A stretch of 63,328 nt of DNA, filler included, from Bonamia ostreae (Eukaryota): NCBI GenBank assembly GCA_040357525.1. It is 15 parts of 15 records of this genome, joined end to end, with 100 filler letters (N's around TTAATTAATTAA, not from the genome) between each part and the next. Parts side by side here need not be neighbours in the genome. Positions count along the whole stretch, not along the records: positions 21,361 to 25,494 come from JBDODL010000356.1; 14 more parts are not named here. One strand, given 5' to 3'. The stretch's first letter is position 1. The number at the start of each line of letters is the position of its first letter. Under the pieces are notes generated by a model, which saw only the letters and a program-made list of their open reading frames with translations, did not search any database and was not told the origin of the DNA. Below, one piece after another: positions 1 to 63,328 of this stretch. The position numbers were made by a program, and so were the translations under genes.

Positions 1-12497: not shown

Positions 12498-12848
12498 CTA
12501 TAATTTTTTTAACAATTTTTTGAGACGACTTTTTTAACAATTTTTTTAAACAATTTTTTTTAACAATTTTTTGAGACGACTTTTTTAACAATTTTTTTTA
12601 ACAATTTTTTTAAACGATTTTTTTAAACAATTTTTTTTAACAATTTTTTGAGACGACTTTTTTAACAATTTTTTTTAACAATTTTTTTAAACGATTTTTT
12701 TAAACAATTTTTTTTAACAATTTTTTGAGACGACTTTTTTAACAATTTNNNNNNNNNNNNNNNNNNNNNNNNNNNNNNNNNNNNNNNNNNNNTTAATTAA
12801 TTAANNNNNNNNNNNNNNNNNNNNNNNNNNNNNNNNNNNNNNNNNNNN

Positions 12849-13137
12849 AACATTTTATTTTATGAAATTTCCCTTTTCGCTCAAAATAAGAGCGACAGGA
12901 CATTTTCCCTTCTTTTGTGAGAACAGCGTCCATATATTTTTCGTCCAAATAAGCCTTTCGTCCATTTAATCGCGCCGCTTTGTTGTGTTCGCCTTCCGCG
13001 TGTCTCAGAAAAATGATATTTTTGTGTTTAACGAGTGGTTTGTTGTAGCTGTAAAAGTACTTTGAGTATTTTTGAGATATTGATTTGTTTTCTTTGATGT
13101 CTGATAGCAGTTTTTGCTGGTTTTCTAGAAACGGCAT
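12849..13137 (-). CDS. Histidine phosphatase / phosphoglycerate mutase-like protein (3' truncated)
   Basis: IIFLRHAEGEHN...DAVLTKEG motif. Confidence 0.85.
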
Positions 13138-13650
13138 TTTTGATTATTTTATTAACCTTTTACTGACGTTTGTTAATGTTTAAGCTTGTTTATCGGTTTT
13201 GTTTTAAGCGTGATTAGGAACAACCCTAGAAATTTTTTATAATTCAAATATTAAAAATATTAAAAATTTTTTAAAAAATCGACTATTTAATTGCCGTTTT
13301 TTATTAAAATACAACAATTAAAAACATAAAAATTGGCGATTGTTGTTTTCAATTTTGACCCATTTCCAAACATTCAATAAAACTTTTATCTTTTATTTTA
13401 TCTTTTTTATTCTATTTTTGTTTTGTTATCTGTTCTATGAAACTAACTGCAATATCTTTTATCTTCAATAACTTCATTAACGCAAGTTAGCGAAATCGTC
13501 ATTCCATTTGGCTGTTGTTTGCGATGTGATCAACTTTTTAGCTATGATATCATTTTCCTGATTTCGTGTTCTAATGTTTGTACAATATGGACAAAGTAGA
13601 ATTTCCAAACAAAGAGTAAAATTGGTCAAACACAAAAATAGACAATAAAA

Positions 13651-16302
13651 TCATTTAACGATCGCATTTGGAGTTCCATCTTTATTGGAGCAACTTTGCG
13701 CATTAAGAATTCTCACTTGCTGAGCATAATCAGATTTCCCTGAATTCGAAAGCGTCTCAAGTTTGCGATGGCTTACTTTACTGTCCAAATAACGCTGTTT
13801 CAACTTATTTTGCATGTTGCTGCGGTACCTTTCATCCCTTCCATCTCTCTCATTGCCGTTGCCCAGGTTAGACCTTTTGTTGTTAGTAAATCACAAATCG
13901 TCGTTTAATGGCGAATTTGTCAAAAGCGAAACTTGTTGTTTGGCAATGCGCTCTTTGTGTTTTTAAGCGTTTTGTCCCGGGCAGCTTTCTTGATTTCGAA
14001 TATTTTGATATTTTTCTTATCGTTAGAACGAGGGAAACCTTGTGCAGATCAGATTGTTTCGCGTGTCGCTTCATCGTTTCTAGAGACTTAAAGCCGCGTT
14101 TGCAGAGAAGACAGGCGATTCGCTCGTAATCGAAGAAATCCTTTTTGCCACTGAACTCGAGTTGTCCCGTCAGCTGTTTTGTGTCCGCTACGAACTTGGA
14201 AACAACAGGCAACTTTGTTTTTTCGCTTTCTATCGGTGCCGAGGACGGGGGTTTAGGGATGTGCTCGGCAGCAGCGCCATGTCCTTTTAATTTTGTTCTA
14301 TTTACCCACAACAACGCCATGGCCTATTTTAGTGGCCTTCGCGACGTCTCGAAGTTGAGTAGCCTTTTTGGCGACCCTCCCAAATTTGGAAAATTTTTGT
14401 ACTTTGTCTCTACGTTCTGTTTTTTCTGTTTGTCGTGTGTTTAGGTTTTTTGCGGTTTTAGAATCGAGATTTTTTTATGATTTTTGCAGCTCATTACGTT
14501 TTTGCAAAAATTTAATTTTCAATACGATATTGTTTTTCCAAAAATAAAGTTTTCGCAATAACAAAATTTTAATTGTTCTATAACTAAAATGATATTCAGT
14601 TTTTAATTGTTCTACAATTTAAAGGATATTTTAATTCACAAAACTTATTCCATGATATTATTTCAATATAAAAGATATTACGAAATTTAAATATATATAA
14701 AAAATTTCCCAAACACCGAATGGGCTATTAACAGTTTAAAAAGTTTTTCGCTTGGAACATTGAAGAATGAAAAAATCAAACGCAGCGAGGATCGCTCAGA
14801 CAACAACGCAGAAGCAACTTGCTTTTGTGGTTTAAAGGCGACGGGCGTTTTTAACGGAATGGCGTGTGATGGCCGCGGCCTCTTCAAGCTTTCTGCTCGT
14901 AGCGGGAGCGGAGCGGCCGAATTGATTATTTTGACCGACGTCGATTCCACGCTGACGTTCGGGTTGCTCTGGTTTGCAACCTCGACGATGTAGCCAAAAC
15001 GGCCGACTTTAGCCGTCGCTTCGAACTCGTTTTTGGCCGCGTTCCATTCGAAGCAACTGCGGGATTGGGCGTGACAATATATTTGAGTGACAGGGTCGAA
15101 AAGGTACCCGGATTTGCCGTCAAAATAAAATCCGCTCTGTGCGTCGTAGACAAATCGTTCTTCTGTTTTGCTTTTTTCGCTGTTTTCGTTTCTTTCCAAA
15201 TCGTTTTGTCGTCTTTCCGTCTTTTCATCATTTTTCGTTTTGACGCGTCTTTTGTCGTTCTGCTCATCCGAACTCTCGCTGTAGTTCCGAGACCTTCTTT
15301 TGTGGCTGGAGTCGCGTCTTCTGTGCGATCGATGCGACTTGGACCTTCTTTCCGAATCTACATCTTTTTTCTCGTGTTTCCGGTGCCAGGCGCTCACTTC
15401 ATCTGTGGACACTCGACTCGACGTGTCTCGGACGTACTCCGTCAAGTCTTTGTCGAATCTCAGAGCCGCTTCCTTTTCCCGCAAGCGCAGTTTGACGTCG
15501 TAGAGCTCTTTCAAGTCTTTGGGCAAGTCCCTGGCGAGCCGCAAGACTAGTTTCCCGCCCAGCAACTCGAAGGGAGTCTCGCCGTGTTGCCGCAGAACGG
15601 AGTCTGTTTCGGCGGAGTCGTAGAACTCGACGAAGGCCATCGGAGGGCTTCCCGGGACTTTGCGGACGGAAACCGCCTTCACGGCCGCGACGGGGGCGAA
15701 AGTGTAGCGGATGTTGTCCTTCTCGGTTTCCGGCGGGAAGCCGGAAACCGACAAGACTTCACGCGCGAAAATGCCGTAGCGGAAGATGTTGTGCTCCATC
15801 GAATCCGCCGAAAACTTGCGCGAGAGTAGAATGGGCATCCCGTCCAAGGGCTTCGCCTCGGCCACTTCTCTCGGCGACTGGCACAAGTGGCAGCTGTCGC
15901 GTCGCGCAAAGTTTTTGTAGCGGCAATTTTTGCACACCCAATCGGTGTGCTTTTTCGCGCGCTTCTTCGCCGCGACGAAGAAGTCGAGGTCTTCGCCCTT
16001 CTGGAAGTAGTCCAGGTAAAGAGTCTTCCCTTTGACGGAGACGACTCCGGGGTCTTCCCTGTTTTCCACGAAGACTTTGGCGTCTGCCGCGGAAGCGAAC
16101 TCCGCCAAAGCCAGTTCGTGGTATGGCGGGGGCTGGATTTGCACGGTGGCTCCAGTGAACCGGGCCACGCTGTTGTTCAAGTCTTCTTCTGTGATGAACA
16201 TGTCGATTTCTCGAATAACGACTTTTTTGGTCGGGTTGCCAAAATATCTAAAAATCAACGAACAAACGGTTTGTTGGTTTTTATTCCCGAATAATCGCTC
16301 AT
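13651..16302 (-). CDS. RBM5/RBM10-like splicing regulator (RRM, RanBP2 ZnF, RRM, OCRE, C2H2 ZnF)
   Basis: DWVCKNCRYKNFARRDSCHLC, AFVEF, FVYDAQSGFYFDGKSGYLFDPVTQIY and ACLLCKRGFKSLETMKRHAKQSDLHK. First intron is 20 nt (16248-16267). Confidence 0.85.
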
Positions 16303-16423
16303 GAGAGCTTAAACTTTTATTTAAAATTTAGTCCAAAGCGCAAAAATAAAAACGAGATTTAGTAAGTTTCAGCTGATTTGCATAAAATAGAAACAGAAAG
16401 TTTTTACCGAAAACTCTTAAACG

Positions 16424-16800
16424 ATGTCCTACAAAAACAACAAGTTCTTTTGAACAAGTTTAAGTAACGGAGACCAAACAGAAGGGCGCACGCTGAAAGA
16501 AATGTCAAAATCAGACGACAAGAAAATCGCGCCTTTGTTGCAAAAGGTCGCATTCTTGAAGAACGTAACATTACTAAAACACTAAAGCTAACTCTCAGCA
16601 TTTCAGAAGAAAGCACAAAGCAGAACGACTTGCTCGACAGGATGGAAAGGGGGTTTGTAGAAAGGTCGTCGTCATTGGGCCAGAACTTGAAGCAGCTGAT
16701 AAAGTTATCTGGTTTTAATGGCCAACGCCATATGCATCATCTGTCCATGTTCATTTTCTTCGCGATTTGCTTCCTCTACTTTATTTCGAAACTTCGATAA
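16424..16800 (+). CDS. BET1: BET1-like Qc-SNARE (missed by ORF track)
   Basis: Introns 16444-16464 and 16565-16587 give LLQKVAFLKNLTLSISEESTKQNDLLDRME followed by a C-terminal TM (MFIFFAICFLYFI). Confidence 0.85.
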
Positions 16801-17390
16801 AAGCGCTATTTATTCTTTTTTGATTTTTTTTGTTTCAAAAAATTGTTTTGATTAAAAGCGAAAGCTGTTAAATAACAACATAAATTTTTTGAACGCAAAA
16901 TTTGCTACAGACTTTGGTTTTGAATGTTTACACCAAAATTTAAATTTCGTCTTTGGCCCAAAAATATAAATTTAGTTGACCATCTGCTAAATTTATCATC
17001 AAAAATTTTTAGCCANNNNNNNNNNNNNNNNNNNNNNNNNNNNNNNNNNNNNNNNNNNNTTAATTAATTAANNNNNNNNNNNNNNNNNNNNNNNNNNNNN
17101 NNNNNNNNNNNNNNNTAAAATTGAAGATTAATAAAAATAATTTTTTATTTTGTTGAAATCTAAATTAAGTTTATTCATCAATTTTAAATTTTTGAAATTT
17201 TGTAAAGCAAATTGGTTTTTAAGGATCAATTTTTGAATTTTTTTTTGGATTTAGAAATTCTTTTCATTACAATTTTTCTAAATTTACCGGGCACTGATAT
17301 CTTGTCGACTTTATCGCCTAAATATATTTACTATTTCAAATTAGTTAAAAAAATTTGGCACAATTGACAAAATTCAAAAAAGTAACTTTA

Positions 17391-17660
17391 CTAATACAAA
17401 TACTTTCGCCTCTTAAAGTTATATTTTATACAAATATAGACACCAACAAGAATATACAAACCAGTGGTCATTGCAAAAGCGATCATTATATTGTTGTACA
17501 TTTTTTCTTTTTTGATAACTCTAAGAATGACTGAAACGACTAAAAAGAAGAAAAGAAATGACCAAATCGCCATGTAAATTTTGAACTTTTTGAGTTGCTT
17601 GTTTTCCCATTTTCTATAACGTTCTTTTTTGCTGAGCACCGGGTCATAACTTATTTTCAA
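17391..17660 (-). CDS. Small two-TM hypothetical protein (start uncertain)
   Basis: 89-aa ORF with two hydrophobic helices. Confidence 0.45.
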   Translation of the reverse strand: MKISYDPVLSKKERYRKWENKQLKKFKIYMAIWSFLFFFLVVSVILRVIKKEKMYNNIMIAFAMTTGLYILVGVYICIKYNFKRRKYLY

Positions 17661-17958
17661 ATGATTAGTTATTTTGATGAAAATATCAATTTTCGTTTAT
17701 CAAATTAGTAATCTTTTTAGTCGAATTAAAAAATCTCATTTTTGCAAATTTTTTGTAATTCAAACTCTTTTTCGACAATAATCTCGTACTCACAACTTTT
17801 TTCAGCTGACGGCGAAATATAAGCTCTCTGGAAATATTTGGCTGACATTTAAAATTTTACTATTACCTATAAACGAAAAATATTTTTTGCTTGTCCTATT
17901 GAACTCATTTATAAAAAAATAAGTGAGTTGTAAAATTTTAGTCGTAAAAATATAAAAT

Positions 17959-19657
17959 TTATTTATTTTGAGGATAATCGATGGCGATTTCAAAACCCTC
18001 TTCTGGGTCAACCCATTCCAAAAAGTTCAACAACATAATTTCGACAATCAAAATTAAAATGAAAAAATAGGAGCTTACTCCCAACTCCTTTATTCTTTTT
18101 GGTTACAAGTTTTTATTAAGTTTTGATTACAAGTTTAATCCTTTTAAAGTTAACTAAACAGACGACGATTAGAAAACTTTTTAATTCTCTCGAGAAATGG
18201 CGCGGTTGTACTCGATTTCGCACAAACATATGTTTTCAAAGTGCGTTCTGCGACATTTTGCCAGTTGAACCTGTTTCCCACTATTCGATGCAATTTTTCT
18301 TCGTCCACAGAAAAGTTGTCTATGACACCACTCAGAGCAGATTCCATTGAACTTATGTTCGGCGAGCACATTGTAAATTGGTCATCAGGGTTGACTTCTG
18401 GAATGCCTCCGACGTTTGTCGTTACCACGTGCAGACCACACGACATCTTGCATTAAATCAAAATTACCGCTTCGAGGTTCGCCATGCAAAACGATTCGGT
18501 CAGAGACCCGTTTAAAAAAATGTGCGCCTCAATCAGATTTTCGCGCACTTTGTCAAACGGAATCCCCGGTTTAATGGTGATTCGATCGTTGAGCTGGTTT
18601 TTCTTCCTCATTTCCTCGACTAAGATCTTTTTGGGGCCGTCACCGACTTTGTTATTATTTATCGTTACCGATTATGAAGTGCGCGTTTTTGTATTTTGCA
18701 CAGATCAGAGGGATCACGCCTGTAATCAGTTCGATTCCTTTTCTTTTGTAGAAGCGGCCAATGCAGATCACGTTGATTTCTTTAAAATGACTTTAAAACT
18801 CTTTTTTGGGTTTGGTCGTTTCGACGGGTCTGGTTTAAAACGCGTCGAATCGATTCCGTTCGGAATCACTGAGATCTTCGTGTGATCGAAAATCGAGTTG
18901 ACAACAAAATTTTCTTTGCTGCAAATTTAAAATCTGACCATGTTTTGCTCACACAGATAATGTGGTCGAGGTGTGTGTAAATGCTGTTGTACAGATACGA
19001 AGAGCAGATTACGGAAAGCGCGCCGGGAGAATATAGCGAATGCGAGGTTAGCAAAACAGTCAAACCCATCAATTTCGCGTGGAGAATGCATTCCATCCCC
19101 AACATTGAGTTTATCTGCAAATTTTTTCAAATTACAAATCTTTAATTTTTATTATGCAAATTTTTTCAAATTACAAATCTTTAATTTTTATTATGCAAAT
19201 TTTTTCAAANNNNNNNNNNNNNNNNNNNNNNNNNNNNNNNNNNNNNNNNNNNNNNNNNNNNNNNNNNNNNNNNNNNNNNNNNNNNNNNNNNNNNNNNNNN
19301 NNNNNNNNNTTACAAATCTTTATCCTGAGATATTTTTGATAAAACTTGATGAGTGTGTACAATCTCTATTTTTTCACGCAAAACAATGTCGCGAAAATAT
19401 GGCAATCCGGATACAGCGACTAGACCCACAATACGATGCTCATAAAAGCGTTTCATGGGAAGATAGTAAACTTTGAGACCATTAGCCATGTACCTAACTC
19501 CTTGTCTGCGTTTAAATATGTTTCCTGTTATAACTATCACTTTGTGCCCCATTTTTATAAGTTGCTGACTTAAACAGAAAATGTGCGTCTCAACACCCCC
19601 GAATTGAGGGTAGAAAAAATCTGAAACGAAACATATTCTTAATTTTTTATTTGCCAT
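17959..19657 (-). CDS. PIGA: Phosphatidylinositol N-acetylglucosaminyltransferase catalytic subunit (PIG-A/GPI3)
   Basis: VSDFFYPQFGGVETHI, VYYLP, VIPNG, GDGPK, SLTESFCMA and VVTTNVGGIPEV, plus a C-terminal TM and FLEWVDP. Several 20-22-nt introns. Confidence 0.95.
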
Positions 19658-19799
19658 TTAAAGATTTATCAAAAACGCAAATGTATTTTTGATATATAAA
19701 AAACGCTTATTCTAATTAAAATTTTCGTTTTGTTTTCGTGCTCAATATCGTCTATATTTTATAAAGGACGCGATTTTTTTATCGTTTAGTGCTCAATTT

Positions 19800-21100
19800 T
19801 TGTTTATCTACTTATAACAAGAGTAGTTAATCGTTAAAAAGGACGCATAGTACATCTATTTTTATATGATCTTAGGTGGAAACCAGTTGTTGAAGGGCTG
19901 ACCAAAAGAACAGCAACAGGAAGTAAACATATATGTCTGAAATCTTTTTATTTATCTTTTTCTTGGGTATAAGTATGATGTTACCTGTGTTCTATGCTTC
20001 GGAAACTACGGTTTCAAACATCTTGTTTAAAGCGACTTCAATAACAATATTAATTAGTTCCCTCAATATTTAATGATGAATGGGTATACCTCAATGCCCG
20101 ACGCTTTACGTAATTTAACTTATTTAAATTGTTACATATTTAATGTTAATACTTTCCTATAAAAAGGGGTTCAAATTTTTCTCCTGTTTAAGAACAACAC
20201 AACAAAACTGTTAATCGTACAAAAAATATTTTTATGTTTGTATTTTTTAAATAATTCCTTTCAAAATTATTGATAATGATTTCTCCTTTCCCTCTTAATT
20301 TGGAATCAAGTTGCTTTCTTTTTTCTTGGTGCATAGATATTATTCCGTTTCTGGATTAAATCGTGTTTTGATTTGAGATCTACTTGTAATTCTGATGGAA
20401 GGAGTAGAACTTTTTTATATACCATGTTTCTATTTTTCGTTTATATACTCCATATAAGACTGCGTGTGATCCTGAGCAATTTAAGCATTTGATAGCTTTT
20501 GCTTTGCAACTTATGTCTTTGTGGTTTCAGGAGCATAATTTGCATATTTTTTTGTTTTTGCATGTATTTGATGCATGATCAAATCCGTACCACTTGTTGA
20601 CTGTCTGAAAAGTTTTTCGCTGGTTCTTGAGATTCTCAGGCGTTTATTTTCTAAAGTAAAGTATTTGAGTTTGGAGAATACTTCGTACCTATGGTCACCT
20701 TTTATTGGTTGGCTTGCTTCGATTTAATTATGAATTTTTCTTATAACAACGGCATGAAAAGTTTTAGGCATTTTATGTTCGTTATTGGTGTTCAACATTT
20801 TTTCGAGTCTCTTCTTTTGTTCTTTATATAGATTTGACCATTTTGACAACATCTTCCGGTACTGTTTCTGGTAGATAGCTTTCTACGTCGTCTGATTTAC
20901 GGCCTTCGAAAAATAAATTAATCTGTTCGTGTGTTACATTTTATTGAGAAAGTCGTTCGGATAAATTGTTATATCCATTAGATGCGTGTTTTTGTTGAAC
21001 CGTCAATAAACGAGAGACATTTGAGGATCTGGGAACTGAGTTCTAATTAGTGTTAAAGCTCAGTTTCGATTTTTGAGATCCCTTAGTTTTAATTTTGAGT
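19800..21100 (-). mobile_element. Decayed non-LTR retrotransposon (gag-like ORF1 zinc knuckles + RT remnant)
   Basis: At 20455-20605: NKWYGFDHASNTC..ICKLCS*NHKDISC..KCLNCSGSHA. At 19870-20110: KASG, GNIILIPKK and DFRHICLLPV, with stops and frameshifts. Confidence 0.75.
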
Positions 21101-21838
21101 TTAGAGATGGACGAGGTGTCAGGGTTGCGTCGTACACCCTCGTACGAAGAGTTTATAGATTTAAAACTATAAACCCTGTTCGACTTTATTATGCCTATCG
21201 AAAATATTGAATTTTGTTACATCCCGAAAGTATATCATTACCAATTTTTTTATATTATGGNNNNNNNNNNNNNNNNNNNNNNNNNNNNNNNNNNNNNNNN
21301 NNNNTTAATTAATTAANNNNNNNNNNNNNNNNNNNNNNNNNNNNNNNNNNNNNNNNNNNNCTAGAAATGGTTAAAAAGAAAAGAAGGCATACCCTCAAAA
21401 ACATCTTTTGTGTTCAGAGCAACACTTTGTTTTGCATTTTATCCGTTCGAAGAAAAAATTATCGAATGTAATTATTTTTTGTTAATACACCCCGTGCCAC
21501 TTTATTATACCCACATATTTTTGATTTAAGATAACGAGGAGGAGGACATTTTCAAAATTTTTTAAAATTTAAATGTTTTTGAACGATAGCAATTTTTTGT
21601 AGGAGCCATTTTTGTCTAAAAATACAAATTTAAGTATTTTTCAATATTTCGGCTAAACAAGCGTGCCCATTTATGATACCCACATTTTTCAACTAAAAAT
21701 GTATTTTGACTTGTAAAGATTTTGACTTGTGTTTTTAAAATCATGATCAACAAAAATCGAGTTTACTCATGACATAAAAAAAATATTTAGATGTACTCAT
21801 TAAGCTTTAGATAATAGTAAAATTTAGTATAAACAATA

Positions 21839-22712
21839 ATGAGTGGCGCTGGAGTTGGAGTTTAATTTTAAAAAATCATTTTTAAGTACGACCTTTCATG
21901 CCCGACGTATTCGCCGAACGGCAAAATCTTTCAATTGGAATACGCCGCAAAGACGGTCAAGAAAAGCAGTTTGATCGCGGGGGCTCGCTGCAAGGACGGC
22001 GTCGTGTTGGTCGTCGAAAAGATGCTCGTTTCATTTTAAAACCGCAGCCCTCCAAAATGACAATGGATTCTTCCAACACGCGGATTTTCACTATCACCGA
22101 CCACACGGGAATGGCCGCGGCTGGCTTCATGGGCGACAGCAGGAAAATCGCCGCTCAGGCTAGAAAAGAGGTCTCTTCGTACAAAAAGCTTTTCTGCACA
22201 GAGATCCCCGCGAAGATTCTCAACGATCGCGTAGCGTTTTTTCTCCCAATAGCAAAGTGGATATGTCCATTCGTTCACCTTGAAGTGGGACATGCGTCCA
22301 TTCGGCGCAAGCGTTTTGATGGCCTCGCACACGGAAGACGGAGGCCCGCAACTTTTTTTGATCGACCCAAGCGGAGCGACGCATGTTTTATTTGAAAAGT
22401 TAGCAATTTTTCGCGAACGCCATCGGGAAAAATTCGGACGCGGCCAAAACAGAGCTCAGCAAACACGACTTCGGGGAGAAAACCTGCAAAGAAGCTCTGA
22501 ATTTGCTCTCTGAGATGTTTGACTTGATAAAAAAAAGAGTCCACAAGTTACACGAGGGCTCTTCGGGCAGAAAATTGAGTTTGGAAATGAGTTGGGTGGG
22601 CGAAGAAACCGGGCACCGCCATGAACGCGTGCCGAAAAGTTTGTTTGATGCAGCAATGCGCTATGGCGCGGAGGCGAAGCGCCGGGCTGAAATGGAAAGC
22701 GATTCTGAATAA
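21839..22712 (+). CDS. PSMA3: 20S proteasome alpha7 subunit, 5 micro-introns
   Basis: [42 protein letters not shown], AIGK and LEMSWVG. Introns 21860-21886, 22028-22047, 22231-22252, 22385-22403 and 22517-22537. Confidence 0.95.
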
Positions 22713-23999
22713 AAGATTCTGTGTAAACCGTTTTTCTGGAACCATTTTTGTTTAATATTCAACAATTCTCAAGTTTAATAACATTTCTGGAACTTCAACA
22801 AGTTTAATATTCGAAATAAAAGTTTAATATTCAAAATTCTCCAGTTCTTCATTCCCCATTCAAACAATAAATTAATTGTATTATTAATTGTTCTATTAAC
22901 ATAAAAAAGGTGAAGAGTTGCGACACCTGAATTTCCATAAAAATAAAAACAAAAATATAAATAATGTAAAAAATAAGTTTAAAACATTAACGACCTTTTT
23001 ATCCATATTTTGTCACAAAAGGTGAAATTTCATCTACTTCTGCAGTTTTTCTGACATTCAGCATCTTTTATTTCTAATTCTGATATTTCTTAGTTTATCG
23101 GTGTTAAAGTGGATTTCCATCCCATAGTTTGTGGAAAATTACTTTCTTTCTGATGATATTATATTCCTGCTATTTGCTGTTAAGTTTTAATGATTGTTTT
23201 CTTTGATTACAAATTCAACTAAACTGTAGAAATGTTTAGCAATGAAGGCCAAGAAGACCAGAACGATAAATTTAAAACAATCACAGAGGCAAGAAGAATA
23301 AAAAATATGGAATCAAGTCGGATTGAATGTAACTACTAAAAATTCTGATTAAGATTAAATTCGATAAAGCAACGCATATTTGAAAACGCCAACAAAAGAA
23401 AAAGCGATAAAGAATTAATCCAATTTTGGATGGTGCAGTAAAAGGATAGGAATTGAAAAGAAGTGATAATAAAAGACTTAAAATATAAATCAAAGAAGGG
23501 AAAAGGAGTAATATGGAACCTAATTGAGAAAGAGTTAAATTTTAAAAGGAAATCGATAAAAACAAAAATAGTGCCAACAAAGAAATCAAAGTATTATTAA
23601 GCTTGGAATGGAAAACCTTCCGAAAGTCTGAGAAGGCAACGCTCAATTGCGAGGCTTTAAAAAAGAATACAGTGCATTGCTATTTGAATGGAACTGTGAG
23701 GTTGGGAAAGAATCCAGGAGGTTTTAAAAATTATCAACACTCTGCACATTTCTAAAAATATGAAAAGGAAAAGAAAAGTGCTCAAATACGAAAAGAGATC
23801 AAAGTTGATAAATTAAATAAATATGAACGATAACTTTGACACATATTCTTAAATTAAATTAAGCGATAAATAAGCGTCAAATTTCGTCTTTATTTTATAA
23901 ATACAGTATTGAAAGAGCAGAGATAATCAAATCTTTATTAACGTTAAAAAGAGCAGAAATTTCGAAAATTCTATTTTAGCTAAAACCTATAAACCTTTA

Positions 24000-25078
24000 A
24001 TGTCCGAGGAACACATATTCGGAGTGCGCCAAAGAAGGATGAATCGGAACAACTCGGAAGACGCAACTGAGTTGACTCCGCTAAACTGGAACGAATTCTT
24101 CGACACGAAAACATTCTTAAAAATAGATCGCCGGAAAAACAACAACGGCGACGAAGAAGAAAAGGAGGCCGCCGAGAACTTTTGTGTGTACGAAGCTGGA
24201 AAAGTCGAGCCCGGAAAAGTTTTATATTGACAAAAGCCCTGTTTTGTGTTCATACACGGAGCCGGCCACACCGCTCTCTCTTTCGCGCTGCTCGCGCGAG
24301 AACTCAAAAGCGGGTTCCGCTGCGTGGCATTTGACCTCCGCGGCCACGGAGAGACGACGGTCCAATCTCCTTTGAACTTCTCACTGCAAGTTTCACTCGC
24401 TTCATTCCCGAAGACCCTCGCCAAGGACACTTTGTGTGTTCTCCGGCAACACCTGAAGAACACCGCGCCGATCGTTTTGGTCGGCCACAGTCTCGGCGGA
24501 GCAGTCGCAGTGGTAACATCAACTAAAGCCTAGCGGACTGCGAAGGACATGGAAGAGAGCGACAACATCGCTGCCGTCGCCGTGATAGATCTGTCGGAAG
24601 GAACGGCCATGTCTTCGCTCCCCGCGATGACGCGGATACTGCGGCAGACCCCGCACTCTTTCCATTCGCACGAAGAAGCCATCGCGTGGAGTCTGCAGCG
24701 GGGAAGCGAGCGCTCTCGCGAAGCCAACCGCGTGGCGATTCCCAGCCGACTGCAGCGATCCGATTCAGGCGCTCTGGAATGGCGCACCAACCTCTTCTCG
24801 ACGCGCGACTTCTGGGTGGACTGGTTCAAAGGTTTTTCCGACGACTTTGCCAACCTGCGCACGGCGCGGCTGCTGATTCTCGCGGAGACCGACAGACTCG
24901 ACAAGCCTTTGACCATCGCGCAGATGCAGGGCAGGTTCCAGCTCGAGGTGGTTTTTGAAATGTTTAGGTTCTCCCGGGCTCCGGGCACGAAGTGCACGAG
25001 AACAACCACAAAGCCGTCGAGAGGATTCTGAGGGAGTTCGTGGCGCGGAACAAGCAGTTCCGGAGCGATATTTTCTAG
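24000..25078 (+). CDS. PPME1: Protein phosphatase methylesterase 1 (PME-1)
   Basis: HGAGHTALSF, DLRGHGET, GHSLGG, EGTA, LLILAETDRLDKPLTIAQMQGRFQ and GHEVHE. Introns of 18, 24, 21 and 20 nt. Confidence 0.95.
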
Positions 25079-25709
25079 TGTCCGATTACAGTTTAGAGAG
25101 ATTTTTATCACAGCGATTGTTGTCTTTTTAAGATTTGTAAGGATATAAAACGTAAAAGATTCCGTAAAAGATTCTGTTATGTAAAGACGAAGCTTAAAAA
25201 TATTGGGGATCAGAAAGCGAAATTAAAAAATATTCATTGTTAGGAATTTTAAAGTTCACTCTCTTGTGCGCATACAATAATTTTTAAATAGACAATTTGT
25301 TACCAAAAAATGGACAGTTCATTTAAAGCGCTTATTAATTGATTTGAGTGAAAACGAAAGATAATTTCTAACATCGCATTCAATATGAAAAGTTAATACA
25401 TTGATATCTAAATAAATCGATAACAAAGAGAAGTTGACGATTATGATTGGGAAATCTCTTTTGTAGGCAAAAAACTTATCTAGAAATGGTTAAANNNNNN
25501 NNNNNNNNNNNNNNNNNNNNNNNNNNNNNNNNNNNNNNTTAATTAATTAANNNNNNNNNNNNNNNNNNNNNNNNNNNNNNNNNNNNNNNNNNNNGTTTTG
25601 TTATCAATTGTCCAAAAAATAGTAAAAAGCTTTCAGGATTTGTCTTCCATAAAAATTGATTTTTAATAATTGTTATCATGCTTTGTACTAAAAGGGTCGT
25701 TATGCTATA

Positions 25710-28162
25710 TTGCCGAGCTACAACGAACTAAGACTTGTCGAAAGTGAAGATTGGACGTCGGAAACTAAAATATCCCCGGAAAAGCAAATCGGTGAGATTT
25801 TGTTCAGTGTCTGGTCGCCGAACGACAACTTCGCCGCCTCGATAGGACCGGAAAGCAAAATAACAATTTGGGATTTGTGTTTGAGCAAAAGCGTTTTCTC
25901 GGATAAAATAAGTTCTGTCACGAGCATCGCATGGCCATCCGATGACAAACTGTGCTTGGCCAAATCCGATGGAACTCTTTCTTATTTTGATGTCTCGCAA
26001 TTCAATAAAAACGACGGAAAGAGTTCAAACTCGACACAAGTCTTGAGCAACGAAAAGGAAGTCCCTGAAACACAATTGTCGATAAACGATTCGGATGAAC
26101 AAAACAGGTCGCGTGAAAGCAACAGCGAAGACGACTTCGAACTTGTTGACGACCTAGAAAAAATCAATTTTGACAGCTTCGAAACAAACAGCAATCAGAA
26201 AAAGCCGATTTCAGATTTTAAAAGCGACTCAAAAAACAGCGAAGACGACTATTTTGACCGCGCGGGAAATGAAAAGATCGCGTTTGGTTCGGAAAGCGAA
26301 GATATCGACGCATTTATAGACAACGGCAACGAAGAAACGACGAAGAAGCCAAAAAAAAGTTCGAAGAGAAAAAGTTTGGCTGAACAAAAATCGGAGAAAA
26401 TGGCTAAAACTTGGAATGAACACGAAAAAACAGACCGTAAAAATATCGAAACCTTCGCTTTCAAATCTCCGCAAAAAGCGTTTCAGTCCAGTTGCACTCC
26501 TTTTGTCGGGGACAGAAGATATTTGGTTTGGAACTTGGCTGGTTCGGTTACCATGATCCGAGGGGAAGACAACTGCGTTGTTGACATTGAATTGAGTGAC
26601 GTGTCTTTGTACAAACAAGACAAAATTGTGGACGACCATATTTTTGAGTTCGCCTGTCTCTGTTTTTTATTTGCAATTTTTAGCCGAAAAGGGGATATTT
26701 TTGGCGGCTAAAAGGAAAACTAAAAACGCTGAAGAGGTTGGCGCATATCTGTTCTACAGACCTTTCCACAAAGAAAGGGGTGGAATGGATGACGGAGAAT
26801 CGTTCTTGGATTCTCCCGAATGGAATTTTTATTTGGACGAAGAGGTTTAACAAATTTTTTTAGAGCGAAGATGTTGAAGCAGTTGGAATGGGCGACAATT
26901 TTATAGCCGTGGGAACTTCTTCGAACACTGTTCGGTTATTGCGACTCTCCGGGTTGCAATTTGAGGCGCTTGTAATGCCTGGTCCTATTGTTTCGATATC
27001 GGTTACGGATCATCTTTTGGCCATAGTTTGTCATCTTTCCAATCCAGTCAACGATAAGCAAATATTGGGCCTTCGAGTCTTCAATGTTGAAAAGATGATT
27101 TTGGAGTATGACGGATATCTTCCATCAGGCGAGAAAAATTGCGAGTTGCGGTGGATCGGCTTCAACGATTTTCAGGTAAGGATCGTGTTGTTTAAGCGTT
27201 AAAAAGCGAAAAGACATTTTAAGTCTTTTTCGGATTTTTGTGTTGTTGTATTTTTTTTCAAATTTTTGGCAATAACTCGTTTTGATGGTCGAAATTTCGT
27301 AAATTTTGATTCGTAAACATTTTAGTACAAAAATATCTGTACAAACTTGTAAAAAATATCACATAATTTTAGCGCTTTAATTTTTGATCAAATCAGCAAT
27401 TAAAAAATCACAACTATAAATTGCGTTGTTTTCATAACAGATGGTCATAACACTGGACGCAAACTTAAAAGTCTACTGTTTATCCACAGCAAAAGGCAAT
27501 CAATGGATTCCAATGGCCAACATCGGCAAACAGTTGGAGAACAAAGAAACTTTTTACCCGATTGGATGCTACCAGGATAAACTGGTTGGCGTAACATGCC
27601 CCAAAAAGACGTACCCTCTCGTAACGCCAAAACCATTAACCACAACGTTAGCGTTGAAGGCCTCAATCGTCAATATTTTAGTAAGCGATAATCCCCAATT
27701 CGGTTTAAAACTGATTAAGCAAAAGATCAGAAAATTAAAGAAGAAATCGGCGAAATGGCCGTAGACATTGCAACAAACAAGATATTTTTAAATGAGACCA
27801 ATTTTCTTTTGAACAGCGCTTCTTATAATGGCGACATGAATTTAGAGGGGAAAGCACGCGAACTCAGGGCCGCCATCGACAAAAGCGCTTACTCGATCTT
27901 TTATGTTTTTGATTCGAATTGCTAAAAGTACCTGAACGAATCTCAACCTTTGCTGGGATACGACGTAGCTACTCAGATAAACACGCCGAAAGCAATGCAA
28001 CTTTGCATAGATTGCGCGAAAGAAAACGATTCTGGGAAATTAGCCAAAAAACTCGAAACGCTCTACAAAGTTTTTAATTCACAAAAAACGAATAGTCAAA
28101 ATTTGGCAATTAAATCGTTTGATTTTTCAAAATATTTTGCAAAACAGAAATTTTGCGAATAA
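25710..28162 (+). CDS. WDHD1: CTF4/AND-1/Mcl1 replisome hub (WD40 + SepB-like), partial; ends approximate
   Basis: WD40 (WSPNDNFAAS..ITIWD), QKAFQSSCTP..RRYLVWNLAGSV, LRWIGF, WIPM and YPLVTPKP. Confidence 0.85.
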
Positions 28163-28226
28163 CGATAATTATTAAGACGCCATTAACGCCCAAAAAACAA
28201 TTTTAACTTTAATAAAATGCTAAAAT

Positions 28227-29315
28227 TTAATCTTTTATTTTTGGAGTAAAAGGCGTGTGGCCATAGCTCTTCCTTAGATCTTCTCCGACAGATCTGCCTC
28301 CGCGCCCTGTCATTTGGAGCATTCGCCTTATAAGTCATTATAAAAACATCCCTGCCGGCGACAGTCCACCAAACGGAGACATAGAAACGCCCGCAAATTT
28401 GCCGGGAGTACTCAGCGGAGTGCCGTTTCGACCATTCCGCGCTTTTTTGATTTTCTTGGCCAAGGAATGGTGCGCTTTCTCTTTTCGACTTTTTTCGAAC
28501 ATCTTGAACACTCTTTTGCTTTCCAAGTCGTCTTCGTCTTCCAGTCGTAAAGGCGTGTTCTGGATGCTCCCCCAAGTCACCAAAGGCGACACGTTCCCGG
28601 CACTAGGCTCTATCTGCGGCGTGCTTTCCACTAAGCGGAATCCGCCCACAGAAGGCGTTCCATTTTGCTCGATTCGGTCGATTTTGCTCTCAGAATTTTC
28701 GCGGGCGGTCGGCGTCTTGAACCGAGTGTTTTCGCTGCGGAAAGACGCCTTCTTCGCTTTGACAAAGCCTTCTTCGATCGCAGCTGGTTCCGATGACATA
28801 AACATCAAATGGTTCTTGCGAGAAACCTGCATCGGCTCTTCATCGCTGTTTCTGGCAACGCTTTTGTTTTCCGTCCAATCGGGCGCGTTTTTCTTCGCTT
28901 CCAAAAACAGTTTGCGCCCGGCGGAAGGCAGAGCGAGCGTCTGCCCGCGGACAGAAGAGTTGTTTTCCACCCACCAAAATTTCGCCGCGAGTTCGCGGTT
29001 GTTCTTCGCGACGATTTTCTGGAAAGCCAATTCGTCTGAAGACGCGTTGGAGCGCGCAAAATCGTCGAGCGATTTGTTTTTCGCTGAAACGGCGTTTTCG
29101 TCTTTGTCGATTTTGGGCAAAATGGGCGTCGGTGTTGGAGTCAAGATTTTGTCGTTGTTTTCGTAAACGGCGGAACTGTTTTGCAGTTCTTTTAGTAAAT
29201 CGTTTTTTCTGCGCAATGTTTCTTGATAAGGAAAATAATCTCGTTTTATTATTCTGTTCATTTGTTCTGCGTATTCGTCGTCTGTAAGAATTTTAATACC
29301 GTTTTCGTCGTCCAT
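28227..29315 (-). CDS. ESS2: Splicing factor ESS2/DGCR14
   Basis: IIKRDYFP, SLDDF, KNHLMF, NTRF, TPSVGGF and SPLVTWGSIQNTPLRL. A 21-nt last intron gives the terminal LRKSYGHTP. Confidence 0.92.
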
Positions 29316-29439
29316 TTCTGTTTTCGATGTTAAAGGGTTATCATATATTTAACAAACAGAAAAACCGGTTAATAAAATCTGATATATTGTATTGTTGCGA
29401 AAGCTTTGATTTGCTTTAATTCATCTTTGTTACCACATA

Positions 29440-29645
29440 ATTTAGTGGAGATTGCACATCGCTCTTAAAGTTGTTCCTGTTGCAAAATATTTGGGAATAT
29501 TATTTGGATCAAAAATTAAACTGGAATAAAAATAAAAAATAGTAAAAACCAACAAGCGAATAGGAATAAAAATATTTTTCAAAATATGAATCAAGAAACA
29601 TTGATAAACTTAATAAGGCCTTTATCAGACCAAAGAATTACAATA
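29440..29645 (+). mobile_element. LINE reverse-transcriptase 3' remnant
   Basis: VAKYLGILF / DQKLNW / NKRIGI / NQETLINL / KAFIRPK read across frameshifts. Confidence 0.6.
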
Positions 29646-29820
29646 TTTTCAATATTTAATATTTTTCAAACTAAAGCTAGAAACCTTACAATAAAGTTTA
29701 CATTCAAAGAATTGGCAATTNNNNNNNNNNNNNNNNNNNNNNNNNNNNNNNNNNNNNNNNNNNNTTAATTAATTAANNNNNNNNNNNNNNNNNNNNNNNN
29801 NNNNNNNNNNNNNNNNNNNN

Positions 29821-32189
29821 CGTGTATTTTAATGACAGTTTTTTCGTTGAAATAAGGAGCAGCCATTAGAAGAGAAGAGACAAACTGACTACTAACACTG
29901 CCATTAATTTTAATCAATCCGCCGATAATTCCATTTTTTGAAGAAATCAATTTAAGAGGAAGATGAAAAGGTTTTTTAATATACTCGATTTTACAACCGA
30001 TTTCTCTTAATGTTTCTACCAAATCGTCTTTTTAATTATTGCAACAATCATTTTTCGTAACAATGATTTTTTGATAAATGTAATTTATAAAAACGGATTG
30101 GTCTCTTACATATTTGTTTGTTACCTTTTATATAAACTGTTTTGCCTTTTAATAAAGCGCATGTCGACATAATAAATCTTTTTAAATTAATTTGAATTGT
30201 TAAAGCAAATTTAAATAAAATGGAACATCGACAAAATTTTTGTGAACAAATTTTATGAACAACCTAGCAGTAGTACCAGAATTCCTTATATCGACGTTCA
30301 AATCACTGTTACATTTACTAAAATCTCCTTCATTGCCTTCAACAACGAGGACATCATTTTCCCATTTCATTTTTATCCCCAATTTCAACAGCGTTTTCAT
30401 CATCGCTTCAGTATCATCGCAAATCAACAGATTATGGATTTTGCAAGTACCTCTTCCAAGACCGGCCATTAGCAAAACTCGATTCGAAATCGATTTTGAG
30501 CCCGGTATCGAAATCGGGTTTGTACCTGCTTCAAAACTTGTTGCTACGGGATGATATGAAATGGAAGGATTCAATGTTTTTTCGATCAAGGAAATTTTAA
30601 TTGGTGTTGTGTCGCTATCTTATTATTTGGCGATTTTCAAAAATTGAAAAACGCATTTTGGGAAAATTTCAATTAAGACTAAATATAAAATCTAAATTAA
30701 TGTCTTCAGCTCAAGGTCGAGTTTTGGCACATCTACAAAGAGACGTTCAATTTGCCGCTTCCGTTTGAGCACTGACATTCAAAAGGAAACGTTGATAACT
30801 TTTATATCCGACGCAATGTAAACTTTTTAAACGTAAAGGAAACATTGAGAACTTTTATATCCGACCAATGTAAACTTTTTTAAACTTTTATCCAACATTG
30901 ATGGTCAAAACCAAACTTAAGCTTGGGACATGTAAATTATATGGAAATATGCTAATTAGTTCTGGATTTAACGATGGCTGCACGATTGGCAAAAATGCGC
31001 CAAACATTAAAACATAAAAAATTAACCTTTAAGAACGAGTCCAATCGATTTTAAGACTACAATTTGGACATAATCACTTTTATTCGATTTATTCTTCTTA
31101 TCAAGTCGCATAAAATTCTCGAATTCGGAAAATTTTATGTTTTGGAGCATTTTTAACGGAACGCGAGTTGGCAATTTGAATTCTAGAAATTAAAATTGCA
31201 ACAACCGATAAGCAAAGATATCAGTCTTCTATAATCTTCGTACTTTAAAACACCCAATTCAGTAGCTATCATCGATTCATATGACATTCCGATCGAAACA
31301 CATTCTCCATGCAAATATTGGTCCGAAACAGCTTCGATCGAATGTCCGATAGTGTGCCCGAAATTCAAAATTTTTCTTTTGTTACTCTCCCTTTCATCTT
31401 TTTCCACAATCTCTGATTTAAGCTTTATCGCTTTATAGATAATATCTAATAATTTTTGTTTCTCCGAAAAGCTTGATAATGACGTAATGCTGAAAGACTC
31501 GATAAACTCGAAAAAATCGCGATCGCAAACAGCGGCTATTTTGATTATTTCTGAGAAGCCGTTTCTGAAATGCCGTTCTGGCAAAGTCTTTAGCAGATTA
31601 ACGTCGACGAAGACTGCTTTCGGCGGATGAAAAGTGCCCACAATGTTTTTTGCTCTTAAAACATTAATTCCTTTTTTTGTATTGTTGGGACAGATAAACC
31701 CGTTTTCCCCCCAATTGACGAGTCGGCACAAGCCAAAACTGTAGTCGGAATTTGCACATATCTAATTCCTCTCATAAAAGTGGAGGCGACAAAACCAGTG
31801 ATGTCTCCAACAACACCTCCTTTCGTAAATTTGCGAAAAAAACCTCCCAAAGCGATGAGTACTGATTCTCTGTTGCAACCAAGTCTCAGCAGCCAATCTT
31901 CGATACGAGCTTTTGTTTTTCTTGTTTTCGAGTTTTCGGCGGGTTTGATCGAATAGATGAAAGTCTTTTGTTTTGATAAAATTTTTGTTGTGAAAACATT
32001 CAAATCGTTATTTTGCAAAATGGAAAAAAGGTCGTTTCCATATAAATTTTTTACATTATCGTCTGTGATAATTGCGTAAAATGGCGCAGAAACGAGCTTT
32101 TTGAGGTTTTTGACAATGTCTTTGAAAATGTTTTCGATGAAAATTATGTTATAATTTTTCAGTCTAATAGGATCATGTTTCGAAGCCAT
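29821..32189 (-). CDS. ARO1: AROM polypeptide, N-terminal DHQ synthase fused to EPSP synthase (3' truncated)
   Basis: [42 protein letters not shown] and DKKN splice in frame to [17 protein letters not shown] and [12 protein letters not shown]. Confidence 0.92.
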
Positions 32190-32414
32190 TTTTAAACGGC
32201 TGAATTGCTAATTTTAGAAATTTAGTTATTGTTAAGTTTATTGATATAGTTTGTTTTTTAGATTAATAAATGGCAAAAACTTTATTGTCAATTATGGACA
32301 TATCAACAAAAAGCTATATCCTAAACATAGAATAAATGAATATAAAAATAATATAAGCACCACAAAAATATATCAACTAGCTATAACATTTTATAAATTA
32401 GCTTTAGAGCTTAA

Positions 32415-33283
32415 ATGTATGTTTTTAATTTTCTATAACATTAAGAAACAATCCCGTGAATGGTTTTCAGTTAAAAATGTTCCCGAAGAAGAGCACAATT
32501 TCTACTTAAACGAGAGCATAAAACAAGACTGCATTTTAATACTTGACCGAATCTCGGTACCTTTTTATCCATTTTAACCAAAAAGAAAGAAGACGCCAAT
32601 AACTTGTTTCTAAATCCAGTCGACCTCAAACTCTTTCCTCTTTATACCCGTTTCATCGAGAAACCAATTGACCTGACCACCGTCAAGGCAATTTCTATTT
32701 TTAATGATCAAATAAATAACAAATTTTACAGAAAATAAATTTTAATAAAAATAAAATTACAGAAAAAACTAAATAACGGAGTTTACAGAGAAACAACTGA
32801 TTTTTCTGACGATGTTCGCCAGATCTGGTTAAATTGCGAACTGTTTAATAATCCTGGAGACGTCTTCTCCAAATCTGCCAAAATCTGCTCCAAACTTTTT
32901 GAAGAGTTAAATTTTTAAAAATGGCTTTAAAAATGGCAATAAAATTTTTAAAGATCAAAAATAAAATTTGCCCGAAAACAGTCAAAAATAAAATTTAAAA
33001 AAAAAGTTTGTGGGCTCGACTATTAAAAAAACTGGACAATTTTGTCAGACTGGAGGAAGAGAACACTTATGGATTCGATAGAATAATGAACAAATCTTCA
33101 AATTCTCAACTGAACAAAGAAATCTCTCAAAACGAATCGAAAAATGTGGACAAAATATCGGATAAAGAGAAAATGGAAATAGAGCAAAAAGCGAAAGCTG
33201 AAAGACTAAAACTTAAAAACGAACTAATCAAAATGTCACAGAATAATGTTGATTCAATTAGTTCTGCGACTGAAAGTGAATAA
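32415..33283 (+). CDS. Small single-bromodomain protein
   Basis: FLNPVD..PLYTRFIEKPIDLTTVK|KKLNNGVY..FSDDVRQIWLNCELFN. Includes a GC-AG intron at 32688-32762. Confidence 0.88.
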
Positions 33284-33398
33284 ATTCAATTTTTCAATTT
33301 TTTCAAAAAATAAAAAAAATTAAAATCATTTCTTCGTTAAATCATTTCTTCGTTAAATAGAAAAAAAATTTAAAAATGTTAAAAAATTAAAAATTTAA

Positions 33399-33939
33399 TC
33401 ATTTCTTTTCACTACAAAAATTTTCTTCTTTCATTTTCGATTGAATGTTTTGAACCATTTTCAATCTATCGTTCATCAACGTCTTTATCGGCAATTTTGC
33501 GATCGCGCCATATTTTTGCCGAGAAAACTTTCTAAAAACCGCCTTCGATTTCGCACTGTTTTGATGGACCAAATCTAATAATTTTGCCGCAATCGGTTTT
33601 AGTTTTTTCCGTTCATATTTTGTGTGCTTTTCTAGCAGATTGGACTAGATATTTTTAGAATTTGGCATTTTCAAAAAAATATTTTTCAAAAAACCCATTT
33701 TTCGTCGATAAAAGGATCTTTGAACCGCAGAACCAAATAAACCGCTGCTGCGGCTAATTTGCTGAATTTTAGGCAGACAGCGTCGCAGTCCAAAAGCGAC
33801 AATTCGAGAAGGTATTCGCAATATCGTCTTTCGAATCTGGATGCCATTGCCACTCTCAAAAATCTTCTCGCGAATGATAAAGTGTATGGCATTGTCAAAC
33901 GAAAATCCAGAACTCGCAATATTTTCTGAATTCGATAAA
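33399..33939 (-). CDS. Mitotic (B/A-type) cyclin, C-terminal part
   Basis: ILRVLDFRLTMP..FARRF..YLLELSLLD..SKLAAAAVYL..W|SNLLEKHTKY..AVFRKFS. Confidence 0.88.
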
Positions 33940-34039
33940 NNNNNNNNNNNNNNNNNNNNNNNNNNNNNNNNNNNNNNNNNNNNTTAATTAATTAANNNNN
34001 NNNNNNNNNNNNNNNNNNNNNNNNNNNNNNNNNNNNNNN

Positions 34040-34295
34040 TTTCAAAATAAAAACAATTTCAAAATAATTTCAAATTAAAAAACAATTTCAAAATAAAAAA
34101 CAATTTCAAAATAAAAAATAATTTCAAAATAAAAAAACAATTTCAAAATAAAAAACAATTTCAAAATAAAAAACAATTTCAAAATAAAAAACAATTTCAA
34201 AAAACAATTTCAAAAAAAACAATTTCAAAACAATTTCAAAATAAAAAAAATTTCAAAATAATTTCAAATTAAAAAACAATTTCAAAAATAAAATT
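34040..34295. repeat. caatttcaaaataaaaaa minisatellite in a CysRS intron
   Basis: Repeated 17-18-nt units end at a ttttcag acceptor. Confidence 0.85.
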
Positions 34296-34301
34296 TTTCA
34301 G

Positions 34302-36289
34302 GATTTGAACATAATTTTGCCGGACTGCGTAACAAGAGTGTCAGAACACATTAACCCGATCATAAAATTCATCGAAGGAATCATAAAAAACGGTTTCGGT
34401 TACGAATCGAACGGCTCCGTCTATTTTGACATTCTCGCTTTCAAAAAATCTGGACACGACTATCCAAAACTTAGACCATCGTTTTCTAAAGTTGAAACTT
34501 AGTCAATTCGGAAATCAAGTTTTGTTGCAAGAAGGAGAAGGATCGCTCTCGTCGTCCAAATCGGAGAAGAAAAACGACTTCGATTTTGCTCTTTGGAAGA
34601 AAAGCAAAAGAGCAGAGCCGTCTTGGGACAGTCCGTGGGGAAAAGGTCGTCCTGGTTGGCACATCGAATGTTCTGTAATGGCCAGGTTTTCCAGATTTTG
34701 GAAATAAAAGTTGCAAAGATTTTTAGATTTTGAAAAATTGACTAAAATTTAATGGATAAGCGAAATTCTGGGGAATCGGTTTGATATTCATTCGGGCGGC
34801 GAAGATCTTTGCTTTCCTCATCACGACAACGAAGTTTGATTTGGAGATTGCCAAACTTAGATCGCTCAAGCGGAAGCTTTTTACGAGAAGGAAAAGGTTG
34901 GCCAATGGGTCAATTACTTTCTTCACGGTGATTTTTCTGGCGATTTTTAATTTTATTTTTAACTACTTTCTATTTTTTGAACGAAAAAAACAATTTTTCT
35001 AAATATTTTTAAACGGAAAAAATCAATTTTTAATTTTTATATTTTTAACGAAAAAAACAATTTTCGATTTTTCTATTTTTGAATGGAAAAAATCAATTTT
35101 TAATTTTTCAATTTTTGATCTAAAACAAAAAACAATTTTGTTATTATAAAAAAAGCCGGCCACCTCGGAATCGACGGCCTGAAAATGGCCAAATCCCTTA
35201 AAAACTTCATCACGATCAGACAAGTCAAAATACAATTTATTTTAGGCCCTGAAAACAAACAGTTCTCGGCAAATTCGAATTTGCTTTTTGCTCCAAGTTC
35301 TTTTTCCCAATCTCAGAAATGGAACAAAAAAATGGACTATTCGACGAAAGCTTTAGAAGAAGCCGTCGCCAAAGAAAAAAACATTTTCGTTTTATCATTT
35401 AGACACAAAACATTTTAATTCAAGGAATTCCTATCAAACGCCGAAGCGTTCATTCGAGACAAAACAAATCTGTCCGAATTCAAACAAAGTTTTAAAAATT
35501 TAAAGAAGATTGGGAAAGCGAAGACAGAAACTTCAACGACCAAATTTTAAAAACGCAAAAATCAGTTCATCTTTCCTTTTGCGATAACTTTGATTACCCG
35601 AAAGCAATGCACTCCATTTTCTGTTTGTTCTTTGATTTTTAGCTTTAATCGGACTTACGAACAAATATATCAGCGAAAACCCGAAAACAGCGAAAGCTTT
35701 ATTAACAAGAAAATCTTTGTTTTTTGTGGAGCGGATTTTGTTGATTTTGGGCGTTTTGGACAACAAAGACAGTTATCGCGAACCCAAAAATGGAGAAGAC
35801 AAAATGGCCGAAAAAGCGATGACAAATTTGGCCAACCTCCGCAACGAAATAAGATCGATTTGCATCAACAAAAATGGCGACGTTGGTCTTGAGCTGAGGA
35901 ACTTCAGAAATAGAACGATTGAGATTTTTGATAAATTTTTAAACAATGGAAGACTTTTCGATTCTGAAATTAATTTTTTAAATGGCAAAAATGAATGCGA
36001 AAAGCCGCTGTTAAAGATGAAAGAAATGTGCTTCGACAGCACGAACAGAAAAATTTTCGAAATAAGTCAAGATTTTGAGGACCAAATAAGCGGAGAAAAA
36101 GAAAGGAATTTCAAAAATTTGTTCAGAATAATCGACAAAGTGCGGGATGGCCCTTTGATCAAATTGGGGATAAAACTTGAAGATAGTTTGATCGACGGAA
36201 AACAAAAATGCGTTTGGAAAAGAATGAATAAAGATATTCTAATTAACCAAATTAACCAGAAGAAAAAAAGCGGAAAAAATAATAAATGA
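34302..36289 (+). CDS. CARS: Cytoplasmic cysteinyl-tRNA synthetase (5' truncated)
   Basis: [62 protein letters not shown] and GIKLED. Confidence 0.95.
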
Positions 36290-36656
36290 CAAATTTATTT
36301 TAATTTATAAATTTTTTTGAGGTGAAAAGACATTTGGCTCAACAGAATTAGCGAGATTTTTTGTATTAAAAATAATTTTTCTCAATTCGTTAAATCTCCA
36401 AAAATATTTTTTTGCGGTCAAAATGTCTCTTGAAATATCTTCACATTAAATCGAAAAGAAATGTTAAAAATTATTTTTGTGCCAATTTTTAAAATTTTTA
36501 CGAATTAATTTTGTTTTCGAAGATTAATTTTTTCGAACAAATTTTATTTGGCCAAATTTAAAAAATTTAGCCATTCTGAAAATTCAGAATTTTGGCTAAA
36601 CCGAAATTTTGTCCAAACGATATAAAATTCGCCATTAGCAAATTCAATATAATAAA

Positions 36657-38083
36657 ATGTACAAGCTTTTCACGAACGATAAGAAACTGAAGCCTGGAAT
36701 CGCTTACAAAATTATCGATCTCGAAACTCTAAATTCGTCTCCATTCGAAAGCTTTGGAAATTTTCCGGACTTTTCGGCCAATAAAATCGAAAATGCTCTT
36801 TCTAACAATTCATTCAATGACCGATTAGAACTAAAAAACGTCTCGAAAAAACTCAAAATTACCAAAAAATTCTTTTTCGTTTTTTTAAAAATTTTTTTAG
36901 GCGAAAGAGCTCAAAGATTTGGCTTTCAATCTGTCAATGGACCCAATAACGAGTCTTAACCTTTTGAGCCAAAACGACTTTCGAGAAAAAAACAGTTTTC
37001 TGTCGTTTATCCAAAATTTTCGATTCGACCAAAATTCGCTGAACGTCTTTGTCCAAGTCGCCAATCTTTCGCACGAATGGCTTTTTGACGAAAGTTCCCA
37101 TTTCTGGTCGCCCGGGATAATGAACCAGGAAGACTTTGGTTCTTTGTATGGTTGATTTTGGCTAAAATTTAAAAGGAGAATGTTTTGCTAAAAAAATTTG
37201 TTTCGGCGGCGAAATGTTGATAAATGTCGAATTTAAAAATTTGGACACGAAAAAAGCGAAAGGAAAACTCAAATCGGCGATTTATAACTTTTTGACGAAG
37301 AATGGCGTCCAAAGCAACGACGATTTTTTTGTGGACGAATTTTCGTTTTCGAGCGAAGACGCTTTTAAGATAATCAAAAATTATGATTTTGGAGCGAAAA
37401 CTGTTTCTTTTCCTGATTTGGGGGAGGTCAACAGTATTTTTAGTGATTGCAGCGACATTAAGTTTTTTTTTGCAAATTTTGCAAATTTTGATTTTATCAA
37501 ATTGCTCAAAATTGTTCAAAATTGTTCAAATTGTTCGAAAACAAAAAAACAATAAAATTGCTCAAAATTGTTCAAAATGTTCGAAAACAAAAAAAAATAA
37601 TAATAAAATTGTTCAAAATTGTTCAAAATGTTCGAAAACAAAAAATAATTATAAAATTGTTCAAAATGTTCAAATTGTTCGAAAACAAAAAATTATAAAA
37701 TTGCTCAAAATTGTTCAAAATGTTCGAAAACAAAAAATAATAATAAAATTGATCAAAATTGTTCAAATTGTTCGAAAACAAAAAAATAACAAAATTGCTC
37801 AAAATTGTTAATTTTTGTTAAAAAAAAGTTTAAATTTAATAAAAAAAGTGATTTATTTGACGGAATAAAAATGTTTGAAGAAATAACAACTTCAAAACCA
37901 AAATTGACGCACGTTTATTTGCGTCCTTATGAACTCGGCTCTGTCAACTTCGCGGAGCTTTTCAATACGATCAGAGAGAATGAGCTTGAAAACGCTTTCA
38001 AATTTGCAAAATTGCGACAAAAAGTCAACAACGTTTTGACGCACAACAATCAATATTCGATCGACCAATTTAAAGTATTTTAA
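36657..38083 (+). CDS. Multi-exon hypothetical protein
   Basis: Consecutive coding-like segments bounded by GT/AG. A tandem-repeat intron lies at ~37490-37810. Confidence 0.5.
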
Positions 38084-38427
38084 GCTTTTTCGTTAATTGC
38101 GCATATTTAAATCGATTTTAATAAACTAATTATTGCGAAATTTTTGTTTTTTANNNNNNNNNNNNNNNNNNNNNNNNNNNNNNNNNNNNNNNNNNNNTTA
38201 ATTAATTAANNNNNNNNNNNNNNNNNNNNNNNNNNNNNNNNNNNNNNNNNNNNAAAAAACAATTAAAAGTAACAATAACAAATAGACCAAAATTAAACAA
38301 TTTTCCACAAAATTTCAAACTTTTCAAGGAAACCAAAATTAGACCAAAAGACCATTTTTGCTAATCAATTAAGACCATTTGCAAAGCAAAATCAAAAAAT
38401 TAACACATCCCATTTACTCTCCCAAAA

Positions 38428-38949
38428 TCACCACACAACCGGCGAAAACCTGAAGCCTTCTTCGCTCGAAAACCAGTCAGTGCTCACGACGCCATAGCCT
38501 CCGATCTTAAATCTGCCCACCATTTCTCCGAACAAAAAGAATCCGAAGCAATGGACTGCCAGCGCCAGCAACCATTGCAAATGCATCCCATTCATCTTGA
38601 GCGGATCCCTCAAGACTCCCAACAAATATTTAAGTTCGATAACTGCCGCGTTGAAGACATAGGGAACAGAGGCCATTTTGCGGTACCAATATTCCAAACG
38701 AGCCATCAAAATCTGTTTTTTGAGAACGTCTAAAGATTGCGCCGGGTTTTCTACTCGATAAGCCATTTCGAACATGAATGGCTTTGGAAACATATAATAA
38801 AGCTTCATGTGAAGAGGTAGTTTTTTAAGTTTGGGGTCGGTGAAGACGTCCGCGGACGTTTTAATGGTGAAATGTTTAGGAATTTTGGTGCCGTGACGAA
38901 TAGTGAAATCGTTGAAGGCGTACCAACGAGCTCTACTTAACGAAGTCAT
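38428..38949 (-). CDS. Mitochondrial ATP synthase subunit g-like protein
   Basis: C-terminal signature FGFFLFGEMVGRFKIGGY. Confidence 0.75.
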   Translation of the reverse strand: MTSLSRARWYAFNDFTIRHGTKIPKHFTIKTSADVFTDPKLKKLPLHMKLYYMFPKPFMFEMAYRVENPAQSLDVLKKQILMARLEYWYRKMASVPYVFNAAVIELKYLLGVLRDPLKMNGMHLQWLLALAVHCFGFFLFGEMVGRFKIGGYGVVSTDWFSSEEGFRFSPVVW

Positions 38950-39132
38950 TTATTTTAAAATTTTGCTTTCGATCAAATTTTTAGTTTTTTGTTATATAAT
39001 GTCGACTTTGACTTTTTAGACATTGAATTTTGTTTTAAAATTTTTGCTTTTTTGTACTTGTTGACAATTTTTAATGTTTGGCCATTACGATATTTTATGG
39101 TAAAATTTAATATTTTTGTGTAAAACTTTAAA

Positions 39133-41115
39133 ATGTCAAAAATTGAAGATATTTTAGCTGAAACAGATTTTCTGGATTCGATTAAAATGACCGTTGAATA
39201 TCAACACAAAAAAAGCGATTTCTCTTTGGACTATTTTCTACTCGTTTGTTCTAAGCTGAAACGACCAGCTTTGAAAAATTTTGAAATAAAAGAGCAAATT
39301 TTAACTTTTTTGGGCAAAAAACAAAATTCTCTTTTCGTTAAAATTTTTCCCGTTAGTTATCATCGATTAAACAATTCGATTGACCGAATAATCAACGAAA
39401 GCGGAAATTTTAATATCGAAAATTCAAACTTTGAACCAGTTTGGCTTAATCGCTTATTTACAAAATAATAATTTGCAATTTTTTGTTGAAAATATTAAAT
39501 CTGTAAAAAATGTAAAGATTGTTCAAAATTTGGTCCAAATATATTTTTTGGAAATGTTTTCTGATGATATCGACGCAGCAAAAGATTGCGTTTTAAAATC
39601 GGTTGACAAAATAAACAAAACTTTGTACTTAAATCCGATTTTTGCCAAACTACAAAATTTGTTCAAAATAACAGATTTGGCCATTTTTTATCAATTTCTG
39701 GATTTTTGCTTAACATTTCTGAAAGTTTAACTTTTCCGTTTTAATGTAAAAATTCAAATTTTATAATTTTGCTCAATTTAAAGAACAAAAAAATTTTCGA
39801 ACAAACAGAAAAAACTGCTAAAGCAAAAATTCAAATTTTGAGCAAAAAATTTGATTTAAATCCGCGATCTTCTTTCAAATTTACTTCCAAAATCAACAAA
39901 TTTTGCATAAATTTAGCAATCGAAAAATTCAAAATCCATTTTTATTTTTTGAAAAATGACTTGAAATCTTATCAAATTTTTTCCAAATTTTTGTCAATTT
40001 TGAAATTTTGTTACAAAAACGCAAAACCGTTTTTAACCAAATAACTAAATTTTGTTACTAATAACTAATTTTTAATAAATTTTTTAACATTTCAAGAAAC
40101 GACGAAAAATTTTTAATTGAAAAAATTTTCAATTCTTCTCAGTTGGAATATTTGATAAATTTGGAAGAAAAATTTATTAATTTAAAAATGGACAAAATCC
40201 TAAAAATTAAAGATAAATGGATTTCGTTTAAAACTTTGTTCATTTTTAATAAAGAAATAAAAATTTCTATTTTTTCTGAAGCGGTTATTGAGCTTCTATT
40301 CTCAATCAAAAGACGATTTTACATTTTGTCCCATTTCGCTGCAAATTTAACAGTTAAATTTTTTTTTTAATTTGTAAAATTTGCAATTTGATTAAAAGGA
40401 AAATATGTTGAAGCGACTTCTGAGAATTTTAAAAAACGAATTTGAAATAGAAAAAAACAACAAAGCGCAAATTTGCGGATTTTTAAACTGCTGTGACCAT
40501 TTTTACCAAATTTTAGACAACTGGAAATTTGGTCAAAATACAAATTTTTCCAAAATCACTCTCAAAAAATCTTTTCATTTTTTGAAATTAAAACTTTCAA
40601 ATTTTGTTTTGGATTGTTTTAAAACTTTTTTAACTGAAATTTTGTTTTTCGATGAAATGGTTGACAAAAAAGAATTTTTAAACTTTTCGAATTTAAATTC
40701 TGTTCTTCACGATTTCTATTTTGATCTCTCAAGTTGCAACAAAAAAACATTTGTTACCGCTTTTTTCTCATGTTTAAACGACAAAGTTTTTAATTTTAGC
40801 AATTAGACAATCGAATTATTGGCGCTTATCAAAAACAAGAAAATCGAACAGAACTCGAGCGATCTTTTTTTGACCAAATTGGATATTTTGGATTGCTACA
40901 AAATAGCGAAAGAAATTTTGAATTCAAATTGCATTTTATTCAAATTCGATGAAGAAACCGTCACAGTTTTAAGTCTTCTTTGTGCTGGTTCAGATTCTTT
41001 GAAATTTCTGGAAGAGGTCATTGAACACAAAAATTTTGACGAAATTTATTTTGTGCTGGAAAAGAACAAATTAAATAATCTCGCTCTTGAAAATGTAAAG
41101 ACATTTTTAGATTAA
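39133..41115 (+). CDS. RINT1/Tip20-like helical tethering subunit (multi-exon)
   Basis: KFKIHFY and ICGFLNCCDHFYQILDNW resemble RINT1/TIP20 conserved blocks. The sequence is very divergent. Confidence 0.5.
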
Positions 41116-41287
41116 ACGGACTTTAAATTTTTGAGCTTGCTAATTGATTATATTGGATTTATGTAATCAAAAAATGGATGTTTATTTATTTTGCAAAGAA
41201 AAAATTAAAACATAATAAAACGATTAAACCTCGTTACAAAAAATTAAAAATTGAAAAAATCATTTATAAAAACGCATTAAAAACAAT

Positions 41288-42298
41288 CTATTTATATAAA
41301 TCTGACATTTCGGAAAGCCACCAGTAAAAAGAAAAATGGAGGCCAATCGTGGCAAATTTTTGTTTTTTAAGAAATTCCTTTTTAAATGTAAAATTCATTC
41401 ATCGTTAAAAAATACCAAAACGTCATGAGCAGGATTCGAACCTACGAGGGCAAACGCCCATTCGATTTCTAATCGAACGCCTTAACCACTCGGCCACCAT
41501 GACAACATTAAAATTAAAAATTATTTGTTTATAATAAAATCAAACCTTCGCCATTTTGGTTTGAACGAACACTTTTTCTATCGTTTCTTTTTCCAAGTAG
41601 TTTTCTAATCTTTTGGATTTTTCAATTTCCCCATAATACATCTTTGAAAATCTTCCTAATTTAAATAACAGTTTTAGGTTTTATGTTATTTGGAATGTAT
41701 TTTGATAATTCGAACAAACAATAAAAAATGAAATAACTTTTTACCTGTAATTCCAACATTTCCAGTGTATCCAGTTATCAATTTTAAGGAATCGGGAGAA
41801 ATTTTATAACCGACTTCTTCTTCGACTTCTTCGGAGACTATTTCTTCCAGATTTTTGTTCTTGTCTATTAAACCGGCAACCAATTCATAGGTGCATCCGA
41901 ATTTGTAGTTATTGCTGTTTTTGTCAATTTTATTTTTACGCGAATAAGAAGCAAAAACAGGTGGTCTTTTTGTGTTTGTGTTTTTCATAAAATTGGAAAA
42001 ATTAAATCGAATAAGTTCGGAAACGCATTTAAAATATTTAATAAACCTAAATTGTTTTACGACGAGAAAACTCTTTCTTTCCAAATGGTATAACAGCACA
42101 GAAACGGATTCATGACATTCAAGGAAATCCCATTTTTTATCAATTCCATTCTATTTTTAAACAAGTAAAAAAGTAAACTTGGCGGTAAAAAAGTGTTTTT
42201 GGTTTAAAGAAATTTGATTTTTTGCAGTTTTTTATTTCAATGTTTTCTATTTTGCTAAAATATTTTTTGCAATGCAAAGTTTTTCTTATAAATGCCAT
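41288..42298 (-). CDS. NUDT14: NUDT14-like UDP-sugar diphosphatase (Nudix)
   Basis: FKPKTLFYRQ|NGIDKKWDFLECHESVSVLLY..VVKQFR|PPVF..TYELVAGLIDK..EEVEEEVGY. Last exon reads EFLKKQKFATIGLHFSFYWWL. Confidence 0.88.
41421..41503 (-). tRNA. tRNA-Ser(AGA), 83 nt, inside the last NUDT14 intron
   Basis: Full cloverleaf: GTCATGG/TCATGAC acceptor, GCC-GAGTGGTTAA-GGC D arm, TTCGA-TTAGAAA-TCGAA anticodon arm, long variable arm, GTAGG-TTCGAAT-CCTGC T arm and G discriminator, followed by TTTT. Confidence 0.97.
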
Positions 42299-42593
42299 CA
42301 AATTAATTTATAAAATGCTAAATTCTAGCATGGTTTAATGATTTTATAATTTTTGAGGGCAGTTGNNNNNNNNNNNNNNNNNNNNNNNNNNNNNNNNNNN
42401 NNNNNNNNNTTAATTAATTAANNNNNNNNNNNNNNNNNNNNNNNNNNNNNNNNNNNNNNNNNNNNCAGTAGTGTTGTTTTTATTAATAAATTTGTGCTTT
42501 TAATGTGTTTTTAGCCATTTTTTATTCAGAACGCCTTTTTATATTTTTGTTTTTTGGAACTAATGCACAGATTTTTAAACGCTAACAATAAAT

Positions 42594-43377
42594 TTAATAA
42601 TAGTAGTCGAATCGATCGCATAGAGGCACAAAACTACTTTTTAAAATAAAACAGCACTTCCCCCAAATCTGTATATTCGAAACTGTCTGGCCCCTTTTTG
42701 TCGACTTGCATCAAAATCTGTTTTTCTTTGTCTCCTGGTGTGTTTACCGGCAATATCATTCTTCCTCCGATTTTCAACTGTTCTTTTAATGTTTTCGGAA
42801 TGCCTTCTGAGGCCGCCCCAACATGGATGCTTTAAATGTTTAGAAGTAAAACGCGTCATAAGGCGCTTCTTTTGCCCACCCTTCTCTTCCGTCCCCCTCA
42901 ACGAATTCCTCTAAAAATCAAAAAACAACAATGTTGTTGTTAATCCGCAGCGAATAAGAATCTTTGTCGACATTTTGATTTGAGAATTTGACAAGCGAAC
43001 GTATTTGCTCGATTCCAACTGCTTTCCCTCCCGGTTTTACCATATGGGCCATCACGGCGGTACTGTATCCCGAGCCACTCCCGATGTCCAATGCTTTAGC
43101 GCCCTTTGTTTAAAAATGCGAACTGGTTTTAAAAAATCGCTCAGAAGCTCGATATACAATGCGTGTATATGAGGCGCAGAGATTGTCGCTCCATTGCCTA
43201 TTGGTGTAGGGATGTCCCTATAAGGGTATTTGCTGGTGCAGAAATTTTTCCTGTCGACTTGCATCATGGCTATGACGGCTCTCTAGATTTACGGATCTTT
43301 ACCTCGTTTTTGAGAATTTTGCCTTTGATCAGATATTGGATGAGGTCTTTGTTTTTTACAATTCCACTGGAGGTCAT
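42594..43377 (-). CDS. PCMT1: Protein-L-isoaspartate O-methyltransferase
   Basis: ATISAPHIHA, ALDIGSGSGY, GDGREG..APYDAIHVGAA, EQLKIGGRMILPV and FVPL. Five 19-23-nt introns. Confidence 0.95.
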
Positions 43378-44293
43378 CTCAAAAAGTTTAGCTGTCTTTC
43401 GAATTTTGTTTTCTGCCAATTAAAATGGCTCTTATTGACAGTTTATGCAATTAGGCTATGATATTGCAAGGAATTAATTAAGATTTGCTCATTTTTTGTT
43501 CACATTTAGACAGGATTTTCTTCGTTTAAAGTAAATGTGGTAAAGGTATATTTTAAGGGTATTTTATTTTGGATTTTAGAAATGTTTGCAAATTCGCCAT
43601 TTAAACATAATTTTAAATTTCACACGTAACATAAAAAATATTAAACATAATTTAACATTTTTATCAAATAAAAATAATAAACAAAACTTCGAACCTTGAA
43701 TGTCTGCGCTAGACGATGAACGGTCGGGGTCGTGAGCACCCAAATTCCAAATAAAAAATTGAAATTAATTGTTTACGATCCGTTAGATCAAAGATACGAG
43801 ATAAATTTTACAATTTGCAAAAGCCATCTTAAAAAAACAATTCAAAGTTGTTCAAAAAATGGCTAATTCAAAAAAACACTTATGATTGTAGCGTGCACAT
43901 ATGTTTATAAACCCCGTCCCAAATTATTATGTACTTCGAAAATTTGTGATAATTTTAGTTTGTTAGTTTTTAGGATAAAGTAATTAATTTTTTTATAGTT
44001 TTGTAAATTTTTGACAATTACATTTATTGTAATTAAATTTATTGTAAATTAAATTTTTGACAATTACAATATTTTGAAAATTATAATTGCTTTAAGATAA
44101 CGAGGAGGTGGACATTTTTAAAATTTAATGTATTTGGACGATTTATCGTAATTTTTGGTAAAAGTTGAGTTACGTGGGCCCCCCCCCCCCCCCCACCCAG
44201 CCACGGGGAGAAAGTGTGTGTTGGGGAGTGGAGGGAAAAAAAAAAAAAAAATTATAAGGGAGAAAAAAAGAACGGACGTGTGGNNNNNNNNNN

Positions 44294-44610
44294 TGCGTTC
44301 AACTAAATGCACGGATGGATTTCGCTGGAGATGTAGCAAAAAAGATGTGGGAAAAATTCATTTTTTCAACTCGAGATTGCCATTGGACAAATTATTTCTC
44401 TTGATGTAGGAATGGTTAATTAATAGCTCTGTTCAAAATATTTGCAGAGACATGGGGATCGACAAAAACCGTAGTCGATTGGTGCTGATTCTTAAGAGAA
44501 GTTGCAGCCTTCAGATACGAAAACAGAGAAAATAAAATCAGTGGAAAAAATTTAATTGTTGAAATAGACGAATTGGTTACTAGTCGACGAAAATACAACA
44601 AAGGCTGTTT
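44294..44610 (+). mobile_element. Decayed Merlin (IS1595/ISXO2-like) DDE transposase fragment
   Basis: DGFRWRCSKK..SRLPL..L*EW and TVVDWC*FLREVA...ISGKNLIVEIDE...RRKYNKG. Confidence 0.8.
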
Positions 44611-45148
44611 CACAAAAACTCAATCGCTTGTTTGAGTTTTTGAAACTCAATCAGATGTTTGTGAACTGCATTTTTTAAAATTGTGAACTGCATTTTCTAC
44701 TCCAGTTTTCCACCAAAAGTTATTTCTTTTTAATTCTTTTTGTAGCCTTTTTAAAAGTAGATATGGTACTTTTTAAAATTATTTAAAATATTTTCAATAA
44801 AATTTTTCCAATAATTTTTAATCTTGATGTTGTTGGAGGTAATTATAAAGTCTGCTATATATTCTTTGTTTAACAAAGAAAATTTTCGCATCATTTGAGC
44901 TGATATATTCTTTTATCAGTTCAATGTTTCTTTCTATTCTAAATAAATTAGAGCTTTGTTTTTGTTTGGCAATTAAAACCACAAAGCAATTACAATAGTC
45001 GCTTATATTGTTTTTCTGGCTTAAAATTAAATTCCTTCTCCAATAATTTTTATTTTCTGGCTTAACTTTCTTATATTAAACTTTAAACGTTTGTAGATCA
45101 AACCAAATTAGTTTTTAATTACACGTAGAACTGAAGTAAAACAAAAAA

Positions 45149-45361
45149 ATGAACTCTCAGCAATTAAAAATGTTTAACGATTTTACAGTCTATTTTCCGA
45201 TTGCTGTTATCGCGTATAGTTTAATCTTATTGATATTGGACTTTAAACAACTACATTCGTTCAAAAAAATATACAGTGAAAATGATGCGTCCACAATTAA
45301 TGCTGGGGAGAGCAGTGAAAGTAATAATGAAATAGAAATTCTTACGGATGATTTGCAATAA
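45149..45361 (+). CDS. Small single-TM hypothetical protein
   Basis: 70-aa ATG ORF with a hydrophobic helix and an acidic tail. Confidence 0.35.
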   Translation: MNSQQLKMFNDFTVYFPIAVIAYSLILLILDFKQLHSFKKIYSENDASTINAGESSESNNEIEILTDDLQ

Positions 45362-47049
45362 ATGGTGCTATTAAATGTGTTGTACTTTTTATTTCTAATT
45401 TTTTTATTTCAGCAAATTTGCTTTTTCGTTTGCAATAATTAAAGATTCAAACAATCTTAAAATATTTGTCAAATTTTGTGTACATTTTACACAGAAAAAC
45501 ATAGTTTTGTTTAATTTTTTTCAATTTTATTTATTCAAATATTCCGCTTCTTTATCGTTGTATTCTGGCTCGGGGACGCTTCTCTTCGAAGAAAAATATT
45601 TTTTATTAAAAAAATTAACAAACATAAAATTTTTTATGTAAACAATTTTCATATTTTTTCTAAACCGTTTTAAAATTCTACGATTGCAATAAATGGACGA
45701 TATCCAATTATTAAAATTAACATCGACAATAATCTTTTCTCTTTCTCCAGCTTTTTTCTTTTTAAACATACTGCTATTTTTCAAAATTCTATATCTGTAC
45801 AAAAAGAAAAGAATTATCTCTATAAACAATATGCGTAAATCATATCTGATTGACAAGTTTAATCAGACTTGTGTGGCAGACAATACAACAATCGTTCAAT
45901 TGTTTGATAATTGGCAATTAAATAACTAACAACAATTTTTTTGTTCATTTTCACTTAAATGCAAAACTATTTTTTGTGTTCTTTCGAAAAAAGATTCTTC
46001 TTGTTCTTTTGTTTCATTTCCAAATAATTCTTTGTAAATTCTAACATCAATTTCAACATACAAAAAATAAATTTTTCCAAATTAAACGTATACGTAGATG
46101 GAAAACAAAAACATAATCCCTCACTCCAAAATGGTCAGCGATAAAAATTAAACGTAAAGAAAAAAGAGTTCGTAAAACTAAGAACACGAAAATACGAGAT
46201 ATCAAAAATTAAAATATGAAGATAATAAAATTATATCTGGAATTTGCCGTTTGGCAATGTCAACCCATCTCTAGCTGATTTCAACTAGTACCAAAATATA
46301 AATAGAACATGTATTAAAATTAAACTAACAAAAACATTTTATTAGTTTCAAATAACATAATTTTATATAAATTATTTCTTAGCAATTATAAAAAGTACAA
46401 AAAATGCAAGACATATTATCCATCGACTACATCAATATAATTACGATTCTAATAGTGGCTCTAAAATTAGCGGAAATCTTATTTTTGACTCTGTTTGTTT
46501 TCTTTCTTTATTCGAGTATAAATAAATTCAAAAATATCTTAAGAAAACAAAATTATTTTGAAGGGAATGNNNNNNNNNNNNNNNNNNNNNNNNNNNNNNN
46601 NNNNNNNNNNNNNTTAATTAATTAANNNNNNNNNNNNNNNNNNNNNNNNNNNNNNNNNNNNNNNNNNNNATCAGCCGAAAATTGCAAAAATTGAAATCGA
46701 TTTTTGAATTAAAATATAAAAATTGTCATCTTAAAAATAGCGATAAAATTGAACAATTGCAAAATTACAATTNNNNNNNNNNNNNNNNNNNNNNNNNNNN
46801 NNNNNNNNNNNNNNNNNNNNNNNNNNNNNNNNNNNNNNNNNNNNNNNNNNNNNNNNNNNNNNNNNNNNNNNNAATCGCAAATCAGTTTTAAAAATGGCGA
46901 TAAAATTGAACAATTGCAAAATTACAATTAATCGCAAATCAGTTTTAAAAATGGCGATAAAATTGAACAATTGCAAAATTACAAATAATCGCAAACCAGT
47001 TTTAAAAATGGCGATAAAATTGAACAATTTCAAAATAAAAATATAATTT

Positions 47050-47470
47050 TCAAAAATTAGCTAAAACAGCCCCAAACAATCCAAACAAATCCTTCACAGA
47101 TGAATATAATTTTGATATTCGCGCAAAAACATCTTCTTGGTTTTCTGCGCACTGCCTCACTAAAACTTCAAGCTTCATGTCCAAACAATCCATTTTTTCT
47201 TCCAATTTGTCCAATCTCTCTTTTCTAGAACGTGCCATCGCTATCTTTTTAGATTTAACAGCGAAGTACTTTTCTCCGCTCAATTTTATTTCTTCCAAAA
47301 AAGAAGTCGCTGTTTGGGACAGTTCTTTATGGTCGAGTTTTCTGGCGATGCTGAGTACTGTGCTTATTATCTTGAACATTTTAATTCTCTCCGCCTTTAG
47401 TCTTTTTATTTTCAGTCTTTGTTTGGCGTTTTTGTTTGATTGTATCGTCGCTAATTTTATATTTTGAAAT
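47050..47470 (-). CDS. Coiled-coil hypothetical protein (internal exon; ends uncertain)
   Basis: Open frame with heptad-like RLDKLEEKMDCLDMKLEVL. Confidence 0.45.
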
Positions 47471-47659
47471 GTAGAATTTGAATTAAAAGAAAATTTAAAC
47501 AGCTAAAATTTTGAATCGCGATTTTCTTTTCAGAAACAATATTTTTGCTACTAAATAATGATTTTGATTCGTAAAATTGTATTAAAGGTTTTATCTTCAT
47601 TAATTTAAACTGATTTTAAGTTTTTTCGAACTTTTGTTTATTTGAAAAAATATGAGATT

Positions 47660-48686
47660 TTATATAAAGAATTTATTGAGACCAGTAGAAAAATTTTTTA
47701 TCAAGTCATCAAAATCAGTTTGATGTAAATTTATTTGATCCAATTTTCTTTTAAATTTCTTTTTTTCCAAGGCGCTGAATTTCGCAAAATTGACTTTATT
47801 TTCAGTTTTCTTCTTTTTGTAAGAAATAAAACGATTTGGAGCATTTTTTTGTTTATCAACTTTCTTATTTTTAAATCGAGTAATTGCGACGGTGTCTTTA
47901 TTTTTAAGATTGAAAATTGAATATTTGTTCAAAAATCGAAACTTTTTCCAGTTTTACATTTTTCTCAATTTTTCCAGTTTTAAAAATCGGAAAATTTTGC
48001 TTTCGAAAACTCTTTTCAATAAAAATTTTAATTTTTTCAAAATCGCCATTTTTAGTGTTGTTTTCGATAATCAAAGTGTTTGTTTTCTCAATTTTATTTA
48101 TCTTTATTTTGTCAAACATTTTGTCAATTATGTCTTCGGGAACAGATTCGGTCTCTGTTCTCAACTCGTTTCTGATTTTTGCTGTTTTAAAATCAGTTTT
48201 TAAATAAATAAGAATCAATGGCGTTTTGGTAACAGCGCAATATCGAATAAAAGGTTTCCTCATTGAAAAAAGATAAAAATTGTCATCCAATATTATTATG
48301 TTTTTTGATGTTGAATTTAAATTTTTAAACATTTCAAATGCTTTTTTTCTAGTCTGTTTCCATATTTTTGAGAAATCGTTATTTTTATTGCTTTTTGGTT
48401 TGTTCAAAATTGAAGAATCGATTTTATTCGAGAATTTTTGGCTGTTTAAATTTTGGTAAAAATTTGGTTGAAATTTATTTTGAGCCATTAACTCCTTTTC
48501 GATCGAATCATAAGAAATTATTTTTACATTAACTGTTTCGTCAATTCGACACAAATCGAAATTTTTGATTTGCGATTTTATTTTGTTAGCCAAACTTGTT
48601 TTTCCTGCTCCGGGAATACCAATCAAGAGAATCACCAATTTAGACATTAAAAATGAAAATTTATGCGATTTTATAAAATTAGACAT
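47660..48686 (-). CDS. PSTK: O-phosphoseryl-tRNA(Sec) kinase
   Basis: P-loop GIPGAGKT, ISYD, WKQTR, ILDDNFYLFSMR and RNELR..VPEDIIDKM. Two 3' introns add QLLDLKIRKLI. Confidence 0.82.
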
Positions 48687-48752
48687 TATTTAGAAGTCAT
48701 TAACAATTTAAAAATTTTAATTAGACATTTATTAAAAACAAAAATACAAAAA

Positions 48753-49193
48753 TCAAAAGAAATTTATCGACTCAAAATTCAATTTTGGTTTTTTGGATTT
48801 GATAGAATCGAACGCCATTTTTAGAACATCGGGTGGAATTGGATTATCCCTGTCAACAGCATTGTCGTTTGTTTCATCTTGTCGTTTTCTTTTGTTATTT
48901 TGGTCCTTTCGAGAAAACATCAAAATGCGACTTTCTTCGACAATTTCGCCTACGAACACTTTTGCGATGGAACCTATTAAAATAGCTGTGCTTTTCTGTG
49001 CGTTTGCGCCAGTGACATCTTTTACTATTCTTTGGATTGTCTCGGGTTTGAATTTGGATGCCAGAAAGTTTTGGTAGCGCTGGTTTTGGGATTTGGACAG
49101 GTTCGACAACGCGATCCTTCTTTTCTTCAAATAGTCGCTGTCTTCGAGATCGCTCAAGGAGTCGTTAGAATCGTCAAAGTTTTCAGAATCCAT
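48753..49193 (-). CDS. TAF11: TFIID subunit TAF11 (histone fold)
   Basis: QNQRYQNFLASKF..IQRIV..IGSIAKVFVGEIVEES..PIPPDVL. Confidence 0.88.
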   Translation of the reverse strand: MDSENFDDSNDSLSDLEDSDYLKKRRIALSNLSKSQNQRYQNFLASKFKPETIQRIVKDVTGANAQKSTAILIGSIAKVFVGEIVEESRILMFSRKDQNNKRKRQDETNDNAVDRDNPIPPDVLKMAFDSIKSKKPKLNFESINFF

Positions 49194-49845
49194 CGAAAGA
49201 AGTTTACTATACCTAAACCTTCTATTAATATAGAATTCATGTGCGATTTGCAATTTCGGACGGAAAAATTAGCAATTTCGATAAAAGTTTAAAATACAAA
49301 TGGCAAAAATCAAAAATGCAAAATTTACTAAATAAAAATCGGCTCGTTATTTTAAAATAAAAAGCAAAATAAGAAATTTAATGTTAATTTTACAAAAATG
49401 GCGAAATGGAAAATTGCCATGGAAAACTTAAAAATGACATTTAGTGAAAAAACTGGCATTCTTTGTGTTTTTGTGTTTTCTTAACAGATCAATATTTTTG
49501 TTTAAAATGGGTTTAAATAAATAGGCCAGTTGTTCTTTTTGTATAGACAAAGAAACAATTACATTTTTTATTAAAAAATGGCGTTTTAGTAGAAAAATAT
49601 AATTTTTATTAAATTTTGGTAAAAATAGTGTTTTAGTAGAAAATTTTTGGCAAAAAATTTTATTAAATAAAAAAATTGCTTTTTGGTAAATGTCGTTTTT
49701 TAAAGAAGCAATTTTTGGGACCAGATAAGATATCGCAACATATCTTACAAAACCCCAACTTTAAACATACCGCACGTAACATATTTAAGCTTAAAAACAA
49801 ACCAACATATAAGCAATCCTTAATCAAAATCAAATTGTTTAGCCA

Positions 49846-50494
49846 ATGTCCAAAAAATTAGGGGCACAATCGACAAAACTAGTCCTAGGGATCGACCCGC
49901 GAAACCTCTATTTCAGAAACATCATCGCGACCGTCAACGTCGGCTGCTACCTCGACACGCTCGACATCTCGCACCGGCTCAAAGACGCCAAGTACAACCC
50001 GACGGTTTTAAATTCCATCCGAATTTAAATTCCATCCGAATCAAAATTGAAAGAGGAAATACGCCATCTTCCGATCACCCGACTTCAAAACGACCGCCAC
50101 CGCCTACAAACGGGGCACCATCGTCTTGAACGGCATCAAGTCGCCGCAGAAGGGCGAGGTCGCGGCCAAAAGCATCGTCAAGTTCCTCCGAAACTTGGGA
50201 TACAACACGAACTGGGACCGGAACCTACAACTCCGCTGCTACCTCTGCAGCTACGACTTGGGGTCGCGCCTACTCATCGACGAAAACACCTTCGCCGACC
50301 AAAACCCGCACTTGGTGATGCAGAAAGGAGCTGAGAAGGTGAGAGCGATGGTGATCCGGTCGATAATGCCGAAGGTGAGTTTGATGATCTATCTCTCGGG
50401 GAAGATATTGATCTGGGGCAAGTCGCCGGAAGTGATCACGAAAGCGATCAACATGCACTTGGGGCCGTTGATTGAAATGAGAGAAGACGTTTAG
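49846..50494 (+). CDS. Highly divergent TATA-binding-protein family factor
   Basis: RNIIATVNVGCYLD..AKYNP, TTATAYKRGTIVLNGIKS, LRNLGY and PKVSLMIYLSGKILIWG. One intron at 50005-50053. Confidence 0.85.
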
Positions 50495-50523
50495 TGTCGA
50501 GATAATTAAATTTCAAAAGTCAT

Positions 50524-50692
50524 TTATAAATTTGCGCTGATCAATTTTTTGTCGGAAGGAGCCAGTTTGTCGAAGGCGCTGAATTGTGAGAGTAGGAACC
50601 TTTGGGCTTGAGCAGGCCATTTCTTGGCAAAGGAGGTGAATGTCGAGTCGGCTGATCTGCGGACACTTTTGTTGGCGTCGCGGAGCATTCCG
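50524..50692 (-). CDS. Last exon of a TOG/HEAT (CLASP-like) protein
   Basis: MLRDANKSVRRSADSTFTSFAKKWPAQA resembles the end of a CLASP TOG domain. Confidence 0.5.
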
Positions 50693-51233
50693 CTTTTTAT
50701 TAAAATTTTGCAGCCATTTTAACCGATTTATCAGAATAGACAAATAATTTTTGTTTTTGATAAGANNNNNNNNNNNNNNNNNNNNNNNNNNNNNNNNNNN
50801 NNNNNNNNNTTAATTAATTAANNNNNNNNNNNNNNNNNNNNNNNNNNNNNNNNNNNNNNNNNNNNAAAATTTAAGAAATTGATTAATTTTTTATTGTTAC
50901 AAAAGTTTTTTCTCGGATACTTCATGTTACGTTATAAAGAAAACTTGTTGTTGTATCATTGTGATCAAAAGCATTCTAGTTCAAAAAACTCACAAAAAGA
51001 TTAAATTTTCTTCCGTTATTTTTTCATTGCAAACAAGTTTTGTGATTTCAAAATTGGATTATTTTATTTATTTCCGTTTTTATTTTGCGAATTTTCATTT
51101 ATTTGAATTTATTGCGAATTTTTATTTCCGTTTTTTGGTGATAAAATTTTTCGAAAATATTAAAATAAAAAATATTGTCATTTTTTGAAATGAACTTGAT
51201 AAAAATTTTGAAATATTGTAAATTTACAAAAAT

Positions 51234-52190
51234 TTAATAAAAATTCAAATGTTTTGCCAAAGATTTGAATCCTACTTTATAGTCGACAACTTCATATCTT
51301 AAATCTCGCTCTAATAGCAATTCTCTGTCTTTAAAATTAAGTGATCGACATTTATATTTTGTTTCCTTTGCAAAAAGTGTGCTTTTTGGTCGACAACTTA
51401 ATCCTTTTGACAATCGATCATACATTTGCTCTTTTCTCGTCATTTTTTTATTTGCTGGTGTACGCGTTCTTAAATTATCGTAACAGTAAATATTTTTGAA
51501 TTGTAAAAATTTAATACTTTATTCGTTTGGTAACAATGAATCCAATTTTTACTTTTATTCGTTGTTAAATTTTGGTGACAAAACTTTGCAACAACAAGGA
51601 CTTTTTCCTTTTGAAATTTTTCACGTTTTTTAGCAGCGTCCGAAAGTCTTTCATAAATTTGTGGCATTGTTACACTTTTATTTGACTTACTTATTTATAA
51701 TTTTAAAACAACATGTTTAGACGATCTATTAAATCTTGATTCGGTGCTTTAGTCGAAGGAGAAAAACTTGAAATATCCACTTCGTAACATTTTTGTGTTT
51801 CACCTTTTAAATTCTTTTGATTTTTTTGGCTTCTTAAAATATTTTCCTCGTTTATTTTCTAATTTTTAAATTAATTCGATAACTTATTTAATTATCTTTT
51901 TAAAAATTGTTATTAAAAACATCATTTTTTTGAGCCACCCGCTCTAATCTTGTTTTAATGCTTTTAATTTTATCTAAAAGTTGTGATTCTTCTTCTAAAA
52001 AAGTTTTGTATCTTTCTTCTTGTAACAATAATTTTTTAGCGGCATCAAGATCTTGTTCCAACGTCAAAATTCTTTCTTTTATTCTGCTTTTTGTATTTTA
52101 TATCTTAAAAACTGTTCTATTTTTTCTGTTTCGATTTTATTTGACATTAAGTTTCGTCTTTTTGAAGTATTTTTTGTATATAACAAAGAA
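51234..52190 (-). CDS. Multi-exon basic coiled-coil hypothetical protein
   Basis: Several coding-like segments (IYERLSDAAKKREK; MYDRLSKG). Model uncertain. Confidence 0.4.
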
Positions 52191-52351
52191 ATGCTTATCT
52201 TTTTAAAGATAAAATTTTACCAAAAACGTAAAATTGTTTTGAAGATAAAATTTTTGTCAAAAACATAAAATTAGAAATGCTTTATTATGTGATGGCATCA
52301 AGATTTTTCTTAAAAAATTTCAATATACATTTACAATACCAACAATATCAT

Positions 52352-52922
52352 TCATAAGAAAATATAATTGACATTTGCTACAATTACCGCTCCAAGATAA
52401 ATCATAATCAAAAAGAAAGAACTGGATAAGTTCACTTCAAAAGTACTTTGTTTCTTAAGTTCTCTCAAAGGTATAAAAATATAAGTCAATATTCCAGATA
52501 ATATTATAGCAAAATTTAAACAGGTTGCCCAAGAAAAATATGTTGCTTTCAGATGTTCTGATAACTTGAATACCAAAATAATACTTGCTACCAGTAACAA
52601 TAATGTGATAACTCCCGAGATCATAAATAAAACAATTATTGTTATATTTCCAGATTTCAACTATTTTGAATTTAAAAACTTTTTGACAATTTTCAATCCA
52701 AAGACAAACTTTAGAATCGGTAGAAAAACTGTAAACTTTCTTATTATTTGTTATTTCTTCTGTATATCTGAATAATCCAAAAAATCCAGTCAAATTTCTA
52801 TCAAAATTTGTTACATATACAAATTTATCCGTTATTAAAGTAAAAATGATCACAATCAAAGAAAACGCAAATGTTACGCTGCCATTAATTAGTCTCAATA
52901 ATCGTATTATTTTTAAATCCAT
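52352..52922 (-). CDS. Multi-pass (tetraspan, claudin/PMP22-like) membrane protein
   Basis: TM1, then a loop with FFGLF...C.....C, then three further hydrophobic helices after a micro-intron. Confidence 0.5.
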
Positions 52923-53483
52923 TTCTTTAATATTTTTGTGGATGAGAAATTAAATTATTTGAACCAAATTTATAAAATTTTATTGTAAATATTTTATCAA
53001 AAACATTTTCAGCACTTTTTATAAATTTGCCATTTTTAGTTTTTCTATCCATTTATTTTCAACAAATTTTATCATTTTTATTATTTTGTTTTCTAAAACT
53101 TTTTTAATAATTATTTCAATATTTTGAACAATTTCAAACTGCAATAATTTTCTTCATTAAAATTATTTTTCTTAAAAAGCTGAAAAAAGAAAACAATGAC
53201 AAGGAAGCGACTTATCAGAACTCCTTCTAGAAAAGATGGAAACTGATTCCATGCGTTGCCAATTTTAATTAACAATACATAAAAATTCAATTTTTTATCA
53301 TTGTTTCATTAACGGGCGAAGGGTTGAGTGACCTTGGCCCAAAAAAATCAAAACAAAAATGATTTGGTGTAGACCAGATTTAGGCAACAACATTGCAATT
53401 TTAAATTTTTCGCCATTTTAGATTAGACTCGAGCTTTTAAAATCCTAAAACAAAAATTTACTTAAATAACAAAGCTTGTACCA

Positions 53484-54606
53484 ATGGTGGATATTTTTAA
53501 AAAAGAACATCAACCGACATTTTTCATTAAAAAGCAAAACACGACTAAAATCTTTCATCCAAAACCACGAGAAAATTCACTTCTTTTCAGATGTTCATAT
53601 TGTCCCAGAGCGTTCAATCTCAGCCATTCTCTTAAAATTCACACGTTATTACATTTTTTGATACATTTTTTCGCATTTAATTTTTTGTCACGTATCTTCA
53701 AATTGCCACATTTTTAGAAGGACCCACACGAAAGAAAAACCTTATATCTGTTCTTATTGCTCAAAAGCCTTTAGCGACAGGACAAATTTAATAGTTCACA
53801 TTCGCCGCAAACATGAATTAACCGACAGACCTTATCCCTGTGATATCTGCCCAAAAAAATTCTGTGAAAGCTCTTCACTGAAAAGACACAGGTTAATACA
53901 CTTCAAGTTTCGAAAATATCTCTGTAAAATCTGTGGACAAAAATTAGTCAATAAATGCGGCGTGAAAATGCATTTGCAAACGAGAAAGCACATTGAAAAT
54001 TTTCTTGCGAAGATTGAAGAAAAATTGATGACCAATAACAAGTACAAAAGTCTGAACAAGCTAAAATATTTCAAAGAAGAAATTGACAATGTTATTAAAC
54101 AAGAATGCATCGGTACAAAGTACTTCGCGAAAAAAATAAATTTGGAACAACAGAAAAACGCCATTTTGGCGAGACTGAACGATTTCAATGTCATCTTTTC
54201 CAACGAAAACGGAAACGGAATAATCTGCCGAATCGACAAAGGAAAAGAAGAAATGGAGTACTTTTCGAGAAATTGTTTGATACGCAACGGAAGAAATCGC
54301 TTTTCGAGCGAAGAAAAAGACATTTTTACAAATCACTCGAATTTCGATAAATGGAATGTTGGAGCGAATGGAAATGTTATAAGAGGCATTCAATGGGTAA
54401 AGACGAAAAGGAACGAGGACATTTGTGAAAATAGCAAAATGACAGATTCTTCGGTTGAGGATGCGAAAATAGCAAAATGGAATATTAAAGAAGAGAACGT
54501 CATTGTTGACGAAGAGCCACCAATTGTTGTATTAGTGAAAAGACTTAAAAAGTTGTTTACAGTGGAAAATTTGGTTAGATTTGAAAAGTTTGGGGTTATT
54601 GAATGA
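53484..54606 (+). CDS. C2H2 zinc-finger transcription factor (4 fingers)
   Basis: CSYC..H, HTKEKPYICSYC, CDIC..HRLIH and CKIC..HLQTRKH. Confidence 0.88.
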
Positions 54607-55485
54607 TTTCAGACATTAAATTATTGTAAAATTACCATTAAATTTTTTAGCTTAAAATTAACAAAAAAGAATTGATCGATTTTTGACTTATTATCTATTT
54701 ATTAACAATCTATTGTTATTATGATTAATTCAATGATTCAAATTTTATTATTTTTAATCATTTTTTCCGTCGCTCAATTTGTTATAATCAATAAAGATTT
54801 ATAATCAATAAATTTTTAGAAGATATGTCGTTTTAGAATTTTAAAAAATTCTAGATAATATTTATCTCGCGTTTTAGATAAACCAAAAAATATATCGTCC
54901 ATAAATTAAAACACTAAATAAAATTTAAAACTTGACCAAAAAAAACTAAATCAAAATACCANNNNNNNNNNNNNNNNNNNNNNNNNNNNNNNNNNNNNNN
55001 NNNNNTTAATTAATTAANNNNNNNNNNNNNNNNNNNNNNNNNNNNNNNNNNNNNNNNNNNNGGAGAGATTAAATCTTTATTGACTAAAAATGGCCAATTA
55101 GTAATAAAATTTACAAACGAACACTTTGTTAATTTAAATTTATTGAATTCTTCGCTTCGTCGACGATGATTCGGAAGGCTTCTTTAAAGAAGATTCCTTT
55201 AAAAATTAAAAAACAGAAAAACTTTTCAATATTTTTTAGGTGAACTAAATTTTTTCTATTCTTTTTAATAAAATTGTTATTTTTATTTCCTTTTATCGCC
55301 TTATTTTTCTTCTATTATTATTATATTTTTTATCTTTATTTTTAATGTTAAGTCAATTTTTTCAAAATTCAAAATTCCTTTTTATAAAATTTTGTTTACT
55401 AAAATTTTTTTATCTCTTAATCATTTTTTAATCAAAACGAAAAAAATTCATACAAGAATGCGCTCACTTGTTTATACAAAAAATG

Positions 55486-56195
55486 TTAAAAAGATTTAAT
55501 CGCATCTTGAAATTTTTTGAATTCGTCTAATATCTTCGAAGCATAAAATCTTATTCGATTGAGTTCCATACAAGAAATATTGTTGACGGCGATAAAAGTA
55601 GTGCTGTGATCGACCGCTTTCAAACCAAGACGAATCTTCTCTTCGCGAGTTTCTTCTATAGATTTGATCAAACTGCGCACTTTTTCTGCATTTTCAATGT
55701 CGTCTTGAGCGCTTTTTGGAAGGAGATGTAACATTAAATTTTCGGTGTCAATAAGATTTTGCAAACTTTTGGAATAAGATTTTGGTTATTTCGATATAAT
55801 GCCAATGTATTTCGGCAAATTCACTCGTTTTTTCTCTTTCGGATTGCAGCTTTTCGACGAGCAATTTTTCTGAAAACCAATTTGGTGCGATAATTCGACA
55901 TTTTTGTTGTTTCTTCAATTTCATTCCGAGCCACAACGGCACTTCGGTTGGGACATTTACCCTGAACGGGCCATATTCATTCTTTTTTTTAAATTTTGTT
56001 TCAATATTATTGTTTTCGTCAAATTTTTGTGTTTTGGTTAAAATCTTGTCGAATTAGTCAAAAATTGTTATGAACCGATATAAAATCGAGTTTGTCGCCA
56101 TTAAATAATGGTATGATCATGATTGGCGTGTCCCCTGCAAAGAATTCAATCTCTTTTACTGTAAACTGCTCTTCTTCAACTTTATTTCTATTCAT
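55486..56195 (-). CDS. GINS2: GINS complex subunit Psf2
   Basis: EIEFFA, YGPF..EVPLWLG..LKKQQKCRIIAPNW, REEKIRLGL and NNISCMELNRIR. Confidence 0.93.
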
Positions 56196-56479
56196 TTTAA
56201 AGCTCAAACCTTAAAATTGATTAGAAAAATCAATAAAATTGTTAAAGCTCATTCTAAAAAGCCGCTCATATTTGTGTAAAAAAAGTGCAAAACAGAAAGT
56301 TGAGTTTGTGTAATAAAAATGTTTTTAAAAATGTTTTTTGCAAATGTTTTACAAATTTTTATAAAAATCGGTTGACGAAAAAATTTTTTGTACTAAAACG
56401 AACTTTTTTAACCGATTTTGTTTTATTGAAAATATCTCAAAATCTCGTCAAAAATCAAAATGAATGTAAAAAATTATAT

Positions 56480-57193
56480 TTAATCGCTCGCTTCCTTTGA
56501 CTTTCTGGCAATTTCTAAAACAACAAAACTGCTTTCGTTGTTTTCCGCAATAAAATGATCTTTTTTCAAAACAAGACCCAATTTGTCGATGCAATTTATC
56601 AGTTTAATGTTCTTCGAAAGACTTTTAACAAATTTAATTTATAAATTGAATTTTAACAAAATTAACCTTCTTATTTGATAAACAGAGTAAAAAATGGAGT
56701 TTGGGCAAATTTCCAGAATTGCCGAAATGGTCGAAAGGATATTGTTAAAATCTTTCGAAGAAAAGAAAACGTCCGAACCCAAAATCGCAACGTTCCGATC
56801 AAATTTATCCAAAGCGCCGATAAAAGCGCTGTTCCAATCCAAAACATCCATTTTGGCGTCGACGCGATTTATTTTACTATCGATTGATAAAATCTACCAA
56901 TTATTTAAAGCTGTTTTGTACACCATTTTTTCGTGTTTATATTCGATGTCGGTTAAAACTACGGAACAGCCGATTTTGCTGCACAAAATGCCGGGCAACG
57001 CAGCGCCAGCGCCGATTTCCAGAACGATTTTATCAACGAACAAATTTTTGTTGTCGATAATAAAATCAGCCATTATCAGCGCGCTTTGCCAGGTGCAGCA
57101 ACCATAGTCAATCTCAGTTTGCTAAATTTTATTAACGGCAACATCAACTAACGCAATGTCTATACTGCCAAACTTATATTTACGGGAAGACAT
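56480..57193 (-). CDS. Methyltransferase family 16 (METTL23-like)
   Basis: YGCCTWQSAL, VLEIGAGAALPGI, LDW and ILGSDVFF. Confidence 0.85.
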
Positions 57194-57307
57194 TTTTATC
57201 ATAAGCTATTTCGATTATATTCAATGTCGTTAACAAAATTTTCTAAAGCTTACTGTTTTGGTCTTATTAGCAAAATCAGATACTTTTTTGCAAGGACGAA
57301 AATTATT

Positions 57308-59150
57308 ATGGCGACTTTTATTTCTACTAACATGAAGAGAGTGAAAGATTTTACTCTTTCGAAAATGCCTTCGCCGATTGCGGGAAACGATTATAATTCT
57401 GCGGGAATTTCCATTTTAGTTAGTTCGTTGTTGGACAACGATCCGCGGTTTTTATCGACATTATTTGAGCTATTTTTATTTTAGGACTTTTACAAACTCG
57501 ATTTTTATTTTACGTTTCCGAATGTTCTTTAACAACTGATCGATCTTAATTTTTTTAGAGACAACCTTTTCATATTCAAAATCTTTAGTGAACGCCATAA
57601 AATTAAAGCTTCAAGTCAAATAATTATATGAGAATATCCATATATTCTGTAGTTTCTTAAAATCAAAATGTTGTTTCTTGTAATCATATTCCAACACTAA
57701 AAATTTCAAATTTGATAATTTCCAAATAAGAGCTTTAAAATTAAAATCTTTCATTTTTTGAGAATAAAAATGTCGAATTTAATCAAATTTACAATAACTG
57801 ACAGGACAAAAGAAGCGTCTCTGGACGTTATTATCAACGTCCTTTCAAGAGAAGATGACAATCCGAACAATATCAACAAAAAACAACTAACGCCACATTT
57901 AGACGATCTCGTCACAAACATTTCCGCTCTAATTTTAGAAATCGACTTAAACGACGACAAAAACTCCCTCAACACCAAAATCCTCTCTTTGATCGCTCTC
58001 TTGTTTAAAGAAAGTGACTTCATTGGAAAGCAAAACCGCGATTCGTTGGTTTCCGGGCTCAAAAAAGCCAAAACAAAAATAATCAAATTATCTTTTAAAC
58101 CGGATTACAATCTATGTTTAAATTAGTCCAAAATAAATTTAATCGAAAATAAATTAGTTGAAAATAAATTTAGTCCAAAATAAATTTAGCCGAAAATAAA
58201 ATTAATCGAAAATGTCCAAAATAAATTTAGTCGAAAATAAAATTAGTCGAAAATAAAATTAGTTGAAAATAAAATTATTTAAAATCGATCATAAAATTGA
58301 TCAAAAATATAAAAAAGTGCACTCTTCTCTCATAATTTTCAAAAACATGCTTCTCTACGGCGGAGAAAATTTCGACAACAACATCTCTTTGCTCATCTTA
58401 TACAACGCGATCATCCCAAAATACTTTCTGCTATTCACTTCAGCAAAAATGATCAACAAAGACGGCCACAAAACTGTCTACGGAGACGAAGCAGAAAGAC
58501 AAAACATCAAATCGCAAACAGTTCTCTGCATCAGTCTCTTGGCCAGAATTCCCCAAATTGAACAATATTTATTAAAACTGTTTCCAAAAGGAATTGAAAA
58601 CTTCATCGAAACCGTTTTAGATGAAAATCAAATTGACGAAAAAACGAAAATTGATCCAAAAAATAACGGAAAAACGACAACTTTTCCAAAAGATATTTCC
58701 GCTCCAAACATTGAAACAGCTTTAAAATGGAGTTATTTTTTGGGATCAGTTTTCAGCAAAAACTTTATTTCGCCAAAATTCGTTTGGGACGAAACGTCAA
58801 GAACAGATTTGGACAACTTTTTGGAAACAGAATTGGAAAATCTCGTTTTGAAGAGAAATTTGAACAAAGATGCGATTTACAATTGGAAAAGCGCAGAACC
58901 GAATTTCGAAAACGATCGCACAAAAGTTTTGTTCGGCGATTTTTATCTCGTTCCTTTGTTGGACAAAGCCGACTTTGATCATGTTGGACTGAGTAAACAG
59001 ATGGAGTTCATGGAAGATTTGATCGTCGAAGTAGCTGTTTCGAAGAATGTGAAAGAGATTTTTGTCAAAGCGATTTTGTTCGTTTATGAAAAAATTGAAA
59101 ATGTTTTTATTAATTGATATTGAAACTCTACTTTATTGTCGGAACAAGTA
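57308..59150 (+). CDS. RME-8/DNAJC13-like protein (3' truncated)
   Basis: WSYFL..NFISPKFVWDETSRTDLDNFLETEL..W...LFGDFYLVPLL resembles an RME-8 IWN-repeat region. Confidence 0.6.
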
Positions 59151-59388
59151 NNNNNNNNNNNNNNNNNNNNNNNNNNNNNNNNNNNNNNNNNNNNTTAATT
59201 AATTAANNNNNNNNNNNNNNNNNNNNNNNNNNNNNNNNNNNNNNNNNNNNATCAAAATAAAATTTTTTTTAAATTAAAATCGGTAAAGATCTTTAGCGAT
59301 TGAAGCAACAGAAAAACGTTGACAATTTTTATTTTTACAAAAAATTGCAAATATTTTAAAAAACAATATTACGTTTGTGTAAAAAATT

Positions 59389-60451
59389 CTACAAGTCGCA
59401 TTTATTTTTCTCGTCAATCAACTCCTTTTCTGATTCTTTAAGTTCTCGCTTAATTCTTTCATTCGATTTTATTTTATCGTCAAACAACCATTCACCGTTA
59501 TCAGCAACAACCGGAAACGAATAAAAAATCCCGTCAGCAATTTGAAATGGATTTCCGTCGCTATAAACAGCCATGCAAAAACAGTTTTTTCCCGGCGAAA
59601 ACCATTTTCGCATGTGATCGTTTATTGCTTTTGCCGCACTCATTGCAGATGACAGTCCCCTCTTCTCAATAACGCGGGCCCCTCTTTGCCGAATGGTCTC
59701 TGACAATTCATTTTTCGTCATTTGTAGCTTTTCAAGCAGCGTTGCTTCGTCGACTTTTTTGCCGTAAATTACCAAATCGTCGCAATCTATCGTTCTTCGT
59801 TATTTTTGTGAGTTTAATGAAACAATGTCGTCGAATGATTGCCCCAAATGTTTATGCCAGAAACAGACGTGTTTTCGCAATTGAATTTATTTGCGATCAG
59901 TCCTTTCAGTCTGTTCGAATCTAAAAACGACAAAGCGGTAATATTTTTAGGCGGAAGTTTTGACGATTTGAGCAAAACGAGAGCGTTCGTGTTAGCTGGA
60001 TTTGCGACAACGAGGATTTTGGCGTTTGGACTGGAATATTTTGAAATCGCCTCTCCGGTTTCTTTGAAAATCGGCGCGTTTAAAGAGATAAGATCTTTTC
60101 TAAGCATTCCCTTTTTGCGGGGATAACCGCCGAGCAAAATGACGCCATCCGCGTCCATAAACGCGTCTTTGTAGGACGTCGCAATTTTTAATGTCGTGAT
60201 ATTGGGACAACACATATCTTGGATCTCCATCCTCAGACTTTCCAGTCTGTCAGCCATTTGAGGTATGTCGAACAAAACCAAATTGATCGATTTGTCCTTC
60301 CCGAACATTTGGCCTTCTGTCACCTTTAAGAATGGAACGATGTTATGACGAATGGCAAAGAAAGTTTAAGAACATAAGGAATTAGAGAATATGCGATTTG
60401 TCCAGCGGCGCCCGAGATTGTCAAACAGAAATCTCTTTTCGCGTTTAGCAT
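59389..60451 (-). CDS. MDH1: Cytosolic-type malate dehydrogenase
   Basis: SGAAGQIAYSL, GGYPRKKGMLRKDL, VVANPANTN, IWGNHSTT, RGLSSAMSAA and YSFPV. Confidence 0.95.
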
Positions 60452-61195
60452 TTTATTTATGAGCAGTTAAACCCGAATTACGTTTTATTTGTTTTCGCTA
60501 ACTTTGCGAAATTGAAGAAATAATAGAAATAATATTAAATAGTCGAAATCCATTTCGCAAAATTTTGCGCAAAAATTTTTGGTTTTCTTTTTAAAAATTT
60601 TTGCGATAAAAATTGGCGAAATAATATTAAATAGTCGAAATCCATTTCGCAAAATTTTGCGCAAAAATTTTTNNNNNNNNNNNNNNNNNNNNNNNNNNNN
60701 NNNNNNNNNNNNNNNNNNNNNNNNNNNNNNNNNNNNNNNNNNNNNNNNNNNNNNNNNNNNNNNNNNNNNNNNGGTTTTCTTTTTAAAAATTTTTGCGATG
60801 AATAGTTTAAAAATAAGATATCAGAAACATTTGTTTAAAAATAAGATATCTTATTTGACAAAAAAGTGGAATAATTTGTTTATTGTAACAATGAAAAATC
60901 AAATTCGAAATATTAAATTTTGGAACGCGTTTTATAACGAAATTTAAAATGTCTATTTTTGTTTTTGACAAGTTTAATGGATTCGAATAACAATCAATTT
61001 GCAATTTATTTTTACAAATGTCGAAATGGATTTGGAAAGCGTGAATATCAAACAATAACAATAAACAAAATTCCTTCCTTTAATACAATCTTCGAGTTTG
61101 AAAATTTATCAATATTCAATTTTAAAAAATTTGTAAATTATCAATTTGGATTTTAAGTTTAAAAATTTGATTTTATAAAAAATTAATTTAAAAAT

Positions 61196-62753
61196 TTAAT
61201 TTTTCAGCATTTTTGCAAAATTTTCAATCATCTTTTTAACAGAAATATCTTTCGTTTTTTCAAAGTTTTTCAATAATGAAATATCAATAACATTTTTGTG
61301 GTACATTTTCAACATTTTCAAATCTTCTTGCAATCCGTTTCCGATCAAAATGCTTTCACTTAAAATTTACAAAGTTTTAAAATGATAAAAATCGAAATGT
61401 TTTCAGCAATTTTAATAAAACTTTGAAACAATATTTAAAAGTTTGTTCTGTACTTTTTTCAGAGAGAGATCATTTTTATCGGAAAAACAAAATTCAATGT
61501 CTAAAAGCAAATTAACATCGCACAATAACAGTCTTTTTTCGCTATTTTTGGAGATGCATTTTATTGCGAAAATTGTTTTCTCTTTTTTATTTTTGTTACA
61601 AAACTTTGTGTGCAAGGAAATTGTGTCCAATCAGTTTCCAGATCCAACATAAATTTTTGGGGATAGCCATTTTTTATCATTTGCTCTTCTGTCATCAAAT
61701 ATTTTTTTGCTTTGTCAAAATCAATTAATTCGACATTTTTGTTCGAATTTAATTCTGATTTATCTTTCGCAATTTTTTCGCTCTTTTTAAACAAAAATGT
61801 CGAAAAAATTTTCACAAAAAATAATTTGGCCACAATTTAAGTTATAACGATTAAATTGCGTAAAATTTTGCGCCATTTAAATTTGTCGTTATTAAACAGG
61901 CGACGCTTCGTTTTCGAAGATTTAAGTTTTAGCATTTTAACCATTAAAACAAACAATTTTTATTTACTGTAAAATTTTTCCATTTTTAAATTTGATAAAA
62001 ATGAATATATTATCAAGAGCTTTTGAATATTAGACGATGTGCATATAATAAAATGATAAACTTTCTCCGAAACGCTTTTGATCAACCATTCTATGGATTT
62101 TCTTCTCTTGAGTTCAACAAGCGTAGATATGCAAAATTGTTTATAAGCGTTTGGAGAATTGCTTTTAGAGGCGATCGATTTTTCTACTTGTTTCACAACA
62201 TTTAGAACATCCGCGTTTTTGTCCTGAAACATTGTCGAACAAACGCTGAACAATTTTTCCGCAAATCTCTTCAATAAATTATAGTCAGCTAAAATAAATA
62301 ATCTTGAAATTTTCCGTCTTTTTTAAAATTTAGCCAAAAATAGACTTGTCGGTATTTTTGAGGAGCTTTGTGTTCATGGCCGGGAATGCGTTTGATCGTA
62401 ATCGATTTATTGACTAAAAATGCTTTTTCGCTGTCCGCAGATTTTGTGGCTTTTTTTAAAATTTTTTTCGCGCGAATTGGCTTTTTAAATGGCGTTTTTT
62501 TAGTTGACTTATCGTCGTCTACCGATTCGTCTTTGGTTAAATCGATGTTGTCGCAAACGTCGATTTTTATTTTCTCCGATTTTTCGACTAATTTGTTTGT
62601 ACTTTGTCTAAAATTGTAATTTCCAAAATTTTTGGTTCGATCGACCGGACGGTAATCAAAGAAATCGCTGTAATGACGCAAAAGAGTCGTTTTCCAAACT
62701 GACTGTTTTTTGGTCGAATTTTGTGATTTCTGATTACTTTCCGATAACGACAT
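61196..62753 (-). CDS. REXO1-like protein with degenerate DEDDh exonuclease domain
   Basis: VEKSIASKSNSPNAY, YLMTEEQMIKNGYP, IFAIKC and ILIGNGLQEDLKMLKMYHKNVIDIS. Confidence 0.7.
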
Positions 62754-62786
62754 TTTGTAAATTTAGTACTTTTATATAATTTCCGA

Positions 62787-63328: not shown

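Follow-up and report, generated by a model that had tools for sequence, protein, structure and literature searches.

Two conserved protein genes of Bonamia ostreae, PSMA3 and PPME1, lie at 21839-25078 of the window, by which we mean the whole 63,328-nucleotide stretch of DNA analysed (15 joined parts of assembly GCA_040357525.1, filler included), and both are interrupted by very short introns (Table 1). The intron lengths given in a first-pass annotation made from the sequence alone (27, 20, 22, 19 and 21 nt in PSMA3; 18, 24, 21 and 20 nt in PPME1) hold throughout, and all nine introns are bounded by GT and AG. A third gene, presumably BET1 (a name taken from that annotation), has its 21- and 23-nt introns as described, but is located outside the interval to which the annotation had assigned it.

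Table 1. Genes, introns and U1 snRNA genes discussed in the text (positions refer to the window unless a contig is named).
Feature	Position	Strand	Evidence
PSMA3 (proteasome alpha-7) gene, 6 exons, 254 aa	21839..22712	+	translation; 42 homologs, gapless; P0001 label
PSMA3 intron 1, 27 nt, GTTT donor, in-frame stop	21860..21886	+	translation, profile, posterior 0.89
PSMA3 intron 2, 20 nt, GTTT donor, read through in P0001	22028..22047	+	translation, profile, posterior 0.95
PSMA3 intron 3, 22 nt, GTTT donor	22236..22257	+	spliced in RNA-like contig
PSMA3 intron 4, 19 nt, GTTT donor, read through in P0001	22385..22403	+	translation, profile, posterior 1.0
PSMA3 intron 5, 21 nt, GTTT donor, 3n, stop-free	22517..22537	+	profile; contig piece ending 22516
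PPME1 (PP2A methylesterase) gene, 5 exons, 331 aa	24000..25078	+	translation and profile
PPME1 intron 1, 18 nt, GTTT donor, in-frame stop	24219..24236	+	translation, posterior 1.0; contig piece ending 24218
PPME1 intron 2, 24 nt, GTTT donor, 3n, stop-free	24390..24413	+	spliced in RNA-like contigs
PPME1 intron 3, 21 nt, GTAA-class donor, in-frame stop	24513..24533	+	translation, profile, posterior 0.87
PPME1 intron 4, 20 nt, GTGG donor; alternative 17 nt from 24951, GTTT donor	24948..24967	+	profile favours 20 nt by 4 bits
BET1-like gene, 110 aa	16424..16800	+	gene model
BET1-like intron 1, 21 nt, GTT class	16444-16464	+	
BET1-like intron 2, 23 nt, GTAA class	16565-16587	+	
U1b snRNA gene (predicted)	G000:C1288:766-921	minus	Rfam U1 match, fold, promoter
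U1a snRNA gene (predicted), truncated by contig end	G000:C414, from about 3711	plus	canonical 5' end, promoter

Removal of all nine introns yields stop-free proteins of 254 aa (PSMA3) and 331 aa (PPME1); the statement of the first-pass annotation that the proteins are restored only in this way is too strong for two introns (22517-22537 and 24390-24413), which are stop-free multiples of three in length and so are not required for an open frame. Against a profile of 42 homologs, the PSMA3 model with all five introns removed gives a gapless alignment of residues 1-252 and scores 326.6 bits, compared with 315.7 bits when intron 5 is kept (a 7-aa insertion, 11 bits less) and 152.6 bits for the deposited protein P0001, which translates through the 19- and 20-nt introns. 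Two placements of the last PPME1 intron are possible, scoring 347.7 bits (20 nt, GTGG donor) and 343.8 bits (17 nt), and the gene-model posteriors conflict, one run preferring 17 nt (0.78) and another 20 nt (0.98).

Independent evidence of splicing comes from the RNA-like contigs of run X1, whose transcript origin is presumed. Among the contig pieces listed (8 of 170, with 6 of 11 loose ends), at least two of the nine introns are spliced (22236-22257 and 24390-24413): at the 22-nt PSMA3 intron, 22 letters are skipped at 22236 at a depth of 25000/25000, and at the 24-nt PPME1 intron the loose ends at 24389 and 24414 bear letters of the adjoining exon. Two listed pieces end precisely at exon borders (22516 and 24218), and the one aligned up to 22516, where PSMA3 intron 5 begins, has 5 unaligned letters beyond; contig cover is zero at 21775-22050, 22603-22740 and 23017-23982, which carries no weight on splicing there. 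Errors of assembly, or frameshifts in pseudogenes, might be supposed to account for the segments in view of the fragmented state of the assembly (7503 contigs) and the translation of 19- and 20-nt segments in P0001. This is refuted for two of the nine introns by the RNA-like contigs, and with the gapless homology obtained once the segments are removed and a length peak exclusive to GT-AG (below) also against it, we give it practically no credence.

At the genome scale, 780 kb were analysed with a gene model that used no splice-site matrix and favoured no intron length in advance (locus L004 on contig C2, a possible mitochondrial piece, was excluded). The model revealed a GT-AG-specific length peak at 19-25 nt with a mode of 20: confident GT-AG introns number 48 at 19 nt and 81 at 20 nt, against at most 16 confident calls per length, over 12-44 nt, for the false pairs CT-AG, GT-AC and GA-TG. 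The proposed class of 18-27 nt is recovered as a short-intron peak, but its lower edge lies at 19 nt, with 18-nt introns rare (2/624). About 970 introns of up to 30 nt are expected within these 780 kb alone; the ab initio calls are skewed against stop-free introns of 3n length (111 of 118 3n calls contain a stop). A model-free count of GTTT..HAG spacings over 461 kb gave a peak of 1.22 at 20 nt that was within the swings of the reversed control, so the gene model was used instead. Calls above 45 nt (256) showed no excess over controls (187-270); longer introns probably exist besides the micro-introns, which would then represent a short-intron mode and not an exclusive size class. Introns of 20 nt or less account for 289 of the 624 short calls, and P0001, the single deposited protein compared, reads through two of them, so that gene models and gene-loss counts for this species may have to be revised with smaller introns allowed.

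The 3' signals are plainer than first described. The acceptors are not specially A-rich: A occupies -3 in 312/624 introns (50%), compared with 53% at background non-GAG AG sites, so that the impression of A-richness is compositional. Self-complementarity between 5' and 3' halves was likewise not borne out, the folding energy being -0.46 kcal/mol versus -0.42 in shuffles, with 66% of introns unfolded. The suggested branch-like motif survives in part: there is an A peak at -8 (TRA 98 versus 45 shuffled), and TRA with its A at -9 to -6 occurs in 240/624 introns versus 175 +/- 11 shuffled, but CTRAC is scarce (4 at -8, 4 at -7). A candidate U2 snRNA retains the branch-pairing motif GUAGUA; it also carries GCC where GCU is standard, a change that would imply either an A-C mismatch or a G as the first residue of the triad. 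The best explanation of the segments is that they are ordinary U2-type spliceosomal introns near the short limit, whose layout would comprise a mode of 20 nt, a floor of about 19 nt, a bare AG without a pyrimidine tract, and a branch A placed some 12 nt into the intron, with about 8 nt left before the 3' end.

Donors are mostly GTT-type, as the first-pass annotation held, but fall into two classes. With no donor matrix imposed, the 624 short introns divide into 509 GTT (about 82%), 67 GTAA (about 11%) and 48 others. When A stands at +3, it is followed by A at +4 in 67 of 83 donors (background 0.52, p 1e-7); the +3/+4 log odds ratio is 4.23, compared with 0.5-1.9 for other adjacent positions, and +3/+4 types besides TN and AA are reduced to 0.14-0.36 of background. 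A two-class mixture improves the fit by 192 BIC units, while ten background samples ranged from -32 to +25. Both classes are held by 41 of 43 loci. The GTT class carries little signal beyond +4 (+5T p 0.09, +6G p 0.95 versus non-coding GTT) and no enrichment of -1U over the GTAA class.

An altered U1 had been predicted from these donors, and the genome contains a gene with a 5' end complementary to GUUUU; the register is that of the canonical ACUUAC. This gene, U1b, is accompanied by a second, U1a, and the presence in one genome of two distinct predicted U1 snRNA genes with one promoter type is new here. U1b has CAAAAC in place of ACUUAC (predicted 5' end (C)AAAACAUC), and U1a retains the canonical ACUUACCUG with A's immediately before it; the GU-pairing AC lies at an equal distance before helix H in both, which are about 75% identical, and both 5' ends are placed by promoter spacing (44-46 nt). 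U1b matches Rfam U1 with 47.4 bits (E 3.5e-10), below the gathering score of 69.5, and U1a, cut by the contig end, with 23.5 bits; part of the U1b shortfall comes from its altered 5' end. The predicted fold of U1b is the U1 cloverleaf (helix H, SL1-SL3, Sm site, SL4), which leaves the Sm site and the 5' end unpaired (z -2.67; 2/200 shuffles as good). Its loops are GAUCAAGAAG and CAUGGCAC: that of SL1 (U1-70K) equals the Rfam consensus, that of SL2 (U1A) is AUGGCAC, one change from AUUGCAC, and distal stem I is weakened. A promoter of AATCCCATAAATTT plus TATA is common to U1a, U1b, U3, U4 and U5, and a search for it gave 8 matches, with none in the reversed control. The U1a and U1b contigs are parasite-like, with CpG o/e of 1.56 and 1.70 and GTT introns of 20-22 nt. 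Neither the second, canonical U1 nor the minority GTAA class had been foreseen in the first-pass annotation.

Searches for further genes of this kind were negative within their scope: a DNA search with U1b returned U1b alone, the 12 loci scanned of 35 ACTTACCTG matches yielded U1a as the only further U1, and a loose pattern applied to metagenomes gave 0/120 U1-like loci among the matches listed. The two-sequence alignment of U1a and U1b, in which one helix is mis-specified, contains no two-sided change and no covariation in excess of shuffles. An identity of U1b with U11, a component of the separate, minor (U12) spliceosome, was rejected: U1b aligns to U1a and has no U11 match at E<=1, and ATCC, to be expected from RTATCCTTT donors, is absent from the 25 commonest +3 to +6 words.

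We propose that two paralogous U1 snRNAs share the reading of 5' splice sites. The A's at the U1b 5' end would lie opposite intron +3 to +5, so that U1b would pair with the GUU(U) donors that make up about 82% of short introns, and U1a would pair with G/GUAA donors, about 11%. GTT donors form on average 5.3 pairs with U1b versus 3.8 with canonical U1, and GTAA donors 3.2 with U1b versus 5.8 with U1a, a contrast that arises partly by construction. U1b probably accounts for the GTT donors. It would otherwise be a decayed or minor variant, with canonical U1a, U-rich-binding proteins and an altered U6 reading all donors; consistent with this are the score below the family cut-off, the changes in both protein-binding stem-loops, the conserved U1-C, the human U1 variants with altered 5' ends that make up <0.1% of U1 in the available text of PMC8457000, and the tiny introns of nucleomorphs and Stentor, whose U1 ends are canonical as far as the available text goes (PMC6461891, PMC9505925). 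Yet the U1b changes sit exactly opposite +3, +4 and +5, fit the majority donor and leave the AC for GU intact, as are the promoter, helix H, Sm site and stem-loop 4, while U1a alone gives GTT donors a mean of 3.8 pairs, two of them from the GU itself, and offers no reason for +3U in 82% of introns. We regard the variant reading as rather improbable.

The part played by U1a is less firmly drawn. In the GTAA class, -1G, which can pair with U1a and cannot with U1b, is commoner than in the GTT class (36/67 versus 144/509, p 6e-5), an excess seen in each half of the loci and on each strand. U is found at +7 in 40/67 and at +8 in 44/67 (p 0.004 and 3e-5 versus non-coding GTAA), complementing the leading A's of U1a, with a contrast between donor classes that is non-significant in some splits. 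Several observations could instead be taken to mean that U1b is the sole working splicing U1 (as in Entamoeba), U1a being a relic or non-splicing and GTAA tolerated via U5/U6 and exon contacts: GTAA donors occur at 0.93 of non-coding background frequency; only 1/67 has +5G, despite a U1a C expected to pair there; GTAA appears in just 1/45 introns of held-out parasite-like loci, where about 5 were expected (34 loci from other searches; 31 low-CpG loci were reported apart); the -1G excess could come from U5 loop 1 contacts; and LUC7 paralogs, according to the available text of PMC11842720, are known to yield two donor classes with no need of two U1s. However, GTAA would set A against A at +3 and +4 of the U1b duplex (3.2 pairs versus 5.8), GTAT, GTAC and GTAG are depleted 3-6 fold and GTAA is not, the U1a promoter and loops are intact, and the two LUC7 matches are complementary halves on two contigs and not clear paralogs. 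U1b-only splicing is thus unlikely in our judgement, if deserving of attention, and a duplicated U1 with divided labour, U1b for GTT donors and U1a for GTAA, seems the likelier arrangement from the sequences at hand.

The remaining splicing components bear on whether U1 selects donors at all. Loss of U2AF65 was not upheld, its C-terminal part being present (154.9 bits), and a broadly reduced spliceosome is unsupported because U2 (21 bits, below cut-off), U4 (94.4), U5 (68.2, loop 1 intact), one U1-70K locus, one strong U1-C locus, LUC7 and an SF1-like gene were all found. Rfam and motif searches returned nothing U6-like, which in an incomplete assembly is not evidence of absence. The sharp 19-nt floor and fixed branch position, the missing +5G in either class (which suggests a differing U6 ACAGAG contact) and the case of Mikrocytos, with no U1 identified in the available text of PMC10245619, would fit donor choice mainly by U6, U5 and geometry (a fixed branch-A distance), with GTT arising from an altered U6 box or AT drift. 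We find this very unlikely: two U1 genes, U1-70K, U1-C and LUC7 are retained, drift would not produce the +3/+4 coupling, and calls of 41-150 nt also have +3T in 68%, with GTT dominant, so GTT is not bound to tiny size. The evidence suggests one splicing machine with two start codes. In its full form, to which we incline by a modest degree, one major spliceosome would employ two dedicated U1 snRNPs, the GUU majority being served by a rewritten U1b and the GUAA minority by the ancestral U1a, as a natural intermediate reached via U1 duplication with introns migrating singly, perhaps with an alteration of the U6 contact at +5 as well; we infer that U1a and U1b would both be transcribed and loaded into snRNPs, each serving its own class.

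Tiny introns and a co-evolved single U1 are each already known, the former in Mikrocytos, Stentor and nucleomorphs (the first-pass annotation, too, did not take the size class as new), the latter in Entamoeba; the comparisons that follow are limited to the available text of the sources. Mikrocytos mackini and Paramikrocytos, with introns of 16-17 nt (PMC10245619), share with Bonamia the class Ascetosporea and very short GT-AG introns whose length has a sharp floor, but their 224 introns are described as uniform in length and conserved in sequence, with only U2, U4 and U6 and 17-19 proteins identified. Bonamia introns are more numerous, wider in length and degenerate (mode 20, floor 19), and U1 snRNP parts, U5 and U2AF65 are present, so an assignment to the mikrocytid type was rejected. 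The introns of Stentor (15-16 nt; PMC9505925) and of chlorarachniophyte nucleomorphs (18-23 nt; PMC6461891) resemble those of Bonamia in size class and weak signals, and in Stentor also in a branch A fixed near the 3' end; the text available for both gives a canonical U1 5' motif and reports neither a GUU code nor a second U1.

Differing U1-like 5' ends within one genome are also found among human variant U1 snRNAs and the U1/U11 pair, where the human variants fit no majority donor class (PMC8457000). Fritillaria borealis, with its non-canonical introns (PMC13326754), resembles the arrangement proposed for Bonamia in that its major spliceosome handles two intron codes by means of a duplicated recognition factor, but in Fritillaria the duplication affects subunits of U2AF, and its two versions of U1 do not differ at the 5' end; its authors describe a diverged U1 duplicate as a route not taken, and this is the route seen here in Bonamia. 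A further close parallel is Entamoeba, in which GUUUGU(U) donors are matched by a co-evolved U1 with ACAAAC (Mastigamoeba also has a variant U1; Roy and Bowser, bioRxiv 10.1101/2022.06.08.495308). Entamoeba and Bonamia, though unrelated lineages, are alike in having U at +3/+4 and a U1 5' end altered to pairing-restoring A's (AAAAC in U1b, complementing the GUUUU majority donor), and E. invadens shares a branch point about 8 nt before the 3' end. As far as that account goes, each Entamoeba species has one U1 candidate, its donors are strict (88-90% GUUUGU) and retain +5G, introns are few, U1-C is diverged and the spliceosome is reduced, whereas Bonamia has neither a single U1 nor a near-uniform donor: there are two U1 genes, the donors fall into two loose classes without +5G, introns of 19-25 nt are many and U1-C is conserved. 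On the question of how a genome of thousands of introns changes its 5' splice-site code without a failure of splicing, Entamoeba represents an end state, with one rewritten U1, and Bonamia appears as a step between, with old and new U1 together, matching donor classes and an intron-rich genome; the duplication route is testable via haplosporidian sequence data.

The nine introns that the first-pass annotation had proposed for PSMA3 and PPME1 were all present at the sizes claimed, and their removal leaves stop-free frames of 254 aa (PSMA3) and 331 aa (PPME1); the 21- and 23-nt introns of BET1 were found as well. The finding falls within positions 21361-25494 of the window, whose 15 contigs measure about 4.1-4.2 kb each with spacers between. 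Bonamia ostreae is a haplosporidian parasite of oysters, and one PSMA3 exon is a 100% match to a protein deposited under the name Bonamia ostreae. PSMA3 without its five introns aligned gaplessly, at 326.6 bits, to a profile of 42 homologs (sized 225-290 aa, out of 149); retaining intron 5 lost 11 bits and created a 7-residue insertion, and the deposited PSMA3 protein (P0001), with the 22-nt intron alone removed and both ends out of frame, scored 152.6 bits. For PPME1 (9 homologs), the last intron gave 347.7 bits as 20 nt and 343.8 bits as a 17-nt alternative. In RNA-like contigs of a sequencing run (X1), the 22-nt intron of PSMA3 is missing and the exons on either side of PPME1's 24-nt intron are joined, which gives splice joints for two of the nine introns among the matches listed. 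One X1 contig retains PPME1 intron 3 and differs from the window at two neighbouring intron bases (24521-24522), reflecting an allele, another isolate or an error. The micro-introns are real, and taken alone are a further case of an already known phenomenon.

Micro-introns had also been proposed for the whole genome (10.29 Mb, 7503 contigs). A gene model covering both strands and using forward-backward posteriors, its splice-site matrix omitted and its length prior flat over 12-150 nt, was applied to 780 kb (C1 and C3-C80, as the first 10 kb or whole contig, and the 15 window contigs), a sample of about 8% skewed to long contigs. Confident GT-AG calls at 17 to 25 nt numbered 3, 2, 48, 81, 33, 32, 27, 16 and 16, from a model that misses stop-free 3n introns and is unable to count long ones; CT-AG, GT-AC and GA-TG controls gave at most 16 calls at any length from 12 to 44 nt. 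Once lengths were learned, again in the absence of any motif, 624 introns 17-30 nt long were called above 0.8, including 2 at 18 nt, 103 at 19 nt and 184 at 20 nt. The proposal is borne out by the GT-AG peak at 19-20 nt, absent from the controls, and by 34 held-out loci, whose 45 introns again have a floor of 19 and a mode of 20 and repeat the main-set share of GTT donors (37/45).

The donors (+ positions run into the intron, negative ones into the exon) carry U at +3 in 509 of 624 cases and GTAA in 67, and the remaining +3/+4 types all fall to 0.14-0.36 of their level at non-coding GT sites. Coupling of +3 with +4 (log odds 4.23) lies far above that of neighbouring positions, and a two-class mixture gained 192 BIC units versus at most 25 in background samples. 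A G at -1 accompanies 36/67 GTAA donors versus 144/509 +3U donors, a contrast that persists in each half of the loci, on either strand and when posteriors must exceed 0.97; U is also more frequent at +7 and +8 in GTAA donors, and both features are pairable by the C and leading A's of U1a, a canonical U1 gene. Against a two-class reading count the single +5 G among 67 GTAA donors, the single GTAA among 45 held-out introns, the little signal past +4 in the GTT class, and the +7/+8 U contrast, not significant in some splits.

The altered U1 that had been predicted is present as a gene: this rewritten copy, U1b (Rfam search, 47.4 bits, E 3.5e-10), has CAAAACAUC ahead of helix H, retaining the AC that pairs with GU and placing A's opposite +3 to +5. 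A second U1, U1a, is also present. U1a, at the end of its contig, starts AACUUACCUG and was found via the promoter motif; the 5' ends of both genes were placed by promoter spacing. An upstream motif then a TATA box is common to U1, U4 and U5; the promoter, AATCCCATAAATTT with a TATA box 15-17 nt after, precedes U1a, U1b, U3, U4 and U5 (L002, L048, L051, L055, L129), an arrangement similar to the plant USE plus TATA layout. Searching for the motif gave eight matches versus none in the control, namely these five genes and three loci without an RNA match. The two U1 genes share about 75% identity over the aligned part, and both contigs resemble parasite DNA in CpG content and contain GTT introns of 20-22 nt; on C414 there is also an eRF1 gene with a GTAA intron of 20 nt. 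A U11 search gave no match. Eleven small contigs with canonical CAGGTAAGT (L118-L128) probably stem from host DNA remaining in the assembly, since their CpG o/e is 0.51-1.02 versus a median of 1.45 in modelled loci; 34 of 35 CAGGTAAGT matches lie in contigs numbered above 800.

Branch-like motifs had been placed shortly before the 3' end, and there the introns agree: A peaks at -8 (TRA 98 versus 45 in shuffles, YTRA 69 versus 23), which in a 20-nt intron is about 12 nt from the 5' end. AG is rarer than expected inside the last 12 nt (78 versus 148), and with 53% pyrimidines at -14 to -4 there is, as noted earlier, no polypyrimidine tract. The suggestions of A-rich acceptors as a special signal and of self-complementary intron halves add nothing, because A at -3 equals background after G is excluded and folding is the same as in shuffles.

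U4 (94.4 bits) and U5 (68.2 bits) exceed Rfam cut-offs, and several proteins of the kind that the first-pass annotation had singled out for inventory are present: the U2AF65 C-terminal part (154.9 bits), U1-C (63.4 bits) and U1-70K (69 bits). LUC7 is present too, as two halves. An SF1-like gene (42 bits) contains three GTT introns, each 21 nt long, and a single in-frame TAA unexplained by any intron, which is a sequencing error, a pseudogene or an unrecognised intron. The U1-70K N-terminus has one match in the genome; gene cluster OG0001317, 'U1 snRNA binding', appears among gains in supplement sheet 'B.ostr. gains' (PMC11069148) and could reflect either duplication of a U1 protein or a gene model that was split. 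A strongly reduced spliceosome is disfavoured by two non-core spliceosomal factors in the window, an ESS2-family gene and an ORF that we take, from its domain set, to be RBM5/RBM10-like. Rfam and motif searches of the incomplete assembly found no U6; the weak matches L023, L025 and L026 have dispersed repeat-like sequence in common. U2, the sole copy found, is weak (21 bits) and keeps GUAGUA. Its locus has a 24-nt insertion within stem I, containing a 15-nt GT..AG stretch that starts GTTT, two additional U's ahead of GUGUAGUA, and GCC in place of GCU, the usual partner of the U6 triad; the part of the locus upstream of U2 contains no promoter motif, and the opposite strand carries a possible overlapping ORF. 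By promoter spacing, U5 would begin about 30 nt ahead of its Rfam match and gain a 5' hairpin; the promoter motif occurs twice upstream. Elsewhere in the window are probably an AROM-type shikimate-pathway gene and a cysteine-rich stretch, the latter behind the knottin-type matches.

Positions of genes and other features in the window and in the Bonamia ostreae genome (G000)
Feature	Location	Strand	Remarks
ORF with knottin-type Pfam matches	window 10898-11299	+	two weak matches, below cut-off
RBM5/RBM10-like ORF (presumed)	window 14690-16327	-	OCRE, RRM, RanBP zinc finger; 546 aa open frame
BET1	window 16424-16800		
ESS2-family gene	window 28341-29348	-	
DHQ synthase and EPSP synthase domains	window 29821-32207	-	adjoining
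tRNA gene	window 41421-41503	-	83 nt
U1b	G000:C1288:766-921	-	
U1a	G000:C414	+	
U2 (L001)	G000:C951:368-521	-	
U5 (L051)	G000:C1871		
SF1-like gene (L276)	G000:C2601		

From the gene content and donor statistics, which are direct observations, we propose that a U1 gene was most likely duplicated and the 5' end of one copy changed from CUU to AAA. The majority of donors, under AT pressure and shortening, would now obey U1b's GUU(U) code, and it is quite probable that U1b accounts for the GTT donors; about one tenth would still rely on U1a, through G/GUAA plus U's at +6 to +8. We lean, with less assurance, towards both being expressed, assembled into snRNPs and dividing the labour. U2 pairing would be loose, at a branch A held about 8 nt from the intron end, and the first AG downstream would serve as acceptor.

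In the accessible parts of the sources, tiny introns are known in Mikrocytos (PMC10245619), in Stentor, where U1 ends are canonical (PMC9505925), and in nucleomorphs, which keep canonical U1 ends (PMC6461891), and the Ascetosporea genome paper says no more of B. ostreae introns than that they are canonical (PMC11069148). In literature outside most subscription journals we found nothing on the U1 genes, donors or intron sizes of Bonamia and no description of a U1 pair whose members match separate donor classes; short introns may be mentioned in older single-gene studies of haplosporidians. A diverged U1 duplicate is named, in the portion seen, as a route not followed in Fritillaria (PMC13326754). 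The co-occurrence of two U1 genes and donor classes that match them is, at the level of sequence, a well-supported candidate for a new form of U1-donor co-evolution: in Entamoeba, as far as the available text goes, U1 was rewritten to fit GUUUGU in a single gene (bioRxiv 10.1101/2022.06.08.495308), whereas Bonamia has two.
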